A stretch of DNA of 63,893 nt, counting the filler, from Chrysochromulina tobinii (taxonomy: Eukaryota), in NCBI GenBank assembly GCA_001275005.1. It is 6 parts of 6 records of this genome, joined end to end, with 100 filler letters (N's around TTAATTAATTAA, not from the genome) between each part and the next. Parts side by side here need not be neighbours in the genome. Positions count along the whole stretch, not along the records: positions 16,180 to 25,102 come from JWZX01000241.1; 5 more parts are not named here. One strand, 5' to 3'. The first letter of the stretch is position 1, and every line of letters begins with the position of its first letter. Below the pieces are notes generated by a model. The model had not been told where the DNA came from and did not search any database. It worked only from the letters and a program-made list of their open reading frames with translations. A program made the position numbers and the translations under genes. Shown here piece by piece: positions 1 to 63,893 of this stretch.

Positions 1-2495
1 CCTGCCGCGGCCGCCTCCGCCGCGGCCGCCTCCGCTGCCGCAGCCTCCGCCGCGGCCGCCTCCGCTTCCGCCGCTTCCGCCGCTTCCGCCGCGGCCGCTT
101 CCGCCGCGGCCGCTTCCGCCACGTCCGCCTCCGCCGCGGCCGCCTCCGCTGCCACCGCCTCCGCCGCAGCCGCCTCCACCGCCTCCGCCGCGGCTGCCTC
201 CGCCGCGGCTGCCTCCGCCGCGGCTGCCTCCGCCGCCGCCACCTCCTCTGCCACGACTGCCGCTGCCACTGCCGCAGCCGCTGGCGCCTCAGCAGCAGCC
301 GCTGGCGCCTCAGCAGCAGCCGCTGGCGCCTCGGCAGCAGCCGTAGGTGCCTCCGCCGCAGCCGCTGGTGCCTCGGCCGGAGCCGAAGGGGCCTCGGCAG
401 CAGCCGTAGACGCTGGTCCTTCGGCCGGAGCCGCTGGTCCTTCGGCCGGAACCGCTGGCGCCTCGGCCGGTGCCGTAGGTGCCTCGGCTGCCGCCGCCTC
501 CGCCGCGGCCGCCTCCGCTGCCGCCGCTTCCGCTGCCGCCGCCTCCGCTGCCGCCGCCTCGGCCGTGGCCCCCTCGGCCGCCGCCGCCGCCACAGTTGCC
601 GGTGCCTCAGTCGGTGCCTCAGCTAGCGCAGCCACTTCTGCCTGGTCCACGGTGATCCTCACGCCACCCACTTCCGGAGCTTCAGGCTTCGTCACCTCGG
701 CTTCGTCACAAGGCTTCGTCACATCCACTTCCGGAGCTTCAGGCTTCGTCACCTCGGCTTCGTCACAAGGCTTCGTCACATCCACTTCCGGAGCTGCAGG
801 CTTCGGCGTGGCCCCGGGCGTATCCGCGACCTCCGCAGCCGTCGCCGCCGTTGCCTCCGCCACTGCTGCTGCTGCCTCCGCTGCCGCCGCCTCCGCTGCC
901 GCCGCCTCCGCTGCCGCCGCCTCCGCTGCCGCCGCCTCCGCTGCCGCCGCCTCCGCTGCCGCCGCCTCCGCAGCCGCCGCCTCCGCAGCCGCCGCCTCCG
1001 CAGCCGCCGCCTCCGCTGCCGCCGACTCCGCTGCCGCCGCAACCGTTGCCGCCTCCGCTTCTGCCGCCTTCGCTGCTGCCTCCGCTGCCGCCGCCTCCGG
1101 CTTCGCAGCCGCTACGACCAGCCGCTCCTCCCTCAAAGCCGCGACCGCCGCCTCCGCCGCCGCCTCCGCCTCCGCCGCCGCCGCCACCGCCGCCGCCACC
1201 TCCGCCTTCGCCGCCTCAACCGTCCTCGCCGCTTCCGCATCGGCCGCATCCGCCAATTCCGCCGCCGCCTTGAGCTCCGCCTTGAGCTTCGCCAATTCCT
1301 CATCCTTCGCCTCGAGCTTCGAAGCCATCGCCGCGATCTCGTCATTCTTGCTCTTGAGCTCTTTGTCCTTTTCCACTTCCATTGCAGAGCTGCTCGCCAC
1401 GGCCTGTACTTCAAGCTCCGTCACCTTCGCTTTCGCCGTCGCGGCCGTTGCCATCGCCTCCTCCAGTGCTGTGCGGAGCTCGGCAACCTCAGCCACCACC
1501 TTTGCATGGTCCGCCAGATGCGCTGCGAGATCTGCCTGGGCCTCTGCGATCTCTTTGGCCGCCGCCTCCGACGCCTGCTCCATCTGGCGCTTGGCCAGCT
1601 GCGTGGAGCTCAGCTCGAGCTGCAACCTCGCCGCCTCGGCCTCGAGCGCTGCCTTGAGCGCGGCCACCTGGCCCTTATGCGCCTCTGCCTCGGCCTCGTG
1701 TGAGATGGCGCGCTCCTCGAGGGCTGCTTTGAGCGCTGCGATTTGGCCCTTGTGCGCCACTGCCTCGGCCTCGAGCGCTCTCGAGCGCGCCTCAATTCTC
1801 TCGACCTCCGCCGTCCTCGCATTCTCTATCTGCTCACCCAGCTTGCGCTTGAAACCCTTGGCCTCATTCCGCACACCCTCAAGCTCCTCGTCGGTAGCCT
1901 GGCGCACGGCACGCAGCTCCTGCTGCGTGGCGCCCAGGGCTGTTTCGAGCTCTTGCTGTTGCGAGAGGAGCTGCTGCCGCGTCGCGTGCGCTGCCGCCCG
2001 CTCCGATTCCAGCTGCAGCCGCTGCGTGCGCAACTCCTGCCGCACGCTCTCGGCGTCCGTGAGGCCGGAGGAGCGCTCGGTTCGGAGGCTCTCGAGCTGC
2101 TGCCGCGCCGCGCGGCCCTCCTCGAGGGCATCCTCGAGGCCCTGCTTCGCCATGCGGGCAGCGCGCACCTCCCGTTCCTCGACCTCGCGAAGCTTGGCTT
2201 CGGCCTCGGCGGTGCGCGCGCTGTACTCGATCAGCTGGGCCTGCGCTTGCTGCACCTCCTCGGTGCGATTGACCAGCTGAGCTGTCACCTGCTCAAGCAT
2301 ATGCAGGACCGGCTCGAAGAGCGTTTGGCCACCCACCTTCGCTATGGGGTCGTCATCCTCCAGGAACTCCCTTTCAGCCCATGCGTTGCTAGCGACAGTG
2401 GGGCTTCTGTAGCTGAACTCGACGTGCGAGTCAGACTGGGTTAGCCTGGGTCGGCCTTGCCCTTCGACGGTCAAGCGCCGACTCGTATCCGACAT
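1..2495 (-). CDS. Long coiled-coil protein with Ala/Glu-rich (EAAAA)n C-terminal region; 3'-partial (runs off window start)
   Basis: The minus frame is open from about 2435 to the window edge (...LHMLEQVTAQLVNRTEEVQQAQAQLIEYSARTAEAEAKLRE...) and is heptad-like and E/A/K/R-rich. It is absent from the ORF track because its stop lies outside the window; + ORF 565..2280 is its antisense shadow. The start at ATG 2495 assumes a tentative 25-nt intron at 2436-2460. Confidence 0.7.
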   Translation of the reverse strand, partial: MSDTSRRLTVEGQGRPRLTQSDSHVEFSYRSPTVASNAWAEREFLEDDDPIAKVGGQTLFEPVLHMLEQVTAQLVNRTEEVQQAQAQLIEYSARTAEAEAKLREVEEREVRAARMAKQGLEDALEEGRAARQQLESLRTERSSGLTDAESVRQELRTQRLQLESERAAAHATRQQLLSQQQELETALGATQQELRAVRQATDEELEGVRNEAKGFKRKLGEQIENARTAEVERIEARSRALEAEAVAHKGQIAALKAALEERAISHEAEAEAHKGQVAALKAALEAEAARLQLELSSTQLAKRQMEQASEAAAKEIAEAQADLAAHLADHAKVVAEVAELRTALEEAMATAATAKAKVTELEVQAVASSSAMEVEKDKELKSKNDEIAAMASKLEAKDEELAKLKAELKAAAELADAADAEAARTVEAAKAEVAAAVAAAAEAEAAAEAAVAALREERLVVAAAKPEAAAAEAAAKAAEAEAATVAAAAESAAAEAAAAEAAAAEAAAAEAAAAEAAAAEAAAAEAAAAEAAAAEAAAAEAAAAVAEATAATAAEVADTPGATPKPAAPEVDVTKPCDEAEVTKPEAPEVDVTKPCDEAEVTKPEAPEVGGVRITVDQAEVAALAEAPTEAPATVAAAAAEGATAEAAAAEAAAAEAAAAEAAAAEAAAAEAPTAPAEAPAVPAEGPAAPAEGPASTAAAEAPSAPAEAPAAAAEAPTAAAEAPAAAAEAPAAAAEAPAAAAVAAAVVAEEVAAAEAAAAEAAAAEAAAAEAVEAAAAEAVAAEAAAAEADVAEAAAAEAAAAEAAEAAEAEAAAAEAAAAEAAAAEAAAA
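670..795. repeat. 57-nt coding tandem repeat (~2.2 copies)
   Basis: acttccggagcttcaggcttcgtcacctcggcttcgtcacaaggcttcgtcacatcc occurs at 670 and 727 and partially at 784; it encodes DVTKPCDEAEVTKPEAPEV on the minus strand. Confidence 0.85.
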
Positions 2496-3057
2496 CCATC
2501 CTCCGCCGGGCGTCCGAGGCGGCCCCGGGAGCGAAGATGCCGAGCCGTGTCGTTGCAGAATTTGTTTCTGATATGACGTAGGTTGAAAGCCATCTGATGC
2601 GTTTCGCCGCATCTGAAGCAGGCTTCGACCGCGCCAGGACTCTGGACGATTGTGTGGGGCTTGCTCTCACAGGTTGTTGGCGAAGAGGAGCCTATACAGT
2701 AGGTCGTGGAGCAACGCAGAAACGCACGGAGACGAAACGCGTCGTCATGGGCGAGTCAAGTTTCAGTCAGATGGTAGAGGTACTGTGCGGGGCTCTTGGA
2801 AGCCGGCGGCCCAGTAACTCGTTCTGCTTAAATAGGTGCCGTTAAAAGCGAATACGTCGTGAACCGGACAGCGCAGTGCACAGCGTTCAGCGGGCGCGTG
2901 TCGTAACGCGTGTCTCGCTCGAACTTGCCTGTGAAGCAACCGCGGGGCAGCTCGCGATGGCTATGCGGGAATCGGGCAATCGCCAAGGCGTTGATCGCAA
3001 TTGATCTCCACGTCTCCTATCTCCGCTCGACGATCGGCTGACTATACTTACGGACTC

Positions 3058-5553
3058 TCAAACCACGCCATGCGTCCACACAAACATGTCGACGGGCGGG
3101 TTGGGTGGGACGGGCGGCCCGTGCGCGACCAGAGGCACAGGTGGCCATGGCCCCTTGGCTGCATCGGCGGCGGGACGCACCGCGCAGTGCTGCTCACGCA
3201 GGACGAGCCGATTCCTCAGATGTGCCACGAACCCGTCGGGGGCATCTAGGCCGCGAAGGCGTCCCTCGAGCTTCGTGAACACTTTGGCTCGCTGGTCGTC
3301 TGGGGGGGCGCCGACCCGCGACTTGGTGAGCGCATCGGGCGGAAGCAGCTGCAACTGCAACTCGCGCTTGAAGAGGCCCGAGTACGTGAAGCGCTCCCAA
3401 ATCTTGGCCATCTCCGCCTGCATGGCCTGGATGGTGGCGGGGGGGATCGCTTGGAGAATCTTGACGATGCGCGGCAGGTCGGCGCGGGGTATGCGTACGC
3501 TGAAGGCGCTCATGTTGAGGACTCCCTCGAGCTGCACGTGGATGTCAGGCATGATGATCACCGGGATGCATCCATGGATGACGGGCTCCTCAATGTGGCC
3601 CCACCCATTGCCCGGCAGCACCACGCAAAAGATCGAGCGCTGGAGGTCGGCGATATAGTCGCGCGAATGGCCGCCCACCAGCAAGCAGCCGTCCTTGTCG
3701 CCGCCCGGTGGGCACGCGTTCTTGAAGTTCTTCATGTGTCCCGGGTCGGCGCACTTGCACTGGTCGGGATGGCCATTGACGTAACTGTACAGCTGCTGAC
3801 GAAGTCCAAACGAATACGCCGGCTGGTTGACGTGCGCGTTGCCTCGGAAGTTGAGCAGCACATTCCGCGGGGTGAGCTTGCCCGTGAGGTAGGGAGAAGC
3901 CTGCACGAAGCCTCTCGACTTGAAGATGGGAAGGAGCACGTCCTTTCCCGGCTCGAAGCAGCGCTCGTGACCGTACATCTGCTCCTTGTATGGACTCACG
4001 TGCCAGCCGTGCCCGGCCGAGGTGCTTGTATGGTTCGGAGGGTGGCGAGTGAGCCGGCCCCAGTGCGAGACGAAGATCGCGGCCGTAATCTCCTTCGGCG
4101 CCAAGCAAGCGCCCTCGTCGTGCGGGAACGTGAAGATATGGTCGGCGCCCCCCGAGCGATCCCAGTAGGGGTACGTCGTACGAATGTGCTCAAAGGCCTT
4201 CCGATACACCCCCGAGGCGCGCGCTGCCCGAGGAAGCCGCACCTCCGGGTCTTCGTGTATCATCGAGCCAAGGTCGTGATGACGCGGCGTGGGCCGCGAG
4301 AAGCGCGACATCCAGCAGCCTCCCCAGACTGGCACGAAGAAAAAGTCCGCAGTCTCCGGGTCGAGCACGCGGTGCGCCGAGTGCAGCAGGCGCTCATAGA
4401 GTGCCACTTCCATCCCGAAGGCGTGCTGCTTCCAGTCCGTCGAATTCGTCTGCGTGTAGCTGCGCAGCGCACAGTCCTCATCGCGATACTTCTCAGTCCA
4501 CAAGCGCAAGTTGAACTCGATCGGCAACTCATAGATGTAGATGGCTGGGTAGGGCGTGTTTGGAGGTTTCGCACGGCCACAGGCGCTTCCGCCACTCGGA
4601 GCGGCCAGCGCGAGCGTGCCAGCGTGACCCGGTTCGAGGAGCGTAATTCGGCCGTTGCGGATGGAGCAGTCGACGCCATACCAACCAGGGTCACATCGGC
4701 AGAAGCCAAAAGAGCAAGTACCACGACCGTTGCACTGGTTGAGGCACGCGTGGAGCACCACGTGCTGGCACAGATGCCCCGTGGTGCCTTCTTGGCAGCG
4801 GCATGTGATACTCGGCGCCTCGCCAACCTCGGCGTCGCACCAAGCCACGTGGCCGGGCCTCCGCTGCCGAGCTGGATCAGACCACGCCTTGTGTCCACGC
4901 AGGTACGCGGGCGCGTCGGTCACGGACGACCAGAAGGCGGTGGGGCTTTCGACGACGGTTTCGTAGTCCCAGCCGGGGCCGTCCCAGCGCATGTACGGGT
5001 TGATGTCGCGGAAGACGCATTTGGCCATGCTGCGCCGTGGGAACTTGCCTCCGCCGCAGTAGCAGCGTGACTCGTCCAGGTCGCACTGGCCACTGCACCG
5101 GCCGACGAGCTGCTCTCCGTGCGGCAGGTTGCACGGGAACGGGTCTGGGCGCTCGCACCCGGGCCCATCACGCCCCATCGGACACAAGCACCTGCCTGTG
5201 TCCTCGTTGCACACGCCGCGGCCGGAGCAGTTGAGAGGGCACAACCGAGGGCCCCACGATGGCGATGGTGGCAGCGGCGTCGGCGACAGCGCCGTCGGCG
5301 GCTCGGAGGCCGTCGGGTCGTCATCCACACGCTCCGAGCGCCGTCGGCGGCGCTTGCCGTGGCGGTGCTTCGGCGCGCGCCCGCGAGGGTGCGGCTGCGC
5401 ATCTCCAGCGGGTGCGAGGGTGCGCCTCTCCAGCAGTAACACAGGTTTCGTAGAATGCTGTGCGTGATCATCCGTGAGCCACTGCAGCGCGGTGGCAAGA
5501 AAGAGGCCGAGCACGAGGCCGACGAACACCGAGGCACGCGTGCTCCAACCCAT
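3058..5553 (-). CDS. Exostosin-family (GT47) glycosyltransferase with N-terminal signal anchor and EGF-like repeats
   Basis: N-terminal TM (VFVGLVLGLFLATAL); EGF-like CPLNCSGRGVC...C.CP.G..G..C and CLNQCNGRGTC..G.C.C..GW.G.DC; GT47 motifs IYIYELP, RVLDPETADFFFVP, PYWDRSGGADHIF..HDEGAC, SIFC...PGNGW, GCIPVII. Likely start MGWSTR at 5553. Confidence 0.9.
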   Translation of the reverse strand: MGWSTRASVFVGLVLGLFLATALQWLTDDHAQHSTKPVLLLERRTLAPAGDAQPHPRGRAPKHRHGKRRRRRSERVDDDPTASEPPTALSPTPLPPSPSWGPRLCPLNCSGRGVCNEDTGRCLCPMGRDGPGCERPDPFPCNLPHGEQLVGRCSGQCDLDESRCYCGGGKFPRRSMAKCVFRDINPYMRWDGPGWDYETVVESPTAFWSSVTDAPAYLRGHKAWSDPARQRRPGHVAWCDAEVGEAPSITCRCQEGTTGHLCQHVVLHACLNQCNGRGTCSFGFCRCDPGWYGVDCSIRNGRITLLEPGHAGTLALAAPSGGSACGRAKPPNTPYPAIYIYELPIEFNLRLWTEKYRDEDCALRSYTQTNSTDWKQHAFGMEVALYERLLHSAHRVLDPETADFFFVPVWGGCWMSRFSRPTPRHHDLGSMIHEDPEVRLPRAARASGVYRKAFEHIRTTYPYWDRSGGADHIFTFPHDEGACLAPKEITAAIFVSHWGRLTRHPPNHTSTSAGHGWHVSPYKEQMYGHERCFEPGKDVLLPIFKSRGFVQASPYLTGKLTPRNVLLNFRGNAHVNQPAYSFGLRQQLYSYVNGHPDQCKCADPGHMKNFKNACPPGGDKDGCLLVGGHSRDYIADLQRSIFCVVLPGNGWGHIEEPVIHGCIPVIIMPDIHVQLEGVLNMSAFSVRIPRADLPRIVKILQAIPPATIQAMQAEMAKIWERFTYSGLFKRELQLQLLPPDALTKSRVGAPPDDQRAKVFTKLEGRLRGLDAPDGFVAHLRNRLVLREQHCAVRPAADAAKGPWPPVPLVAHGPPVPPNPPVDMFVWTHGVV

Positions 5554-6116
5554 TCCAATGGTTCGTCGGGAGCGCGCTCGCGCCACACACCAGTGTGTGC
5601 TGGGGAGCAACACCTAGAACAAACACAGGTGTGAATGTGAATGTTTGTTTACGTACCGTTCAAAACACCAATGGGAGCCGGGACACACGGGACAGAGTAC
5701 TTTGTACCGTTAACTCGGACGCCTCTTGTCGCGTACTGTCGCCTACTCGGAACTCGCAAGCTCGCGGAATCAAACCGGAATGTACGTCTATCCGGTGGTC
5801 TGGCTTGCATCAGGCTTGCAGAAGTATCGAGCAGAAGTAGGTGTTGAGGAGGGGCGTGGGGCCACGTCCGAGACCGACCATTGCGCACGATAGGCGTTCC
5901 CCACTCCGCTCTTACATGTCTGGCCCCAGGCCGCGCCATGGGGGCCAATAAGGTCCGCATGCAATGTGCACCTGAACGCCCACTCCGCGCACTGGCACCC
6001 ACAATTGTAACTCAAGATTCCGCATACTAACTCAAGATACCCAGCAACAAGGCTCCACATCCCACATGATGATAATCCCCGCGCCCGCAGACGGCTTCAT
6101 GGCTATCGCGTGCATA

Positions 6117-9100
6117 TCAGAATCGTCGGAAATCGCCTTGTTCAAGCGGTTTCGTCGCCGGGGCTACGGAAGGGAGAACGGTTCGCCACTTTGACTCATC
6201 CAGGCGAACGGTTCGCCACTTTGACTCATCCACGACGCGCTTCCAGTACTCGTCGCCATCCCTAGCGTTCTGCTCTAGCTGCTCGAGGCGGTCACTGTCC
6301 TGAGTCATTTGTTCATTATTGTAGAGCTTGAAAAACTCGAGCTTCGGCCACTGCTTCTCAAGAAGCTGCTTCTCGAGAAGCCACGCCGGAGGCACCGTGC
6401 CGGTCAATCGGTTGTTGGTCAAATCCACATTTTCGAGCGCCCGGCAGTTTGCGAGCGTGTCCGGAATCGCACCGCTCAGCTGATTGTGGTTCAGGAACAA
6501 ATCCTTAAGCTTCGTCAGGCCCGCTTCCTTGTGCAACCGAGTGAGCTCCTCAAGCCGTGCCTCATCCTTTTTGCCCATCTTGGAGCCGCTTTTCTTGGCC
6601 TCTTCTTTCCGTTTCGCGAGCTCATTCATCTCCTCCTTCTCCATGGCCGACAGGCCACCGAACATCGATGGGATGCAGCCCGTCAGCTTGTTGTTGTCGA
6701 GACAAAGGCGCTCTAGATTTTTGAGCTCGCCGAGCTCTGCAGGCAGCTCGCCAGTGAGCTCGCAGAAGTTGAGGCTCAAAGTTTTGAGCTTCGTCATGAG
6801 CTTGAAGGCCCTCGGGATCGGACCTTTGAGGCTATTATAGCCCAGATGTAGGGTGTCCATGTCTGCACAGGTCGCGAGCTTCTCCGGGAGCGTGCCGTGA
6901 AGTCCACGGCCCTTGAGGTCGAGCCTACGCAGCCGGCGGCAATGGAGCTGCTGGTCCCGCTTGTCGATGAGCAGGTCGTGCAGCGAGCAATTGAAGTCAT
7001 TCAACTTTGACTGCCGCAACGAATCCTCAGTGACAGGAGGCCAATGTTTTTTTCTTGTCCCCTTCCACGCAGCCTGCCACGCAGCCGAAAAGCCTGCCAG
7101 CGAAAGCTCAAGTAGAGGGCACTCGTCCTTCTGCAGCAGCTCTTGTAGCTTCTCCTGATGCCCATCGAGCGTTGCGTAGGGGCACTTGAGGCAGAGCACA
7201 ATGCCCCTACCCGCGCGACAAAGTGCTTGCTCGGTGAGCTGGCCCTGATGCTCAACCGTCTCCGGCTCGAGCGCACCGAGGATGCGCGCTCCCTTGTAAA
7301 GCACGTGAAGATCGTGCTTGAGATCAAAGAGTGGCTTGACGTGCAGCTGCAGCTCGGCGAGGATCCAGCCCGAGTCCTCAAGGTTGAGCCAAAGGTTGAG
7401 AAGGACGTCGCGGTTACCTCCGGCTTTAATTGCGTCGTAGTCGGGCTTGATGCGATCCTTGGCGCGGCAGACAATTGCGCGAGACAAGTGGGGCGATACC
7501 CCCTGATAGCCCTTGTGCTGGTCGTTGCCGGTCCAATGTCGCAGCTTGCCGTCGTCTCCGCTGGTGAGGAATCTCATGGCGACGGCCAACGCGTGCAAGG
7601 ACGGAAAGACAAGGGTGCAACGCACGAGATCGCAAAGCTTCCGGTAGTTGCCGGCATATTCTTCAGCAACCTTGGCGCAGCAGCGCGGCACGCCCTTGAT
7701 TGAAGGGCCCTTGTGTGTCACCTTGCCCTTCGCATCTGGGCACGTTTCCTCAACATGCGTCTGGACCGCCGTCATAACCTTCTCAAGCACTGGAACGGCT
7801 TTCTTCGCCTTGTGGATCAACGCCAGTAGAGTGTTGAGAGCATCGTCGGCGCCGGCGCCACTGGGTTGCACCATTTCCACATTGAGCTTGTTCACCTCTT
7901 CGCAGCGCACCTTCATGTACTCGAGTGCGTCTTTCTTGATTGCCGGTGCATCCTCCTTGTTGCGCTGCTTCTCGTCTTTGAGCAGCTTTGCGTACGCTGC
8001 GTCGAAACGGAAGACCGACTGGCTTAGGAGCGGGTTGTACTGCGAGATCGCGTTGTCACGCCGGTCAGGGTATCTCTTCTCCAACTTCTCCAAGTCCTTC
8101 GCCTTCTCCGAAATTTTCTTCTCGAGCTTTGTGATTTCCTTGTTGTGATTAGCAAGGTCTTGCTCGCGCATCAACTCTGTACCCATTTCCTTCATCTCCT
8201 TGAGCTGATGTGCGAGTTCATCGATGGTGGTCCTCATCCGAGTCTGCGCGTTGAGCATGGCCGAGCATTCCTCCACGCACAATGCCACAGGCACAACGGA
8301 CTTGCTCAGGTTGGACGAATCGAAGTGTTTGAGCAGCGCGTCAGCATCCAGAGGGTCGGGTTCCACTTCCTGCTGCTGCTCTTGCACCTTCGGCGGTTGA
8401 AATTCACCGTCTCGTGAGGAGTCGTCGGATCCTTTGACCGAGTGCAAGGCAACCCTCAGAGCCTCGTCTTGAACCGAATGGTCGAAGAGGAACATCTCGT
8501 CATCTTCCCGGAGCTCCTTTTCGAATCTATCGTGGTGCGATCGGTCCACTTGACCCGGCAGGACCTGCCCATTCGCCGCGCACGGGAACATGTTGTCAAA
8601 CTCTTTGCGTACGAAGTCCACGTTGACATCCCGCCCTGTGGTGAGCGCGCGCAAGCGGCCTCGGCTGTACACCATCTCCCAGGGCGCAAAGCAGCCGCAG
8701 ACAAAGACCTGGTAGTTGTGGTTCGTGCGCGCGCGACTCATCAGTTCTCTCAGGAACTTATCTGGCTCTTTGCCCATTGTGTCGTAGACGACATGGTAGC
8801 CAGCGACGAACGCACGGTCAACAAAGGCGTCCGTCATCTCCTTCTTTTTGTGCGGCCAGAGCATCTTCTGTCGCACGAGGAACTGCGAGCGCATGGTGGC
8901 GCTCGAGAGCGCGAGGTAGTGACCGTCGACAGTGAACCCGTCCTCTTGGAACTGGCCGTCGGGCGAAATCCACTTGGTAGGCTTCAGCCGGTCGCCATAC
9001 TCCTCCTGCACCGACGGCAACTTCGCTGCGTGAGCCCCGGAGATGCACAGGCGGTACTCGCGGCAGTACATTCGACACTCATCGGGGTCGAGGTGTACAA

Positions 9101-17280: not shown

Positions 17281-18828
17281 ATGCTCGAACGCATCGACAT
17301 ATTTAATGTGTGTAACTTGTATTCATGGCTGCAATACGATTCACACACGACTCCGCGCCCAAGCCTTTTTGAATCGCATATGCCATTCGACTTGGACGCA
17401 TGGAGAGAAGATGCGGTGGCAACGTTCGCTGAATCTTTGCGGGCGCATCGCAAACTGGTCATTGCAGGTGCGGCTGCTCAACCACCCCGCACGTCTGCCA
17501 GGCAAGATCTCAGTGCATACTCATGGCACGAACTGCGCAGCATGGCCCGAAGAGCGGGCGCTGAAGAAGCAGCACGTCGTCGTACGCGTGCCGCTGCGCT
17601 TGCTGATGCCATCTGGGCCCCTTTGGCTCGTGTTCAGCTGCGCGCGTGGCGTAACGCCAACTCAAACAACTATACCGCATTGCAGCAACGTCGAACAAAG
17701 TGCGTGAAAACTGCACTTCGCCTCTGGCGCGATTTCTACGATGCCGCACTCACAGCAGTGATCGCCCGATTCCTACATAAGTGGTGGCTCAGCAGCCGCT
17801 CTGCAGTTCGGTGCAATCGTATTGAAGAAGAGGCGGCTCGGGCATCACGCTGCAGACAGCTCCGCCGGGTTATCTCGCGAGTTGGCACCCTCATCCACGT
17901 CAGCAAGCTGGAGCAGCGTGAGGTGCGAGCGCGGCGACTGGCGCACACCGTCGCAATGCTTCGGCTGTGGCGGCGAGTTGCGCTTGCCCGTGCAAGTATC
18001 ATACGTCAGGGAATGGGTAGGAGAGCTCTGCGCGCCTTCCGCTCCTGTGCATCTGTGGCCCAGCAGCGCCGACGGGAAGCTTGCGCTCCACATGGCGCTC
18101 AATTGTACCTCGCGCTGCGCGGATGGCGGCGCATGCTGGAGGTGCAGCGGTGCCTCACAGCGTCCCTCACAGCGTGGCGCATACGAGCCATTGTGTCGCA
18201 CAGGCGACGCAAACTGGATCAGACGCTGCACCACCTCGGCACCTACACGGCAGCGCGCAGCGCTACGCAAGGTGTTCTTGCACGGCTGCTCCTCCATGCA
18301 TGGCGCCGCCAGGAGCGCGCCAAGCAGAGGATGCATGCAGTCCTGTTTGCCACCGAGCGCGCCCTTCGGCTCGCCATACGAGGCTGGCGCGTTGAGGCCC
18401 TTGCATCGAAGCTCGAACTTCAAGTCCACGTGCCCACGAGTCTCACGCGTCTGCCTCCGATGGGTAGGGGAGGGGCCCAAGGGGCCGGGAACGCCGAGAT
18501 GGGCACGAGAGCCCTCGCACGGTGGCGAGGGGCCCCCGCCAAGGCTGTCGAGGAGCACGAGGGTCACGAGAAGGAGCAGCGTGGGCAGCGATCAACCCCA
18601 CCCTCTCGTAAGCTGAGCACGCCGCGGAGCCTCGGCAACTTCAAGCTGAGGCGCGAGATTCTGCAAGCTTCCTCGCCGATCGTGCCGCTGCAGTCACAGG
18701 CGCTCTCACCTGCTGTATCCATGAGCACTGGTGCCGCACTCGTCAGGCCGTCATCGCACCTTGCAGTGGACCCGACATCACTTTCATACCTGCAATTGGA
18801 ACCACTGCACAGGGCGACTCTGACTTGA
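17281..18828 (+). CDS. Hypothetical Arg/Trp-rich helical protein (possible Sfi1-like repeats)
   Basis: 515-aa ORF with periodic L..WR motifs (LRAWR, LRLWR, LRGWR, LTAWR, LHAWR, IRGWR); codon bias is weak. Confidence 0.45.
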   Translation: MLERIDIFNVCNLYSWLQYDSHTTPRPSLFESHMPFDLDAWREDAVATFAESLRAHRKLVIAGAAAQPPRTSARQDLSAYSWHELRSMARRAGAEEAARRRTRAAALADAIWAPLARVQLRAWRNANSNNYTALQQRRTKCVKTALRLWRDFYDAALTAVIARFLHKWWLSSRSAVRCNRIEEEAARASRCRQLRRVISRVGTLIHVSKLEQREVRARRLAHTVAMLRLWRRVALARASIIRQGMGRRALRAFRSCASVAQQRRREACAPHGAQLYLALRGWRRMLEVQRCLTASLTAWRIRAIVSHRRRKLDQTLHHLGTYTAARSATQGVLARLLLHAWRRQERAKQRMHAVLFATERALRLAIRGWRVEALASKLELQVHVPTSLTRLPPMGRGGAQGAGNAEMGTRALARWRGAPAKAVEEHEGHEKEQRGQRSTPPSRKLSTPRSLGNFKLRREILQASSPIVPLQSQALSPAVSMSTGAALVRPSSHLAVDPTSLSYLQLEPLHRATLT

Positions 18829-18845
18829 CTTGACTTGACTTGACT
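18821..18845. repeat. (TGACT)5 microsatellite
   Basis: tgacttgacttgacttgacttgact overlapping the stop of ORF 17281..18828. Confidence 0.9.
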
Positions 18846-19504
18846 CCGACATCCAACGCACGAGGTGGCCAGGCGACGGGGTGAGAGCTCACGATGGCGA
18901 AATGCGACGGGGTGAGAGCTCTAGAATCCGCCAAACCCACAACCTCTTACGGCTCTGAAATGGACCGTGAAGCGTGCGTCGGTACAGAGGTGTGTCTCTT
19001 TCTTGCTCGAGTCGGCTGTCTCCGAGCAGTGAAATTGTGGCGGGCTGACTGGCGGGCGCGAGTCCGACTCCGAGCAGAGTGGTGCGTTGCACTCATGCAG
19101 TCGGGTTGACGCGTCGAACTTTGATTTGACCATGTGTTTACAGCCGAGCAATTTGACAGTACAGAGTCGCAGCTGTGGCAGCTCTGTAGGCCGTGTGTAA
19201 CTGTGTATCGAGCCGTCCGCACCGGGGCCCCCGCGCCCCGCGGGCGCCACCGAGCACCGTTAGAGCACCGTGCACCGACGATTAATTACACGGGTGCGTT
19301 GTTCCATTGTAAGTTTGCGAACCCCGCGTCGGTCACACGTATCACACGCCGGTCGGAAGCCTTGTTATCTATACGCTATACGGTATGCTCGCTATGGACC
19401 CGACGGGTAGATCGCTAAGCGTGAGACGCTGAGACGGGAGCGGAGTGCTTTTCCGCTCCCCTATCCGTCACACTCCGATCTCCGTGACTCGTCCGACTCA
19501 CGCG

Positions 19505-22500
19505 TCACAGCAATGATACGCTGGACTCCATGAACTCCACGTACTCCGCCTCGATGGCGTGTTTGGACACAAAGTCCCACCCGTTGATGACGATCGAATC
19601 GTGCTGTGTGCTGGGCGCCGACTGGACCTTGCTCTCGCTGTCGGCCATGCGCACAGCCACGTCGACGGCCGCGCGCTGCTTCTTCCTGAGCTTGTGCTCA
19701 GCCTCCTTCATGCGCGAGCGGTCTTCGACGTACGAACGGAGAGGCGAGGGCAGGCGAGCCTGGTCGACAAGCTCCCACTCCGGGTTGCGCCAGTACTTGT
19801 GCGCCTTGACCATGGCAAACGCGGCCGGCGTGTTGGCATGCTTGCCACCGCCGAGCCGCTTCTCGACCTTCCACTCGGTGAGTTGCCGAATTAGGTCGTG
19901 CAGCTGCTCGTCCCGCCTGCCCTCCTCGTTCAGCAGATAGGGCTTGCGCCACTCGACCTTATGGTCGATGAAGCGCGGCTCGTCGCCGTAGGGCAGCTGC
20001 TGCTCGGTCATTTCGTAGAGCAGTACGCCGAGCGTGTACCAATCGGCCGGCCCCGAGTACTTCGGGGCGCCCTTGCGTCTCCCATGCCTCACCTCGGGCG
20101 CCATGTAGCACGGTGTGCCGCACAATTCTGCCGAGAAGGGCATGCTGCCCGTGCCCCCGACCGCGAGCCCAAAGTCGATGAGGCGCACGTGGCCAGCCGC
20201 GTCGAGCAGCAGGTTCTCGGGCTTCAAGTCGCGATACAGGATGAAGAGGGAGTGCAGGTAGCCGAGCATGCAAGTCACCTCGAGGCCAACGAAGCGCACC
20301 TGACTTGGGGTGAGCCGCTCGTCGGTGAGCGCAAAGACGGAGAGGTCGCCGCCCGGGCACGCGTCCATAACGAGCACAACGTACGCCGCGTTCTGGAAGG
20401 AGTAGGCGAGGTTGACCACGAGCGCGTGGTGCATCTTGGCATGCAGCTGCTTCTCGAGCAGCACGATCTCGCGCCAATCTGCGCCTTGGCCAAAGCCGCC
20501 CTTGAGCTCCGACTTCTTCATCACTTTCATCGCGTACACTTTGCCGCAGTCGCGCTTGACTACCTCGAGCACCTGCCCGAAGCCGCCCTCGCCCAGGATC
20601 TTGATCGCCTTGAACTGCTCCATGGACGGCACCACCAAAGTCTTCTGCAGCAGCGAGAGCACGTAGTTGTACTGTGACGAGGCGAGGAAGCCGGCGAGGC
20701 AGGCGGCCTCGAGGGCCCCCGTGACCGCCTGCTGCACGGGGTCGAAGATCGTGCGCAGCTTGGCGGGCGCCATGGCGGGCGCATCGGCGGCCACGTGAGC
20801 CTCGAGCTCGTTGATTGAGCTTGCCATCAGGCAACCGATGGCCCGGGGGGCGTCAGGCGCCAAGAATTTGGCAAAGGTCTGTCGTACAAGTGCGAGCACA
20901 AGCTGCGGGTCGGGCTCAGCCCTGATGGCGCGCAGCTCTGTGACGAACTCGAGCTGATGCATCGGCACGCCACCCAGCGTGAAGGCGAGCACCTTGGGGA
21001 GCGGTGCCAGCTCCGCCGCGCTCGTATCCTTGGAGACTGCGCGCGGCATCGCGACCATCGAGAGGCGTGAGGCGAAGCCAAACAGGCTGCCAAGCACTCC
21101 CCTCTCGTCGCTCCGGTTGGCCGGCGGTGAAGGCGCACGCGCCCCATCTGCCGGCGCCTCCTCCGCCCGCGCGGCCGCTTCAGGCTTGAAGATGCTGATG
21201 GGCGCCGAGGCGGGCGCCGTGGGCGGTGGCGCCTGCTGGTCCAGCGAGCGCACGTAACGCGTGAAAATGGTGAGGTACGCGGGGTTGGACAGGATGTGGC
21301 GCATATCAATGGGCGCCCTCTCGGGCAGAACGACCTCCTTGTAGTCCGAGGCAAAGTCGCGGTTCAGTCGCGAAAGGCGTTTCGCCTGGTCGACGGCGAG
21401 CAGGCAGAAAAACTTGCCCATGAGCTCATCGTTCCCTTCAAAGAGCGTCTGCAAGTAATCGGCGCGCAGGCGCAGCAGAACCGCCTCGTCGCTGTCGACC
21501 ACCACGCTCGCGGCCGCGGTGCCACCGAGTAGCAACGAGCGTTCCCCAAAGACTTCTCCCGCAGTGCGGTGGCCGACGCAAACTGACTGCGCCCGCCCCT
21601 TCAATTGTAGCTCCACTCGGCAACTACCATCCACCACTTGATAGAGGGCGCGTTGATCGTCGCCCTCCTTGATGACCAAGTGCCCGCGCTTGAGCCGCAG
21701 CGAGTCCGCGCCGCGCAGGAAGAGGCGCCACTGCTCCTGCGTGAGCTTCGCGAGCTCTGAGTGAACCGCGAGGTTGGCTGCGCCACCCGCCACGCCGCCG
21801 CCAACATGGGCGCCTACCGCATTGGCACTGTCGCTGCCCTTCATCATGACCAGCACGGCGTTGTCGACGACGCCAGAGCCGCGCATGTCGGCAGTGACCA
21901 CTTCCGGCGCGCACTCCTCCTGTTCGGCCTTCTGGATCTTGGAGAGCTCGGACATGTCCATCGCTTGGACACGTGCGCTCTCAATAGAGCGACTCACGTG
22001 GTCGCGGATGGAGGCCGAGACGACGAGACTGAGTGACAAGGACTTGCACTCAATGTCGATAACGCCCTGCCACTTGCTCGGAACGGGGCTGCTGCTGCCA
22101 CTGCCTCTGCCCTCAACGAACGCCGCGTCCGGTAGCCGCACGGACAACACGTCCGCGAGGGCGATCACGCGATGGCTACTGAAGCCGAAGAGGGCGAAGT
22201 CGAAACATGCGTGCGTCTTGAAAAGGTACAGCTTACCAGAATGGCTTTGACCGTCGACCACAGAGTTCTCCTCGATTGAGACGGCACAGTCGCAGTGCAG
22301 CACCAGCTCAAGGTTCGCGGGCAGCCCGAAGCCTATCGCCACCTCTCTCGACGGCCGGTCGAGGCTCTCCGGAAGGATTGCGAGCGCCGCGTCCGAACGG
22401 CCGCCACCGCCCCATCGCGGCTGCGGCGCCGCTGATTGGAAGAGCGAGTTGCGCATGCCGGCAGATATCTCCGAGATGCGTTCGGCGAGCATGCCACCGA

Positions 22501-22885
22501 GCAGCCGAAAGAAGCCGCCAGCGAGCTGCGGGTTGCTCGATAGCATCTGCATGAGCTCGTATTGGGGTACGTCAATGACGGTCACGGTGTCGCTGGACGC
22601 CTCAAGCGTGACCGTCGCCGTCTGCCCAAGAAGAAATGAAAGCTCACCGAGAAGCGAGCCCTTGCCGCGCGTGCCGATCGACTTATACGCTCCTCTGCGC
22701 TCGCGCATCATGATGACAATCTCTCCCTCGACGATGAGGAAGACGCTGCTGACATTCTGGCCATCGACGATGAGCCGATCGCCGCGCTGGAGAGTTCGCT
22801 GCTTTCCGGCTCTGAGAAAAAAGTGCATGATCTTCTCGGCGCTGGAGCCCTTCGAGAGCAGCGATACCGATTGGTTCGCGCCCAT
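19505..22885 (-). CDS. cNMP-binding x2 / GRAM / RGS / GRK-like AGC Ser/Thr kinase
   Basis: MGANQS N-myristoylation-like start; two CNB folds (GELSFL, GERSLL) flanking a GRAM/PH-like segment (HSGKLYLFKTHACF); RGS helices (ILSNPAYLTIF...KFL..DAP...IFD...FLAS); kinase motifs GEGGFG, YAMK, VNLAYSFQ, YRDLKPEN, DFG, GTPCYMAPE. Confidence 0.9.
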   Translation of the reverse strand: MGANQSVSLLSKGSSAEKIMHFFLRAGKQRTLQRGDRLIVDGQNVSSVFLIVEGEIVIMMRERRGAYKSIGTRGKGSLLGELSFLLGQTATVTLEASSDTVTVIDVPQYELMQMLSSNPQLAGGFFRLLGGMLAERISEISAGMRNSLFQSAAPQPRWGGGGRSDAALAILPESLDRPSREVAIGFGLPANLELVLHCDCAVSIEENSVVDGQSHSGKLYLFKTHACFDFALFGFSSHRVIALADVLSVRLPDAAFVEGRGSGSSSPVPSKWQGVIDIECKSLSLSLVVSASIRDHVSRSIESARVQAMDMSELSKIQKAEQEECAPEVVTADMRGSGVVDNAVLVMMKGSDSANAVGAHVGGGVAGGAANLAVHSELAKLTQEQWRLFLRGADSLRLKRGHLVIKEGDDQRALYQVVDGSCRVELQLKGRAQSVCVGHRTAGEVFGERSLLLGGTAAASVVVDSDEAVLLRLRADYLQTLFEGNDELMGKFFCLLAVDQAKRLSRLNRDFASDYKEVVLPERAPIDMRHILSNPAYLTIFTRYVRSLDQQAPPPTAPASAPISIFKPEAAARAEEAPADGARAPSPPANRSDERGVLGSLFGFASRLSMVAMPRAVSKDTSAAELAPLPKVLAFTLGGVPMHQLEFVTELRAIRAEPDPQLVLALVRQTFAKFLAPDAPRAIGCLMASSINELEAHVAADAPAMAPAKLRTIFDPVQQAVTGALEAACLAGFLASSQYNYVLSLLQKTLVVPSMEQFKAIKILGEGGFGQVLEVVKRDCGKVYAMKVMKKSELKGGFGQGADWREIVLLEKQLHAKMHHALVVNLAYSFQNAAYVVLVMDACPGGDLSVFALTDERLTPSQVRFVGLEVTCMLGYLHSLFILYRDLKPENLLLDAAGHVRLIDFGLAVGGTGSMPFSAELCGTPCYMAPEVRHGRRKGAPKYSGPADWYTLGVLLYEMTEQQLPYGDEPRFIDHKVEWRKPYLLNEEGRRDEQLHDLIRQLTEWKVEKRLGGGKHANTPAAFAMVKAHKYWRNPEWELVDQARLPSPLRSYVEDRSRMKEAEHKLRKKQRAAVDVAVRMADSESKVQSAPSTQHDSIVINGWDFVSKHAIEAEYVEFMESSVSLL

Positions 22886-23141
22886 GGCCGACTGTCTCCC
22901 TGCTGGAGGCACACCGTCGCCGGCCGGCGACCCTTCCCTATTGGTTTTGGTGCGAGGCTCCAGCAAAAGTCAGGACAAGTCAAGTTGTTGCTGCTCGGCA
23001 GTCGTGCGTGTTTACACGTAAGTTCCTGACAAAGTTGTTTCAAAGTACTTTTCGATCCCGAGAGATGGCGCGACAGGGTTTTTTTACGTCGCTAGTGAAT
23101 CACCACGCGGCCGCGACGCCTTTGGGCGCTTTGCCGAGGAG

Positions 23142-24449
23142 ATGTCGAGTGCTTCGACGTCACGATTGATGGGCGAGCTGCGCGACCTATCTCAGCAGAC
23201 GTTGCCGATAGTCTTCGCGCTGCCCGAGGAGTCGAATATCCACCACTGGCACGCACTCATCCTGGGCCCGCCATGCACGCCGTACTCGTTCGGCATGTTC
23301 CACTTTGACCTGCGCTTCCCGTCTGACTACCCCAACTCCCCGCCCAAGGTCAGCATTCTGACTACCTCCGGTGGGCAGGTTCGCTTCAACCCGAACTTAT
23401 ACGCCACGGGCAAGGTGTGCCTCTCCATCCTGGGGACGTGGCGGGCAGAGCACTCCGGTGAGCAGTGGTCTGCGGCACAGAGTGTGCAGTCCGTGCTGCT
23501 ATCCATCCAGAGTCTCATGCACGACGCGCCGTACCACAACGAGCCCGGCTTCGAAGAGGACGACGGCTCAGGCGACGTGCAACGGTACAATGAGAAGATC
23601 ATGCACGAGACGCTGCGCGTGGGCGTGTGCGAGGTGATGGAGGACACGCTCGAGCAGCGCGCCGTCTCGAGCAACGGTGCGCATCCGGCCTTCGCCAACG
23701 TGCGCAGATGCTTCTTCTGCATGTACTGCGAACGGCACATGGCGGAGGTGGAGCGGATGAGCGAGCGCAAGGATCTCAAGGACGGGTCGGCCTTCAAGAT
23801 GATGCCATTCGAGTGTCCGTCCAATGGCATGCACGGCGCGTACCAGTGGGCGAAGACGCGCGCGCGCCTGGAGGCGATTCGCGCGGCGCTGCTCGCGGAG
23901 ATAGAGAGCTGGCGCGAGACGGGCGCCGAGCAGACGCTGATGCTCAAGGAGAAGCACGATGCGTCGGTGTCGAGCTGTGTGCACCACCTGCAGCAGCAGG
24001 AGGAGCGCCTCAGGCTCGAGCCACTGCAGGGCGCATCGGCGGGGCCGTCGTGCGCAAACGCGTGCGTGTGGGAGGCGAGCATCTTCGGCCCATCCGATTC
24101 GGATTGGGACGGCGGCATGTTCTCGGTCGAGATCGTCTTCCCTCCTGACTTTCCGGAGTCGCCTCCCTTCGTCACCTTCCTTACACCCATGTTCCATCCG
24201 CAGATCTCACCCGCGGGCGTGCCGTATCTGCGCTCAGTGCTCATGTGGCACTGCTGTGAGCCCAAGGACCGCACAGTCCGCTCGCTCGTCAGCCAGCTCA
24301 TCCAGCTTCTTGCGGCGGACCCCTCGCCTGAGCCCGCCACGCATCTCAACCTCGAAGCGGCCGGCCTCCGCTTCTCGCGCATCGCGGACGAGCAAAAGGA
24401 GTACAAGCGCCGTGTCAAGCGGTGCGTACAGCGCTCCATGGACGGCTGA
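23142..24449 (+). CDS. Tandem ubiquitin-conjugating domain protein (UBE2Z-like active E2 + C-terminal UEV-like domain)
   Basis: Domain 1: GPPCTPY..G.F.F...FP.DYP..PP, RFNPNLYATGKVCLSILGTW (catalytic Cys), PYHNEPGFE. Domain 2: W.A.IFGP....W.GG.F....FP..FP..PP.V.F.TPMFHPQIS with no Cys at the active-site position. Confidence 0.9.
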   Translation: MSSASTSRLMGELRDLSQQTLPIVFALPEESNIHHWHALILGPPCTPYSFGMFHFDLRFPSDYPNSPPKVSILTTSGGQVRFNPNLYATGKVCLSILGTWRAEHSGEQWSAAQSVQSVLLSIQSLMHDAPYHNEPGFEEDDGSGDVQRYNEKIMHETLRVGVCEVMEDTLEQRAVSSNGAHPAFANVRRCFFCMYCERHMAEVERMSERKDLKDGSAFKMMPFECPSNGMHGAYQWAKTRARLEAIRAALLAEIESWRETGAEQTLMLKEKHDASVSSCVHHLQQQEERLRLEPLQGASAGPSCANACVWEASIFGPSDSDWDGGMFSVEIVFPPDFPESPPFVTFLTPMFHPQISPAGVPYLRSVLMWHCCEPKDRTVRSLVSQLIQLLAADPSPEPATHLNLEAAGLRFSRIADEQKEYKRRVKRCVQRSMDG

Positions 24450-24882
24450 GTGGCGCAGCCTCGGCACTCGCGCACGGTGGCTGTCCTGCTGACGTGATTT
24501 CACGATAATCATGGCGCGCTCTCTACGCGGCCGGTCGGCGGTTGCTGTGAGCGTGAGTCGAACACCTCGAACTGGACTCTGTGGAGGGGCGGCGGTGACC
24601 GGTAGGTACAGCTGAGGTAGTAGCTATGTAGGTACTGCTATACGTACGAAAGCTTGCAGGCCAGCAATACGGCCTTGCAAATACCAAATACGCGGCCGTG
24701 CCGACGCCCGTGACGCGTGAGCGGCGTGTCAACTTCAAGTCGGAATTTCATTTCTTAAATTAATTTCTACTTGACTCAAGATTACCCCTAAAATTTACCG
24801 TTACACGCAACAAACACGCCTGAAACGCCTTTTCGGGGATTGTGGGAGTGTTTGTCCGGCCGAGAGGTGGCCCTGAAACGAA

Positions 24883-24904
24883 TTCAGTTCAGTTCAGTTC
24901 AGTT
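24883..24904. repeat. (TTCAG)4 microsatellite
   Basis: ttcagttcagttcagttcagtt in intergenic DNA. Confidence 0.85.
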
Positions 24905-25102
24905 ACTGCATAAACAACAGACAACCTAACGGAAGCCTATCGAATGTGCTCTCGAGGCTAGCAGTGGGGGTGAGAGTCGTCGGAGATGGTGAAACACAAC
25001 GGAAGGAGCACGAGCGGGAAGGAGACCAGGAGGAGACACGCCACAGGGTGCTAGCCTGCGTGCCCTCAGAGTACAGCTAGAGATCGAAGAGAATAGATAG
25101 AG

Positions 25103-25202
25103 NNNNNNNNNNNNNNNNNNNNNNNNNNNNNNNNNNNNNNNNNNNNTTAATTAATTAANNNNNNNNNNNNNNNNNNNNNNNNNNNNNNNNNNNNNNNNNN
25201 NN
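25103..25202. other. Artificial contig linker
   Basis: N-run with TTAATTAATTAA core. Confidence 0.98.
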
Positions 25203-25454
25203 CTAGGGTCACCGTCATTCACACGTCCGCACCTTCCCCAATCTCTATGAGAGGGGCCGCTACAGAGGCCTTTGCGTCCGGTACAGAGCGTGAACTGACA
25301 GGATCACCCCGGTTGGGTCCCGTGCTGCGATGACATCTTCGATCTTTGCGATCTGAACCTCGCCCGAGGGGTGCGGAGCCGTCCTTTGAGACAGGACGTG
25401 ATGATTTTATGACGGAACTGTTTGTCAATCTGTTCACACGACGCCGCGGGGGGC

Positions 25455-26237
25455 ATGCACGTGTTCGCCGCGCTCCTACTGCCCTCGATGGCGGCGGGCG
25501 CCACTTCCTGGGCGTCTCTGTACGCGCACGCCCGCGCCGGTCGCAAGTCGCGCGAGTGGTACGGGCGCGGCTCGCTGAGCAACACCGTGACTGGCCAGCA
25601 CATTGCAGATGTGAGCCTGCTTGAGCGATGCTCACGAGCTTTGCAGTCGTCGGACAAGGCTGGCTTTGTCAGCGAACGCGTTCTCGTGTACTGCGCTGCG
25701 GATGGTGCGCGGCTCTCCGAGTACAAAGGACGCAAGGTGCCTGTGCTGCGCTACGTGCACAACGTGTCCCTGCAATCGCACGATGGTGGGCTCATGCTCC
25801 GGGCCATTGGTGGCGATGGGCAGCCCATTGCGAGTGCGCACGGCGTGGGCCGCGGACCGATACGTATTGGGCTTCGGACTGGGTTCGAGCTCTCAGTACG
25901 CCCGGCCAAGCGCGACGCTGCAGCCGTAAAGCCTCCGCAGCCGAGGCCCATGTTGCCAGGCACGGCCCGCGCTTCTGTACCCAGCACCGGCGGGCCGACC
26001 CGCGAAGAGTACAAGCTCATCGAGCCCGTCTGCCCTGGCGGCAGTTGCACCCTTCATTACCGAAGGACGGGACGGTGCCCCTCCTGGTACGGCGGCGGGC
26101 TCTGCACGCTCGAGGTGAATGCACGTTCGACACCAGTATGGGCACGCTGGTGGCGACGTGTCCGCGCCGGCGACGCGAGTGACAGTGAGAAATCGCGTCG
26201 AGGAACTGCGGCCGACTCGGCGGCTTTGAGCCTCTGA
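25455..26237 (+). CDS. Hypothetical protein with signal-peptide-like N-terminus (possibly DUF1838-like)
   Basis: MHVFAALLLPSMAAG leader; W.G.G.L....TG, R...Y....G..L and Y.R.G.CP.W.G motifs recall DUF1838-type proteins (unverified). Confidence 0.5.
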   Translation: MHVFAALLLPSMAAGATSWASLYAHARAGRKSREWYGRGSLSNTVTGQHIADVSLLERCSRALQSSDKAGFVSERVLVYCAADGARLSEYKGRKVPVLRYVHNVSLQSHDGGLMLRAIGGDGQPIASAHGVGRGPIRIGLRTGFELSVRPAKRDAAAVKPPQPRPMLPGTARASVPSTGGPTREEYKLIEPVCPGGSCTLHYRRTGRCPSWYGGGLCTLEVNARSTPVWARWWRRVRAGDASDSEKSRRGTAADSAALSL

Positions 26238-26600
26238 CCTGCGAGCTTCGTAGGCGCACACACTGTCCCCAACTTTTTCGAAATCGTTCAACTGGTTAAA
26301 ACATCTCAACAGCCGAGAGAACTGAAAGTCGCGCGTCCACGACCGCCAGCCTCTCGCGCCCGCTTCGCTTTACGGCGGCGTCGCGCGGCACAATGAAAGC
26401 TGTTCACCTCTCCGCTCCTCCCGCCGTGCTCGACCGCAAAGGCGATTCCTCCACGTGGCCTCGCGAGGGAGCGCCATGGCGAGCGCCATGGCGAGTGCTG
26501 CTCTAGGCTGCTCCTCTGCCCACCGGCGTCTTCTGTTCATGAGGCGGGATCCGCTCGTACGCCCTCACGACGTGCTCAAGAGTCCGCCCTTACGAGGAGC

Positions 26601-28184
26601 TCATGAGTACGCCTTGCGCATCGTCTCGAGGTCCTCATCGGCAGGGAGGTCACCGCGACCCTGCGCTTCGATGAGCTTAATGTTGAGCGAATCGATGGCC
26701 TTCTGATCAGGCTTGTCAAGGCACATCGTCAGGATCGAGAAGCGGCCCGCCGTAGTGAGCGCGCGCAGGATCGCGAGGATGCGAGGCGCCTCCTCAGGCG
26801 CGAAATGGCCGTCGAGGGCCGCGAGGAGCGCCGAGAAGAGCTCCGCAGGCAGATTGTTGCGAAAGAGTGATTCGAAGCGCGACGGCTCGACGCGGCGCAC
26901 GTAGGCGGCAAACTCAGCGCGATCTGAGCGGAGCGAGCGCCAGGCGCGTTCCACCTCCGCAAGAGTCGTGGGCAGCGGGAAGCTGTCGGCAGTGGGCACA
27001 GCGCTCGAGAGCACACGCGGTGGGCGCATCGTGGATGTGGATGCGCCTCCGGTGGCTGTGGCGACGGGCTCGGCGGTGGACGCGGCGACGGCCTCAGTGC
27101 TGGCGCTGGAGCTCGCAGGATGCTCGCTGAGGGCGGCGGCCGCGGCACCAGCGATGGCACGCGAGGGTGCCGCGGTGATGCGATGCGTGGCGTCCTCAGG
27201 CGGGGGCGGCGGCGCGAGCGCGAGTACAAAAGCGTCGCCGTCGTTGTCGGCGTCGTGCTCTACCTGCTCGATGGAGAGCTTCGTCAGGGTGGGCTTGGGA
27301 CGTGGCACCTGGAGGCTCTTGAGGCGTCGGCATTCGGCCATCAGCGAGCGCGCGGCGGCGTTGCGAGGCTCGTGCTCGAGTGCCGACTCGAGGTCCGCGA
27401 GGGCATGGTCGTACTGCTCGGTCGCGTGCCGCGCCTGCGCGCGGCGCAGCAGCGCCTTGACATTTGCGGGCTCGATGAGCAGGGCAGCGTCGCAGTCCTC
27501 CTCCGCCTCTGCGTGCGCGTGCAGCTTCAGAAGCGCGAGCGCGCGATTGGCGTACAGCACGGCCGAGCGCGGCGTGTGGCCAAGCGCGTCTGTGTACAAC
27601 CCGACCGCCTCTTCGTAGCGCGCGGCGCTGAAGGCCTCGTTGCCTTGCAGGCGCAGTGCCTCCGACGCAGCTGCAGCCGCTGCCGCCTTCTTGCGCTCCT
27701 GAGACTGCAGGCGCCGATTCTCGAGGCGCACGACCTCCTTGCGTAGCTGCTCGCGTTCTGCCTCCGTCTTGTCGATCTGCTCGACGATCGCGTCGGCGTC
27801 GAACCGCTCCCACTGTCCGTACTTTTGGGCATGCGTGAGCGGCCCCTTTTTGCCGCCGCCGCTGCCGCCGCTGCCGCCGCTGCCGCCGCTGCCGCCGCTC
27901 TTAGCCATGGCATCAGGCTTTCCGATTGCTGCCGCCTCGGCATTCTGTTGTAAAGCTAGCTTGCGCAGCTCTTCCTTGGCCTCCTCAATCGCACGCGCCT
28001 CCTCCTCCTCGTCAGTGTCGTCGTCCGCAACGCCGCCGCGTTTGCCGGAGCCTGTTGGTGCAGCGACGCCACGGAGCTGTGCGTCGCGCTTGCCAATGTC
28101 TCCAAGCCAACTATCGAGCTCGCCGATAGTTTCGTGCATCTTCTCCACGTTGCGGCGCATCTGGAGCTGGATGTCAGCTGCCAT
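26601..28184 (-). CDS. RPAP3: RPAP3/SPAG1-like TPR co-chaperone (R2TP complex)
   Basis: N-terminal QLQMRRN...L.SW...I; Y..W.RFD.D; carboxylate-clamp TPR (LRLQGNEAF...YANRA.A.LK...KAL.RR); C-terminal RPAP3_C-like domain (ERAWRSL...L..L....RF.I..M.L). Confidence 0.85.
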   Translation of the reverse strand: MAADIQLQMRRNVEKMHETIGELDSWLGDIGKRDAQLRGVAAPTGSGKRGGVADDDTDEEEEARAIEEAKEELRKLALQQNAEAAAIGKPDAMAKSGGSGGSGGSGGSGGGKKGPLTHAQKYGQWERFDADAIVEQIDKTEAEREQLRKEVVRLENRRLQSQERKKAAAAAAASEALRLQGNEAFSAARYEEAVGLYTDALGHTPRSAVLYANRALALLKLHAHAEAEEDCDAALLIEPANVKALLRRAQARHATEQYDHALADLESALEHEPRNAAARSLMAECRRLKSLQVPRPKPTLTKLSIEQVEHDADNDGDAFVLALAPPPPPEDATHRITAAPSRAIAGAAAAALSEHPASSSASTEAVAASTAEPVATATGGASTSTMRPPRVLSSAVPTADSFPLPTTLAEVERAWRSLRSDRAEFAAYVRRVEPSRFESLFRNNLPAELFSALLAALDGHFAPEEAPRILAILRALTTAGRFSILTMCLDKPDQKAIDSLNIKLIEAQGRGDLPADEDLETMRKAYS

Positions 28185-28276
28185 ATTGGCTACTACGTCG
28201 GCCACGACACGCTCTCCCTCTCGATCGTTGACACGCCTCTCGGACACGGGAGGCCGTTGGTTGTTGACTCCACGAT

Positions 28277-29911
28277 GTGAACGATTTCTCAACTACGGAA
28301 TCAGTGTCGAAGCCGCGGGAGGGTCTCACACGATTCAATGTTAGATGCCGCCTCCAAAATCCCAATTTCAACTCTTGGCGCCCCAAAAAGCCCCACCTCA
28401 GAACGCACGCCGCCTCCGAGACGGAGAGTGATCCCTCAAAACCGGAGCCTGACCCTGTGCCGGAGCCCGACCCTGCGCCGGAGCCCGATCCGGTGCCAGA
28501 GTCAGCCACGGGCCAGAGCCAGAGCCAAGGCCCAAACCAGCCAGAGGTCATTCCACCGCCGCCAGCCACGTCTCCCCCTCCCAAGCCGGTGATGTCGAAA
28601 GGCGGACCAGTACGTACCCTTGAGCTCGTTCGAGCCAAATTTGACAAGCTGCTTGAGATAAACGCCTTCAGACAGACCTTTTATGCCGATGTCTTCTTCG
28701 AGTTCAAAATTGTTGGCGGTGCTCTCGACGAGGACCTGATTAGAGAGGGTGACGGGCCGATGTCACAGCACTTTCCAAAAGACACATTGCGGCCGAGCGC
28801 GCGGTGGTACCTCAACCAATTCGACTTCTCCAACTCCGTCCACCACACCGTCCACCAAGACACGGTGGCGCAGGTGCGCGGGGAGGACATTTACCTTCGG
28901 TACCGCGCTTTCGGCGAATTTGCGGAGCAGCTCGAGCTGGAAAACTTTCCCTTCGACTGCCAGGAGCTCACGGTGAAACTCATCGTTCACACCGTCATCG
29001 GCGGCATTGTGGGCGTTGAGATAACTGCGCCAGGCTACGTCGACGAGTATTCCGGGCCCAAAGGCATACGCGCGATCCCGCGGAACATGTACAAATTGCA
29101 AGATGCGCTCAAGAAGGAGCCGCAGTCCCTCTCCCATTTTGACATCTTCAAGGTGGACACGTTTCACTTGCACAACGTGTGGACCATGTGCAATAAAGTC
29201 TACGGCCACATCGAGGTGCATGCGCATGAATTCCCGCAGCTGGCGATGACGTGCCTCGTGCGGCGCAAGCCCGACTTTTACATGCACAACGTTGTCATCA
29301 CGATGATCGTGCTGGAGCTGATGATGCTCGCCGCCTTTGCCATCGAGGGCGCCACGACCGAGGGCGAGGCTGGGCGCATCTCTCTCGCCCTCACCCTGGT
29401 GCTCACCTGCGGCATCTATCGGCAGACGAACGCGCAGTTCTCGCCGCCAGTCGCGTGCCTGACGCTTCTCGACGAGTACATGCTCGTCTCCTCACTCATC
29501 ATCGGCGGCTCCGTGCTCGTGCATGCAATTCTGGCTCTCGAATCCCGCTGCTATGGATCGACTGAATGGGAGCCCTTTCTGATCGCCCTCCTGTTCCTGA
29601 GCTGTCTCGGCCAGCACGTCTACATTGTCCTCTGGCGCGTGATGCCTGCGGCCGAGGAGGCGCGCGCTCTCGGCTTTACCGACGTGGTGATGCCCCTGGG
29701 CTTAACGGAAGATAGCAATAAGAAGCGCATCAGCCTCGTCGGGCTCTTCAGCACTGCTAAATTTTTGAGCCGTGTCGGTCCTCATGACAAAGCGAAGCCG
29801 GCCTTGGACTCCTTCAAGAGCCAAAAGACTGTGAAAGTCTATTCGTCGGAAAAGGGAGCCTACACGTACGTCAACCTGGAGGATAGCGGAGCGGGCGCAA
29901 CAACAGCATGA
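28277..29911 (+). CDS. Cys-less (Pro-loop) pentameric ligand-gated ion channel subunit
   Basis: ECD strands (EINAFRQTFYADVFF, GEFAEQLELENFPFDCQELTV), pre-M1 VRRKPDFY, four TM helices including M2 GRISLALTLVLT and M2-M3 PPVACLTLLDEY. First ATG is at 28592; the start is uncertain. Confidence 0.85.
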   Translation: MNDFSTTESVSKPREGLTRFNVRCRLQNPNFNSWRPKKPHLRTHAASETESDPSKPEPDPVPEPDPAPEPDPVPESATGQSQSQGPNQPEVIPPPPATSPPPKPVMSKGGPVRTLELVRAKFDKLLEINAFRQTFYADVFFEFKIVGGALDEDLIREGDGPMSQHFPKDTLRPSARWYLNQFDFSNSVHHTVHQDTVAQVRGEDIYLRYRAFGEFAEQLELENFPFDCQELTVKLIVHTVIGGIVGVEITAPGYVDEYSGPKGIRAIPRNMYKLQDALKKEPQSLSHFDIFKVDTFHLHNVWTMCNKVYGHIEVHAHEFPQLAMTCLVRRKPDFYMHNVVITMIVLELMMLAAFAIEGATTEGEAGRISLALTLVLTCGIYRQTNAQFSPPVACLTLLDEYMLVSSLIIGGSVLVHAILALESRCYGSTEWEPFLIALLFLSCLGQHVYIVLWRVMPAAEEARALGFTDVVMPLGLTEDSNKKRISLVGLFSTAKFLSRVGPHDKAKPALDSFKSQKTVKVYSSEKGAYTYVNLEDSGAGATTA

Positions 29912-30358
29912 GTCTTCTTGACAACGCTCGCAGTGTGGGCCCTGTGGGGATGGGTCGTGATCAACGCGGGGTTTTGATTTGCGATCGAGACGCCGGTGTC
30001 TGCATCGTACACATGTACTGACGACGATGCACGATCCGTGGACAGGTGCACAGGAAACCCGGGTGCGGATGCATGTGTAAAAAGTTAAATAGCAGAAAGT
30101 ACAATTGTGTGGATAGTATAGTGATAGTAATTTGGAATTGATAACGGAATATGATTTCTCGGGATGGCAGTTTTTGCATTTTAGGTTGCTGTCGTGTCCA
30201 CCCCTGTGTCCGGTGTGGGACGTTTCGCTTTCGGCGTCAGGGGCAATTGAACGATCGTATATCTTGTCCTATACACGCTTATTCGTGTTTCAGTCGGGGG
30301 GTGGGGAACCGGCTCAGGCCTGGTTACATTTGTTGCCGTGGAAACCCTCTTGAAGACG

Positions 30359-30381
30359 GAGCGCCGTACTGGACACTCAAC
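30359..30381 (+). repeat. 23-bp direct repeat, copy 1 (GAGCGCCGTACTGGACACTCAAC)
   Basis: Identical copy at 31961-31983. Confidence 0.9.
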
Positions 30382-30713
30382 GCGATGTACTTTCGCGTTT
30401 CGCCTTTCAGGAATTCAGCTGGCTGTCGTTCCTGTGGCCATGCGCATGCCGAGCGGCTTTGACACGACGGCGCCCGCCTCCTGGTTCCACGTCGGGTCAA
30501 CTGCCCAGTGTGCACTCGCCGCGCTCCAGGTGCGGTTGGCGGACGGGGCACAGCTGGCCTGATTGCTGGCCTGTAGAATTATTGCAGCCAGGCGCTGAAG
30601 TGCCATGCCATCTTCACCGTGAAGGTCCATGCGTCGATGCTGAAGGCGCCCGAGGCACTGCCCGTCGCGAGCAACTTTGTTCGGGTCCGTGCACGCGTGC
30701 CACAAAGGGCTCT

Positions 30714-31787
30714 CTAGCATCCTTTTGTAAAGAGTCGAGTGTTTTCAAGGACGATCGTTCCGTCGCAGTTTATGATCGGGCCAAAAGCTCCCTGCTCGAA
30801 GAGACCTTGTGTCCGAATTGTGAAAAAATCTTGGCGTTTATAGAGATGCAGCTTGATGTTGAAGCGGTCCTGTCCGAAGCGCTCTGCCTTCGTGAGATTG
30901 AATGTAGGCAGCAGCTTTGGCAGGCACTTCGCTAGTGTCGTGTGGATGGCAGGTGAGTGAGTACCAATCTTGAGTACCATCACTTTGGCGGTGACAATGT
31001 CGAGGAACGTTCTGTCCTGGCAGAGATTGGCCTCTCCACCTTGAATATCGAGGTCCAGATAGTGGATCACCTTCACATCAGAGCTCGCCGAGAGCAGCGT
31101 ACTCGTTCGAAAGACATCCGGGAAAAGCTGATAGCTCGTCTCAAAGCCATTGATGGCCGCGACCTTCTTCAGACCCCCCCTGTGTCGTGGATCGGGCTCC
31201 CAGAATACGGCACGCGCACGCATAAGAGGAGAGATGAGCCGTGCGAGCGCGAGTCCACGGAAGCCCCAGGTGCCCCACCGTGCGCCAGCCTCAAATATTG
31301 CAAGCTCGTATTTGGTATTACTACGAGAGCACCTCGCCACCTTTAGGATGGCCGTGAGCAACATTGCTTGCTCTTCGTACTCTTCGTCGATTAATGGAAG
31401 GGACGGTGAGCTGTACTCAAACTTGGACAGAAGGTTGGCGGCATGCAGATTACACGCGTGCCTGCGCGACGGGGCGGCACTGTAGTAGTCGTGTGCAGAC
31501 CAGGCTTGCGCGCGGTCGATCATCGCACCATCGCCGTTATTATGTCTGCAAGGGATTCCGAAGATGCTTCCGCATAGATTACAGTCATATCGGAACGGGA
31601 CCGCGAGCCCCGTGAACTCGTACAGCACATCTTTATCTACCGGACAGGACAGGTGAGGCACATGGCAGAAGACATCTGCGTGCTGATAAAAGCGAGATGA
31701 CTTCAGTGGGTTAACACCCAAGGGCATGTCGTTCCGCAGGCACCCTGGGGTTGATCCATTTGAAATTGAAAGTGAGCACCGTGACAT
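30714..31787 (-). CDS. FkbM-like SAM-dependent methyltransferase
   Basis: IFEAGARWGTW (motif I), FWEPDP, YLDLDIQGGE, KV..L.IGTHS and a terminal DG; more AT-ending codons than the neighbouring genes. Confidence 0.7.
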   Translation of the reverse strand: MSRCSLSISNGSTPGCLRNDMPLGVNPLKSSRFYQHADVFCHVPHLSCPVDKDVLYEFTGLAVPFRYDCNLCGSIFGIPCRHNNGDGAMIDRAQAWSAHDYYSAAPSRRHACNLHAANLLSKFEYSSPSLPLIDEEYEEQAMLLTAILKVARCSRSNTKYELAIFEAGARWGTWGFRGLALARLISPLMRARAVFWEPDPRHRGGLKKVAAINGFETSYQLFPDVFRTSTLLSASSDVKVIHYLDLDIQGGEANLCQDRTFLDIVTAKVMVLKIGTHSPAIHTTLAKCLPKLLPTFNLTKAERFGQDRFNIKLHLYKRQDFFTIRTQGLFEQGAFGPIINCDGTIVLENTRLFTKGC

Positions 31788-31960
31788 TGTCAGAAAAGCG
31801 CGGGTCGAGCCGCGACAGCATTTGAGTCCCTTTCCTTTTTTGGGACGCTCCGCCTAAAAAAAGGTGCTGGAGTTTGCGCTCAGACAGAATGGCCCTTCAT
31901 CCAATCCGAAGTTTGATTAAATCACTCACACACACTGTTCACTCAAGACGGAGTTTCGCA

Positions 31961-31983
31961 GAGCGCCGTACTGGACACTCAAC
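31961..31983 (+). repeat. 23-bp direct repeat, copy 2
   Basis: Identical to 30359-30381; ends 3 nt before the ATG at 31987. Confidence 0.9.
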
Positions 31984-31986
31984 TCA

Positions 31987-34900
31987 ATGCGAGGCGTGCT
32001 GGACCCTGGTCAGGACGACGCCAGCGCGCCGCAGTTGACGCTGCTGTACCGTACTCACATCCTCAAGCTAGAGGCGGACAAGGAGTCACTGCGGGTTCAC
32101 TTCCACAACGAGATTCTAAAGCTTGAGGAGGCCCTACAGGAGGCGGAGCAGGAGCGCAATGCCGGCGCTGGTGGCCAGGTCGTGGCAGCTCGCGCGCTTC
32201 TCGCCGAGCTGGCGCATGTCGAAAGTACCTTCAGCCGTGCCGAGGCCTCGCGACAGTACGCAGAGGGCCAGCTGGAGGAGGCGCGGGCCAGTGCTGTTGA
32301 GGTGAGACGGCAGCTGGCCGACGAGCGCATCGCGTGGACGGCCGAGAAGGCGGGTCACGCACGCGCCCTTGACGAGGCTCGCGAGAACCACGAGCGGCAC
32401 ATGCACTCAAAGGAGGCTGAGCACGAGCGAGCGTGCGAGCAGTATGAGCGACAGCTGCGCTCCGCGCATGCTGAGCACCAGCGAGCATTAGCCACGGCGG
32501 CGACGATGGCCTCGGGGGAGGCGGCTGCACGCGATGCGGCCGCTCGCGAGGAAGCAGATGCCGCACGCCAGCGGCTCGAGCAGGCGATGCAGGCGGAGCG
32601 CCAGGCGACGCAGGCGGAGCGCAGCCGGTACGAGCGAGCGGCCGCGGACCTGAGCAGTCAGCTCGAGCGCGCCAAGGCTGAGGCGCAGGCGAGGCACGAG
32701 GAATGGAGCACGCGCTCAGGCTCGCAGCTGCGTGCGGTGCGCGCGGAGCACGAGCAGCGGCTGCGAGCGGAGCAGGCACGGCACGAGCACGCGCTGCAGC
32801 TCGAGAGGGCCGCACACGAGGCGGCTCTCCTCGAGCACGCAGAGCGCGTGCAGGCCGAGCTCAAAGGTCTACACGAGCGCCGACGGGACGAGCTACGCCG
32901 GCAGCGCGAGCAGCGAGAGAAGGCCGCCAAGGATCGGGTGGCGAAGCAGAGCGAGCAGCGCGAGCGCGCGGCCCGGGCCAAGGAGGCGCTCGCGGCCAAG
33001 GCGGCACAGGCGACAGAGCACATGCACCGGCTCGAGCATGAGCGAGGCACATCGGAGGAGCGCATGCGCGCCGCCCAAGCCGAGGTGGCGCGTCTCGAGC
33101 GCGAGCTGCGCTCGACACGGCGCGAGTCGCTCGACGCGCGGCGCGAGGGGTGGGCCAAGGAGCAGCAGCTGCGCGAGGAGCAGCAGCGCGCGCGTGCACT
33201 CGAGCGCGTGGCTGCGGAGGCCGCCGACGCCGTCACCGAGTCCTTGGCCGCTCTGCAGCACGAGGCCAGCCACTTGCCGCTCTCGCCCATAGCGGCGCAC
33301 CCGCACCCAGCGCTCCTCGCGCCGCCGCGGCCCCCGCTGCCGCTGCCGCCGCTGCACGCGAGCGGCCTGCCTGCCGTGTACCTGCACGCTGCGCCGCCCT
33401 GGCGAGATGCGGGAGAGCCGCCCTTCGCGCCGCCGCTCTTTCCAGACTGGCCGCCGTCGCCGCAGCCGCCGCAGCCGCCGCGGCCGCCGCAGCTGCTCAG
33501 CAACGCCGTGCAGGCGCAGGAGGAGTCGGTCATGCAGCTGTATCACGCTGCGCAGGCGCAGGAGGCGGTCGTGTGCCATGTGCTTCGGCACGAGCTCAGC
33601 CGAGCAGAGGACTGGATCGGCGAGTGCGCGCTCGCGCGCCGGCGGCGAGCAGATGCGGAACGGCTGCAGGAGGTCCTCGCGGCGCGTGCCGAATCGCTCG
33701 CGCGCCGGATGAGGGCGCTGGAGCAGTCTGCAGCGGCCAATGAGGCGCGCGCGTCCGCAGCCGAGACGGCGGTAGCCCAAGACGGCGCCCCGGCCGCCAC
33801 CTCACTTGCAGCTGCAGGATGGTCCTTCGAGGCAGCGGCAGCGGCGGCGGCGGCCGCGGCAGGAGATGGAATGTTGACGAGGTTCCGGGGCGCTGCCGAG
33901 CCGATCACGTACGCCATGGAGGCGGACGAGGAGATGCGGCTCGTGGCGCGTGCCGCCGCGATGGACGCGCTGGGCGAAGACGCGCGCGAGGCCCTTGCCG
34001 AGGACGCGCGCGCTGAGCTCTTCGAGGAGGTCGCGGAAGAGGTGCGTGCGACGCTGCAGCTCGCGTTGCGCGAGGCGTACTGGGAGGAGGCCAGCCACGG
34101 CATCGTGCTGCGCAAGAAGCTGCGCGAGGCGGCCGCCGAAACGCAGCGGCTCCTCGCCGAGGTCGCGGGCCTTCGGGCGGACGCTGAGCATGCGAGCGGG
34201 CTCAGAGCGGACAAAGACCATGAGAACTCAGCGCTAGTGGAGCGGGTGCAGGCAGAGGGAGCCAAGGCGCTTGCCGAGGCGGCCGCGCGCGCGGAGGCGG
34301 CGGACGAGCGGGCGCGATCTGCCGAGGCACGTGGCGAGAAGCTCGCAGCCGAGCTTGCCGAGGCACGAGTGCGCCTCCAATCCGCAGATGAGAGGGCGGC
34401 CGCGGCGCGTGCAGGGATGGCTCGGAGCGACGAGCTGTTGCGTCAGTCGCTCGCGAGCCAACAGGCGGAGCACGCGCAGCTCAGCGCGCAGCTCGGCGAG
34501 CTGCGGCAGTTGCTGAGCGCATCCCAAGCCAACGAGGCCGGCGCAAGGGCGAGCGCTGACGAGGCGCGCCGCGAGGTGGAGTGGCAGAGCGCGCAGCTGG
34601 CCGAGTTGCATGCTGCGTGCGAGGAAGCTAAGGCTGCGGTGGTTCACGAGAGGGCGGAACGAGACCGGGTCGAGGCCCTCGCGGAGAACGCCGCGCGCCA
34701 GCTTGGCAAGGCGCGCAACGACGTGCAGCGCGCGCAGCACGAGGCGGCCGCCGCGCAGCGCCAGGCTGCGGCCGAGGCAGCGTGGGCCGCGAGTTTGGCG
34801 TCGTCCGAGGAGGCGACGGCGGCGCGAAGGGCCGCGCTGGAGGAGGTGGCGGCGGCTCGCCATGAGGCGGCCAGCGCGTCGGACCGTGCGGACGCGCTCA

Positions 34901-36273
34901 TGCGCGACCTGTCGGCGGCCATCGGGCAGCTCGATGAGTTGCGAGCCGAGAGGGCGGCCTTGCGAGCCGAGGCGCAGTCGGCGCGCGTCGATGCGGAGAG
35001 CGCTAAGGCTGCGGCACGCGGGGCCGAGCGGCTGGCGGACGAGGCGGCGGCCGCGGCGGCGGCACGAGAGGAAGCGATGGCTCGCGAATGGGCGCAGCGG
35101 GAGGCGGCGATCACGCAGCAGTACGCCTCGGCGCACTTGCATGCGCACGAGCAGTACGCATCCTATGCCGAGGAGCAAGCACAGCAGCGGACGAACACGG
35201 TCGTCGCGGCCGCCGTCGCGAGTGCGGTGGCGGAGGCCCAGGGACGAAGCGCGGCACTTCTCGAGGACACCGAGGCGAATCTCGCGGCGGCGCGGGCATC
35301 GGAGGCGCAGAGGGCCGTCGAGCTCAGCATGGCCCGAGCGGAGCTCGCGAAGCTCGAGCGCGAGCTGCAATCTCGTGCGGAGCTCGAGTTACAATCTCGT
35401 GCGGAGCTCGAGCGCGAGCTACAATCTCGTGCGGAGCTTGAGCGCGAGCTACAATCTCGTGCGAAGCTCGAGCGCGAGCTGCAATCTCGTGCGGAGCTCG
35501 AGCTTCAATCTCGTGCGAAGCTCGAGCGTGAGCTCGCGCTTCTCGTCGCCGAGCACGCCGCCATCGATGCGCAGCTCGCTGGTGCCAACCAGGACGTGCA
35601 GCGCGCCCGCGCCGAGGCGTCGGACGCAGAGCGGCGCGCCGCGCGGGAGCGGCTCGCCTCATCTCGAGAGGGTGCCGCCGCGAATGCGGCCTTAGAGGAG
35701 GACAACCGTTTCTGTCGCGCGTCGCTCGCGTATCTCGAGGCGCAGTATCGCTCGGCGGCGGCGGCGGTGCTCGCCTTCTCACGCGCACAGGCGCACGCAG
35801 CTAAGGAAGCTGTGGGGAAGCTCGAGCTCGCCGCAGCCGCAGCGGCCGCGACGTCGGCGGGCGCGAACTCAGCCGCGGCGAGCCGGGCGGCCGCGGATGC
35901 GGTAGCCTCTCTCTCCGACGAGGTGGATCCGACATGGCTCGTCGAACCCGATGCCAGCACGCTGCCTCTTGCGGAGGTTGGCGGGGTCTTGCAGGCCGCG
36001 CTGCGTGATGCGGCGCGAGCGTTGCGGCTGAGGCTCGAAGCAGACTTGCATCTCGCGCGTGCCGAGCTTGCAGAGCGCATTGCTCGCGAGGCCGCGGTTG
36101 AGCGGCAGGTGCTGCAGGGCAAGCTCGAAGAGGCCCTAGCCGCACTGTACCAGCAGCAACAAGCGACATCCACCTGTACAAGTAACGCGCCCGTTGCCGA
36201 GCCGCCGTCAAAGCCGCCAGACGTCATCCGCGAAGCCAGCATTGCAGACGCGTGGCCCACTGGGGCGTGGTAG
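31987..36273 (+). CDS. Giant coiled-coil protein with central Pro-rich segment
   Basis: 1428-aa ATG ORF, A/E/R/Q heptad-rich, with strong GC3 bias. Confidence 0.8.
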   Translation: MRGVLDPGQDDASAPQLTLLYRTHILKLEADKESLRVHFHNEILKLEEALQEAEQERNAGAGGQVVAARALLAELAHVESTFSRAEASRQYAEGQLEEARASAVEVRRQLADERIAWTAEKAGHARALDEARENHERHMHSKEAEHERACEQYERQLRSAHAEHQRALATAATMASGEAAARDAAAREEADAARQRLEQAMQAERQATQAERSRYERAAADLSSQLERAKAEAQARHEEWSTRSGSQLRAVRAEHEQRLRAEQARHEHALQLERAAHEAALLEHAERVQAELKGLHERRRDELRRQREQREKAAKDRVAKQSEQRERAARAKEALAAKAAQATEHMHRLEHERGTSEERMRAAQAEVARLERELRSTRRESLDARREGWAKEQQLREEQQRARALERVAAEAADAVTESLAALQHEASHLPLSPIAAHPHPALLAPPRPPLPLPPLHASGLPAVYLHAAPPWRDAGEPPFAPPLFPDWPPSPQPPQPPRPPQLLSNAVQAQEESVMQLYHAAQAQEAVVCHVLRHELSRAEDWIGECALARRRRADAERLQEVLAARAESLARRMRALEQSAAANEARASAAETAVAQDGAPAATSLAAAGWSFEAAAAAAAAAAGDGMLTRFRGAAEPITYAMEADEEMRLVARAAAMDALGEDAREALAEDARAELFEEVAEEVRATLQLALREAYWEEASHGIVLRKKLREAAAETQRLLAEVAGLRADAEHASGLRADKDHENSALVERVQAEGAKALAEAAARAEAADERARSAEARGEKLAAELAEARVRLQSADERAAAARAGMARSDELLRQSLASQQAEHAQLSAQLGELRQLLSASQANEAGARASADEARREVEWQSAQLAELHAACEEAKAAVVHERAERDRVEALAENAARQLGKARNDVQRAQHEAAAAQRQAAAEAAWAASLASSEEATAARRAALEEVAAARHEAASASDRADALMRDLSAAIGQLDELRAERAALRAEAQSARVDAESAKAAARGAERLADEAAAAAAAREEAMAREWAQREAAITQQYASAHLHAHEQYASYAEEQAQQRTNTVVAAAVASAVAEAQGRSAALLEDTEANLAAARASEAQRAVELSMARAELAKLERELQSRAELELQSRAELERELQSRAELERELQSRAKLERELQSRAELELQSRAKLERELALLVAEHAAIDAQLAGANQDVQRARAEASDAERRAARERLASSREGAAANAALEEDNRFCRASLAYLEAQYRSAAAAVLAFSRAQAHAAKEAVGKLELAAAAAAATSAGANSAAASRAAADAVASLSDEVDPTWLVEPDASTLPLAEVGGVLQAALRDAARALRLRLEADLHLARAELAERIAREAAVERQVLQGKLEEALAALYQQQQATSTCTSNAPVAEPPSKPPDVIREASIADAWPTGAW
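35350..35535. repeat. 24/30-nt coding tandem repeat (LE[RE]LQSRA[EK])
   Basis: About seven imperfect copies of gagctcgagcgcgagct[ga]caatctcgtgcg. Confidence 0.85.
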
Positions 36274-36362
36274 CCACGGTGCCACGACCGAGGTGTTCTT
36301 TCCAAAGTAGTTCTTTCGAGCATTTTGTTCCAGTCGGCGCCCGCGACGGCGCTTTCGGAAAA

Positions 36363-39300
36363 ATGGCCCCGACGGACGCTCTCGTCCGCCGTCCGCCACA
36401 AAAGCCGTCCCCGAGGGTCCCGCCTCAGGCCACGAAAGCCGCCTCGCCGATGACCACCTCTCAAGCCGCCTCGCCGACATCTAAGAAAACGGCGGGCTCT
36501 CCATCCGCCGTGGCGCTCCGCCGTGGTGCCTTACCTCTGGGGCTTGAGTTGGTGGCAGGGACGCAGGCAGCGGCAGCGGCGGCCGATGCTCCGCTGTCGC
36601 CGCTGTCGGTGGCGGATGCAGTGCCGGACGAGCGTGCCCGAGGGCGGCGGAGCAGCGGCGCGCCTTCGCCTTACGCTTCGAGTGGCGCGGGATCCGTTAC
36701 GCCTTCCTCGCCATCTCACGCACATCATGGGGTCCGTGATTCAGACCACGGGATGCGTGAAGGCCAGTGGGGCGAGGCGAACGCATCGCGTCCGCATCGT
36801 CATCATCGTACGCACGGCGGCCGCTCTCGCTCTCGCAGCCGGCATCGTCATCGCGACACGACCGCCCACGAGGACGAGGCTGTTGTCACGGCGGGTACAA
36901 GCGTAGATGACGCCACGACAGCGGCCAGCAGGGGCGGTAGCGGCCACGGCGCTCACCACGGCGCTCCGACGTTGCCAGCAGGGAAGCCGGACGTCGGTCG
37001 GCTGCGCGAGTTCCTTGCGAATCGGCCGGACCTACGCTCGGCACTTGCCCAGGCCCAGCGGCCTGCCGTCGCGCAGCTGTGTGCTCTGATGGCAAGCCGC
37101 GCTGACCTCGCCGCCGCGCTCAGCCAAGCGGCCGACGGCCTCGCGAGCAATCTGAACGTCCACGACGAGATTGCCACCATGATCGGCGGTCGGGCAGTCC
37201 GCGGGAGTGCGCCTTTCTCGGCGACCGCCGAGGCAGATGCCCTCGCCGATCGCCTCGCCGACGCTCCCCCCTCGAGGCATGGTGGCGATGCGCACGTGGA
37301 CGTGGACTACTCGGGGGTAGCGGCGCCGGACTTACCCCGCGAGCCTGCTACGCGTGCTCGCGCCGTAGTGAGCGCCTCTCGCTCGCTCGCCGCCTCGCTC
37401 GCGTGTGCGGGCGGCCTGAGCGCGGCCGAGGTGGCGGCGATGGTGAGCGCGGACGCGGCGCTCGCCGATGAGGCCGTCGTGGCGCGCGCCGTCGCCGCCT
37501 CGGAGCAAGAGCTGGCCCTTCTGCATGCGCACGCGGCGCTGCGCGAGAAGCTCGCTAAGAGCGAGCGCGAGCTGCTCGAGACGCGTGCCGCCCATCGACT
37601 GCGCGAAGAGGACCTGCACGTGCTGCACGAGCAAGTGACGCAGCTGAGCGGCGCGCTCGAGGCAGCGCGCGCGATGCTCGAGCGCGCGAACGCCCCGGGG
37701 CGGCTACTCGGGTCTGAGGCTCCAGTTGGACCCGGCGCTCCAAAGGGAGCTCGGCAACATTCGGGCCGAGTGGGTGGCGGCCGCGTGTCAGGCGGCGGGC
37801 GCTGGCGCTCGTGCGTCAGAGGAGACGGCGGTGTCCGCGGTCCTCAAGGGCGAGCTGCGCTTGGCTGAGGAGGTGATGCGCCAGCAGCGCTCGGGCGCGG
37901 AGGAGCTCCGCCGGCAGGCCATCAAGGCGAGTCGCCGTGAAGAGGATCTGAGGCAGAAGCTGCAACGCGCGGAAGCCTCCATCTCCGAGCTGCGCGCGAG
38001 CCACGGTGTGATCTCCGCGCAGCTCGAGATGGCAAACTCGCAGAGCAGGGAGCTGCAAGGCGCGCTGCACGCCGCTCAAGGCGAGGTGGACACGACGCGA
38101 GAGCGACTGGAGGCGCAGCTGAAGGCGTGCGAGCTGCAACGCTCGAGCGAGATGCACGCACATCGAGAGCGAGCGTCACTCTGGTCGAAGAAGCTCGACT
38201 CCTTCCACAGCAACCAGGGGTTCGCGCTCGACCTGCGTGTCTTCATCACCAACGACCCGGTGTACCGCGAGCTCCTGGCGACTCTCGCGCGCGAGGAGGC
38301 GCTGGCGGCCAGGTACCAAAGCGAAGCGGTCGCGGTCGCCAGCCAGCAGGCGCAAGCAGAGCTGGACCTTCTGCACGGGCGGGTCAAGTCGCTTCTCAAG
38401 GCGAATCAGGAGCTGCAGCAGCTGCGTGGGACGGCGGTCGAGGAGGCCCAAGCGCGCGCGGTGGCTGACACGCGCGAGCGGCTCGTCTATCTCGAGCGCG
38501 AGATCGAGATCCAGCGCTCGGCCGGCGCAGAGGCGCTCGAGCGGCTGTCCGAACGCGAGCGCTGGGCGGTCGAGCAGGTGGAGCTCGAGCGCCGACTCTT
38601 TGCCGAAGCGCTGGTGCTGCTCAAGGAGCGTCATCTGGCGGAGCAGAACGAGGCTACGAGCAAGCTCGCGGCGGCGCGCACACGCTGCATCGAGCTCGCG
38701 GAGCGCAACGAGGCGATCCGCGAGTGCCTGGCAAAGCGAGGCGAGTCGGTGTGGCGCCGCCGGTTGCTCAACCTCACGTGGCACGGCTGGAAGGGGTGGA
38801 TGACGAAACAGCGCCTCTCCCGCGTCGAGTTGGACTACACTCGTCGGCTGCGCCAAAAGGCGGATGAGATCTACCATCAAGAGCTCGCGCAGCATGCGAG
38901 AGATCTCTCGGGGGTGCGTGCACACGCGGACGCGCTCGCCGCGCAGCTGGCCGAGGTACGCGCCGCGCAGCGCGACGAGGCCGACGAGGCGCGGCGCGAG
39001 CTCGGCGAGCGGGTGCGCAAGGCGCATGCCGAGGTGGAACGGCTGCGGTCTTCTGCGGAGACGGAGGCGGCCTTGCGCCAGCGCGAGGTGCTCGCCGAGC
39101 GCGAGCGGCACGAGATGGCGGCGAGTCGCGTGAGCTCGCTCCAGATGCAGCTCGCTGCGTCCGAGGCCAGAGTGGTCGCCGAGCGTCGGAACGCCGATGC
39201 AAGGGTGAACGCCGTCGAGGAGAAGCACGCGGCGCTCAGGGCAACGCTCCAGGCGCAGCAGCTGCACGATCACTTGCTTGAGGTGAACAAGGAGGCAAGC

Positions 39301-40020
39301 GCACACGAGAAGCAGCGGCTGCTCAGGCGCGTCGAGGAGGCGGAGGCGGCGCATCAGCACGAGAGGCGGGACGCGGAGCACAGTTGGCAGGAAGAGCGCA
39401 CGCGGTTGCACCGACGGCTCCAGGCGCTGCAAGAGCATGTGCGCCTCGTCGAGGACGAGCAGCAGGCGGGGATCGCACTGCATGCGAAGGAGCTGCAGCA
39501 GGCGCGCCATCGGCATGAGCAGCAGGCGGCGCAAGCCGAGCGCGATCTCGCCTCGCTTCGCGAGGCAGTATGCATCGCCAACCTCGCCGCAGAGATCGCG
39601 GCCGAGCGGCGCGACAAGGATCTCGCGAAGGCGAATGCGGCCCTCGCCTCCTTGTCCAAACGGAGTGTCGTCCATCGCCTCGACGAGCGCTGGAATGCGA
39701 TGCTTCTAAAGACCACGTGGTACGCGTGGCGCCTACTCCACGCGCACACGCATGCGCACGCGCACGCTGCGGGCGCACAGTCCTTGCTTGAGCGCCATGT
39801 TGGCGCCAAGGCGGGCGCGAGCTCACCGGGAGCGGGGCGAGCGCTGAGCCCGAGCCGCCAAGCCAACTTCAAGGGCGGCACAGCACAGCCGGCCGGATAT
39901 GATGGCGAGGACTATGACGGCGATGGAGAGTACGAGTACGACGACTACTCGAGTGCGCTCAGCAGCCAAGCTCCGTGGAAGCTGATGGGCAAGCTGGACG
40001 AGGAGCTGCGAGTGACCTGA
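36363..40020 (+). CDS. Large coiled-coil protein spanning two ORFs (frame switch near 37700)
   Basis: ORF 36252..37868 is coding-like up to ...MLERANAPG, and ORF 37726..40020 continues LDPALQREL... immediately after a CAG at 37723-37725. An intron or an indel would join them. Start MAPTDAL at 36363. Confidence 0.65.
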
Positions 40021-40768
40021 CACGGCGATCTTTCTCCCCGGATTAACGTCGATGAACAGATTTCGAGACCCTCCGACGCTGCCCCTATGTCTACCGTCGA
40101 ATGTCCACGTGTGATCAGAGGAGCGTCGGCGCGCGGCATGGCGCGCGGGGGGGAGGAGGGCATACTCTCTCTAGCCGAGCCGAGCGCAGTAGCGATTAGC
40201 GTACTAGGCCAAGCGACCAGGGTAAGAATGCGAGCAAACCCCCGCGGGAACCCCGCGTCGGGGACGGTAGTATTAATAAAGCCAAACGTGGCACCCTGGC
40301 ACCGGGCGCACCGCGGACACGCGTCGCGCTCGAGCGAGCGCGACGGGGGCGGGCCACCCACATCCGCATGCACATCCGCGTCAGGCGCGCGCGATACACT
40401 GCAAATGCGTCGGGCGCGGTATGCCGCGTGGCGCGTGCCGGTGGCGAGTTCAGTCGAGTACAAGCGCGAGGGCCGAGGCGGATTTTGGCAATCGTTTTCA
40501 GCGAATACCGAATTCAGCACGCTCGATCGCGAAACCGGAATGCAAATCCAAATGTGCCCGGAAATGCGTCGAAATCGATAATCGTGCGGCGGCCGTTGTC
40601 CCGGCTAACGTTTCTCCGCGATGTATAACAGGCGAGATTCTCGGCTGTGTAAAAGGAGTAAGCGAATGTCTTACATGTAATGCGAACGTGCCCAGAGAGG
40701 ACAGGCGCTCACCTCGACACGTGCGGCAACTCGGCGGATCGCATGATCGGTTGATCGCATCCTCATGC

Positions 40769-41626
40769 TCATCTCTTCTCACGGATACTGTACCGCGCCA
40801 TAGCCCATCCCCATCGGTTCGGGCAATTATACATGGGTGGACGCACGCGACGGATGCACGGATTCTCCGGCGCCGAATGGTTGTATTCGTTCCATCTGAG
40901 CACCCGAACGAGACCTTCCTGCTCGGCCTTCCGCAAGGCGTCCCCGGGCCCATGTTTACCGCTGATGTCGTCGATCAGCAGTATCGCATCTGGCTTGGCG
41001 AGCTCGCGCATGTTGACAATGTCACGATACGCGCCATTCGCGCTGTGATCGCCATCTACCAGCAAAATGTCGCAAATGCGGCGGCCCTCTGATGCGGCAA
41101 AGGCCGGCACTGTGCGTTGAGAATCACCCTTGTGATAATGGAAGCGACTCGTGCCAAAGTAGAGCGTGACCAGGTTTGCGGCGTGGTCGGTGTATGGGCC
41201 ATTCGTACCAAGTTCAAACGCGTGCGCCACCAATGACGGGCTGGCGAGCAGCATCGCCGCCATACCATGTCCACCGTTGAAGCCGATCTCGCAGTACGTC
41301 AGGTTTTGGCTGCCGCGCTCCGACACAAGGCGCGAGTATGCGCTCAACTGATCTGGCCGGATGTAGCCGAATGGCGTGCCCGCACCATGAGGCGCCAGGT
41401 TTTTCTCGATGTTCCGATCGAGCAAGTTCCACAGCGTGAGCACTGCGCTAATGTATTGACCCCATGTTTTGGGCTCGAAGCGGTTCACGTGCAGCGGCGC
41501 CATCTCTCGCCAACCGAATTCGCTCTGAAGCAGCTGTGGAAGCGGCACTTGAGTGTCTGGCGCGAGCGAGAGCCGCCCAGAATGGCTTCGCTCGACGAAG
41601 AGCCGCTCATGTGTGCGGCGCGACAT
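40769..41626 (-). CDS. Class I SAM-dependent methyltransferase (Methyltransf_24-like)
   Basis: YCEIGFNGGHG, KGDSQRTVP, CDILLVDGDHS...D..N...LA.P...L.IDD. Confidence 0.85.
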   Translation of the reverse strand: MSRRTHERLFVERSHSGRLSLAPDTQVPLPQLLQSEFGWREMAPLHVNRFEPKTWGQYISAVLTLWNLLDRNIEKNLAPHGAGTPFGYIRPDQLSAYSRLVSERGSQNLTYCEIGFNGGHGMAAMLLASPSLVAHAFELGTNGPYTDHAANLVTLYFGTSRFHYHKGDSQRTVPAFAASEGRRICDILLVDGDHSANGAYRDIVNMRELAKPDAILLIDDISGKHGPGDALRKAEQEGLVRVLRWNEYNHSAPENPCIRRVRPPMYNCPNRWGWAMARYSIREKR

Positions 41627-41864
41627 GCCGCGGCGGAAAATGCGCGCGACCGAGCGCGACGATGTGGCTTAGTACCGGTACTTTCAAAAGTTCAAAGCAC
41701 CGCGTCAATTGCGTCTGCCATTAGCATTCTTTGAGCGACGCGGTGCGCGCTGATTACCTTGTGTTGCTGCAATGAGTGTTTCCAAAATTGTCCAAATGGA
41801 GAGTTCACTGTTGAAGGGCGCGAGCTTCAATCAGCAGCCGCGCCCGGGGCGAAGGTGTGTTAAC

Positions 41865-44456
41865 TCATGCTGGTCGCGATGCTACGGCGGGACGTACCGC
41901 CGTGGCGGTCGCTGGCCGCGCTGCTACGGCAGCAGCAGCAACAGGGCGCGCCGCGGTAGTGGGACGCGTTGCTATGGCGGTTGCCGGGCGCGCCGCGATG
42001 GCCGTCCCGGCGGCCGGCGCAGGGCTCGTGACCGTGGTGGCGGCTGGGCGAGTAGCTGTAGCCACGACGGCGCCTCCTGGGCGAGTAGCTGTGGCAGTCG
42101 TCGGCCTTGACGCGACAGCAGCTGTGGCAGTCGCAGTCGTCGGCCTTGACGCGACAGCAGTTGTGGCAGTCGCAGTCGTCGGCCTTGACGCGACAGCAGT
42201 TGTGGCAGTCGCAGTCGTCGGCCTTGACGCGACAGCAGTTGTGGCAGTCGCAGTCGTCGGCCTTGACGCGACAGCAGTTGTGGCAGTCGCAGTCGTCGGC
42301 CTTGACGCGACAGCCGTTGTGGCAGTCGCAGTCGTCGGCCTTGACGCGACAGCCGTTGTGGCAGTCGCAGTCGTCGACCTTGACGCGACAGCTGTTGTGG
42401 CAGTCGCAGTCGTCGGCCTTGACGCGACAGCTGTTGCGGCAGTCGCAGTCGTCGGCCTTGACGCGACGGCCGTTGCGGCAGTCGCAGTCGTCGGCCTTGA
42501 CGCGACGGCCGTTGCGGGCCTCGACGCAACCGCCGTCGTCGGCCTTGAGGAGGTGACCGCCGTCGTCGCCGTCGTTGATCGCGATTCAGGGGAGAGGCTT
42601 CCACTTCGAGGGGAGGCCACCGCCACAGCCGCCGGCCTCGTAGAGGAGGCCACCGCCACAGCCGCCGGCCTCGTAGGGGAGGCCACCGCCGTCGCTCTCG
42701 CGCTGCCCGGGCGCGAAACTACCACCGCCGTGCGCGACGGCGAGCGCGGCTCCTCGGGTGGCGCGCCGGGCAGCTCTACCTGGAAGGCCTGGCCAGCCCG
42801 TAACCCACGCGGGACGTCCACCTCGTACTCCTTGCCGTGATGCGTCACGAGCAGCGGCTCGCCTGGCCGCAGGGTCGAGGGCACGCGCACCTCGACCGTC
42901 TCTGGCGGCGGCTCAACGAACCGATCGTCACTTGCGCGATTCCCGGGACGGTCGAAACGCGGATGCTCCCCGAAGCGCTCGCGCCGCCGTGTCGACTCGT
43001 CACGCCCTCGGAGGCCCTCTGAGGAGCGCGTCGCGGCGGCGGTCTTGGCCTCCTCTCCCCATCGCCGTCGCCGGCTCGCAGGCGCCTCGTCGCCATTGTA
43101 CCCATCGAAGCTGTCGCCATTGTACCCATCGCGCCCATCGCGTCCGTCGCGCACGTTGCGCCCGTACTCGCCACCGCCGCCGTCAGCCCTCGCAAGCGCT
43201 GAGCGTAGGTACCGATTCTCGTCAGCGAGCTCCTGGTTGCGCTCCCGTGCCTCGGCCAGCTGCGTGAGCTCGGTGGTGAGTCGTGCCGCCTCCAGCTGCG
43301 CCGCCTGCGCCGCGTCCCGTTGCACCTCGATGGCTGCGCGCAACTCCGCAGCCGCGACCTCATGACGCTCTGCTGCGCTCGCGAGCGCGTGCTCCTTCTC
43401 CGTACCGGCGGTTCGCTTGGCAGCCTCGAGCTCTGCGGCGGCCTCGGCCTGAACCTGCGCGCGCTCCGCCGCGGCTGTCGCGTCCGAATTCGCGCGCTGC
43501 TCCGCCGCCGTGCGTTTCGCCTCGTCGAGTGCCGTCCGTGCCGCCTCGAGCTGTGCCACAATCGCGCGAAGCTGCGCGTCGCCCTCGGCGCGAGCGACGC
43601 TCACCGCCGCTTCCTTGTCCGTGGCCGCCGCCTTTTTGGCCGCTTCGAGGGCCGCCCGAAGGCCGTTTGCCTCCGATGCCTGCGAGGCCGCCGCGACCGC
43701 GCGCACCGCCTCGAGCTCTTCGACCGCCATTCGCTTCGCCGCCTCGAGAGACGCCGCCGACTCCGCGCGCACCGTCGCCAACTCGGCGGCGGCCGCAGCC
43801 TTGGCAGAGGCTGCCTGCTCACGGAAGGCCGCCAGCTGGGCCTCGAGGCGCTCGATTCGTTGGAGGCGATCTTCGGCCTGGTGCTCGGCGTGAAGGCGGC
43901 TCGCTGCCTCCGAACGCAGCCGCGTTACGAGTGCATCGAGCTCCGCATTGCGGGCGCGCAGCTGCGTCGCCTCAGCGGCGTACGCGCTCAGCCTCGCATT
44001 CTCGCGCGAGAGCGTTATGGCGCGGCTCTTCAGCTCCCGCATCGCACGGTTCTCGTTCTCGAGACGCTGTTGATTATTCAGCAGCTCTTTGTTGCGCAGA
44101 GAGAGTTCGTCATTGCGCATGCGCGTCTCCGCAGCCGCACTTGCCCCTAGGAGGAGGAGCTGCGTCTGCATGTATTCGTTGCGGCCCGACTCTGCCGCGA
44201 GCGCCTTGAGCGCAGTCTCGAGCGGAGGTGCCATCTCGTCTTCGAAGCCGCTGCCACCGCCATCCTCGTCCATGAGCGCATGCGCCGGAAGATTATGCAG
44301 GGGCCCACGGCGGCTTCGCCGCCGCGTCGTCGTCGGGTACGGCTGCTGCTGCTGCTGCTGCTGCTGCTTGGGCGACGATGGATGCGAGGAGGTCAGCGGT
44401 TCCGGCCACGCCGAAGAGCTCGCGGATAGCAAGACGTCGACGCTCGCATCAATCAT
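41865..44456 (-). CDS. Coiled-coil protein with small VP-G beta-domain and Thr/Ala-rich repeat tail
   Basis: 863-aa ORF with poly-Q, a long coiled coil, VRVPSTLRPGEPLLV...EVDVPRGLRAGQAFQV and (ASRPTTATATTAV)n. Alternative start at 44273. Confidence 0.75.
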   Translation of the reverse strand: MIDASVDVLLSASSSAWPEPLTSSHPSSPKQQQQQQQQPYPTTTRRRSRRGPLHNLPAHALMDEDGGGSGFEDEMAPPLETALKALAAESGRNEYMQTQLLLLGASAAAETRMRNDELSLRNKELLNNQQRLENENRAMRELKSRAITLSRENARLSAYAAEATQLRARNAELDALVTRLRSEAASRLHAEHQAEDRLQRIERLEAQLAAFREQAASAKAAAAAELATVRAESAASLEAAKRMAVEELEAVRAVAAASQASEANGLRAALEAAKKAAATDKEAAVSVARAEGDAQLRAIVAQLEAARTALDEAKRTAAEQRANSDATAAAERAQVQAEAAAELEAAKRTAGTEKEHALASAAERHEVAAAELRAAIEVQRDAAQAAQLEAARLTTELTQLAEARERNQELADENRYLRSALARADGGGGEYGRNVRDGRDGRDGYNGDSFDGYNGDEAPASRRRRWGEEAKTAAATRSSEGLRGRDESTRRRERFGEHPRFDRPGNRASDDRFVEPPPETVEVRVPSTLRPGEPLLVTHHGKEYEVDVPRGLRAGQAFQVELPGAPPEEPRSPSRTAVVVSRPGSARATAVASPTRPAAVAVASSTRPAAVAVASPRSGSLSPESRSTTATTAVTSSRPTTAVASRPATAVASRPTTATAATAVASRPTTATAATAVASRPTTATATTAVASRSTTATATTAVASRPTTATATTAVASRPTTATATTAVASRPTTATATTAVASRPTTATATTAVASRPTTATATTAVASRPTTATATAAVASRPTTATATRPGGAVVATATRPAATTVTSPAPAAGTAIAARPATAIATRPTTAARPVAAAAVAARPATATAVRPAVASRPA
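42088..42548. repeat. 39-nt tandem repeat (~11 copies)
   Basis: gttgtggcagtcgcagtcgtcggccttgacgcgacagc(a/c/t) repeated head to tail with no spacers. Confidence 0.92.
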
Positions 44457-45658
44457 CGCTGCGTCGCTTCACTGCTCCGGTGCCGGTGTGGGACCAGTCC
44501 TCATCGTCGGTGCGGAATTCTTCCAACGCTTTGTCGCCCGACGCGCTGGCTGCTGCCGCTGCAGCTGCTCCTGCTGGCGAACCCATGTTGGAAAAGAAGT
44601 ACCTCTTCCTCCTACTGCTGATCGTTCAGAACACCTCCAAGACCTTGATCATGCGCGCGGCGGTCGGCGGCAAGGCAAACTTTCTCTACTCGGCTGCCGT
44701 GCTGGCAACTGAGGGGCTCAAGGCGACTGCGAGTGCCGTGTGGGTGTTGAACACGGGCGGCAGCCCGGCGAGCATCGTACATTTCCTGCGCAGCGAGTGG
44801 CGTACGTCCGTACGCGTGATGGTGCCAGCCGCTTTCTACAACGTGCAGCAGGTGCTTGAGTATGTCGCGCTCTCGAAGCTGGACGCTCCAGTCTTCGCAG
44901 TGATCGTGCAGATTAAACTGCTTACGACAGCACTCTTTTCGTGGATCATGCTCGGCAAGCAGCTGCGCGCCGTGCAGCTCGTTGCGCTCGTGCTGCTCAT
45001 GGTGGGCGTCATCCTCGCGCAGATGAAGGATGGCCAAACCAACCACCTCGACTTTGATGCGACGACGTCGGTGGGCGTGTCCGCCACGCTCACGATCGCG
45101 ATGTTCTCTGGATTCGCCGCCGTGTACACGGAGAAGGTGCTCAAGCACGCGCCGCTCGTTGCGCATTCAACGAAGGACGACTCCGTCCTGCCGTACATGC
45201 AGATCCAGATGGCGCTCGCATCGCTGCTGATCATCGGCGTCTTCGCGCTCGTGTCCGACTTCCTTGTGATCGTCGAGTACGGGCTGTGGCGCGGCTTCGA
45301 CGGGCGCGCGATCGTCGCCGTCATCTCCTCGGCGCTCGGCGGTCTGATTGTCTCCGCCGTGCTCAAGTACGCTGATGCGGTGCTCAAGGGGTACGCGACC
45401 GCCACCTCCGTCATCCTCACGGGCATCCTTTCCGCGCTGCTCTTCGGCACGACGCTCGACCTGCACTTTGTGCTCGCGGTCGTCAACGTCACCTGCTCGA
45501 TCCTGCTCTACGGCTCGCTCGGGGGAAGTCCTAGTCCGACCGCTCCGGCAAGGCAAGGCACGAGCGAGGTCAGAGCGACCGCCGATGAGCGCGCGCCCCT
45601 ACAGAGCACCAGCCCCAGCCAATGCAGCGTCTCCGACAAGAAGTTGGACCCGGTATGA
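44378..45658 (+). CDS. Nucleotide-sugar transporter (SLC35A / UDP-Gal/CMP-Sia family)
   Basis: LLLLIVQN, AVLATEGLK, VPAAFY.VQ..L.YVAL..LDA....V..Q.KLLTTALF, SGFAAVYTEKVLK, GGLIVSAVLKYAD..LKGYAT; about 10 TM segments. Start at 44378 or 44585. Confidence 0.92.
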   Translation: MDARRSAVPATPKSSRIARRRRSHQSSLRRFTAPVPVWDQSSSSVRNSSNALSPDALAAAAAAAPAGEPMLEKKYLFLLLLIVQNTSKTLIMRAAVGGKANFLYSAAVLATEGLKATASAVWVLNTGGSPASIVHFLRSEWRTSVRVMVPAAFYNVQQVLEYVALSKLDAPVFAVIVQIKLLTTALFSWIMLGKQLRAVQLVALVLLMVGVILAQMKDGQTNHLDFDATTSVGVSATLTIAMFSGFAAVYTEKVLKHAPLVAHSTKDDSVLPYMQIQMALASLLIIGVFALVSDFLVIVEYGLWRGFDGRAIVAVISSALGGLIVSAVLKYADAVLKGYATATSVILTGILSALLFGTTLDLHFVLAVVNVTCSILLYGSLGGSPSPTAPARQGTSEVRATADERAPLQSTSPSQCSVSDKKLDPV

Positions 45659-46137
45659 TGCGCCGGCTACGCGTGGTTGCCCGGGTCGCGCCCCAGGTGC
45701 CCGCGCTGCACCTACAAATATGCATCATAGTCAATTTAGGCGCATGCTGTTTACAACGGAGTCAACAGTGCTCAGCTGTCGCGGAGAGATGCGCAGCTGC
45801 GCGGCCTGTGCGCAAGGCTCACTCAGGGCGGACGAGGGACGTCGCCTCGAGACGGCGGGCCTTACCCGCTCGCTTAACCTGTACGCGATTTTCGTGTCTC
45901 TTCCGAACTCAACTGAGCTCTTAATAAACTGTGACGCCACAATCGCCCGGCAGTGCGTGCGTACACCGATCACCGCGGTCATCGGTTACTTTCGCATCTC
46001 GTCTACCATCTTTTCGGAGCCTGCCGGCGGCTGCGGGATGGAGCGGGGACGCTCAGGTCACGTCCGTCAAGCATCATCCGCCACCCTCGCCGCCGCCGCC
46101 GACCGATGGAACCCGCGCGTAAACGCACGCACGCGAT

Positions 46138-48379
46138 TTACGGTCGATCCCTGGGTCGGGCGGTCGCGACATCAGGCGACTCCCTTTTAGGGGTAATTAC
46201 GCTCCCGGGGTCGCCCTTGTCCCTCTGCAGCGCCTCGAGCAGCCGACGCAGCAGCGTGGATTTGGCTCCCACCACGGCAAGCTGGCGGGCCCGGAGCTCG
46301 GCCTTGAGCTGCGGCACCGTGAGCTGAGTCACCTCGCCCACGCTTCGCGTCCCCATCGTTCGCAGCATCACGCTGCCAGAGAGCCTCGCGCCGCCGCGCC
46401 CGCCGCCGCCAAAAGCGCTCGGGCTCTCATCGTTGGGGTCGGCGGCGCCATCGGCGGCACTACCGCGAGAGCCGCCGTCTGGCGCGCCGCTCTCCTCGCT
46501 GCTGCTGCGTCGCGCGGAAGCTCGCTGCGCCTCTTTTGTCGCCAACTGCTCCTCTGCATACCGGTCCAGCTCGTCCTCGAGCATTTGGAGCAACGAGCCA
46601 TCGACGAGCAGCGCGCCGTCGCTCCGCCCCCGTTCCTGCCACGCCGTGCCTTCCTCACGTGTATCCACGGCCGCGCGGGCACTCGCCTCAATAGCAGCTG
46701 CTTCCTCGTCGTCGACGATGTCGTCATCGAACTCGTCGTCTACGGCCCAGGCGGTGGCGGCGGCGGCGGCGGCCGCGGTGCCTAGATTGGATTCGATGCG
46801 CTCGTCCTCGGAGCGCGCGGCAACGGCCTTGGACTGGACCACCACGGACGCCTCCGAGGGCAGCACCTCGCTTCCAGGCGGCACACCCACCGCAAACTCG
46901 GCCTCGAAGAGCTCCAAAAAGGGGGCGAGCCCGCCAAATTCATGATTAACGTAATCAGCGGCGGAGACGGCTCCAAGAGCGACCTCCCCCAGATGGGCCT
47001 GCAGCTGCGCCATACTACTCGTGCCGGCCGCGCACGTCTGCAAGTAGTCGTCAACGACTGTGCACAGGAAGCGCGCCATCGCGGGCCGCTCGTTGAGCAG
47101 CGATGGGTGGATGGGGGTGACCAGCTCGTCGAGATGGTCATCGAGCCACAGCACACCAAAGTCCTTCACGTTCGGCGGCCGGGTCTTCGTACTCCTTAGA
47201 GGCCGAGTCTCGCATGGAGCAGACGCAGACGCGCTTGCCCTTCTGGCGCGTCCGGACAAGCGCCGGGATGAAGTCGCGATCGCCCGAGACGAGGACGGCC
47301 ACGTCAAACGCGTTGGGCACCGTCGCGTAGTGAAGCATGTCGACGGCCAGCGCGATGTCGACGCACTTTTCCTGGCCACCAGCGAAGTCGCCTAGATGCA
47401 CCTCATAGTGGAGCTCCTGCATGGCGCGGAACATGCGCTGGCGCGGCGAGATGAGCTCGGCCTCGTCGGCACGGAACGACGAGAAGACGAGCACGCGCAC
47501 CACCTCGACCGCGCGCTGCGCATACGGCTGCGTGCGCATGAGCTCGGCCGACACGTGATCTGAGATGAGCTGGGGCAGGCGCGAGTAGTCGATGTGGTAC
47601 CGGTCGCCCCAGCCGTCGCCGTACCGCTGCGTGAGCTTGCAGTGCTTCCCGTTCCCAAACAGCTGGTAGTACAGCCACGTGCCGTCGATGAAGACCATCA
47701 CCTTGGTCGGGATGAGTGTGACGAGCTGCTGGACCATACCGCGCTCAATGCCGTCGGCTGCGCCACCGCTCCTCACTCGGCCGCCGCTGCTTCCAACGAC
47801 AGCGCGCCCCGCGCCTTGGATGTCATACGAGGACGCATACGACGCACCGCCGCTGCTGCATGCACCGCTCTCGCTGCCGGCGTACCCGTTGCTGCTCCTT
47901 GGGATGCCACTGCCTGTATCATACAACGGAAGAGCCCACGACGGCGGCGCCGGCGGCGACGCGAACTCTCCGGGTCGCTGCCTGCGGCTCGACGTGGATT
48001 GCCGTGGCGCACGCTCGCGGCCGCCGGGACGCTTGCCCTGCGAGGTCGCGGATGGCGAATTGTAAGCAGTAGCATCCAATTCGTCAATCTCGCCAAGGAA
48101 CGCGCTCATGCCCTCGGCCTCAGCCACCGCGATAGCTGCATCCTCCTCGGCGCGCAGTCCAGCGAAGATGCCATCGTATCCGGACGAGAGGCTGACGGCG
48201 TCCTCGTTCTCCTTGCCGAGAAGTCTCGCGCGGCGGCGCTCCTGCCGCCAATGCTCAGCATTATCTGCTGCTCCGCGCAGCAAAGGAACGGCTGCGCGAT
48301 GCGTCGACGCGCCTCCGACTGGTATAGATTGTCCACTGAACCAGGAGGTCACGGAGACGATCAAAGCACCTGCGAGCAT
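46138..48379 (-). CDS. NYN-domain ribonuclease + LOTUS/OST-HTH-like + SAP domain protein, with an apparent +1 frameshift at ~47173
   Basis: NYN motifs VFIDGTWLY, EKCVDIALAVDM, AVLVSGDRDF.P. Removing one base joins ...YEDPAA to NVKDFGVLWLDDHL in ORF 46138..47379, which ends with SAP LTVPQLKAELRARQL...G.K..LL.RL. Hydrophobic N-terminal leader. Confidence 0.8.
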
Positions 48380-48505
48380 GCCAAAGATAGCGTAGAAAAC
48401 ATTAGTTACAAAGCTCTCAATGGCCGCCCAGTCGGTCGAAACTGAATTGTTGTGTGGGGAATGCTGCTGGGATCTTTGGCGCCATTTCGATCACTCGGAC
48501 GGAGA

Positions 48506-49348
48506 ATGCGGAAGGCGTTCAATCGCAATCCTCGAGACGCTTTCACGGCGGACCAAAAGAAGATCCTCTGCGAGTTCTTTGCCCACAGCGCGCGACCTAC
48601 CGACAAGCAGGCGCAAGAATTGAGCGAGCAACTCGGCTTGACCACGCGCCAGGTCCAGGTGTGGTTCCAGAACCGACGGGCCCGCTTCAGTGATGAGGTG
48701 GCGAGGGGTACTGCCGGGAGGAGCTCTTTCTCAGATCCCGCGCACCCCTCGCTCGACGACCCTCCGCCGCCATCTCCGTCACAGCTGCAGGCTAATCAGC
48801 GGCCGCGAGCAGCCCGAGGTTGCAACAAGGCCGGCAGCAGCAGCAGCGAGTGCGGCGGCGAAGGCGCCGCTGGCAAAGGCCGGCGGCAACGGCTGTCGAT
48901 AGGCGCGCTCGCGCCCCACGTGGTCAACGTGCACGCCACGCCACCCATCGCCCGGACGCCTGAAGAAGAGCTCCCGCCGGAATGGTGGCAAGACGGCGAA
49001 GATGATTCGCGGGCCGCGGAGTTGATCTACACGCTCTTCGGCGGCAAGTTGAGCGCAGGGCTACAGAAGGACATCGAAGATTGGGTGGTGCGCGACAACG
49101 TGGTAGCTCGCGAGGCCTTCCCGCACGTCTCTTTCTGGAAGGAGCTCGACATTAGGTATCTTCGATGGTCGTGCGAGGAAGGCGGCGTCGCAGAGGCGCT
49201 TCGTAAGCTCAAGGCCGCGTTCGCCCGCGGCGAAGGCCACCTGCGCTACGTCTCCGTCGATCGCCAGGGCGAGCAGCGCCCGCGAGGGCGCCGCAGCGCC
49301 GCAGAGGAGGCGGGTCCAATCGAGCACCCCGTGCGGTCTTTGCGATGA
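48506..49348 (+). CDS. Homeodomain protein (non-TALE)
   Basis: RNPRDAFTADQKKIL...F.....P......L...LGL..RQVQVWFQNRRAR. Confidence 0.9.
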   Translation: MRKAFNRNPRDAFTADQKKILCEFFAHSARPTDKQAQELSEQLGLTTRQVQVWFQNRRARFSDEVARGTAGRSSFSDPAHPSLDDPPPPSPSQLQANQRPRAARGCNKAGSSSSECGGEGAAGKGRRQRLSIGALAPHVVNVHATPPIARTPEEELPPEWWQDGEDDSRAAELIYTLFGGKLSAGLQKDIEDWVVRDNVVAREAFPHVSFWKELDIRYLRWSCEEGGVAEALRKLKAAFARGEGHLRYVSVDRQGEQRPRGRRSAAEEAGPIEHPVRSLR

Positions 49349-49899
49349 GCGCGCACTAGGGCGCCTCGGCTCAGCAGACTCCGGACGAAGTTGGTCGTTG
49401 CACTCGAGTGCTGCGTTCATTCGATGCGCTAATTTGGCTCATCCCTCAAGCACCATCTTCTCTGAGATGGAGGCAGGCCGTTGCTGGGCGCCGGCGGCTG
49501 GCGAAAGGTGCAGCTGGCGAAAGGTGCTGCTGGCGACAGCTGCTGCTGACGGCGGCGCATTCACCGCCGCCAATGTATGCATGGCAGGAGGCAGGAGCAT
49601 GCTGGCGCGACCATGACGCATCGCATCAACACATCACATGTGTATCTCGTAGGTAGGGGCTGCGCGTCCAAGGAGGACGAGGATACCGGAACTGGCACCC
49701 GTACCACGGACCAGTAGATTTACCTCATCGTCCCTGACGCAGGCGGGTGTGTTGTATCTAGCCGTATAGCCCAGGATGGTACTTACTGTTTCAGTCGCCT
49801 GCGATGGATGTGGTCGGTGTGAACCCTTTCCGGACCGTGTGTTTGGTGTCGCCAAGAACTCTCGTGAGAACTCGAAGAGCAAAAATTTCGTCGCCAGCC

Positions 49900-51480
49900 A
49901 TGCCTTCCTACCCTAAATTGCCTCCACCCGCCTATGCGACCGCCGAGCCGCCGCCCACCTATTGGAACGCGCCACCACCCGTCTGGACTGGCGGCCACTT
50001 CTATCATAATCAGCCGATGGCTCATCCTGCCCCTGGTGGCAACGGCGTCTCCTGGGTGTCCATGCAGAGCCCAGAAGCGCGTAAGCCAATCGTCGCTTCA
50101 AAGCCTCGCGGTAAGCAGAGCGCGCCGGCTGCGCACGCCATCCCACCGCCTCCTGTACCTGCCAACAGGCAGCAGATGCCGGCGGCTATGGCGCCTGCGA
50201 CGTACAACGCATCGGCGGCGGCGCCAAGTCAGTTGCCGACAACAGCTGCTTCAACCTCGGCAGGCGTCAATCCATCCCTAGCGGGCGTCGACCCCGCGCT
50301 GGTGCGGCAACTATTGAACGAAAATGACTCTCTGTACCGCGAGAACGACGGGTTGCACATGCAGATGGCGGAGCTGCGACGGCAGCTAGCTGCGGCAGCA
50401 GACGAGGCGCAAAAGCTGCCGGCGCAGAAGCAGCAGGCGCAGAAGCCGCAGACTCGCAGCTCACCCCAAGCGGCGCCTTCCAAGACGGCCTCCATCTCGC
50501 CGCGGAAGGTGACGCTCGCGCCGGCGCGCCCTCCGCCTGTGGCGGTCCCAGCGACGCCCAAATCCGCGACAAAGCGAGTTGGCGCGGCGGCGGCGGCCAA
50601 TGATACCGAAATCGCGGAGCTCGGCGAGGAGGTGGCACGGCTTCGCGCGGAGGTCGGGGCACTGCAGCGGCAAGCGACAGATGAGCGAGCGGCACTTGAG
50701 CAGGCGAGGCGGCAGGTGCACGAGCAGCTGCGAGCACTGGCAGAGCTGCGGCAGGCGAAGGCCACCCTCGAAGTGGAATGCGAGGAGAGCCGCCAGCGCA
50801 CAGCGGAGGAGAAGCAGAAGGCTCAGCTATATCAACGCCAGTGGGAGCAGCTGCAGCGGCAGCAACAGACGGCAGCAGAGGTCGCGGGCGGTGGCGCGGC
50901 GGTGGCGATGGCAGCCGCAGCAACCGCCGCGATGAGCGCAGAACTAGCAGAGCTGCGCGCACGGCTGGCTGCTGCCGAGACGGAGGTGAAGGAGGTGCGG
51001 CGCACAGAGTCAGAGTCGCAGCGCCAAGTGGACGGTCTACACCGTGAGCTCGAAGCTCTGCGCACGCAGGCGGACGACGAGGCGGCGTTGCGGGAGGCGA
51101 CACTGCGGATGCAGGTGGCCGCCAACGTGCTGCTCTCGCCTGGTGCGGAAAGTGAGGCGGCCTCGCCTGGTGCGGAAAGTGAGGCGGCCTCGCCAGGTGC
51201 GGAGAGTGAGGCGGCCTCGCCTGGTGCGGAAAGTGAGGCGGCCTCGCCAGGTGCGGAGAGTGAGGCGGCCTCGCCTGGTGCGGAGAGTGAGGCGGCCTCG
51301 CCAGGTGCGGAGAGTGAGGCGGCCTCGCCTGGTGCGGAGAGTGAGGCGGCCTCGCCTGGTGCGGAGAGTGAGGCGGCCTCGCCTGGTGGCGCATCGCAGG
51401 GCGGTGAGGCCGAGGAGGAAGATACGGCGGAGGGCGAGGAGGGAGAAGATGGCGAGGAGGGGGAGGAGGGCGAGGAGGGG
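49900..51480 (+). CDS. Pro-rich/coiled-coil protein with (SPGAESEAA)n and acidic tail; 3'-partial
   Basis: The ORF is open to the contig end and has heptad-rich segments. Confidence 0.7.
51136..51388. repeat. 27-nt coding tandem repeat (~9.4 copies)
   Basis: tcgcc(t/a)ggtgcgga(a/g)agtgaggcggcc repeated. Confidence 0.92.
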
Positions 51481-51580
51481 NNNNNNNNNNNNNNNNNNNN
51501 NNNNNNNNNNNNNNNNNNNNNNNNTTAATTAATTAANNNNNNNNNNNNNNNNNNNNNNNNNNNNNNNNNNNNNNNNNNNN
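51481..51580. other. Artificial contig linker
   Basis: N-run with TTAATTAATTAA core. Confidence 0.98.
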
Positions 51581-52004
51581 CGGGCGGGCGCGCGGGGTCC
51601 GGACGGGACGGGCTGCGGCTGGTCCACGCCACGAAATAATATGGATACACGACCTGAGACGCGAGCTCACACAACGACGCACACGACGTGGACACACACA
51701 TGCACCCCCCCTGCACCAAACGAAAGTCTCTCTCGCCGCGCGGCGCGCGGGCTGCAGCGCGCGCGCCTAGCCCTATCAGGCCTCTCCACACTGCACCCTC
51801 CCCCCGCACGTGCCCGCCTCCTCACCGCAACCGACGGGCAAGCTGCCAGCCCACACGCTCTCGCCCGTGCGCGAGGCGCGGCCGGTCCACAAATAGCACA
51901 GCCCTCTCCTGGTCGTGTCCTCCGGCGGCCGTCCCCAACCGCCGCGGGGCGTAAGCGCCCGAGCGGGCTGTGTGAATACGCTGTGAATGCGCTCCTGCGA
52001 GCGC

Positions 52005-53000
52005 TCACGCGAGCGCGACGCGCTCATTCTCCATCATGGCGGCGACGGCGGGAGTGAGCGTCACGCCGCCCACCCGCTTGTACTCGCCCGGCTCGCACAC
52101 CACCGGCACCGAGTAGAAGAAGCCCTCGCCCATGCCGTAGTCGCCCGTGGCAGGCACACCCATCGACACCCATTTGCCGTCGGAGCCGAAGACCAAGGCC
52201 TTCATGTGCGCGACGACCGCGTCGGCGGTCAGGGTGGCCGGGGCAGGCCCCACCTTTGGCAGCGGCTCCTCCGTCACCTTGAGCGCCCACTTGCCGCCAA
52301 CAGTCGCGTGCGACACGTCAGCGACGCCCCTGCCCCACGCGATCACATTGGACACTTCGTGCGCAGGCACTTTGGCGGCGTCGGCGAGCGCCTTGGCGGC
52401 GGCGAGCTCGACGTGAAGCGTGACGGCCGTCACGGTCGCCTTGGTCGCCTTGGCGACCTTCGTGGCCTCAGCGCAGGACATCACCGCCACAAGCGCGCCG
52501 GCATCTGCGCCCGAAGCGTCGCCCTCGAGCGCGAGCACGTACTTGGCGCCCTTGACTCCGCCGGAGCTCACGCCCGCGAGGAGCGGGAATCCGCAGCCCT
52601 TGAGCTCCGCGGTAACCGCGTCATTCGCACCCGCAAGCACCAGGTTGACCGGCTGGTCGAGGCCGAGCATCTCGCCCGACGCGATGCGGAAGAGCACGCT
52701 GGCGCCGACCTCGGAACCGGCGCCGAGCACGGCGACGGTGACGGGCGGCTTGGCGGGCTTGGACTCGAGCATCGCCCACACCCACGCCATGTTGTCCGCC
52801 TTGACCTTATCGATGGTCGCGGCGAACGCCGGGTTGCCCTTGATCAGCGCGTCGACCTGGGAGTACGTGGAGGCGCCCGACTTGTCGACCGCCTCGCTGA
52901 TGGCCTTCAGCTCGGGGACGAGCGCCTTGACGCTCGCTGCCTTGATGGCCATCGTGCGCACGTGCGCGCGCGCGCTCAGGCGGACCGTCTGGGAAAGCAT
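52005..53000 (-). CDS. Degenerate MDH1-type malate dehydrogenase homolog (probable pseudoenzyme) with mitochondrial presequence-like N-terminus
   Basis: [41 protein letters not shown] and WVSMGV...G.YG..EG..YS.PV.C match cytosolic/bacterial-type MDH, but the substrate loop and catalytic D/H are missing. The N-terminus is Arg/Ser-rich and acid-free. Confidence 0.8.
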
Positions 53001-53236
53001 GGCTCAGCGAAGTCCTGCTCAGACCCAAGAGGGCTGTGGCACTGTGAACGTGAAAAGATGAATTGCTAAGACGATCACCCCCCCCACTTGCGAAACCCAT
53101 CTCACCCGACGGAAAGCGTGCCCTTGATGCCCATCCTCTGACTTTCGAACTCGCCCATGAGCGGTCAGCTTCGTCGCTTGATTTCATCAAGAACGTCACC
53201 CGACTGTGCACCCCGACCGAGTCGCTCCCCAGACAA
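53001..53236. promoter_or_regulatory. Putative bidirectional promoter between the two MDH-family genes
   Basis: 236 bp between divergent ATGs at 53000 (-) and 53237 (+); positional inference only. Confidence 0.5.
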
Positions 53237-54372
53237 ATGCTGCGCGCTGCCTCCTCCTCGGCCCGCACCGCGTCGCGCGCGCTGACGACGGTGACCGCCG
53301 AGCGCGGCATCAAGGTGGCCGTGCTCGGCGCGGCTGGCGGCATCGGCCAGCCGCTATCCATGCTTTGCAAGCTCTCGCCGCTCATCGACGAAGTTGGCTG
53401 CTATGACGTCGTGGGCACGCCCGGCGTGGCCGCGGACCTGTCGCACATTCCCAGCAAGGCGAAGATCACGGGCAACCTGCCGTCGTCCGGCACCTGGCCG
53501 CCCTCGGGCAACAAAGGCCTCGAGGCCGCGCTCACGGGCGCCGACATCGTCATCATCCCGGCAGGCGTGCCGCGCAAGCCGGGCATGACGCGCGACGACC
53601 TGTTCAACACGAACGCGGGCATCGTGAAGACGCTCGTCGAGGGCTGCGCGAAGTTCTGCCCCAACGCTGTCCTCGGCATCATCTCCAACCCGGTCAACTC
53701 GACAGTGCCCATCGCGGCCGAGGTGCTCAAAAAGGCGGGCGTCTACAACCCGAAGAAGTTGTTGGGCGTGACGACGCTCGACGTGTGCCGCGCGAACACG
53801 TTCGTGGCCGAGAACCAGAACATGGACGTGAGCAAGCTCAACGTGCCCGTCATCGGAGGCCACGCGGGCATCACTATCCTGCCGCTTCTCTCGCAGGTGC
53901 CGTGTGCCAAATTGAGCGACGCCGACCCGAGCGTCGTGATGGCCTCTGATTGCCTCTGATTGGGCTTGATTGCCTCCCTCATCAGGTGCCGGGTGCCAAA
54001 TTCAGCGACGCCGACCGCGAGAAGCTCACAGTGCGCATCCAGTTTGGTGGCGACGAGGTGGTGGCGGCGAAGGCGGGATCGGGCTCAGCAACCCTCTCGA
54101 TGGCGTACGCGGGCTTCCTCTTCACCGAGGGGCTCATCAAGGGCATGAAGGGCGAGGATGTCACCATGTGCGCGTACGTGGAGAGCACGATCACGGAGGC
54201 GTCCTTTTTCGCGTCGCCGGTGAAGTTCGGCCCCGAGGGTGTGAAAGAGGTGCTCGGCTTCGGCACGCTCTCCGCGTACGAGAAGGTGTGGTTCGACAAG
54301 ATGATCCCGGACCTCAAGAAGCAGATCGCCAAGGGCATCGAGTTCGCCAACGCCAAGCCCGCCGCCGCCTAA
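53237..54372 (+). CDS. MDH2: Mitochondrial malate dehydrogenase; exons 53237-53896 and 53986-54372
   Basis: Presequence [72 protein letters not shown]; exon 2 has [22 protein letters not shown] phase-0 GT-AG intron joins the frames. Confidence 0.97.
53897..53985 (+). other. 89-nt GT-AG intron whose 5' part duplicates the downstream exon
   Basis: cag|gtgccg...cctcatcag|gtgccg; removing it restores a continuous MDH sequence (LLSQ|VPGAKF). Confidence 0.92.
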
Positions 54373-54482
54373 ACGCCCCGTCACCGGTGGACGTTATGTG
54401 GAGTGACCACAGTGCGCGCTTGGATCGGACGGCGCTTGAATCGGATGGCGCCGAGTTCGTGCCCGTGTGGGCGCCCCGAGCC

Positions 54483-54507
54483 AGAGAGAGAGAGAGAGAG
54501 AGAGAGA
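54483..54507. repeat. (AG)n microsatellite
   Basis: Run of ag dinucleotides 3' of MDH. Confidence 0.9.
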
Positions 54508-54652
54508 AGCGGGGCAGCTCTAGAGGCCAGCAGGCAAAGAGTACCTCCTGAACTAAACTTCCTTGTCAACTACTTTCTGCGGACTTTATTTCTTTGTGGT
54601 CGCGTGAGGTCATCTGCTATTCCCAAGCGCCCTCCGTCGCACCGCATCCGCC

Positions 54653-55639
54653 ATGGTGAATAACGAGCGTTTGAACCGGCTTCCCTCGCTCGCGACCCAT
54701 GTGCCCCGCCCACTATCGTCATGTATCCTGTCACCCGCCGCAGGCCGACGAGGACCTGCCCAGGCCCGAGGAGATCGAGGTCGAGTTTCAGGACCTCTAC
54801 CGCCATGATGAGGAGCAAGCCTACTGCACCTTGATGGCGCAAGACATCAAGTCGATCAATTTCCCGTGCGAGGAAAACTACACCGTCCGCCTCTGCGTAA
54901 GCCAAAGCCGCCCCAATACCCCTTCTTGGCACGCCAAGAGCGCTCACAGCGAGCCCTCCCGTGGCCCACATGCTCACAGAAGGAGCTGGTCACCTACCAC
55001 AACCCCAGCACACATCCGATGGGCTCGTTCGAGCTGATCGCATCGAACCGCATCCGCTCGGATGAGGAGACGCTCGGCGAGGTCTTCAACGGCCAGCCGT
55101 ATTACACGGACAAGGAGCCCGCTGAGGACCCCGACTTTGACTGGGTGCCGCGCAAGGAGCAAGTCTTCTCGGACAAGCAGCTGATGCAGCTATCGGTGTG
55201 GAAGAAGGAGTGGGACGACGATACGAACTCGTACGAGCCGATCGACCTCGGCTACAAGCCATACGGCTACCAGCAGACGCGCACCTGGAAGAAGCTTGGG
55301 TTCTTGGATGAGGAAGGCAAGCTGAAGTCGGAGGGTCAACTGATCGAAGAGGGTAAGGTCACAGACCCTGAGGACGTTGCCAACTACTACAAGAAGCAGG
55401 ATACGATCAAGGTGCTGCGGGAGGAGTACTGCTTCAAGCGCGCACATGCGGTCGAGTGCGTTAACGACAAGGCCCTGAAGGAGAAGGGCTCGGTCGAGGA
55501 GGCGCTCGAGTGGTTACGATTCCACAAGGAGAGGGATTTTGACGAGGCGATGGCGCTGAAGAAGAAGAAGGATGAGGGCGAGGAGATCACGGTGGTCGAG
55601 AAGGAGGATGAGGGCAAGGAAGAGGACTTCGACAAGTGA
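54653..55639 (+). CDS. Three-exon acidic protein, possibly with a ubiquitin-like N-terminus and UBA-like C-terminus (exons 54653-54655, 54744-54896, 54980-55639)
   Basis: GT-AG introns 54656-54743 (ATG|gtgaat...ccgcag) and 54897-54979 (gtaagc...cacag) join ORFs 54699 and 54866 in phase. The C-terminal L.E..F.R..A.E.......SVEEALEWL is UBA-like. Confidence 0.7.
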
Positions 55640-56036
55640 GCATCATGACCCGCTGGCTCAGGACGAGGCGGCGCGGTTTAAATGAGTGCGTTTCTGCCCC
55701 GCACCATTAGTACAGATCAGTCAGTTAGGGTTGCGTATAATTTTTCGAACACGGAAGGCTCGGAGTCGTCGGTCATTGTCGTCGGTGGGACTTAAGTTTC
55801 GACTAATCTCTAATGCAGTAGCTCACGCCACCCGGGAGGCACCAAAGCCATGGTTCGAAGCTCAAAAAGGCGCCCACCATCCGCACCGCGACGAAGGAGC
55901 GGACTGTAAGAGACAGTCGTGATGCTGGCGCGATCGCGAATAAAACATGAACAAACGACAAGTGCTCGCTTTTGCTCGCGTCTGAAACGCGATGCATGTC
56001 GGGCGAGGCGTTGGTGGGCATGCCTTGGAGACAGCC

Positions 56037-56449
56037 ATGCTTCAGGCGACCAACCTGTTCATGGGCGCAGCGGCGATGAGCAACCTGCTGATGAGCCCGA
56101 CCAGAGCACCAAGCAGGTCGCGTCACACCGCGTCAACGTCGACTTCAAGCTCTTGATCGATCATGTCTCGGCGCTCGAGTACGCCACCGAGTGTGCGACT
56201 TCTGAAGCTTACAACACCATCTTCACCGCGCAGGCCTCGTCGGCAGCGCCGCAGGCCCTGCAAGCTGCTACGACGGCGGTGCAGCCGCGTGAGGCCCTCC
56301 TTGCCGCCATGCCGTTACCATGCGAGCTCGACATCGCCCAACGCCCTGGCGCGAGCCCGCCAGGGTCTGAGAGAGAGCTCAAGCAGACGGAGGCGGACGG
56401 CCTTAAGACGGCCTCGGCCGGCGCAGACACAGCCGGCGCGTGCGCGTGA
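56037..56449 (+). CDS. Small hypothetical protein (3' part of ORF 55919..56449)
   Basis: Coding-like stretch HRVNVDFKLLIDHVSALEYAT; the start is not defined and no family is recognised. Confidence 0.3.
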
Positions 56450-56830
56450 AAGCCTGGGCTGCCTCGCCGCGTCCGAGCTGTAACTTATCGGAAGCTGTCT
56501 CCGAAAAAAGACTCCCGTGAGTGTGATCGGATGTAACGCGACGTAAGAGTTAGAGCAGCTGTAACCGATACACCGATTCCCCACGCGCGCACCATGCCCC
56601 GACGTGTCCGCCGCGAACCTCAAACGCCCACGCACCGCGTTCCACCCTGTGGCCAACAACATACGCAACACATCATGCACACAACGTTCCGTGGCACGCA
56701 GTCTGCGGTCTGCACGGGCGGAGTCCGGAGAGCTGCCAGGCACCACCCAGACCCACCTCGCACGCGGCGGCCCCTCGGCATGCGCCATGCGGGCCCGTCA
56801 GCGCGGCGTCGACACGTGCTCGGGCGTCGC

Positions 56831-57766
56831 TCACTTGAAGACGGCGACGGTGAGCGGCACCTCCCTCAGATGCACCTGGAAGAGGCCGCCACCCATCTCC
56901 ATCGCGTCGACCACCTTGAGCTTCGTGCCTGGGTAGAGCAAGACCTCCGCCTCGCTCGCTACGCCCTGGAACGCCGAGTAGCGCTGCAGGTCGACGCCGT
57001 GCACGATCTCGATCATGAAGACGGTGCGCACGCCGCTGGTGCCGAGGAACATCGGGTTCGTCAGCGTATGCAGCTGCTTGGTCGTCGACGAGAAGGCCCA
57101 CCACCAGACCTCCTTGTCCTTGGGGTACTGGGCGCGCAGGTCGACGCCCTTGACGCCGCGCCAGACGGAGCCCGTGTACTTGGGCAGCTTGCTGCGCGCC
57201 GTCAGCATCAGCTGCAGGTACGGGAAGAAGGGAATGAGGGCGGAGCGGTCGCGTGTGCGCAGCAGTTGGTTGAGCGTCGGGTAGAAGTCGCTCTGTGCCG
57301 TGTACAGCCACAGCGCGCCCGCCTCGTCCGCGTCGAGGCCGTGCGGATCGGCCGCGGCAAGCTGCGCCCCCGCCTCACTCGCCATGAAGGCGTGCGCGTC
57401 GATGTCTTCGACGCCGCTCGCCGCCGCCGCGTCCATGAGCGACAAGCGCACGCACTTCATCACCCCTGTGATCGGGCCCATGAGCTCGAGCGGCTCGTCG
57501 GAGACGTCGGCGATGCGTGCCTGCTGGGCCACACTCTCTGGCGCAGCCTTCGCGGCCGTCGCCTTCGCGGCCGCCTTCTTCTCGGCCGCCGCCTTGTCCG
57601 CCGCCGCCTTGTCGGCCGCCGCCTTGACGGCTGCCGCCTTCTCAGCCGCCACCTTCGCGGCCGCCGCCTTGTCGGCTGCCGCCTTGTCGGCCGCCACCTT
57701 CTCGGCCGCCGCCTTGTCGGCCGCCGCCTTGTCGGCCGCCACCTTCGCGGCCGCCGCCTTGTCCCA
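56831..57766 (-). CDS. NAD:arginine-type ADP-ribosyltransferase (R-S-E clade) with (AAADK)n linker; 5' part unresolved
   Basis: LWLYT....FY..LN..LR, VWRGV (R), WAFSSTT (S), FLG..G.RT.F.I, YSAF....EAEVLL.PG (ExE). A probable acceptor cacag lies at 57767-57771 and the upstream exon(s) are not identified. Confidence 0.88.
57545..57765. repeat. 15-nt-period low-complexity coding repeat (AAA[DE]K/VAA[DE]K)
   Basis: ccgccgccttgtcgg-type units in tandem. Confidence 0.85.
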
Positions 57767-57989
57767 CCTGTGTCGAAGCGCACGGGGAACGCACGCTGTT
57801 GGCGCTGAGCAGTGGCGCCCATCACGGCGCGTCATCGCATGCCATCAGGAAGCGCGAGGGCTTGCGAAGGGCGGTCGTGAAGCTGGCAAGGCAGTCACAG
57901 AGGCAGAGGAGGCAGCAGCGCCCTCTCCGAGGACAACGGCGTGGGGCGACGGCGTGGGGCGACCGAGTGCTGCCTGAGTGCTGCTGAGT

Positions 57990-58089
57990 NNNNNNNNNNN
58001 NNNNNNNNNNNNNNNNNNNNNNNNNNNNNNNNNTTAATTAATTAANNNNNNNNNNNNNNNNNNNNNNNNNNNNNNNNNNNNNNNNNNNN
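57990..58089. other. Artificial contig linker
   Basis: N-run with TTAATTAATTAA core. Confidence 0.98.
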
Positions 58090-58875
58090 ATTGTGGAGCT
58101 GTGTGGCCAAATGGTTCACGGGTCGATATTCGAGGCGAAGTCGGATTTCGATGCACATCTCCAAAGATCGCGAGACACCACATAGCTGGAGGCCCATATA
58201 CCGAGTCTAGATACTATATGGACTCATACAACACAGAGAATCACGCCATCCCAAGTCACTGTCGCCACTCAGATGTCACATTGTGACCCCGAGTACGGCC
58301 TGTGAGGTCGCGTTTTGGTCGCATTTTGGTACTTGGCCATGCAGAGCGACTTGAGATGGCGTGATTATCGGTGTTGTATGAGTCCATATAGTCTCTAGAC
58401 TCGGTATATGGGCCTCCAGCTATGTGTTGTCTCGCGATCTTTGGAGATGTGCATCGAATTCCGGCTTCGTCTCGAATGTCGATCTACTTATTGTCTAAGG
58501 TCAATTTCGATGCACATCTCCAAGGATCGCGAGACAGCACATAGCTGGAGGGCCTTTGATCGAGTCTAGAGACTATATGGACTCATACAACAGCGAGAAT
58601 CACGCCATCTCAAGTCACTGTCGCCACTCAGATGTCACATGGTGACCCCAAGAACGGCCTGGAAGGTCGCGTTTTGGTCGCATTCTGGTACTAGGGCTAT
58701 GCAGAGCGACATTGAATGGCGTGATTATCTGTGCTGTATGAGTCCATATAGTCTCTAGACTCGGTATATGGCCCTCTAGCTATGTGCTGTCTCGCGATCT
58801 TTGGAGATGTGCATCGAAATCCGACTTCGCCTCGAATATCGACCCGTGAACCATTTGGCCACACAGCTCCACAAT
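58090..58875. repeat. Nested inverted/tandem repeat (foldback/MITE-like), four arms in alternating orientation
   Basis: Arms at approximately 58090-58257 (+), 58348-58482 (-), 58505-58616 (+) and 58708-58875 (-) share ttcgatgcacatctccaa.gatcgcgagaca.cacatagct...gagtctaga.actatatggactcataca...aatcacgccat. The two ~90-nt loops are also homologous to each other. Confidence 0.9.
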
Positions 58876-59932
58876 TCGAGCTCCTAAACACATTCTCTCG
58901 CCTGTTCTCGATGGTGTGTCTCTTATAGAGTGGTGTGCGATCCTAAGATAAAGAGTGGTCGACGTATGACGCACACTGCAGTACGGAAACCTACATGATG
59001 CACACAAGATGCCCTGTACGACACACGCGAGCATGCACAGTGCTCCCCTACGCAAGAAGAGTGATGCTCTCGGATCATCAGCCCAGTCGGGATATCTCAC
59101 GAGGCGACTCCGGCATGCCGTGAGCCGCCCATGCGACGCACACTGCGCCGTCCTGGAGCCATCTGCTGTCCTGCGCCTCGTGCGCAGCGGGCGGTGCTGA
59201 AGCCATGCATCCGGTTCTGCGATGACCTGCACGCGATCGTTGAGCCCACTACCCCGAAGATGCGGCATCTCAGCCTCCCAGCTGGCTGTAGCGGATGCTC
59301 CGTGGGCGGCAAGCCTGGCAGCTGCCTTCTAGATGGCGGCTCCACTCACATTGGCGCACGCACGTCTCTGCGGACCTGCTGAAGGCATTTGACAGCACTT
59401 GTCCTGAGCGCCATCGGCTAATCAGGTGGTGGTGGACCTCCAGTGCGCGCGCGGGGCTGATCCTGACGATAGTTACCGCTCACCAGCCTGTCACTCGCTG
59501 GCGGGTTCCGACAGAGGTTTTCGCCGTCATGTGTTGGAGCCGCTCCACGAGCGGCGACTTTGGGAAATTCATTTCCAAAAGTCTAGCACGAGCCAACTCA
59601 AAATGGACACCCTCAGGTATCGGCGTCACAAGTCGCAGGTGTCGGCCATTTGTGGAGCCGACACCTGCGAACCCGTGCTGATTAGGAAGGTTGCGCCCGC
59701 CTCACTCGTGAGCTTGGTCGCCGCGTCGCGCAATCACGTCGCGGTGCGCATCGTCTTCGCCGTTCGAGTGAGCTTACCTCGCGACAAGGCCGACAGGCAG
59801 GAGAGGACTGGAGAAGCGGACCAGGCGACGCTCGGACCAGTTTGCGCCTGCGTACGGCAGAGCACGGCACGCGTTACGTTACGGCTGACCGTACGCGTTG
59901 ATGGCTTGGTCGATGTGCGGCTGTCGGCCCCA

Positions 59933-61183
59933 ATGCTTGGTTGCTCAGTGTCGCTGCGGAGGCACAGCATAGATCGATTACTCGGTGACACGCGGCTTAT
60001 ATCCGTGGGTTCATCCTGGCAGCCATGTCGTCTGGATGTGGCTTTGAGCATGCTTCTTGGAATCACCACGGCACGTGCAGCTGAGCTCCTCAGTCTGGGC
60101 GCTGTGCACGTGAATGGCTCGAGGTTGATGGCCCCAGAAGCGCTGCTGGTCCCGAACGCCTTCGCTCGTGTACACCTGGAGCCGAGGCGATTTCGGATGC
60201 CTGCCTGTCTGCATGTCGTCGGGAGTTGCGCGGACTTCGTGATCGTCGACAAGCCAAACGGCGTCCCTGTGCACGGCAAGGTGGATAACGCCATCGAGAA
60301 CGTGCTGGCCGCCATGTCTGAGCAGCTGGGTGAGCGGTTGCTCTTGACATCGCGCCTCGACAGACCGACCTCTGGGCTGCTGGTTCTCGCGCGCAGCGCG
60401 CGTGCCCAGTCTGAGTTCAATGCACAGCTTCGCGAGCGTCGCGTGTACAAGGAGTACCGTGCGCTCGTGCTTCCCGCTCGGGACGGCCCTCAGGACGGCG
60501 CTCAAGACGGCGCCTTCCTCCTCAAGGCGCCATCAACATTGGTGCACTGGATGGGCCCTGGTCGAACGGAGCCGAAGGTGCTCAGCCGCACGGAGATCCC
60601 GGGATGGCAGCGGTGCGAGAGCGAGCTGCTCGCCGCTCGGCGTGTCTTCGCAGCCTTCAACAGCGACGACGAGGCATCTGCATGCAAGAGCGCTGGGCTG
60701 GAGGTCTATGAGGTGTCGATCCGGCTTGGCACTGGCCGCACACATCAGCTGCGTGCACAACTCTCTTTCGAAGGCCACCCAATCCTAGGCGACGAGATGT
60801 ATGGTGCGCCGGATGTGGTCTCGCGGGAGAGGGGCGACGCTGCGAACGCGGACTGTGTAGTCTCGATGGGGCAGGCCGCCGGAGACTATGTGAGCAAGCA
60901 GTGCGAAGCGGCGGGGGGGTGCGCGGCTCGCTCGGCGTGCACACCAGTACTCGCTGCGGCGGGAGGGCACACTCATACCGGTACTCAGACGGATCCTCAC
61001 TGCGGCCTCCCGACGGTGATAGCACCACGGACGCCCATTGCGCTACATGCGACGCGACTGCGATTCGTCTCTTCCGCTGCTGCTGGAGTCCGTTCCGAAG
61101 CGAGCAGCGTGCAGGGACTTGCCACTGGCGAGCTCGATCTCACACTGGAGCCTCCTTGGACACGGCCGACGACATGTAACTAG
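59933..61183 (+). CDS. RluA/RluD-family pseudouridine synthase
   Basis: S4-like N-terminus (LL..GAV.VNG), VDKPNGVPVH, SRLDRPTSGLL (catalytic Asp), KEYRALV, TGRTHQLRAQL..EGHPILGD.MY, IALHA..L.F. The start is uncertain. Confidence 0.92.
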   Translation: MLGCSVSLRRHSIDRLLGDTRLISVGSSWQPCRLDVALSMLLGITTARAAELLSLGAVHVNGSRLMAPEALLVPNAFARVHLEPRRFRMPACLHVVGSCADFVIVDKPNGVPVHGKVDNAIENVLAAMSEQLGERLLLTSRLDRPTSGLLVLARSARAQSEFNAQLRERRVYKEYRALVLPARDGPQDGAQDGAFLLKAPSTLVHWMGPGRTEPKVLSRTEIPGWQRCESELLAARRVFAAFNSDDEASACKSAGLEVYEVSIRLGTGRTHQLRAQLSFEGHPILGDEMYGAPDVVSRERGDAANADCVVSMGQAAGDYVSKQCEAAGGCAARSACTPVLAAAGGHTHTGTQTDPHCGLPTVIAPRTPIALHATRLRFVSSAAAGVRSEASSVQGLATGELDLTLEPPWTRPTTCN

Positions 61184-61539
61184 AAAGTACGTCTCGAGGT
61201 ATGCAGTGGTTAGCCCTGCAGGGCTGTTTATTATAGCGGCCGGACGACCGCTGCCTGTTGGGGGTTTATGAGGACGTTCACGCGTGTGAATCAGAGCGTG
61301 AACGAGACGGTGGTTTCTAGAGCGCGTTTAAGCGCTAGATAACGCTAGAACCTAGATTAGTCGGTCTTCCGAGCCTGCGGGGAGACGGCGGCGGTAGGAT
61401 TATAGATTGCGGGGATTTGGTTTTGTAAGATGTAAAAAACAGGTTGGTTAGTTCGAGTGAGTCGTCGGCCGGAGTCGAACGAGCTCTATCTCGATGTGCG
61501 AGCGCCGTTTGATTGCATTTGGGGTTTTTGCTGTGACCA

Positions 61540-61639
61540 NNNNNNNNNNNNNNNNNNNNNNNNNNNNNNNNNNNNNNNNNNNNTTAATTAATTAANNNNN
61601 NNNNNNNNNNNNNNNNNNNNNNNNNNNNNNNNNNNNNNN
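61540..61639. other. Artificial contig linker
   Basis: N-run with TTAATTAATTAA core. Confidence 0.98.

Positions 61640-61668
<29 letters not shown>
61640..61668. repeat. (AG)n microsatellite at contig start
   Basis: Run of ag dinucleotides, the likely cause of the assembly break. Confidence 0.9.
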
Positions 61669-61672
<4 letters not shown>

Positions 61673-62128
61673 CGTGATCACCAGCCCATCTCGCGCGGGC
61701 AGCAGCCGGGGAGATGATTCGCACCTCCTCGCGGGCATCCGCGCAGATTGAGCCCAGGGCACCGTTCGGGCGCGCGCCCCGGGCAGACCAAGGGCGCGCC
61801 GCTCGTGGTGGGCGTGGCGCACGAAGACGAGTCAGACACGGGAGACTGGTGATTGCTGATACGATCTTCGACGCGATGAGGAGGCGCTGGAGATCTGGGG
61901 AGATCTGGGGCCTTCGTTCCTCTTGCGTACAAAACGCGAAATCAACTTGTGGTGGTTATTATAAGTAAACGAGTCTGGAGTTTATGAGACGGCACGCACG
62001 CACAGCGGCCCGAGAAGAGAGACACCATGCGGGCGCTAGTATCCTAACCGCCTATGAGCGCTAACAAAGTAACCGCCGGTCGCGCGTCTCGTCTGACCGC
62101 GCCGCGATCTATCCGGAAATAAGTGATC

Positions 62129-63652
62129 TCAAGCCAACACAAAACGGTCCGCCGCGGACCCGCCAAACCACGACTCGGGTCGCAAAGTCCACTGCTGCTC
62201 GGTGGCGATGACGCGGGCCGCGCCGGCCTTTCGGATCCAGTGTGCCCAGTCACGCGTGATACTCTCACTCGGACCGCGCACATACCACGACTTGGCCTTG
62301 GCCGCGGCAGGCGCGAAGCTGGGCGAATCGCCGGCCCCTTGCAACGTGCGCGGCAGCAGCGCGAGCGAGATGATGCCGTCCTCGCCCACCACCTTGGCGA
62401 GCGCGTACGTACGCAGGTCGTCGATGCGCCCCTTGGGCTCGCGGTGGGCCCTCGGGTCCTCGGGGCCCGTGTAGATGGCCAAAGTGTGCGCCGTCGCGTC
62501 GAGCACAAACCAGCGCGCAAACTTCGGCGCCGGGCCCGTGGGCACGTCGACGAGCTTGAGCGGGTTGCCGCCTGGCTTGGTGCGCGTCGCGCCGCGCTTG
62601 GACCCGTCCGCCTCCTCCACGGACATCGCCTTGAGCCGCTCGAGCGGGCCGGCACCAGAGGGCGTCTTGAGAAGCCATCCCGTTCTGACGACGTGCTTCC
62701 CTCGCTGCTGGTTCAAGATCGCGCTCTTCCTCCGCCAGAAGCGCTGCAAGGCGATCGCGCACTCCTCATCAGACAGCTTGCTGGCCTTGCCGAGATCGCG
62801 ACCTCGTGCCGCCTTCTTGAAGATTCCCTCCATGATGTCACCAACCAACATTTTTTTCATGAGCCTCTCGATGACGGGATCGGCGCGGTCGTGCAGCCGC
62901 TCGCGCCCGGTGCGGGCACCGTCCATGCCGTACGGGATGAGCAGCTCTTTGAGCTGCTCAATCCCGCCGCTGGACGCGCCGAGCCATCGGTCCTGGATGG
63001 TCAGCCCCGTGTACCGCTCGTACACGCGCACTGTGCCGCTGTCAGACTTGACCGCGTGCCAGCAGGTGAAGCCAAATATGACGGCGCAGATCAGCAGGAT
63101 GGCCGTGTCCGCGAGCGCGCCTACGATCAAGAGCGTCGCCGTCAAAAGCGACACCAGCGCGATCACGAACACGAGGCGCACCTCGGCCATCCGAGTTTCG
63201 ATGAGCTGGTCCGCCTCGGTGATGGCGACGACGCTGTCGCCGTTGAGCGTGCTGTGGATCGAGAGCGTGATGAGGTTCATCGCGGTGTAGATGGTCCAGC
63301 ATGACGCCGCGAGGCACACGGCTGCCGACGCCGAGTACAAGTAGTTGAAGAACTTGATCCAAGCATAAGAGAGTATCGAATAGTCGTCCCATTCAGCCTT
63401 GTCGTCCAGGTTTGTGAGCTCGCCGCTGTTGAGCATTGCGACCCCGCATCCCGCCAGCAGGGTGGACTGGGTGTTCATCTGGTTGAGGTACTCGATGCGC
63501 AACCTCGATATTTGCAGCCGCAGGTCGAGCATGCCACGCGCAAAATTGGATACGTGCAACTCGCGGTTCCCGCCGACCACGCCGCCGCCGCTGGGGGCCA
63601 CGCCACCGTGAATATGCTTCTGCGCCTCAATCATGGCCTCGACAGAGAGCAT
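62129..63652 (-). CDS. Four-TM (Orai-like) membrane protein with IQ-like motif and C-terminal PH domain
   Basis: TM1 LNQMNTQSTLLAGCGVAML..GE plus three more TMs; AIALQRFWRRK (IQ-like); PH motifs VRTGWLLK...RWFVL.....L.IY.......PKG.I...W..WI. Confidence 0.75.
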   Translation of the reverse strand: MLSVEAMIEAQKHIHGGVAPSGGGVVGGNRELHVSNFARGMLDLRLQISRLRIEYLNQMNTQSTLLAGCGVAMLNSGELTNLDDKAEWDDYSILSYAWIKFFNYLYSASAAVCLAASCWTIYTAMNLITLSIHSTLNGDSVVAITEADQLIETRMAEVRLVFVIALVSLLTATLLIVGALADTAILLICAVIFGFTCWHAVKSDSGTVRVYERYTGLTIQDRWLGASSGGIEQLKELLIPYGMDGARTGRERLHDRADPVIERLMKKMLVGDIMEGIFKKAARGRDLGKASKLSDEECAIALQRFWRRKSAILNQQRGKHVVRTGWLLKTPSGAGPLERLKAMSVEEADGSKRGATRTKPGGNPLKLVDVPTGPAPKFARWFVLDATAHTLAIYTGPEDPRAHREPKGRIDDLRTYALAKVVGEDGIISLALLPRTLQGAGDSPSFAPAAAKAKSWYVRGPSESITRDWAHWIRKAGAARVIATEQQWTLRPESWFGGSAADRFVLA

Positions 63653-63893
63653 GATGACGCGTAGATCCAGCGCCTGTCGGCGTCAAGGCTTGAGATACGC
63701 TCTGTTCTCGACCAGGGAGTGTCTGAGTGAGAGCCTGCCTTGGGACTCCTTCTGTCGATGTGTTGCATGTAGGACGGCCTTCCCCGAAACTTCACAAATT
63801 TGGCCTGATCCGCGCTCTGACTACGAGTGGTCCCCGGCATCTGCTCGTTACTTTGGGGCGGCGGCAAGCGTACCACAGCATGGGCGCACCTTC

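What the first reader, a model, noticed from the sequence alone, without database searches (positions are those of the whole stretch)
19505..22885. cNMP-GRAM-cNMP module fused to an RGS + GRK-type kinase
Seen in sequence: MG..S lipidation motif; CNB1 (~22470-22800); GRAM/PH-like (~21980-22320); CNB2 (~21390-21740); an RGS-homology domain with a Pro/Ala insert (~20660-21310) running directly into an AGC kinase with GRK hallmarks (F...KILG.GGFG.V, CGKVYAMK, VNLAYSFQ). Both phosphate-binding cassettes keep GE but lack the canonical Arg (GQTATV, GGTAAA). Established: RGS+kinase defines GPCR kinases, and the CNB-GRAM-CNB block is known from Dictyostelium GbpC/GbpD. Inference: a membrane-anchored kinase integrating cyclic-nucleotide (or another ligand) and G-alpha signals in one chain, an unusual signalling node for an alga.
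Basis: partly seen in the sequence, partly recalled or inferred. Interest (0 to 1): 0.8.

Follow-up and report, generated by a model that had tools for sequence, protein, structure and literature searches.

The report
Algal GRK-like kinase with nucleotide sensor
A haptophyte alga encodes a kinase predicted to be built like animal GPCR kinases, but with a likely second-messenger sensor module in place of their receptor-docking tip, so it likely answers to a small molecule such as cGMP rather than to receptors or G proteins.

Summary
The gene is real: one 1126-aa open frame (22885..19505, minus strand) reading MG..S, CNB, GRAM, CNB, RGS-homology (RH), intact AGC kinase, C-terminal helix. It belongs to a multi-subfamily haptophyte family; 35 full-length proteins were retrieved, with named members in Emiliania, Prymnesium, Haptolina and Chrysochromulina, and databases label some of them PKG. 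It is not PKG. A confident model (pLDDT 82.6) overlays GRK2 over about 450 residues, up to the RH helix that follows the kinase, whereas PKG overlays at 16-38 A. GRK ancestry is unproven: the kinase alone scores best on RSK/AKT, the RH alone on R4 RGS proteins, and no GRK was available for a tree. The GRK receptor-docking N-terminal helix is absent. The phosphate-binding Arg is missing in 127 of 127 family CNBs, but also at that site in a GbpC-architecture protein, and GbpC is cGMP-activated, so ligand binding stays open. G-alpha input is unsupported: RGS GAP residues are not conserved (0 of 103 complete sets). Best reading: a lipid-anchored GRK-type core gated by a GbpC-type sensor, likely cGMP. 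I found no description of this architecture in ten literature searches.

The parts
19505..22885 (-). Whole coding frame, 1126 aa (P0001)
   Evidence: GC3 0.82; RNA-library contig collinear over 19480-22077
22868..22885 (-). MGxxxS, predicted N-myristoylation signal (motif rule recalled)
   Evidence: 24 of 35 full-length members start MG, many MGC
22445..22843 (-). CNB1 (aa 15-147); cassette at 22604-22648 with Ser at the PKA A202 site and Ala at the R209 site
21962..22351 (-). GRAM / PH-like domain (aa 179-308)
   Evidence: below cut-off in P0001, above in 11 of 15 chosen relatives; fold in model
21356..21745 (-). CNB2 (aa 381-510); cassette at 21503-21547, same Ser/Ala signature; its last helix (486-510) ends about 15 residues before the RH domain
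21233..21310 (-). RH domain, first helices (aa 526-551)
20969..21232 (-). Disordered Pro/Ala insert (aa 552-639) at the place of the RGS S-E-E-N loop; this loop is 15-183 aa (median 23) in 90 relatives
20636..20968 (-). RH domain, helical bundle and helix leading into the kinase (aa 640-750); R711 invariant (126 of 126); GAP residues not conserved
19736..20617 (-). AGC kinase domain (aa 757-1050), catalytic motifs intact (K787, E811, D886, N891, D904); Glu920 at the activation-loop phospho-site
19571..19588 (-). AGC hydrophobic motif (aa 1100-1105) with Asp1104 at the phospho-site; acidic in 124 of 136 relatives
   Evidence: register read from overlay end points with PKA, PKG, AKT
19508..19570 (-). 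C-terminal helix (aa 1108-1123) overlaying the second RH segment of GRK2; E1114 invariant (136 of 136)
   Evidence: GRK2 segment 513-547 defined in PMC6499889

Best explanation
The gene encodes one chain with CNB-GRAM-CNB, an RGS-homology domain and an intact AGC kinase, predicted to fold like a GPCR kinase, likely held at a membrane by a myristoyl anchor and likely switched by a cyclic nucleotide (most likely cGMP) binding its CNB domains rather than by a receptor or G-alpha. Shown: domain order, family-wide conservation, intact catalytic motifs, acidic residues at both AGC phospho-sites, loss of the cassette Arg and of RGS GAP residues. Predicted (model): the kinase sits inside the RH domain as in GRKs. 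Inferred: the kinase needs no priming phosphorylation and is restrained by the RH domain; ligand binding moves the last helix of CNB2, which runs almost directly into the RH domain, and so does the job that the receptor-bound N-terminal helix does in GRKs; GRAM adds membrane targeting as in GbpC.
For: Architecture kept in 35 full-length proteins across divergent subfamilies (19 groups at 60% kinase identity among 127 domains). RH+kinase profile ranks GRK3/GRK2 first in PDB as one stretch (271/268 bits). Model pLDDT 82.6, pTM 0.71, overlays GRK2 29-533 over 449 residues at 3.5 A and GRK1 over 464 at 4.1 A. Cassette signature GE-x-S with a small residue at the Arg site is conserved (Gly 125, Glu 117, Ser 107, Arg 0 of 127) and shared with P0113, a Tieghemostelium protein with the full GbpC domain order. 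GbpC is activated by cGMP and needs GRAM for membrane association (PMC3188802, PMC6320773 passages). GRKs need no activation-loop phosphorylation and are activated through the N-terminal helix or release of RH contacts (PMC8002388 passages). Glu at the activation-loop site in 35 of 49 DFG-type members; hydrophobic-motif site acidic in 124 of 136.
Against: No binding or activity data. GbpD has the same module and one paper calls its cNMP domains non-functional while a review says both bind cGMP. The first CNB of P0113 has a Lys and an Arg near the Arg site that could substitute; CNB1 of P0001 has none there. Family CNB1 and CNB2 form their own clades (0.93, 1.0) outside the main GbpC/D clade (0.97), deep nodes unresolved. 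Arg-less CNBs elsewhere bind nucleosides, heme or phenolics. A CNB2 contact with the RH or kinase was not tested. The model may echo GRK structures that AlphaFold knows. The DMG subfamily keeps Ser at the activation-loop site (101 of 102), so priming is not family-wide.
Confidence: 0.43

Rival explanations
1. The CNB domains bind no ligand; as reported for GbpD they are a scaffold, and the primed kinase is controlled by membrane lipids or a protein partner through GRAM.
For: Arg absent in 127 of 127 family CNBs, with Pro at that site in 40; GbpD domains called non-functional (PMC3188802 passage); both AGC phospho-sites acidic in this subfamily.
Against: The cassette Gly, Glu and Ser are strongly conserved over deep subfamilies (125, 117, 107 of 127), also in members with degraded kinase motifs (P0013-P0015); GbpC works with an Arg-less site.
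Confidence: 0.22
2. The CNB pocket senses a different small molecule (a nucleoside or another metabolite) and gates the kinase in the same way.
For: Trypanosome PKA regulatory subunits lost the same Arg and bind nucleosides (PMC10959531 passages); the best PDB sequence match of the N-terminal half is a Euglena PKA regulatory subunit (E 9e-9); non-canonical cassettes bind varied ligands (PMC2246266).
Against: Nucleoside binding there rests on a Glu at the A202 site; this family has Ser or Thr there (119 of 127) and no Glu.
Confidence: 0.18
3. One reading: the kinase integrates cyclic nucleotide and G-alpha signals, the RH domain binding G-alpha as a GAP or, like GRK2, as an effector.
For: RH-only profile scores canonical R4 RGS proteins (39.7 bits) above GRK RH domains (29.3-25.4); E. 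huxleyi has 4 G-alpha and 3 G-beta genes (supplement table of PMC3971589); GRK2 binds G-alpha-q through helices 5-6 without GAP residues (PMC6499889), a mode my motif test cannot exclude.
Against: Asn at the EVN site 6 of 115, Asp 6 of 133 and Arg 7 of 132 at the D..R sites, all three 0 of 103; EN before helix 4 in 0 of 90, that loop being hypervariable; kinase-less RGS-CNB-GRAM-CNB proteins in the same hit list keep EVN/EIN-type motifs. Helices 5-6 are variable in the family.
Confidence: 0.13
4. It is an ordinary cGMP-dependent protein kinase with inserts, as automatic annotation says.
For: UniRef and Atlas labels; Foldseek lists Plasmodium PKG first by E-value.
Against: Those PKG overlays have rmsd 36-38 A and target TM 0.33, against 0.53-0.69 for GRKs; PKG is not in the best 60 for the kinase profile; PKG and PKA end at model residue 1103-1104 while this chain goes on into the RH helix; no cassette Arg; GRAM and RH present.
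Confidence: 0.04

Closest known systems
G protein-coupled receptor kinases (GRK2/3, GRK5, GRK1) and GRK-like proteins reported in Heterokonta and Haptophyta (PMC3307776, PMC3971589)
   Same: RH domain running into an AGC kinase, with a helix after the kinase that overlays GRK2's second RH segment; Arg in strand 1 at the GRK2 R195 column (118 of 130 relatives; Lys in P0001); Asp in GGDL; non-acidic residue where PKA/AKT-type outgroups have GTPEY Glu; DMG instead of DFG in 104 of 157.
   Different: No receptor-docking N-terminal helix; a 510-aa MG-CNB-GRAM-CNB module instead; no C-terminal PH or prenylation motif in P0001; DFG kept in P0001; kinase alone closer by score to RSK/AKT, RH alone to R4 RGS.
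Dictyostelium GbpC / GbpD CNB-GRAM-CNB module
   Same: Same three-domain order and the same Ser / no-Arg cassette signature (P0113).
   Different: N-terminal instead of C-terminal; output is an AGC kinase via RH, not RasGEF-Roc-TKL kinase; CNBs form separate clades.
cGMP-dependent protein kinase (PKG)
   Same: Tandem CNB domains upstream of an AGC kinase in one chain.
   Different: GRAM between the CNBs, RH around the kinase, no cassette Arg, different domain placement (rmsd 16-38 A), chain continues past the hydrophobic motif.
Nucleoside-activated kinetoplastid PKA regulatory subunit
   Same: Loss of the cassette Arg.
   Different: Has Glu at the A202 site; this family has Ser/Thr; separate R and C chains there.

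Membership tests
GRK | RH domain directly followed by an AGC Ser/Thr kinase | tested here: met
GRK | Kinase inserted into the RH domain, last RH helix after the kinase tail | tested here: met
   Predicted model only: helix 1108-1123 at pLDDT above 90, overlay to GRK2 529-534 and GRK1 531; E1114 136 of 136
GRK | About 20-30 residue N-terminal receptor-docking helix | tested here: not met
   The N-terminus is MG plus CNB1; the helix before the RH (486-510) is matched by the CNB profile in kinase-less CNB proteins too
GRK | Kinase domain groups with GRKs in a tree | tested here: inconclusive
   No GRK sequence was retrieved; tree shows a family clade (100) apart from PKA and SGK/AKT-like outgroups; profile scores RSK 246, AKT 245, YANK 229, GRK2 227, PKA 223
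GRK | DLG in place of DFG (recalled; seen in GRK2/3) | tested here: not met
   P0001 DFG; family DMG 104, DFG 52, DLG at most 1 of 157
GRK | Phosphorylates activated GPCRs | not testable with these tools
   needs assay
Canonical RGS GAP | S-E-E-N, E-V-N and D..R G-alpha contact motifs | tested here: not met
   0 of 90; 0 of 103 complete sets; columns mapped on RGS5/RGS2
PKG | Canonical cassette with Arg in adjacent CNB domains | tested here: not met
   Arg 0 of 127; all 13 Arg among 146 other CNBs lie in two canonical proteins; GRAM between the CNBs
PKG | PKG-type kinase ending at the hydrophobic motif | tested here: not met
GbpC/GbpD-type module | CNB-GRAM-CNB order with Ser / no-Arg cassette | tested here: met
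GbpC/GbpD-type module | CNBs nest within the GbpC/D clade | tested here: inconclusive
   separate family clades, weak deep nodes, 128 columns
GbpC/GbpD-type module | Binds cGMP | not testable with these tools
   needs assay

The most novel reading that the evidence does not exclude
Haptophytes rewired a true GRK into a second-messenger kinase: the receptor-docking helix was replaced by a GbpC-type sensor whose Arg-less pocket reads cGMP or an unknown messenger and switches the RH-clamped kinase. This would be a third design of cyclic-nucleotide kinase beside PKA and PKG, expanded into many paralogues including pseudokinases.
Probability: 0.3. Interest if true: 0.85.

Novelty: new variant of a known kind. 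Interest (0 to 1): 0.62.

Why it matters
Haptophytes are major phytoplankton and their second-messenger effectors are known mostly from automatic labels; members of this family are filed as PKG or beta-adrenergic receptor kinase, so 'cGMP-PKG pathway' readings of haptophyte transcriptomes may include them. If ligand-gated, it is a new way to couple a CNB sensor to an AGC kinase and shows that the GRK core can be driven without a receptor. It also offers a 1000-residue, soluble test case for how Arg-less GbpC-type CNB domains recognise ligands.

Tried and rejected
No genome is held, so G-alpha, GPCR, cyclase and paralogue counts in this organism were not checked. The first fold (6 rows) failed, pLDDT 31. 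Alignments A3 and A5 put CNB1 fragments and amoebozoan proteins on CNB2; these rows were dropped for A6. Two searches meant to bring in GRK sequences gave none among the rows listed (94 of 94; best 120 of 466). The vertebrate hit P0234 is PKA-like. A CNB1+GRAM profile found only CNB structures among the best 60, and fold searches were filled by kinases, so the GRAM fold was not matched to a solved structure. The Atlas search on the RH-kinase part did not complete; the whole-protein search gave the family's own cluster and PKG-like clusters. A silent-stretch control for the RNA runs was not obtained; 22968-23098 has no cover in the 4 runs, a weak hint only. A 413-nt joint (AT..GC ends, 22 letters on one side, one contig) was rejected as an intron. 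Prokaryote genomes gave 2 generic kinase loci. No earlier findings. C-terminal CVSAI of the DMG subfamily was considered as CaaX and rejected (Cys is fifth from the end).
Full report
Observation. The window holds one open frame from 22885 to 19505 on the minus strand, 1126 aa. Pfam finds two cNMP domains, RGS just above cut-off, a kinase, and GRAM below cut-off. In 15 full-length relatives that I picked, GRAM passes in 11, RGS in 11, both in 10. A contig from a polyA RNA library lies collinear over 19480-22077 without an intron; no piece spans the whole gene and no DNA control was obtained. A 6-nt insertion near 21316 in 3 of 4 runs matches two extra residues in close relatives, so it is an allele difference.

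Family. Searches of the N-terminal 762 aa and of the RH-kinase part gave a large family. With profiles from alignment A6, 52 stored proteins had all six parts, 35 after leaving out members fetched; 24 of the 35 start MG. Named members come from Emiliania huxleyi (fragments), Haptolina brevifila and Prymnesium parvum; the window's protein shares a 90% cluster with a Chrysochromulina parva protein. The kinases form one clade (SH-aLRT 100) with a DMG subfamily, DFG subfamilies and three members with degraded motifs (54 rows; no GRK or PKG in the tree).

Kinase. Catalytic residues are intact and conserved (Lys 146 of 149, catalytic Asp 157 of 159). The activation-loop phospho-site is Glu in P0001 and in 35 of 49 DFG members, Ser in 101 of 102 DMG members. 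PKA and PKG overlays end at model residue 1103-1104 and AKT 477-479 at about 1108-1112, which places the hydrophobic motif at 1100-1105; its phospho-site is Asp or Glu in 124 of 136. This register is read from end points, not from a printed alignment.

GRK question. For: the RH+kinase profile ranks GRK3 and GRK2 first as one continuous stretch (271, 268 bits; AKT and RSK 257; PKA 240). The model from 130 rows has pLDDT 82.6 and pTM 0.71. Among 48,161 representative chains GRK2 is first (Z 35.2, 449 aligned, 3.5 A, chain 29-533), tied in Z with PKC (34.5, about 320 aligned); GRK1 aligns 464 residues. In the second look AKT1 (Z 36.4, 309) and GRK2 (35.5, 447) tie. GRK2 513-547 is the RH segment after the kinase (PMC6499889, passages), and this insertion marks GRKs (PMC3307776, introduction). 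Against: kinase alone gives RSK 246, AKT 245, YANK 229, GRK2 227, PKA 223; RH alone gives RGS5 39.7, GRK3 29.3, GRK2 25.4; so the top rank is a sum. The receptor-docking helix is absent and DLG is not kept. I therefore say it is built like a GRK (about 85%) and descends from one (about 60%), and do not file it as a GRK.

Not PKG. Foldseek lists Plasmodium PKG first, but at 36-38 A rmsd and target TM 0.33, against 0.53-0.69 for GRKs.

RH and G-alpha. Mapped on RGS5 and RGS2, the GAP motifs are not conserved: Asn 6 of 115, Asp 6 of 133, Arg 7 of 132, all three 0 of 103; the loop before helix 4 varies from 15 to 183 aa and never ends in EN (0 of 90). The invariant positions are R711 and the helix into the kinase. 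A GAP role is unlikely. GRK2-style effector binding is not excluded, and E. huxleyi has G-alpha genes.

CNB domains. No family CNB has the cassette Arg (0 of 127); Gly, Glu and a Ser at the A202 site are conserved (125, 117, 107). The other hits share the signature; all 13 Arg among 146 lie in two canonical proteins (that group includes some unassigned family fragments). P0113, from Tieghemostelium, has the whole GbpC domain order and no Arg at the site either, though its first cassette has basic residues nearby. GbpC is activated by cGMP; GbpD is called non-functional in PMC3188802 (passages) and cGMP-binding in PMC11988041 (passages). Trypanosome PKA lost the Arg and binds nucleosides through a Glu that this family lacks (PMC10959531, passages). 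Family CNBs form their own clades. Missing Arg therefore neither proves nor rules out cGMP.

Mechanism. Inferred: myristoyl and GRAM hold the protein at a membrane; the kinase is primed by two acidic mimics and restrained by the RH domain, which in GRKs touches both lobes (PMC8002388, passages); the last helix of CNB2 ends about 15 residues before the RH and would pass ligand binding to it. Odds: cyclic nucleotide 0.43, no ligand 0.22, other ligand 0.18, G-alpha integrator 0.13, plain PKG 0.04.

Literature. Ten searches (listings only unless cited) showed no description of this architecture. PMC3971589 (passages; supplement 3 part 2 as text) reports GRK-like proteins in Haptophyta and lists cNMP-RGS and RGS-Pkinase but no cNMP-RGS-kinase combination; its trees are figures I could not see and supplement file 1 was not searchable. 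The C. tobin genome paper has no occurrence of 'kinase', 'RGS' or 'cGMP' in its main text (supplements not read). Also seen as passages: PMC6320773, PMC2246266, PMC6766888, PMC5784254, PMC5804921. The primary GbpC papers and the 2011 RGS survey by Anantharaman were not held and may bear on ligand binding and on novelty. Recalled, from no call: the myristoylation rule, PKA and RGS4 numbering beyond that in the cited passages, DLG as a GRK mark.

Verdict. Observation confirmed; interpretation partly supported. New variant of a known kind, interest 0.62.

Noticed in passing
window 23142..24449 (+): Protein with two ubiquitin-conjugating (UQ_con) domains, head-to-head with the kinase gene, start codons about 256 nt apart.
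   Followed up: no
window 6117..9677 (-): 1186-aa ORF with a Zeta_toxin-like P-loop domain and LRRs; the middle part resembles RelA/SpoT nucleotidyltransferase motifs (recalled, no profile hit).
   Followed up: partly
window 56831..57835 (-): ART (ADP-ribosyltransferase) domain after an Ala/Lys repeat.
   Followed up: partly
window 28592..29911 (+): No Pfam hit but an FPFDxQ motif and several hydrophobic segments as in pentameric ligand-gated channels (recalled).
   Followed up: partly
P0013, P0014, P0015: Family members with the full architecture but degraded Gly loop, catalytic loop or DFG motifs: likely pseudokinases.
   Followed up: partly
P0068, P0085, P0142, P0080: Kinase-less RGS plus CNB-GRAM-CNB proteins (Rigifila, Cavostelium, unnamed) whose RGS domains keep EVN/EIN-type motifs; candidates for nucleotide-gated GAPs.
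   Followed up: partly
P0064, P0109, P0060, P0108, P0119: The same Arg-less CNB pair is fused to RhoGAP, to RasGEF plus phospholipase D, and to other kinase types: a mobile sensor module.
   Followed up: no
window near 21316: In-frame 6-nt difference between the window and 3 of 4 RNA runs.
   Followed up: yes

Follow-up and report, generated by a model that had tools for sequence, protein, structure and literature searches.

A catalytically dead malate dehydrogenase from a haptophyte alga, a candidate structural subunit of the mitochondrial ATP synthase

The haptophyte Chrysochromulina tobinii encodes, head-to-head with a canonical mitochondrial malate dehydrogenase (MDH2), an MDH1-type protein that belongs to a conserved family of dead enzymes. 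This family descends from a clade of eukaryotic MDH1 enzymes with presequences, to which the ATP-synthase-bound enzyme of Acanthamoeba also belongs, an ancestry that is the new element here. By analogy with that enzyme, the dead MDH may once have been an active mitochondrial MDH tethered to ATP synthase, whose catalysis was lost and which was kept as a structural subunit, a reading whose chances we put at about even.

The gene pair and its surroundings

The window, by which we mean the whole stretch of 63,893 nt that was analysed, contains the dead MDH and MDH2 genes with 236 bp between their divergent start codons (Table 1). The preliminary description had seen an intact ORF with strong codon bias facing a complete MDH2, and both observations hold: the ORF runs for 331 uninterrupted codons at a GC3 of 0.91 (0.62-0.91 for 15 other ORFs of the window), and MDH2 (53237-54372, plus strand) yields a spliced product of 348 aa with intact catalytic motifs. 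RNA-library contigs, which are silent on transcript starts, strand, and level and whose four runs may be one campaign, cover 51706-53012, including the dead-MDH ORF, without a joint, and none of those in the four runs covered spacer positions 53013-53198. The two genes belong to different MDH clades, and a BLASTP comparison of the dead MDH with MDH2 exon 1 gave no significant match (best E 0.37); the pair is thus not a recent duplicate, which agrees with the earlier statement that it is no simple tandem duplication.

Table 1. Features of the divergent gene pair (positions counted along the window)
Feature	Position	Strand	Basis or remark
Catalytically dead MDH1-type gene	52005..53000	-	One uninterrupted ORF, 331 aa, intronless
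Likely mitochondrial presequence, residues 1-17	52950..53000	-	Basic, acidic-free start in 16/16 members; pLDDT <50; putative targeting role
Helical N-terminal extension, residues 18-82	52755..52949	-	Likely homologue of the ATP-synthase-tethering extension of Acanthamoeba mito-MDH
MDH1 fold without catalytic and NAD-binding residues, residues 83-331	52008..52754	-	Structure match and alignment
Spacer, 236 bp, between divergent start codons	53001..53236	.	Likely contains both promoters; putative promoter role
MDH2 exon 1 (canonical mitochondrial-type MDH)	53237..53896	+	RNA-library contigs, catalytic motifs
MDH2 intron, 89 nt, GT-AG	53897..53985	+	Joined across in 4/4 RNA-library runs
MDH2 exon 2	53986..54372	+	RNA-library contigs, catalytic motifs

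The adjacency, seen in one genome, may mean that two mitochondrial energy genes are controlled together or that their products are genuine partners, or it may be due to chance. A metagenome scan returned 80 loci, mostly bacterial MDH, among which the same-species locus L001 ends 60 bp upstream of the ATG and L002 is a 1.1-kb partial orthologue; two scans of viral contigs gave no match. Four further runs searched at 80% contained near-identical strain pieces over the dead MDH, none of which, among the contigs listed, bridged both genes.

Several further features of the locus were recorded. At 51481-51580, some 420 bp beyond the dead-MDH stop, a run of N with a short spacer truncates an upstream coiled-coil gene and leaves the finding unaffected. 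The first bases of the MDH2 intron nearly duplicate the beginning of exon 2 (29/36 bases) and are followed by a short repeat common to hundreds of other contigs, and the intron looks like a gain by duplication or by insertion of a repeat element. Directly downstream of MDH2, a spliced gene covered by RNA-library contigs (54616-55781, plus strand) encodes an acidic product without a Pfam match. Elsewhere, two minus-strand regions encode, respectively, an AAADK repeat followed by an ADP-ribosyltransferase (ART) domain (56831-57835) and a fusion of leucine-rich repeats with a zeta-toxin-like P-loop domain (6117-9677).

A conserved family without an active site

The dead MDH retains the fold of an MDH1-type enzyme, as had been proposed for it. 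Specifically, its best PDB sequence matches are MDH1-type (E 4e-28), its AlphaFold2 model (pLDDT 89.7) superimposes on MDH1-type structures with Z 28.1 and rmsd 1.9 over 249 aligned residues, and Pfam Ldh_1_C scores 27.4 bits, above the cut-off; the ESM Atlas returned generic MDH clusters only, for P0001 and P0126. The motif losses listed previously are all present: GAAGQIG has become GAGSEVG, the PRK.GMER substrate loop is deleted, GNPxN is shortened, TRLD..RA reads TLHVELAA, and WGNHS reads WGRG. In addition, some 17 aa are missing, and with them the helix that precedes the SSAAS motif. The extra helical segment of some 60 residues and the presequence-like N-terminus of the first account were likewise recovered, the former as residues ~18-82, modelled as helix at a pLDDT of about 90, and the latter as a start with 4-5 basic and 0 acidic residues within the first 20 aa in 16/16 family members examined.

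These losses are common to a family that comprises 39 of 55 matches (P0002-P0040) among 7997 candidates. For residue counts, 42 members were aligned, and two sequences with the look of chimeras or retained introns (P0028, P0031) were left out. The catalytic His, the catalytic Asp, and the substrate Arg are each kept in 0/42 members, both loop arginines in 0/41 (the loop being deleted), the ribose-binding acidic residue in 0/41, and the central glycine of the Rossmann GxxGxxG motif in 1/39; the roles of these residues we take to be established MDH knowledge. The residues that replace the NAD-binding positions are small, variable, and non-polar. With catalytic and substrate residues gone from the whole family, the proteins are predicted to be non-catalytic, as originally suggested. 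Scaffold residues persist (for example, the W of GKW in 41/42), as does the first Rossmann glycine (36/39), and conservation is highest in the C-terminal sheet (0.83, compared with 0.47-0.66 in the extension). The FRIASG and FPLL segments are kept, the ELxD Asp survives in 4/41 members, and the QRG-bearing helix is deleted in 42/42; these four elements are presumably parts of the MDH1 dimer interface.

The preliminary description had called for checks of conservation and dN/dS, and both speak for selection: all 42 members have open frames and common deletions at 38-98% identity, and dN/dS is about 0.33 over 112 codons, measured against one distant orthologue with DNA. We conclude that the dead MDH is, on this sequence evidence, a selected pseudoenzyme with a likely mitochondrial presequence. 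One member of the 90% cluster of the window protein is labelled Chrysochromulina parva, and a different cluster has a 55-aa fragment under the label Heterocapsa. From the former label, and from the kinship with an enzyme of Diacronema lutheri described below, we infer that the family ranges across haptophytes. The literature within reach of our search, largely outside the subscription journals, gave no description of this dead MDH1-type family.

Other dead MDH1 proteins were encountered. A second, shorter subfamily (P0124, P0126, P0135, P0155) carries a presequence and is without the helical extension; in the mixture-model tree described below, P0126 has a long branch and is placed inside the dead family. 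Further, P0169 is an independent dead MDH1 paralogue that, by eye, has its extension in common with the active P0133, which is labelled as a locust protein, yet falls in the protist clade and is probably a contaminant. Catalytic loss has occurred more than once in the eukaryotic presequence-bearing MDH1 clade.

Ancestry and the N-terminal extension

The active proteins nearest to the dead family are the Diacronema lutheri enzyme KAG8462653 and a few others, including P0384/P0385. In a mixture-model tree of 41 chosen rows, the dead family was supported at 100/99 and joined with the Diacronema-type and P0384/P0385 active enzymes at 100/97, and this group fell inside a 30-row eukaryotic clade (99/96) together with the Acanthamoeba-like P0272 and the Naegleria-like P0045, the latter of which matches PDB 6UM4. 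AU tests on groups named after the tree was seen, in which the dead-family stem is long (0.98), rejected both the grouping of the dead family with three cytosolic-type MDH1 rows (p 0.00015) and its placement outside the eukaryotic clade (p 0.0004). A quick 92-row tree also joined the dead family to the Diacronema type, with both in an open fork outside the clade; once the dead rows and 21 others were removed, a 38-row eukaryotic clade (100/98) took in the Diacronema type. When the Diacronema enzyme was used as query, the best 120 of 8000 scored sequences included five clusters at 77-100% and three at 63-69%, followed by bacteria-like matches, and no active orthologue named as a prymnesiophyte. 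The scarcity of active orthologues among these matches fits a history in which the dead copy replaced the active one.

The one characterised member of the clade that carries such an extension is the mitochondrial MDH of Acanthamoeba castellanii (AcMito-MDH), which is an active dimer seated on top of OSCP in the ATP synthase, each monomer being tethered by a 76-residue, three-helix N-terminal extension wrapped round the MASA helix (PMC13632647, Cell 2026). The enzyme is catalytically active and tuned by ATP/ADP, and the authors call the link Acanthamoeba-specific (PMC13632647); a second paper gives confirmation of the association by IP-MS (PMC13632651). The clamp requires the dimer. The printed AcMito-MDH sequence is MDH1-type; by eye, P0272 agrees with it, and both P0272 and the published enzyme have His294 (PMC13632647). 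P0134, an earlier candidate for the Acanthamoeba enzyme, was dropped after a check of the printed sequence. The Acanthamoeba structures 9ZFT-9ZFX were absent from our PDB sequence and fold matches.

To compare the extensions, a profile was grown from that of P0272 with active enzymes only (41/96 segments joined) and run on 1861 sequences, namely 35 dead-family extensions (from the 35/44 alignment rows of sufficient length) and 1826 decoys. Dead-family extensions took every one of the top 10 places; 10/35 dead-family extensions exceeded 8 bits versus 1/1826 decoys, and 17/35 exceeded 5 bits versus 6/1826, the 35 segments being amphipathic helices related to each other. The P0001 extension scored a modest 11.0 bits (E 0.036). 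Aligned with hhalign, the two extension profiles scored 20.8 (P 0.001), as against 8.9 when reversed and 6.3 +/- 1.0 (maximum 8.6) over 100 column shuffles. With the direction of the search reversed, the two highest scorers among 58 active segments both belong to the Acanthamoeba-seeded set. The dead-family profile had no active match in the first 262 proteins, its matches being found only among proteins added later. Among active proteins, P0385, which is in neither profile, bridges the two: the dead-family profile gives it 33.2 bits (E 6e-9) and the Acanthamoeba-seeded profile 14.3 bits (E 0.003). P0386 scored 14.5 and 15.3 bits, respectively, where the best window decoys reached 8.5-8.8 bits and one reversed control 10.1 on the dead-family profile.

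The predicted layout is also common to both models: helix 1, a Gly, a 10-residue helix 2, a break, and a Pro-started helix 3, with helix 2 and the Pro at 46-55 and P57 in one versus 66-75 and P77 in the other. The full-length profiles align through this layout, in an alignment that includes P0385 and P0386. The extension of the dead family is therefore likely, at moderate strength and on profile and model evidence, to be homologous to the Acanthamoeba tether. It is not universal, as several members of the eukaryotic clade, like the short dead subfamily, are without an extension, and the four Diacronema-type extensions tested and that of the Naegleria-like P0045 matched neither profile. Dozens of active MDH1 proteins with a presequence and an Acanthamoeba-like extension were also seen, including Balamuthia P0342, and this type of extension is, judging by sequence, much wider than one species.

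Possible roles and closest known systems

The ATP-synthase reading can be put as a sequence of steps. An ancestral mitochondrial MDH1, held on the ATP synthase by a helical arm, would have had both a catalytic and a structural job. In the lineage of the dead MDH, MDH2 would have taken over TCA catalysis, so that the tethered copy could lose its active site yet stay as a building block, with selection keeping the structural job only. The dead MDH would be imported into mitochondria, as its presequence-like start suggests, and would be held near OSCP by its helical extension via an adaptor helix, as in Acanthamoeba. Haptophytes and amoebozoans are listed among the groups that lack a detectable subunit h and whose peripheral stalks could not be modelled from known subunits (PMC10214729), which leaves room for undiscovered subunits in the haptophyte ATP synthase. 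Against this reading we count that the link to ATP synthase is by homology to a single organism, that direct extension scores are modest, that the Diacronema-type and Naegleria-like extensions matched neither profile, and that two of the putative dimer-interface elements are eroded; a homodimer prediction for residues 18-331 scored 0.01 against a mark of 0.42 and weighs neither for nor against. Of the two roles first proposed, that of an accessory subunit of a respiratory complex has gained specific support, for ATP synthase, while that of a regulator or scaffold of MDH2 finds no backing apart from the adjacency itself.

If the ATP-synthase reading is true, a lineage-specific subunit would be named for the unstudied ATP synthase of a major marine algal group, and the connection of MDH with ATP synthase would be no Acanthamoeba oddity, spanning instead distant groups of eukaryotes. 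The active, tethered enzyme of Acanthamoeba, the active relatives (P0385, Diacronema), and the dead MDH would then form an evolutionary series, illustrating how an enzyme whose chemistry passes to another one becomes a purely structural subunit. As a long shot, the tether may be an ancient protist feature, and the dead prymnesiophyte subunit of ATP synthase may dock the active MDH2 encoded head-to-head with it, thereby keeping the TCA cycle connected to OXPHOS.

Unlikely, though to be taken seriously, is that the protein is a non-catalytic structural or adaptor subunit of another mitochondrial assembly, such as complex I, the ribosome, or a metabolon, its inherited extension binding something else. 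Dead enzymes are often recruited into such complexes, and the strongest conservation lies in the C-terminal sheet rather than in the extension. MDH1B acts as a structural strut in ciliary radial spoke 3 (bioRxiv 2025.05.19.654877). However, the sole characterised clade member with the extension binds ATP synthase through it (PMC13632647), and the main dead family retains the extension throughout.

Less probable still is that the protein binds or regulates the neighbouring MDH2, whether as a free protein or as one that docks MDH2 onto ATP synthase. The genes are head-to-head and both are covered by RNA-library contigs, and the adjacency stands out, given that no other TCA/OXPHOS family was found among the 25 window ORFs scanned. 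Yet the two proteins belong to different clades with no significant pairwise match, we know of no MDH1-MDH2 heterodimer, and the linkage comes from one genome, at a locus singled out partly for that adjacency, which the ATP-synthase reading does not need.

It is improbable, in our view, that the dead MDH forms a heterodimer as its silent member, the other member being either an active MDH1 paralogue or the short dead one. Such pairing has a precedent in MDH1/MDH1B (bioRxiv 2025.05.19.654877), an extension-less dead subfamily does exist, and the unrelated dead P0169 has an extension like that of the active P0133; against it, however, the best 120 of 8000 scored sequences contained no active orthologue with a prymnesiophyte name, and P0126 sits on a long branch inside the dead family. 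A sensor or altered enzyme that retains nucleotide binding or has changed chemistry is very improbable: the Rossmann fold and its first glycine are kept, but the central glycine and the ribose-binding acidic residue have given way to small, variable, non-polar residues. A decaying pseudogene, for which one might cite the long stem branch and the several deletions, is excluded by the family-wide conservation, together with the dN/dS and GC3 values.

Among known systems, the dead MDH resembles AcMito-MDH, with which it shares the MDH1-type eukaryotic clade, a presequence-like start, and a predicted three-helix extension that matches in profile and layout. Unlike AcMito-MDH, which is active and ATP/ADP-tuned (PMC13632647), the dead MDH has lost the entire active site, carries an additional short helix rich in Trp, and sits in a haptophyte alga that also has MDH2. 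With the active P0385 it has in common the extension, including the Trp motif, and a C-terminal signature. In contrast to the dead MDH, KAG8462653 and P0384/P0385 keep all catalytic motifs, and the Diacronema-type extension is longer. A further comparison is with MDH1B of ciliary radial spoke 3, likewise a divergent MDH1-fold protein that serves as a structural strut via an added N-terminal domain (bioRxiv 2025.05.19.654877). MDH1B, a derivative of cytosolic MDH1 whose N-terminal domain is globular, differs in being ciliary and a heterodimer partner of MDH1, and is weakly similar to the dead MDH (PDB match E 0.014). The two probably have independent origins; in our tree, where three cytosolic-type MDH1 rows stood in for MDH1B, a grouping of the dead MDH with these rows was rejected (p 0.00015). 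By analogy, then, the dead MDH is most likely AcMito-MDH-like in its structural role, without the catalytic feature of that enzyme.

Follow-up and report, generated by a model that had tools for sequence, protein, structure and literature searches.

An intron of Chrysochromulina tobinii that joins a copy of the next exon to a shared repeat body, probably made by repair-type copying of an existing intron

Introduction

The gene for mitochondrial malate dehydrogenase (MDH) in the haptophyte Chrysochromulina tobinii/parva (its protein cluster includes KOO53399.1 of C. tobinii and a C. parva protein) is interrupted by an intron whose 5′ end repeats the start of the following exon, which raises the question of how such an intron is made. 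The gene lies in a window of 63,893 nt, the whole stretch of DNA analysed here, joined from six records of assembly GCA_001275005.1. A preliminary description had proposed intron birth caught in the act, by insertion of a repeat cassette with a long target duplication as donor. The intron was compared with RNA, protein clusters and metagenomic loci, and was set against known routes of intron gain. With high confidence, it combines 31 nt copied from the next exon with a 58-nt body shared with other introns; the full reading, in which it arose by repair-type copying of a piece of an existing intron with duplication of the target, is considered probable.

Results

The MDH intron is spliced and carries a copy of exon 2

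The features of the gene are collected in table 1. Re-measurement gave the described match between the two copies, 32 of 34 nt identical at a spacing of 89 nt with mismatches at 53903/53992 and 53914/54003, and this is the longest direct repeat within 53000–54600. The length of the duplication is 31 nt if counted from GT or 34 nt if counted from CAG, and the MDH site alone fits both, because the leading CAG is the end of exon 1 and also the family's own 3′ end. The rest of the intron was likewise found to be a 10-nt repeat ending in the tail. The branch-point consensus is YTRAY, and each CTGAT or TTGAT in the 10-nt units is a candidate branch point. Terminal inverted repeats were absent from the body ends among the 25 longest repeat pairs listed. 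A Pfam match to a decapeptide as translation of the 10-nt repeat was rejected, the reading frame being wrong.

Table 1. Features of the MDH gene and its intron (window positions).
Feature	Position	Strand	Description and basis
MDH exon 1	53237..53896	+	220 codons, ending ...LLSQ, CAG; reading frame, RNA, protein cluster, PF00056
Intron	53897..53985	+	89 nt, phase 0, GT..AG, after Gln220; frame, skipped in 3/3 RNA runs
Duplication, upstream copy	53894..53927	+	53897-53927 intronic, source of the GT donor
Inserted body	53928..53985	+	58 nt; head, imperfect 10-nt repeats, family A tail with AG acceptor
Body head motif	53929..53944	+	elsewhere only in the L039 parent/daughter pair and its other copies L008, L040, L077
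Four imperfect 10-nt units	53937..53976	+	TGATTGCCTC-like; repeat inspection
Family A tail	53967..53985	+	TGATTGCCTCCCTCATCAG, high-copy; contig depth, recurrence of the tail elsewhere
Duplication, downstream copy	53983..54016	+	53986-54016 is the start of exon 2, retained in mRNA
MDH exon 2	53986..54372	+	stop codon 54370-54372; RNA, PF02866

Removal of the intron gives a 348-aa MDH, and the unspliced reading meets a stop after 240 aa. Splicing was borne out in all three RNA runs, where exactly 89 nt with GT..AG ends were skipped (assembled contigs, indicating presence and not level). Nine letters at the junction fit either side, and downstream of it the three runs show no other letters, so the mRNA carries the downstream copy. 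In one DNA run, which may be the source of the window itself, the unspliced form stood on a single contig with 0 differences. Summed contig depth over the tail was 4,667–6,065 against a baseline of 42. Downstream on the same strand, 54656–54743 and 54897–54979 are two ordinary RNA-supported GT..AG introns that have no repeat body, so the family does not account for all introns of the genome.

Elsewhere in the window, a transcribed 331-aa ORF at 52008–53000 (−) stands head-to-head with the MDH gene, the starts lying about 240 nt apart. It gave no Pfam match at 1e-5; by eye its motifs look MDH-like, and it is possibly a degenerate MDH paralogue. The region 56000–57850 is multi-copy, with DNA depth at 3–8 times the baseline and numerous variant contigs. 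It holds an ORF with an ADP-ribosyltransferase domain at 56834–57844 (−), and a similar domain occurs in locus L034. At ~58300–58700 low-GC sequence holds a direct repeat of ~100 nt at a spacing of 359 nt.

The intron is not newborn and is probably lineage-specific

Absence of the intron from orthologues had been suggested as a check, and protein evidence agrees with it: homologues read through the site. Of the 120 homologue clusters that matched best, the window's own is the only one to depart from MDH sequence there; 11 others break elsewhere yet read through the intron site (the breaks are probably unspliced DNA) and three stop short of it. This protein evidence points to a lineage-specific gain. 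Both differences from the homologues (Gly>Cys, Phe>Leu) lie in the upstream copy, and the exon copy agrees with the homologues at both. P0003 (MDH 85% identical, 12-kb contig) reads through the site and appears to enter an intron 12 codons after it, just beyond the end of the duplicated stretch. P0143 encodes an uninterrupted 348-aa MDH two residues off that of C. tobinii, on contigs of up to 7,857 nt; it might be an intron-less allele, or it may be a spliced gene call.

The window's protein cluster has 28 members from several collections, with differing letters. Among the 15 listed, 14 read into the intronic copy; these have Cys, Tyr or Gly at codon 223, and four of the 14 are frameshifted. 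The remaining one, P0134, looks chimeric. Since 14 of 15 listed alleles read into a variable or frameshifted copy, the intron is widespread and its copy is decaying, and 'caught in the act' was too strong a phrase for it; the polymorphic member of the family is another intron, at L039:10555 (below). The same read-through in 14 of 15 listed members, from several collections and with differing letters, shows that the MDH intron is no assembly artefact. That the segment is an artefact or unspliced noise, a reading helped by the possible identity of the compared DNA run with the window's source, is ruled out for practical purposes by the RNA splicing, the diverged alleles from other collections and the dozens of loci described next.

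The tail recurs at many loci, often with an exon copy upstream

A metagenome scan with the 19-nt tail returned at least 146 stretches in at least 144 loci (828 kb), all but a few of which appear to be C. tobinii/parva as judged overall and not per locus; the expectation that the tail defines an intron-generating family was thus upheld. Its 300 matches comprised 224 unique ones, reduced to 124 by dropping array-internal copies, contig edges and duplicates. At 57 of these 124 listed tails an upstream copy of the sequence after AG was found with a score of at least 10, and at none of 300 mismatched pairs (maximum 9), which substantiates the claim that 5′ ends copy the downstream exon. The copies measure 11–60 nt at ~95% identity, and lengths in multiples of three are not favoured. 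The 67 listed tails with no copy are assumed to reflect decay or copying of whole introns. Tandem arrays of tail plus copy made up 18 of the 57, and 39 were single copies, 36 of which start GT or GC; no AG stands upstream of 21 of these 39, so the duplication supplies the GT and the insert supplies the AG.

The family A tail is followed by GT in 94/124 cases and by GC in 17/124, and G stands at +5 in 62/124 targets compared with 29% of coding GT. The targets are thus donor-like, a trait that could stem from selection, from microhomology or from the spliceosome. An untargeted scan found, among the matches listed, a second tail with the same duplication footprint, family B (GCATGCAAGTGCTCACCACGGCGCC...CCCCACAG). 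With relaxed patterns, copy scores of at least 12 were obtained for 78/191 tails of family A, 21/44 of B and 4/15 of C, against null maxima of 10 (A) and 9 (B) except for one pair at 100, read as a duplicated locus. A search of viral contigs for the tail gave 0 matches. In prokaryote genomes 28 single matches were found, about the number due to chance (17 expected), and these served as negative control: the maximum copy score among the 28 was 7, and one was followed by GT.

By codon position, mismatches between copies number 16:15:31, the pattern predicted for an intronic copy under free drift and an exon that varies at third positions alone. Of 73 copies, 25 are still identical; from these sequences the activity of the family looks both long-running and recent. 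Tail density was 49 in 288 kb of flanks, a figure biased upward, versus 1 in the 64-kb window. By rough extrapolation the 59-Mb genome (genome size from the portion of Hovde 2015 consulted) would hold about 1,000–10,000 such introns. Similarity between family copies does not extend to both intron ends, the 5′ end being the locus-specific exon copy; one intron pair, at L044, is similar end to end. Two genes, at L010:296–11348 (−) and L044:3574–10612 (+), are densely populated by family introns; each has over 20 tail matches, almost all of them on a single strand. Arrays of exon copy plus tail inside one intron occur in L017, L021, L054, L078 and others, as unequal exchange between two copies would give, and array length in L002/L004 differs between assemblies.

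Family members behave as introns of genes. A codon model trained on these same loci placed 154 tails in sense and 11 in antisense, with 82 uncalled. Removal restored the frame in 21 of the 21 callable among 82 single-copy sites, including 12 with no upstream AG, an outcome that a clean insertion with duplication would in part guarantee by itself. At L010, 3/4 RNA runs showed a family B intron of 99 nt spliced as predicted, with a non-AG donor (GGC|GT) and 15 letters of ambiguous placement, and two weakly predicted introns (118 and 86 nt) were confirmed in 4/4. Records in three RNA runs end there at the first mismatch of a 60-nt copy, the joint itself being absent among the matches listed. A predicted 82-nt intron proved to be 168 nt long in RNA and is, by eye, an older intron that took a second insertion at its 3′ end. 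The same locus drew 519–640 contigs per RNA run, with summed depth of up to ~1,500 over the tails; either unspliced family introns are numerous in these RNA libraries or the libraries contain DNA.

Three layouts have one footprint in common

A search for repeat bodies between direct repeats gave 133 cases: class I 41, class II 19, class III 19 and no solution 54, counts that are biased because the class I tail was used for sampling. In class I, to which MDH belongs, the duplication gives GT and the insert AG; class II is its mirror image, the body starting with GT and the copy ending in AG; in class III AG|GT lies within the copy and the insert gives filler and branch point. Classes were assigned by machine, and some class III cases are class I by eye; also by eye, the 54 unsolved cases are false pairs or further insertions at old donors. 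GT..AG solutions numbered 71 on the repeat strand versus 22 on the opposite strand, and 79 versus 52 with GC donors included, a contrast that is then weak. The longer the copy, the shorter the body tends to be (rho −0.55, n=62, capped at 130 nt), and together they mostly make up 64–110 nt, which suggests a minimum intron size. Microhomology of at least 3 nt to the repeat unit was present at 7 of the 20 testable junctions (of 54), against 3% in the null.

The three layouts argue against an element with fixed ends. Of the proposed cassette insertion with a long target duplication as donor, the footprint stands and the single cassette does not: that footprint is shared by two or three types of tail, by bodies that differ from locus to locus and by all three layouts. 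Target-primed reverse transcription (TPRT) typically leaves a fixed 3′ end, a ragged 5′ end, a variable duplication and microhomology at the 5′ junction. Non-autonomous SINE-like retroelements moved in this way, with the 3′ end fixed at AG, 5′ truncation and retention where the duplication starts with GT, would account for class I, which displays all four traits with its 11–60-nt duplication, and for the compact consensus of family B. In class II the SINE-type polarity is reversed, and class III occurs as well; bodies are locus-specific and end in no poly(A), and antisense copies are almost lacking. A structural-RNA head was not encountered, Rfam giving seven weak matches and none at gathering score in L001, L010 and L070. 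A whole intron, with its foreign exon copy, has also been duplicated within one gene (L044, below), and SINE-like retroelements are on balance unlikely.

An HUH transposase of Replitron type that moved short non-autonomous pieces is considerably less likely still. Viewed on the other strand, a class I insertion directly follows an RC dinucleotide, has one end that is precise and one that is fuzzy, and leaves a duplication of variable length. In these traits and the dinucleotide target it recalls Replitron-1 of Chlamydomonas, for which the part of PMC10288648 consulted describes targeting of RG in a specific orientation, a right end that is fuzzy and duplications that vary; the same text reports one Replitron locus in C. 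tobinii. Replitrons as described there differ in being elements of 0.9–3.6 kb with terminal direct repeats and Rep, and that text does not report them as intron makers. Terminal direct repeats are lacking here, folding of five sequences gave no consistent structure or hairpin (z −2.3 to +0.9), and the bodies are too variable and the layouts too many for such an element.

An empty allele and two parent introns

Of 83 sites, 15 were found in a second locus (most of the 15 being overlapping or same-strain contigs) and one of these was empty. It is the 79-nt intron at L039:10555, which has identical 28-nt copies and is exactly absent from the syntenic genomic contig L077, of another assembly and 98.6% identical to L039 over 2,776 nt; L077 retains a neighbouring family intron and intergenic DNA. 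The young intron's body is a match to this neighbour, which lies 438 nt upstream of it. At one position it shares a T with the neighbour on its own haplotype, against a C in L077 and L008. Exact loss as the alternative would explain this haplotype match less simply.

The empty allele also bears on plain tandem duplication of an AG|GT exon stretch, in which duplication alone would make the intron and the tail would come later by expansion or conversion. In the consulted part of PMC3443670, where in vivo support is reviewed, the exon duplication supplies the splice site or sites as it does here; CAG|GT stands on both MDH copies, and class III resembles such a product, which MDH also formally fits. 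This route is nevertheless rated very improbable. Copy and body are lacking together from L077, complete bodies are already flanked by perfectly identical copies, upstream AG is missing at more than half of the single-copy class I sites (above), and the MDH intron is not an exon duplicate alone, a foreign family body of 58 nt standing between the copies.

At L044 an intron of 101 nt has 97/101 letters in common with another that sits 2.9 kb off at a non-homologous position and whose exon copy it carries; TCG|GCAAGC stands on both donors, which fixes the direction of copying. Two daughter introns, at L039 and L044, thus trace to a parent intron within the same gene. Among 81,510 ordered pairs, in a search for inherited exon copies that was swamped by adjacent exons and repeats, only L044 was clear among the matches listed and in a stricter rerun. 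Near-identical family A tails made up 8/112 pairs within 4 kb versus 138/17,455 elsewhere (Fisher p 4e-6, pairs not independent), and gene conversion could mimic some of these. Mean tail similarity did not rise in cis over trans (p=0.50), and family B gave no cis signal (p=0.70). Similar cis pairs had 2.9 exon-start letters in common versus 2.0 (n=16, p=0.018). For MDH itself no family neighbour lies within the 64-kb window and the 16-nt head is common only to the L039 pair, so its body was presumably copied in trans, or its source has since gone. The C>G difference in the upstream MDH copy is present in 14/14 alleles and makes the copy resemble the 16-nt body head; it may date from the insertion itself.

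Origin in the same gene and haplotype would also follow if the spliceosome guided the process, wholly or partly excised intron RNA being partly reverse-spliced into a donor-like transcript site, reverse-transcribed and recombined, with the long duplication at the other junction. Strict sense orientation, junctions exactly at AG or GT, donor-like targets and repeated hits at borders of existing introns suit this account. Orientation and precision are explained by selection too, class III requires no intron end, and the excess of exon-start letters together with the L044 flanks common on both sides indicates an unspliced template; guidance of this kind is regarded as rather improbable, a little below the SINE-like route.

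Discussion

Proposed mechanism

Repair-type copying of resident introns is the route we slightly favour. A broken or stalled strand would prime on a resident intron via short homology, often G/GT-GCG at its 3′ junction, ~20–100 nt of that intron would be copied during repair or fork restart, and the strand would return 11–60 nt further along the gene through a second short homology, so that the stretch between exit and return would be duplicated. The template could be DNA or an unspliced transcript. Selection would retain only those products whose removal restores the exon, which would give the three layouts. Each new intron could in turn serve as template, and no autonomous element would then be needed. 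Donor-like targets and precise AG ends are explained equally well by selection, microhomology and spliceosome guidance.

Relation to known systems

A literature search found no account of this system in the sources covered, most subscription journals lying outside that coverage. In working it is a variant of known routes of intron gain, introner-like and break-repair-like, large and apparently active. Introners of Symbiodinium and Polarella (classes 4/5, 6/8/10) agree with it in an AG from the insert, a donor from the duplication, many copies, clean removal and flexible layouts. Their duplications, in the consulted parts of bioRxiv 10.1101/2022.06.06.494994 and 10.1101/2020.10.14.339549, are fixed per family at 3–8 nt, often with TIRs; here, in contrast, the duplication is variable (11–60 nt) and there are neither inverted ends nor a common 5′ end. 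Set against the introner definition of Gozashti 2022, as far as the consulted text gives it, the family consists of clean spliced insertions in exons at many unrelated positions, but lacks similarity at both ends. For an introner of the TIR DNA-transposon (MITE) kind, the short fixed duplication is missing, and so are the TIRs, as judged from the longest repeat pairs at the MDH body ends and from five folded sequences. Introner family 5 of a marine Chrysochromulina sp. TARA MAG (PMC9860276, consulted in part) is of the same genus and has the polarity of class II, carrying the 5′ site and co-opting the 3′ site; it is set apart by its described 4-bp duplication, on description and not sequence.

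The neointrons of Daphnia pulex, attributed in the consulted part of PMC4202315 to repair of staggered double-strand breaks, have exon repeats of 4–12 bp and AT-rich inserts of mostly unknown source. According to that text they resemble the present introns in a length of ~80 nt, a copy of the adjacent exon at the opposite end, internal repeats and later repeated hits; here as well, a recent insert was found to have a direct repeat of the exon next to it at its far end. The present introns differ from them in long copies and a source traceable in other introns.

Significance

The origin of new introns has been debated for a long time, and most gained introns have no traceable source, as stated in the consulted parts of PMC3443670 and PMC4202315. 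Here, in an alga available in culture, sequence reveals the vacant site, the intron of origin, the direction in which it was copied and a clock (intron versus exon copy). Tandem duplication, break repair and intron transposition, usually listed apart, are joined. The family also marks a blind spot of introner surveys: the 2025 survey of 8,716 genomes by Gozashti, in the portion consulted, lists C. tobinii with 0 introner families, against the roughly 1,000–10,000 introns extrapolated above. Whether these introns arise in a transposase-free, ongoing chain reaction, with thousands made from fragments of resident introns, often of the same gene or haplotype, and with 11–60-nt exon duplications, is in our estimate an even question. 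If they do, introner screens would be blind to them, because one end is always local exon sequence, and the duplications would give every event a direction and a clock.
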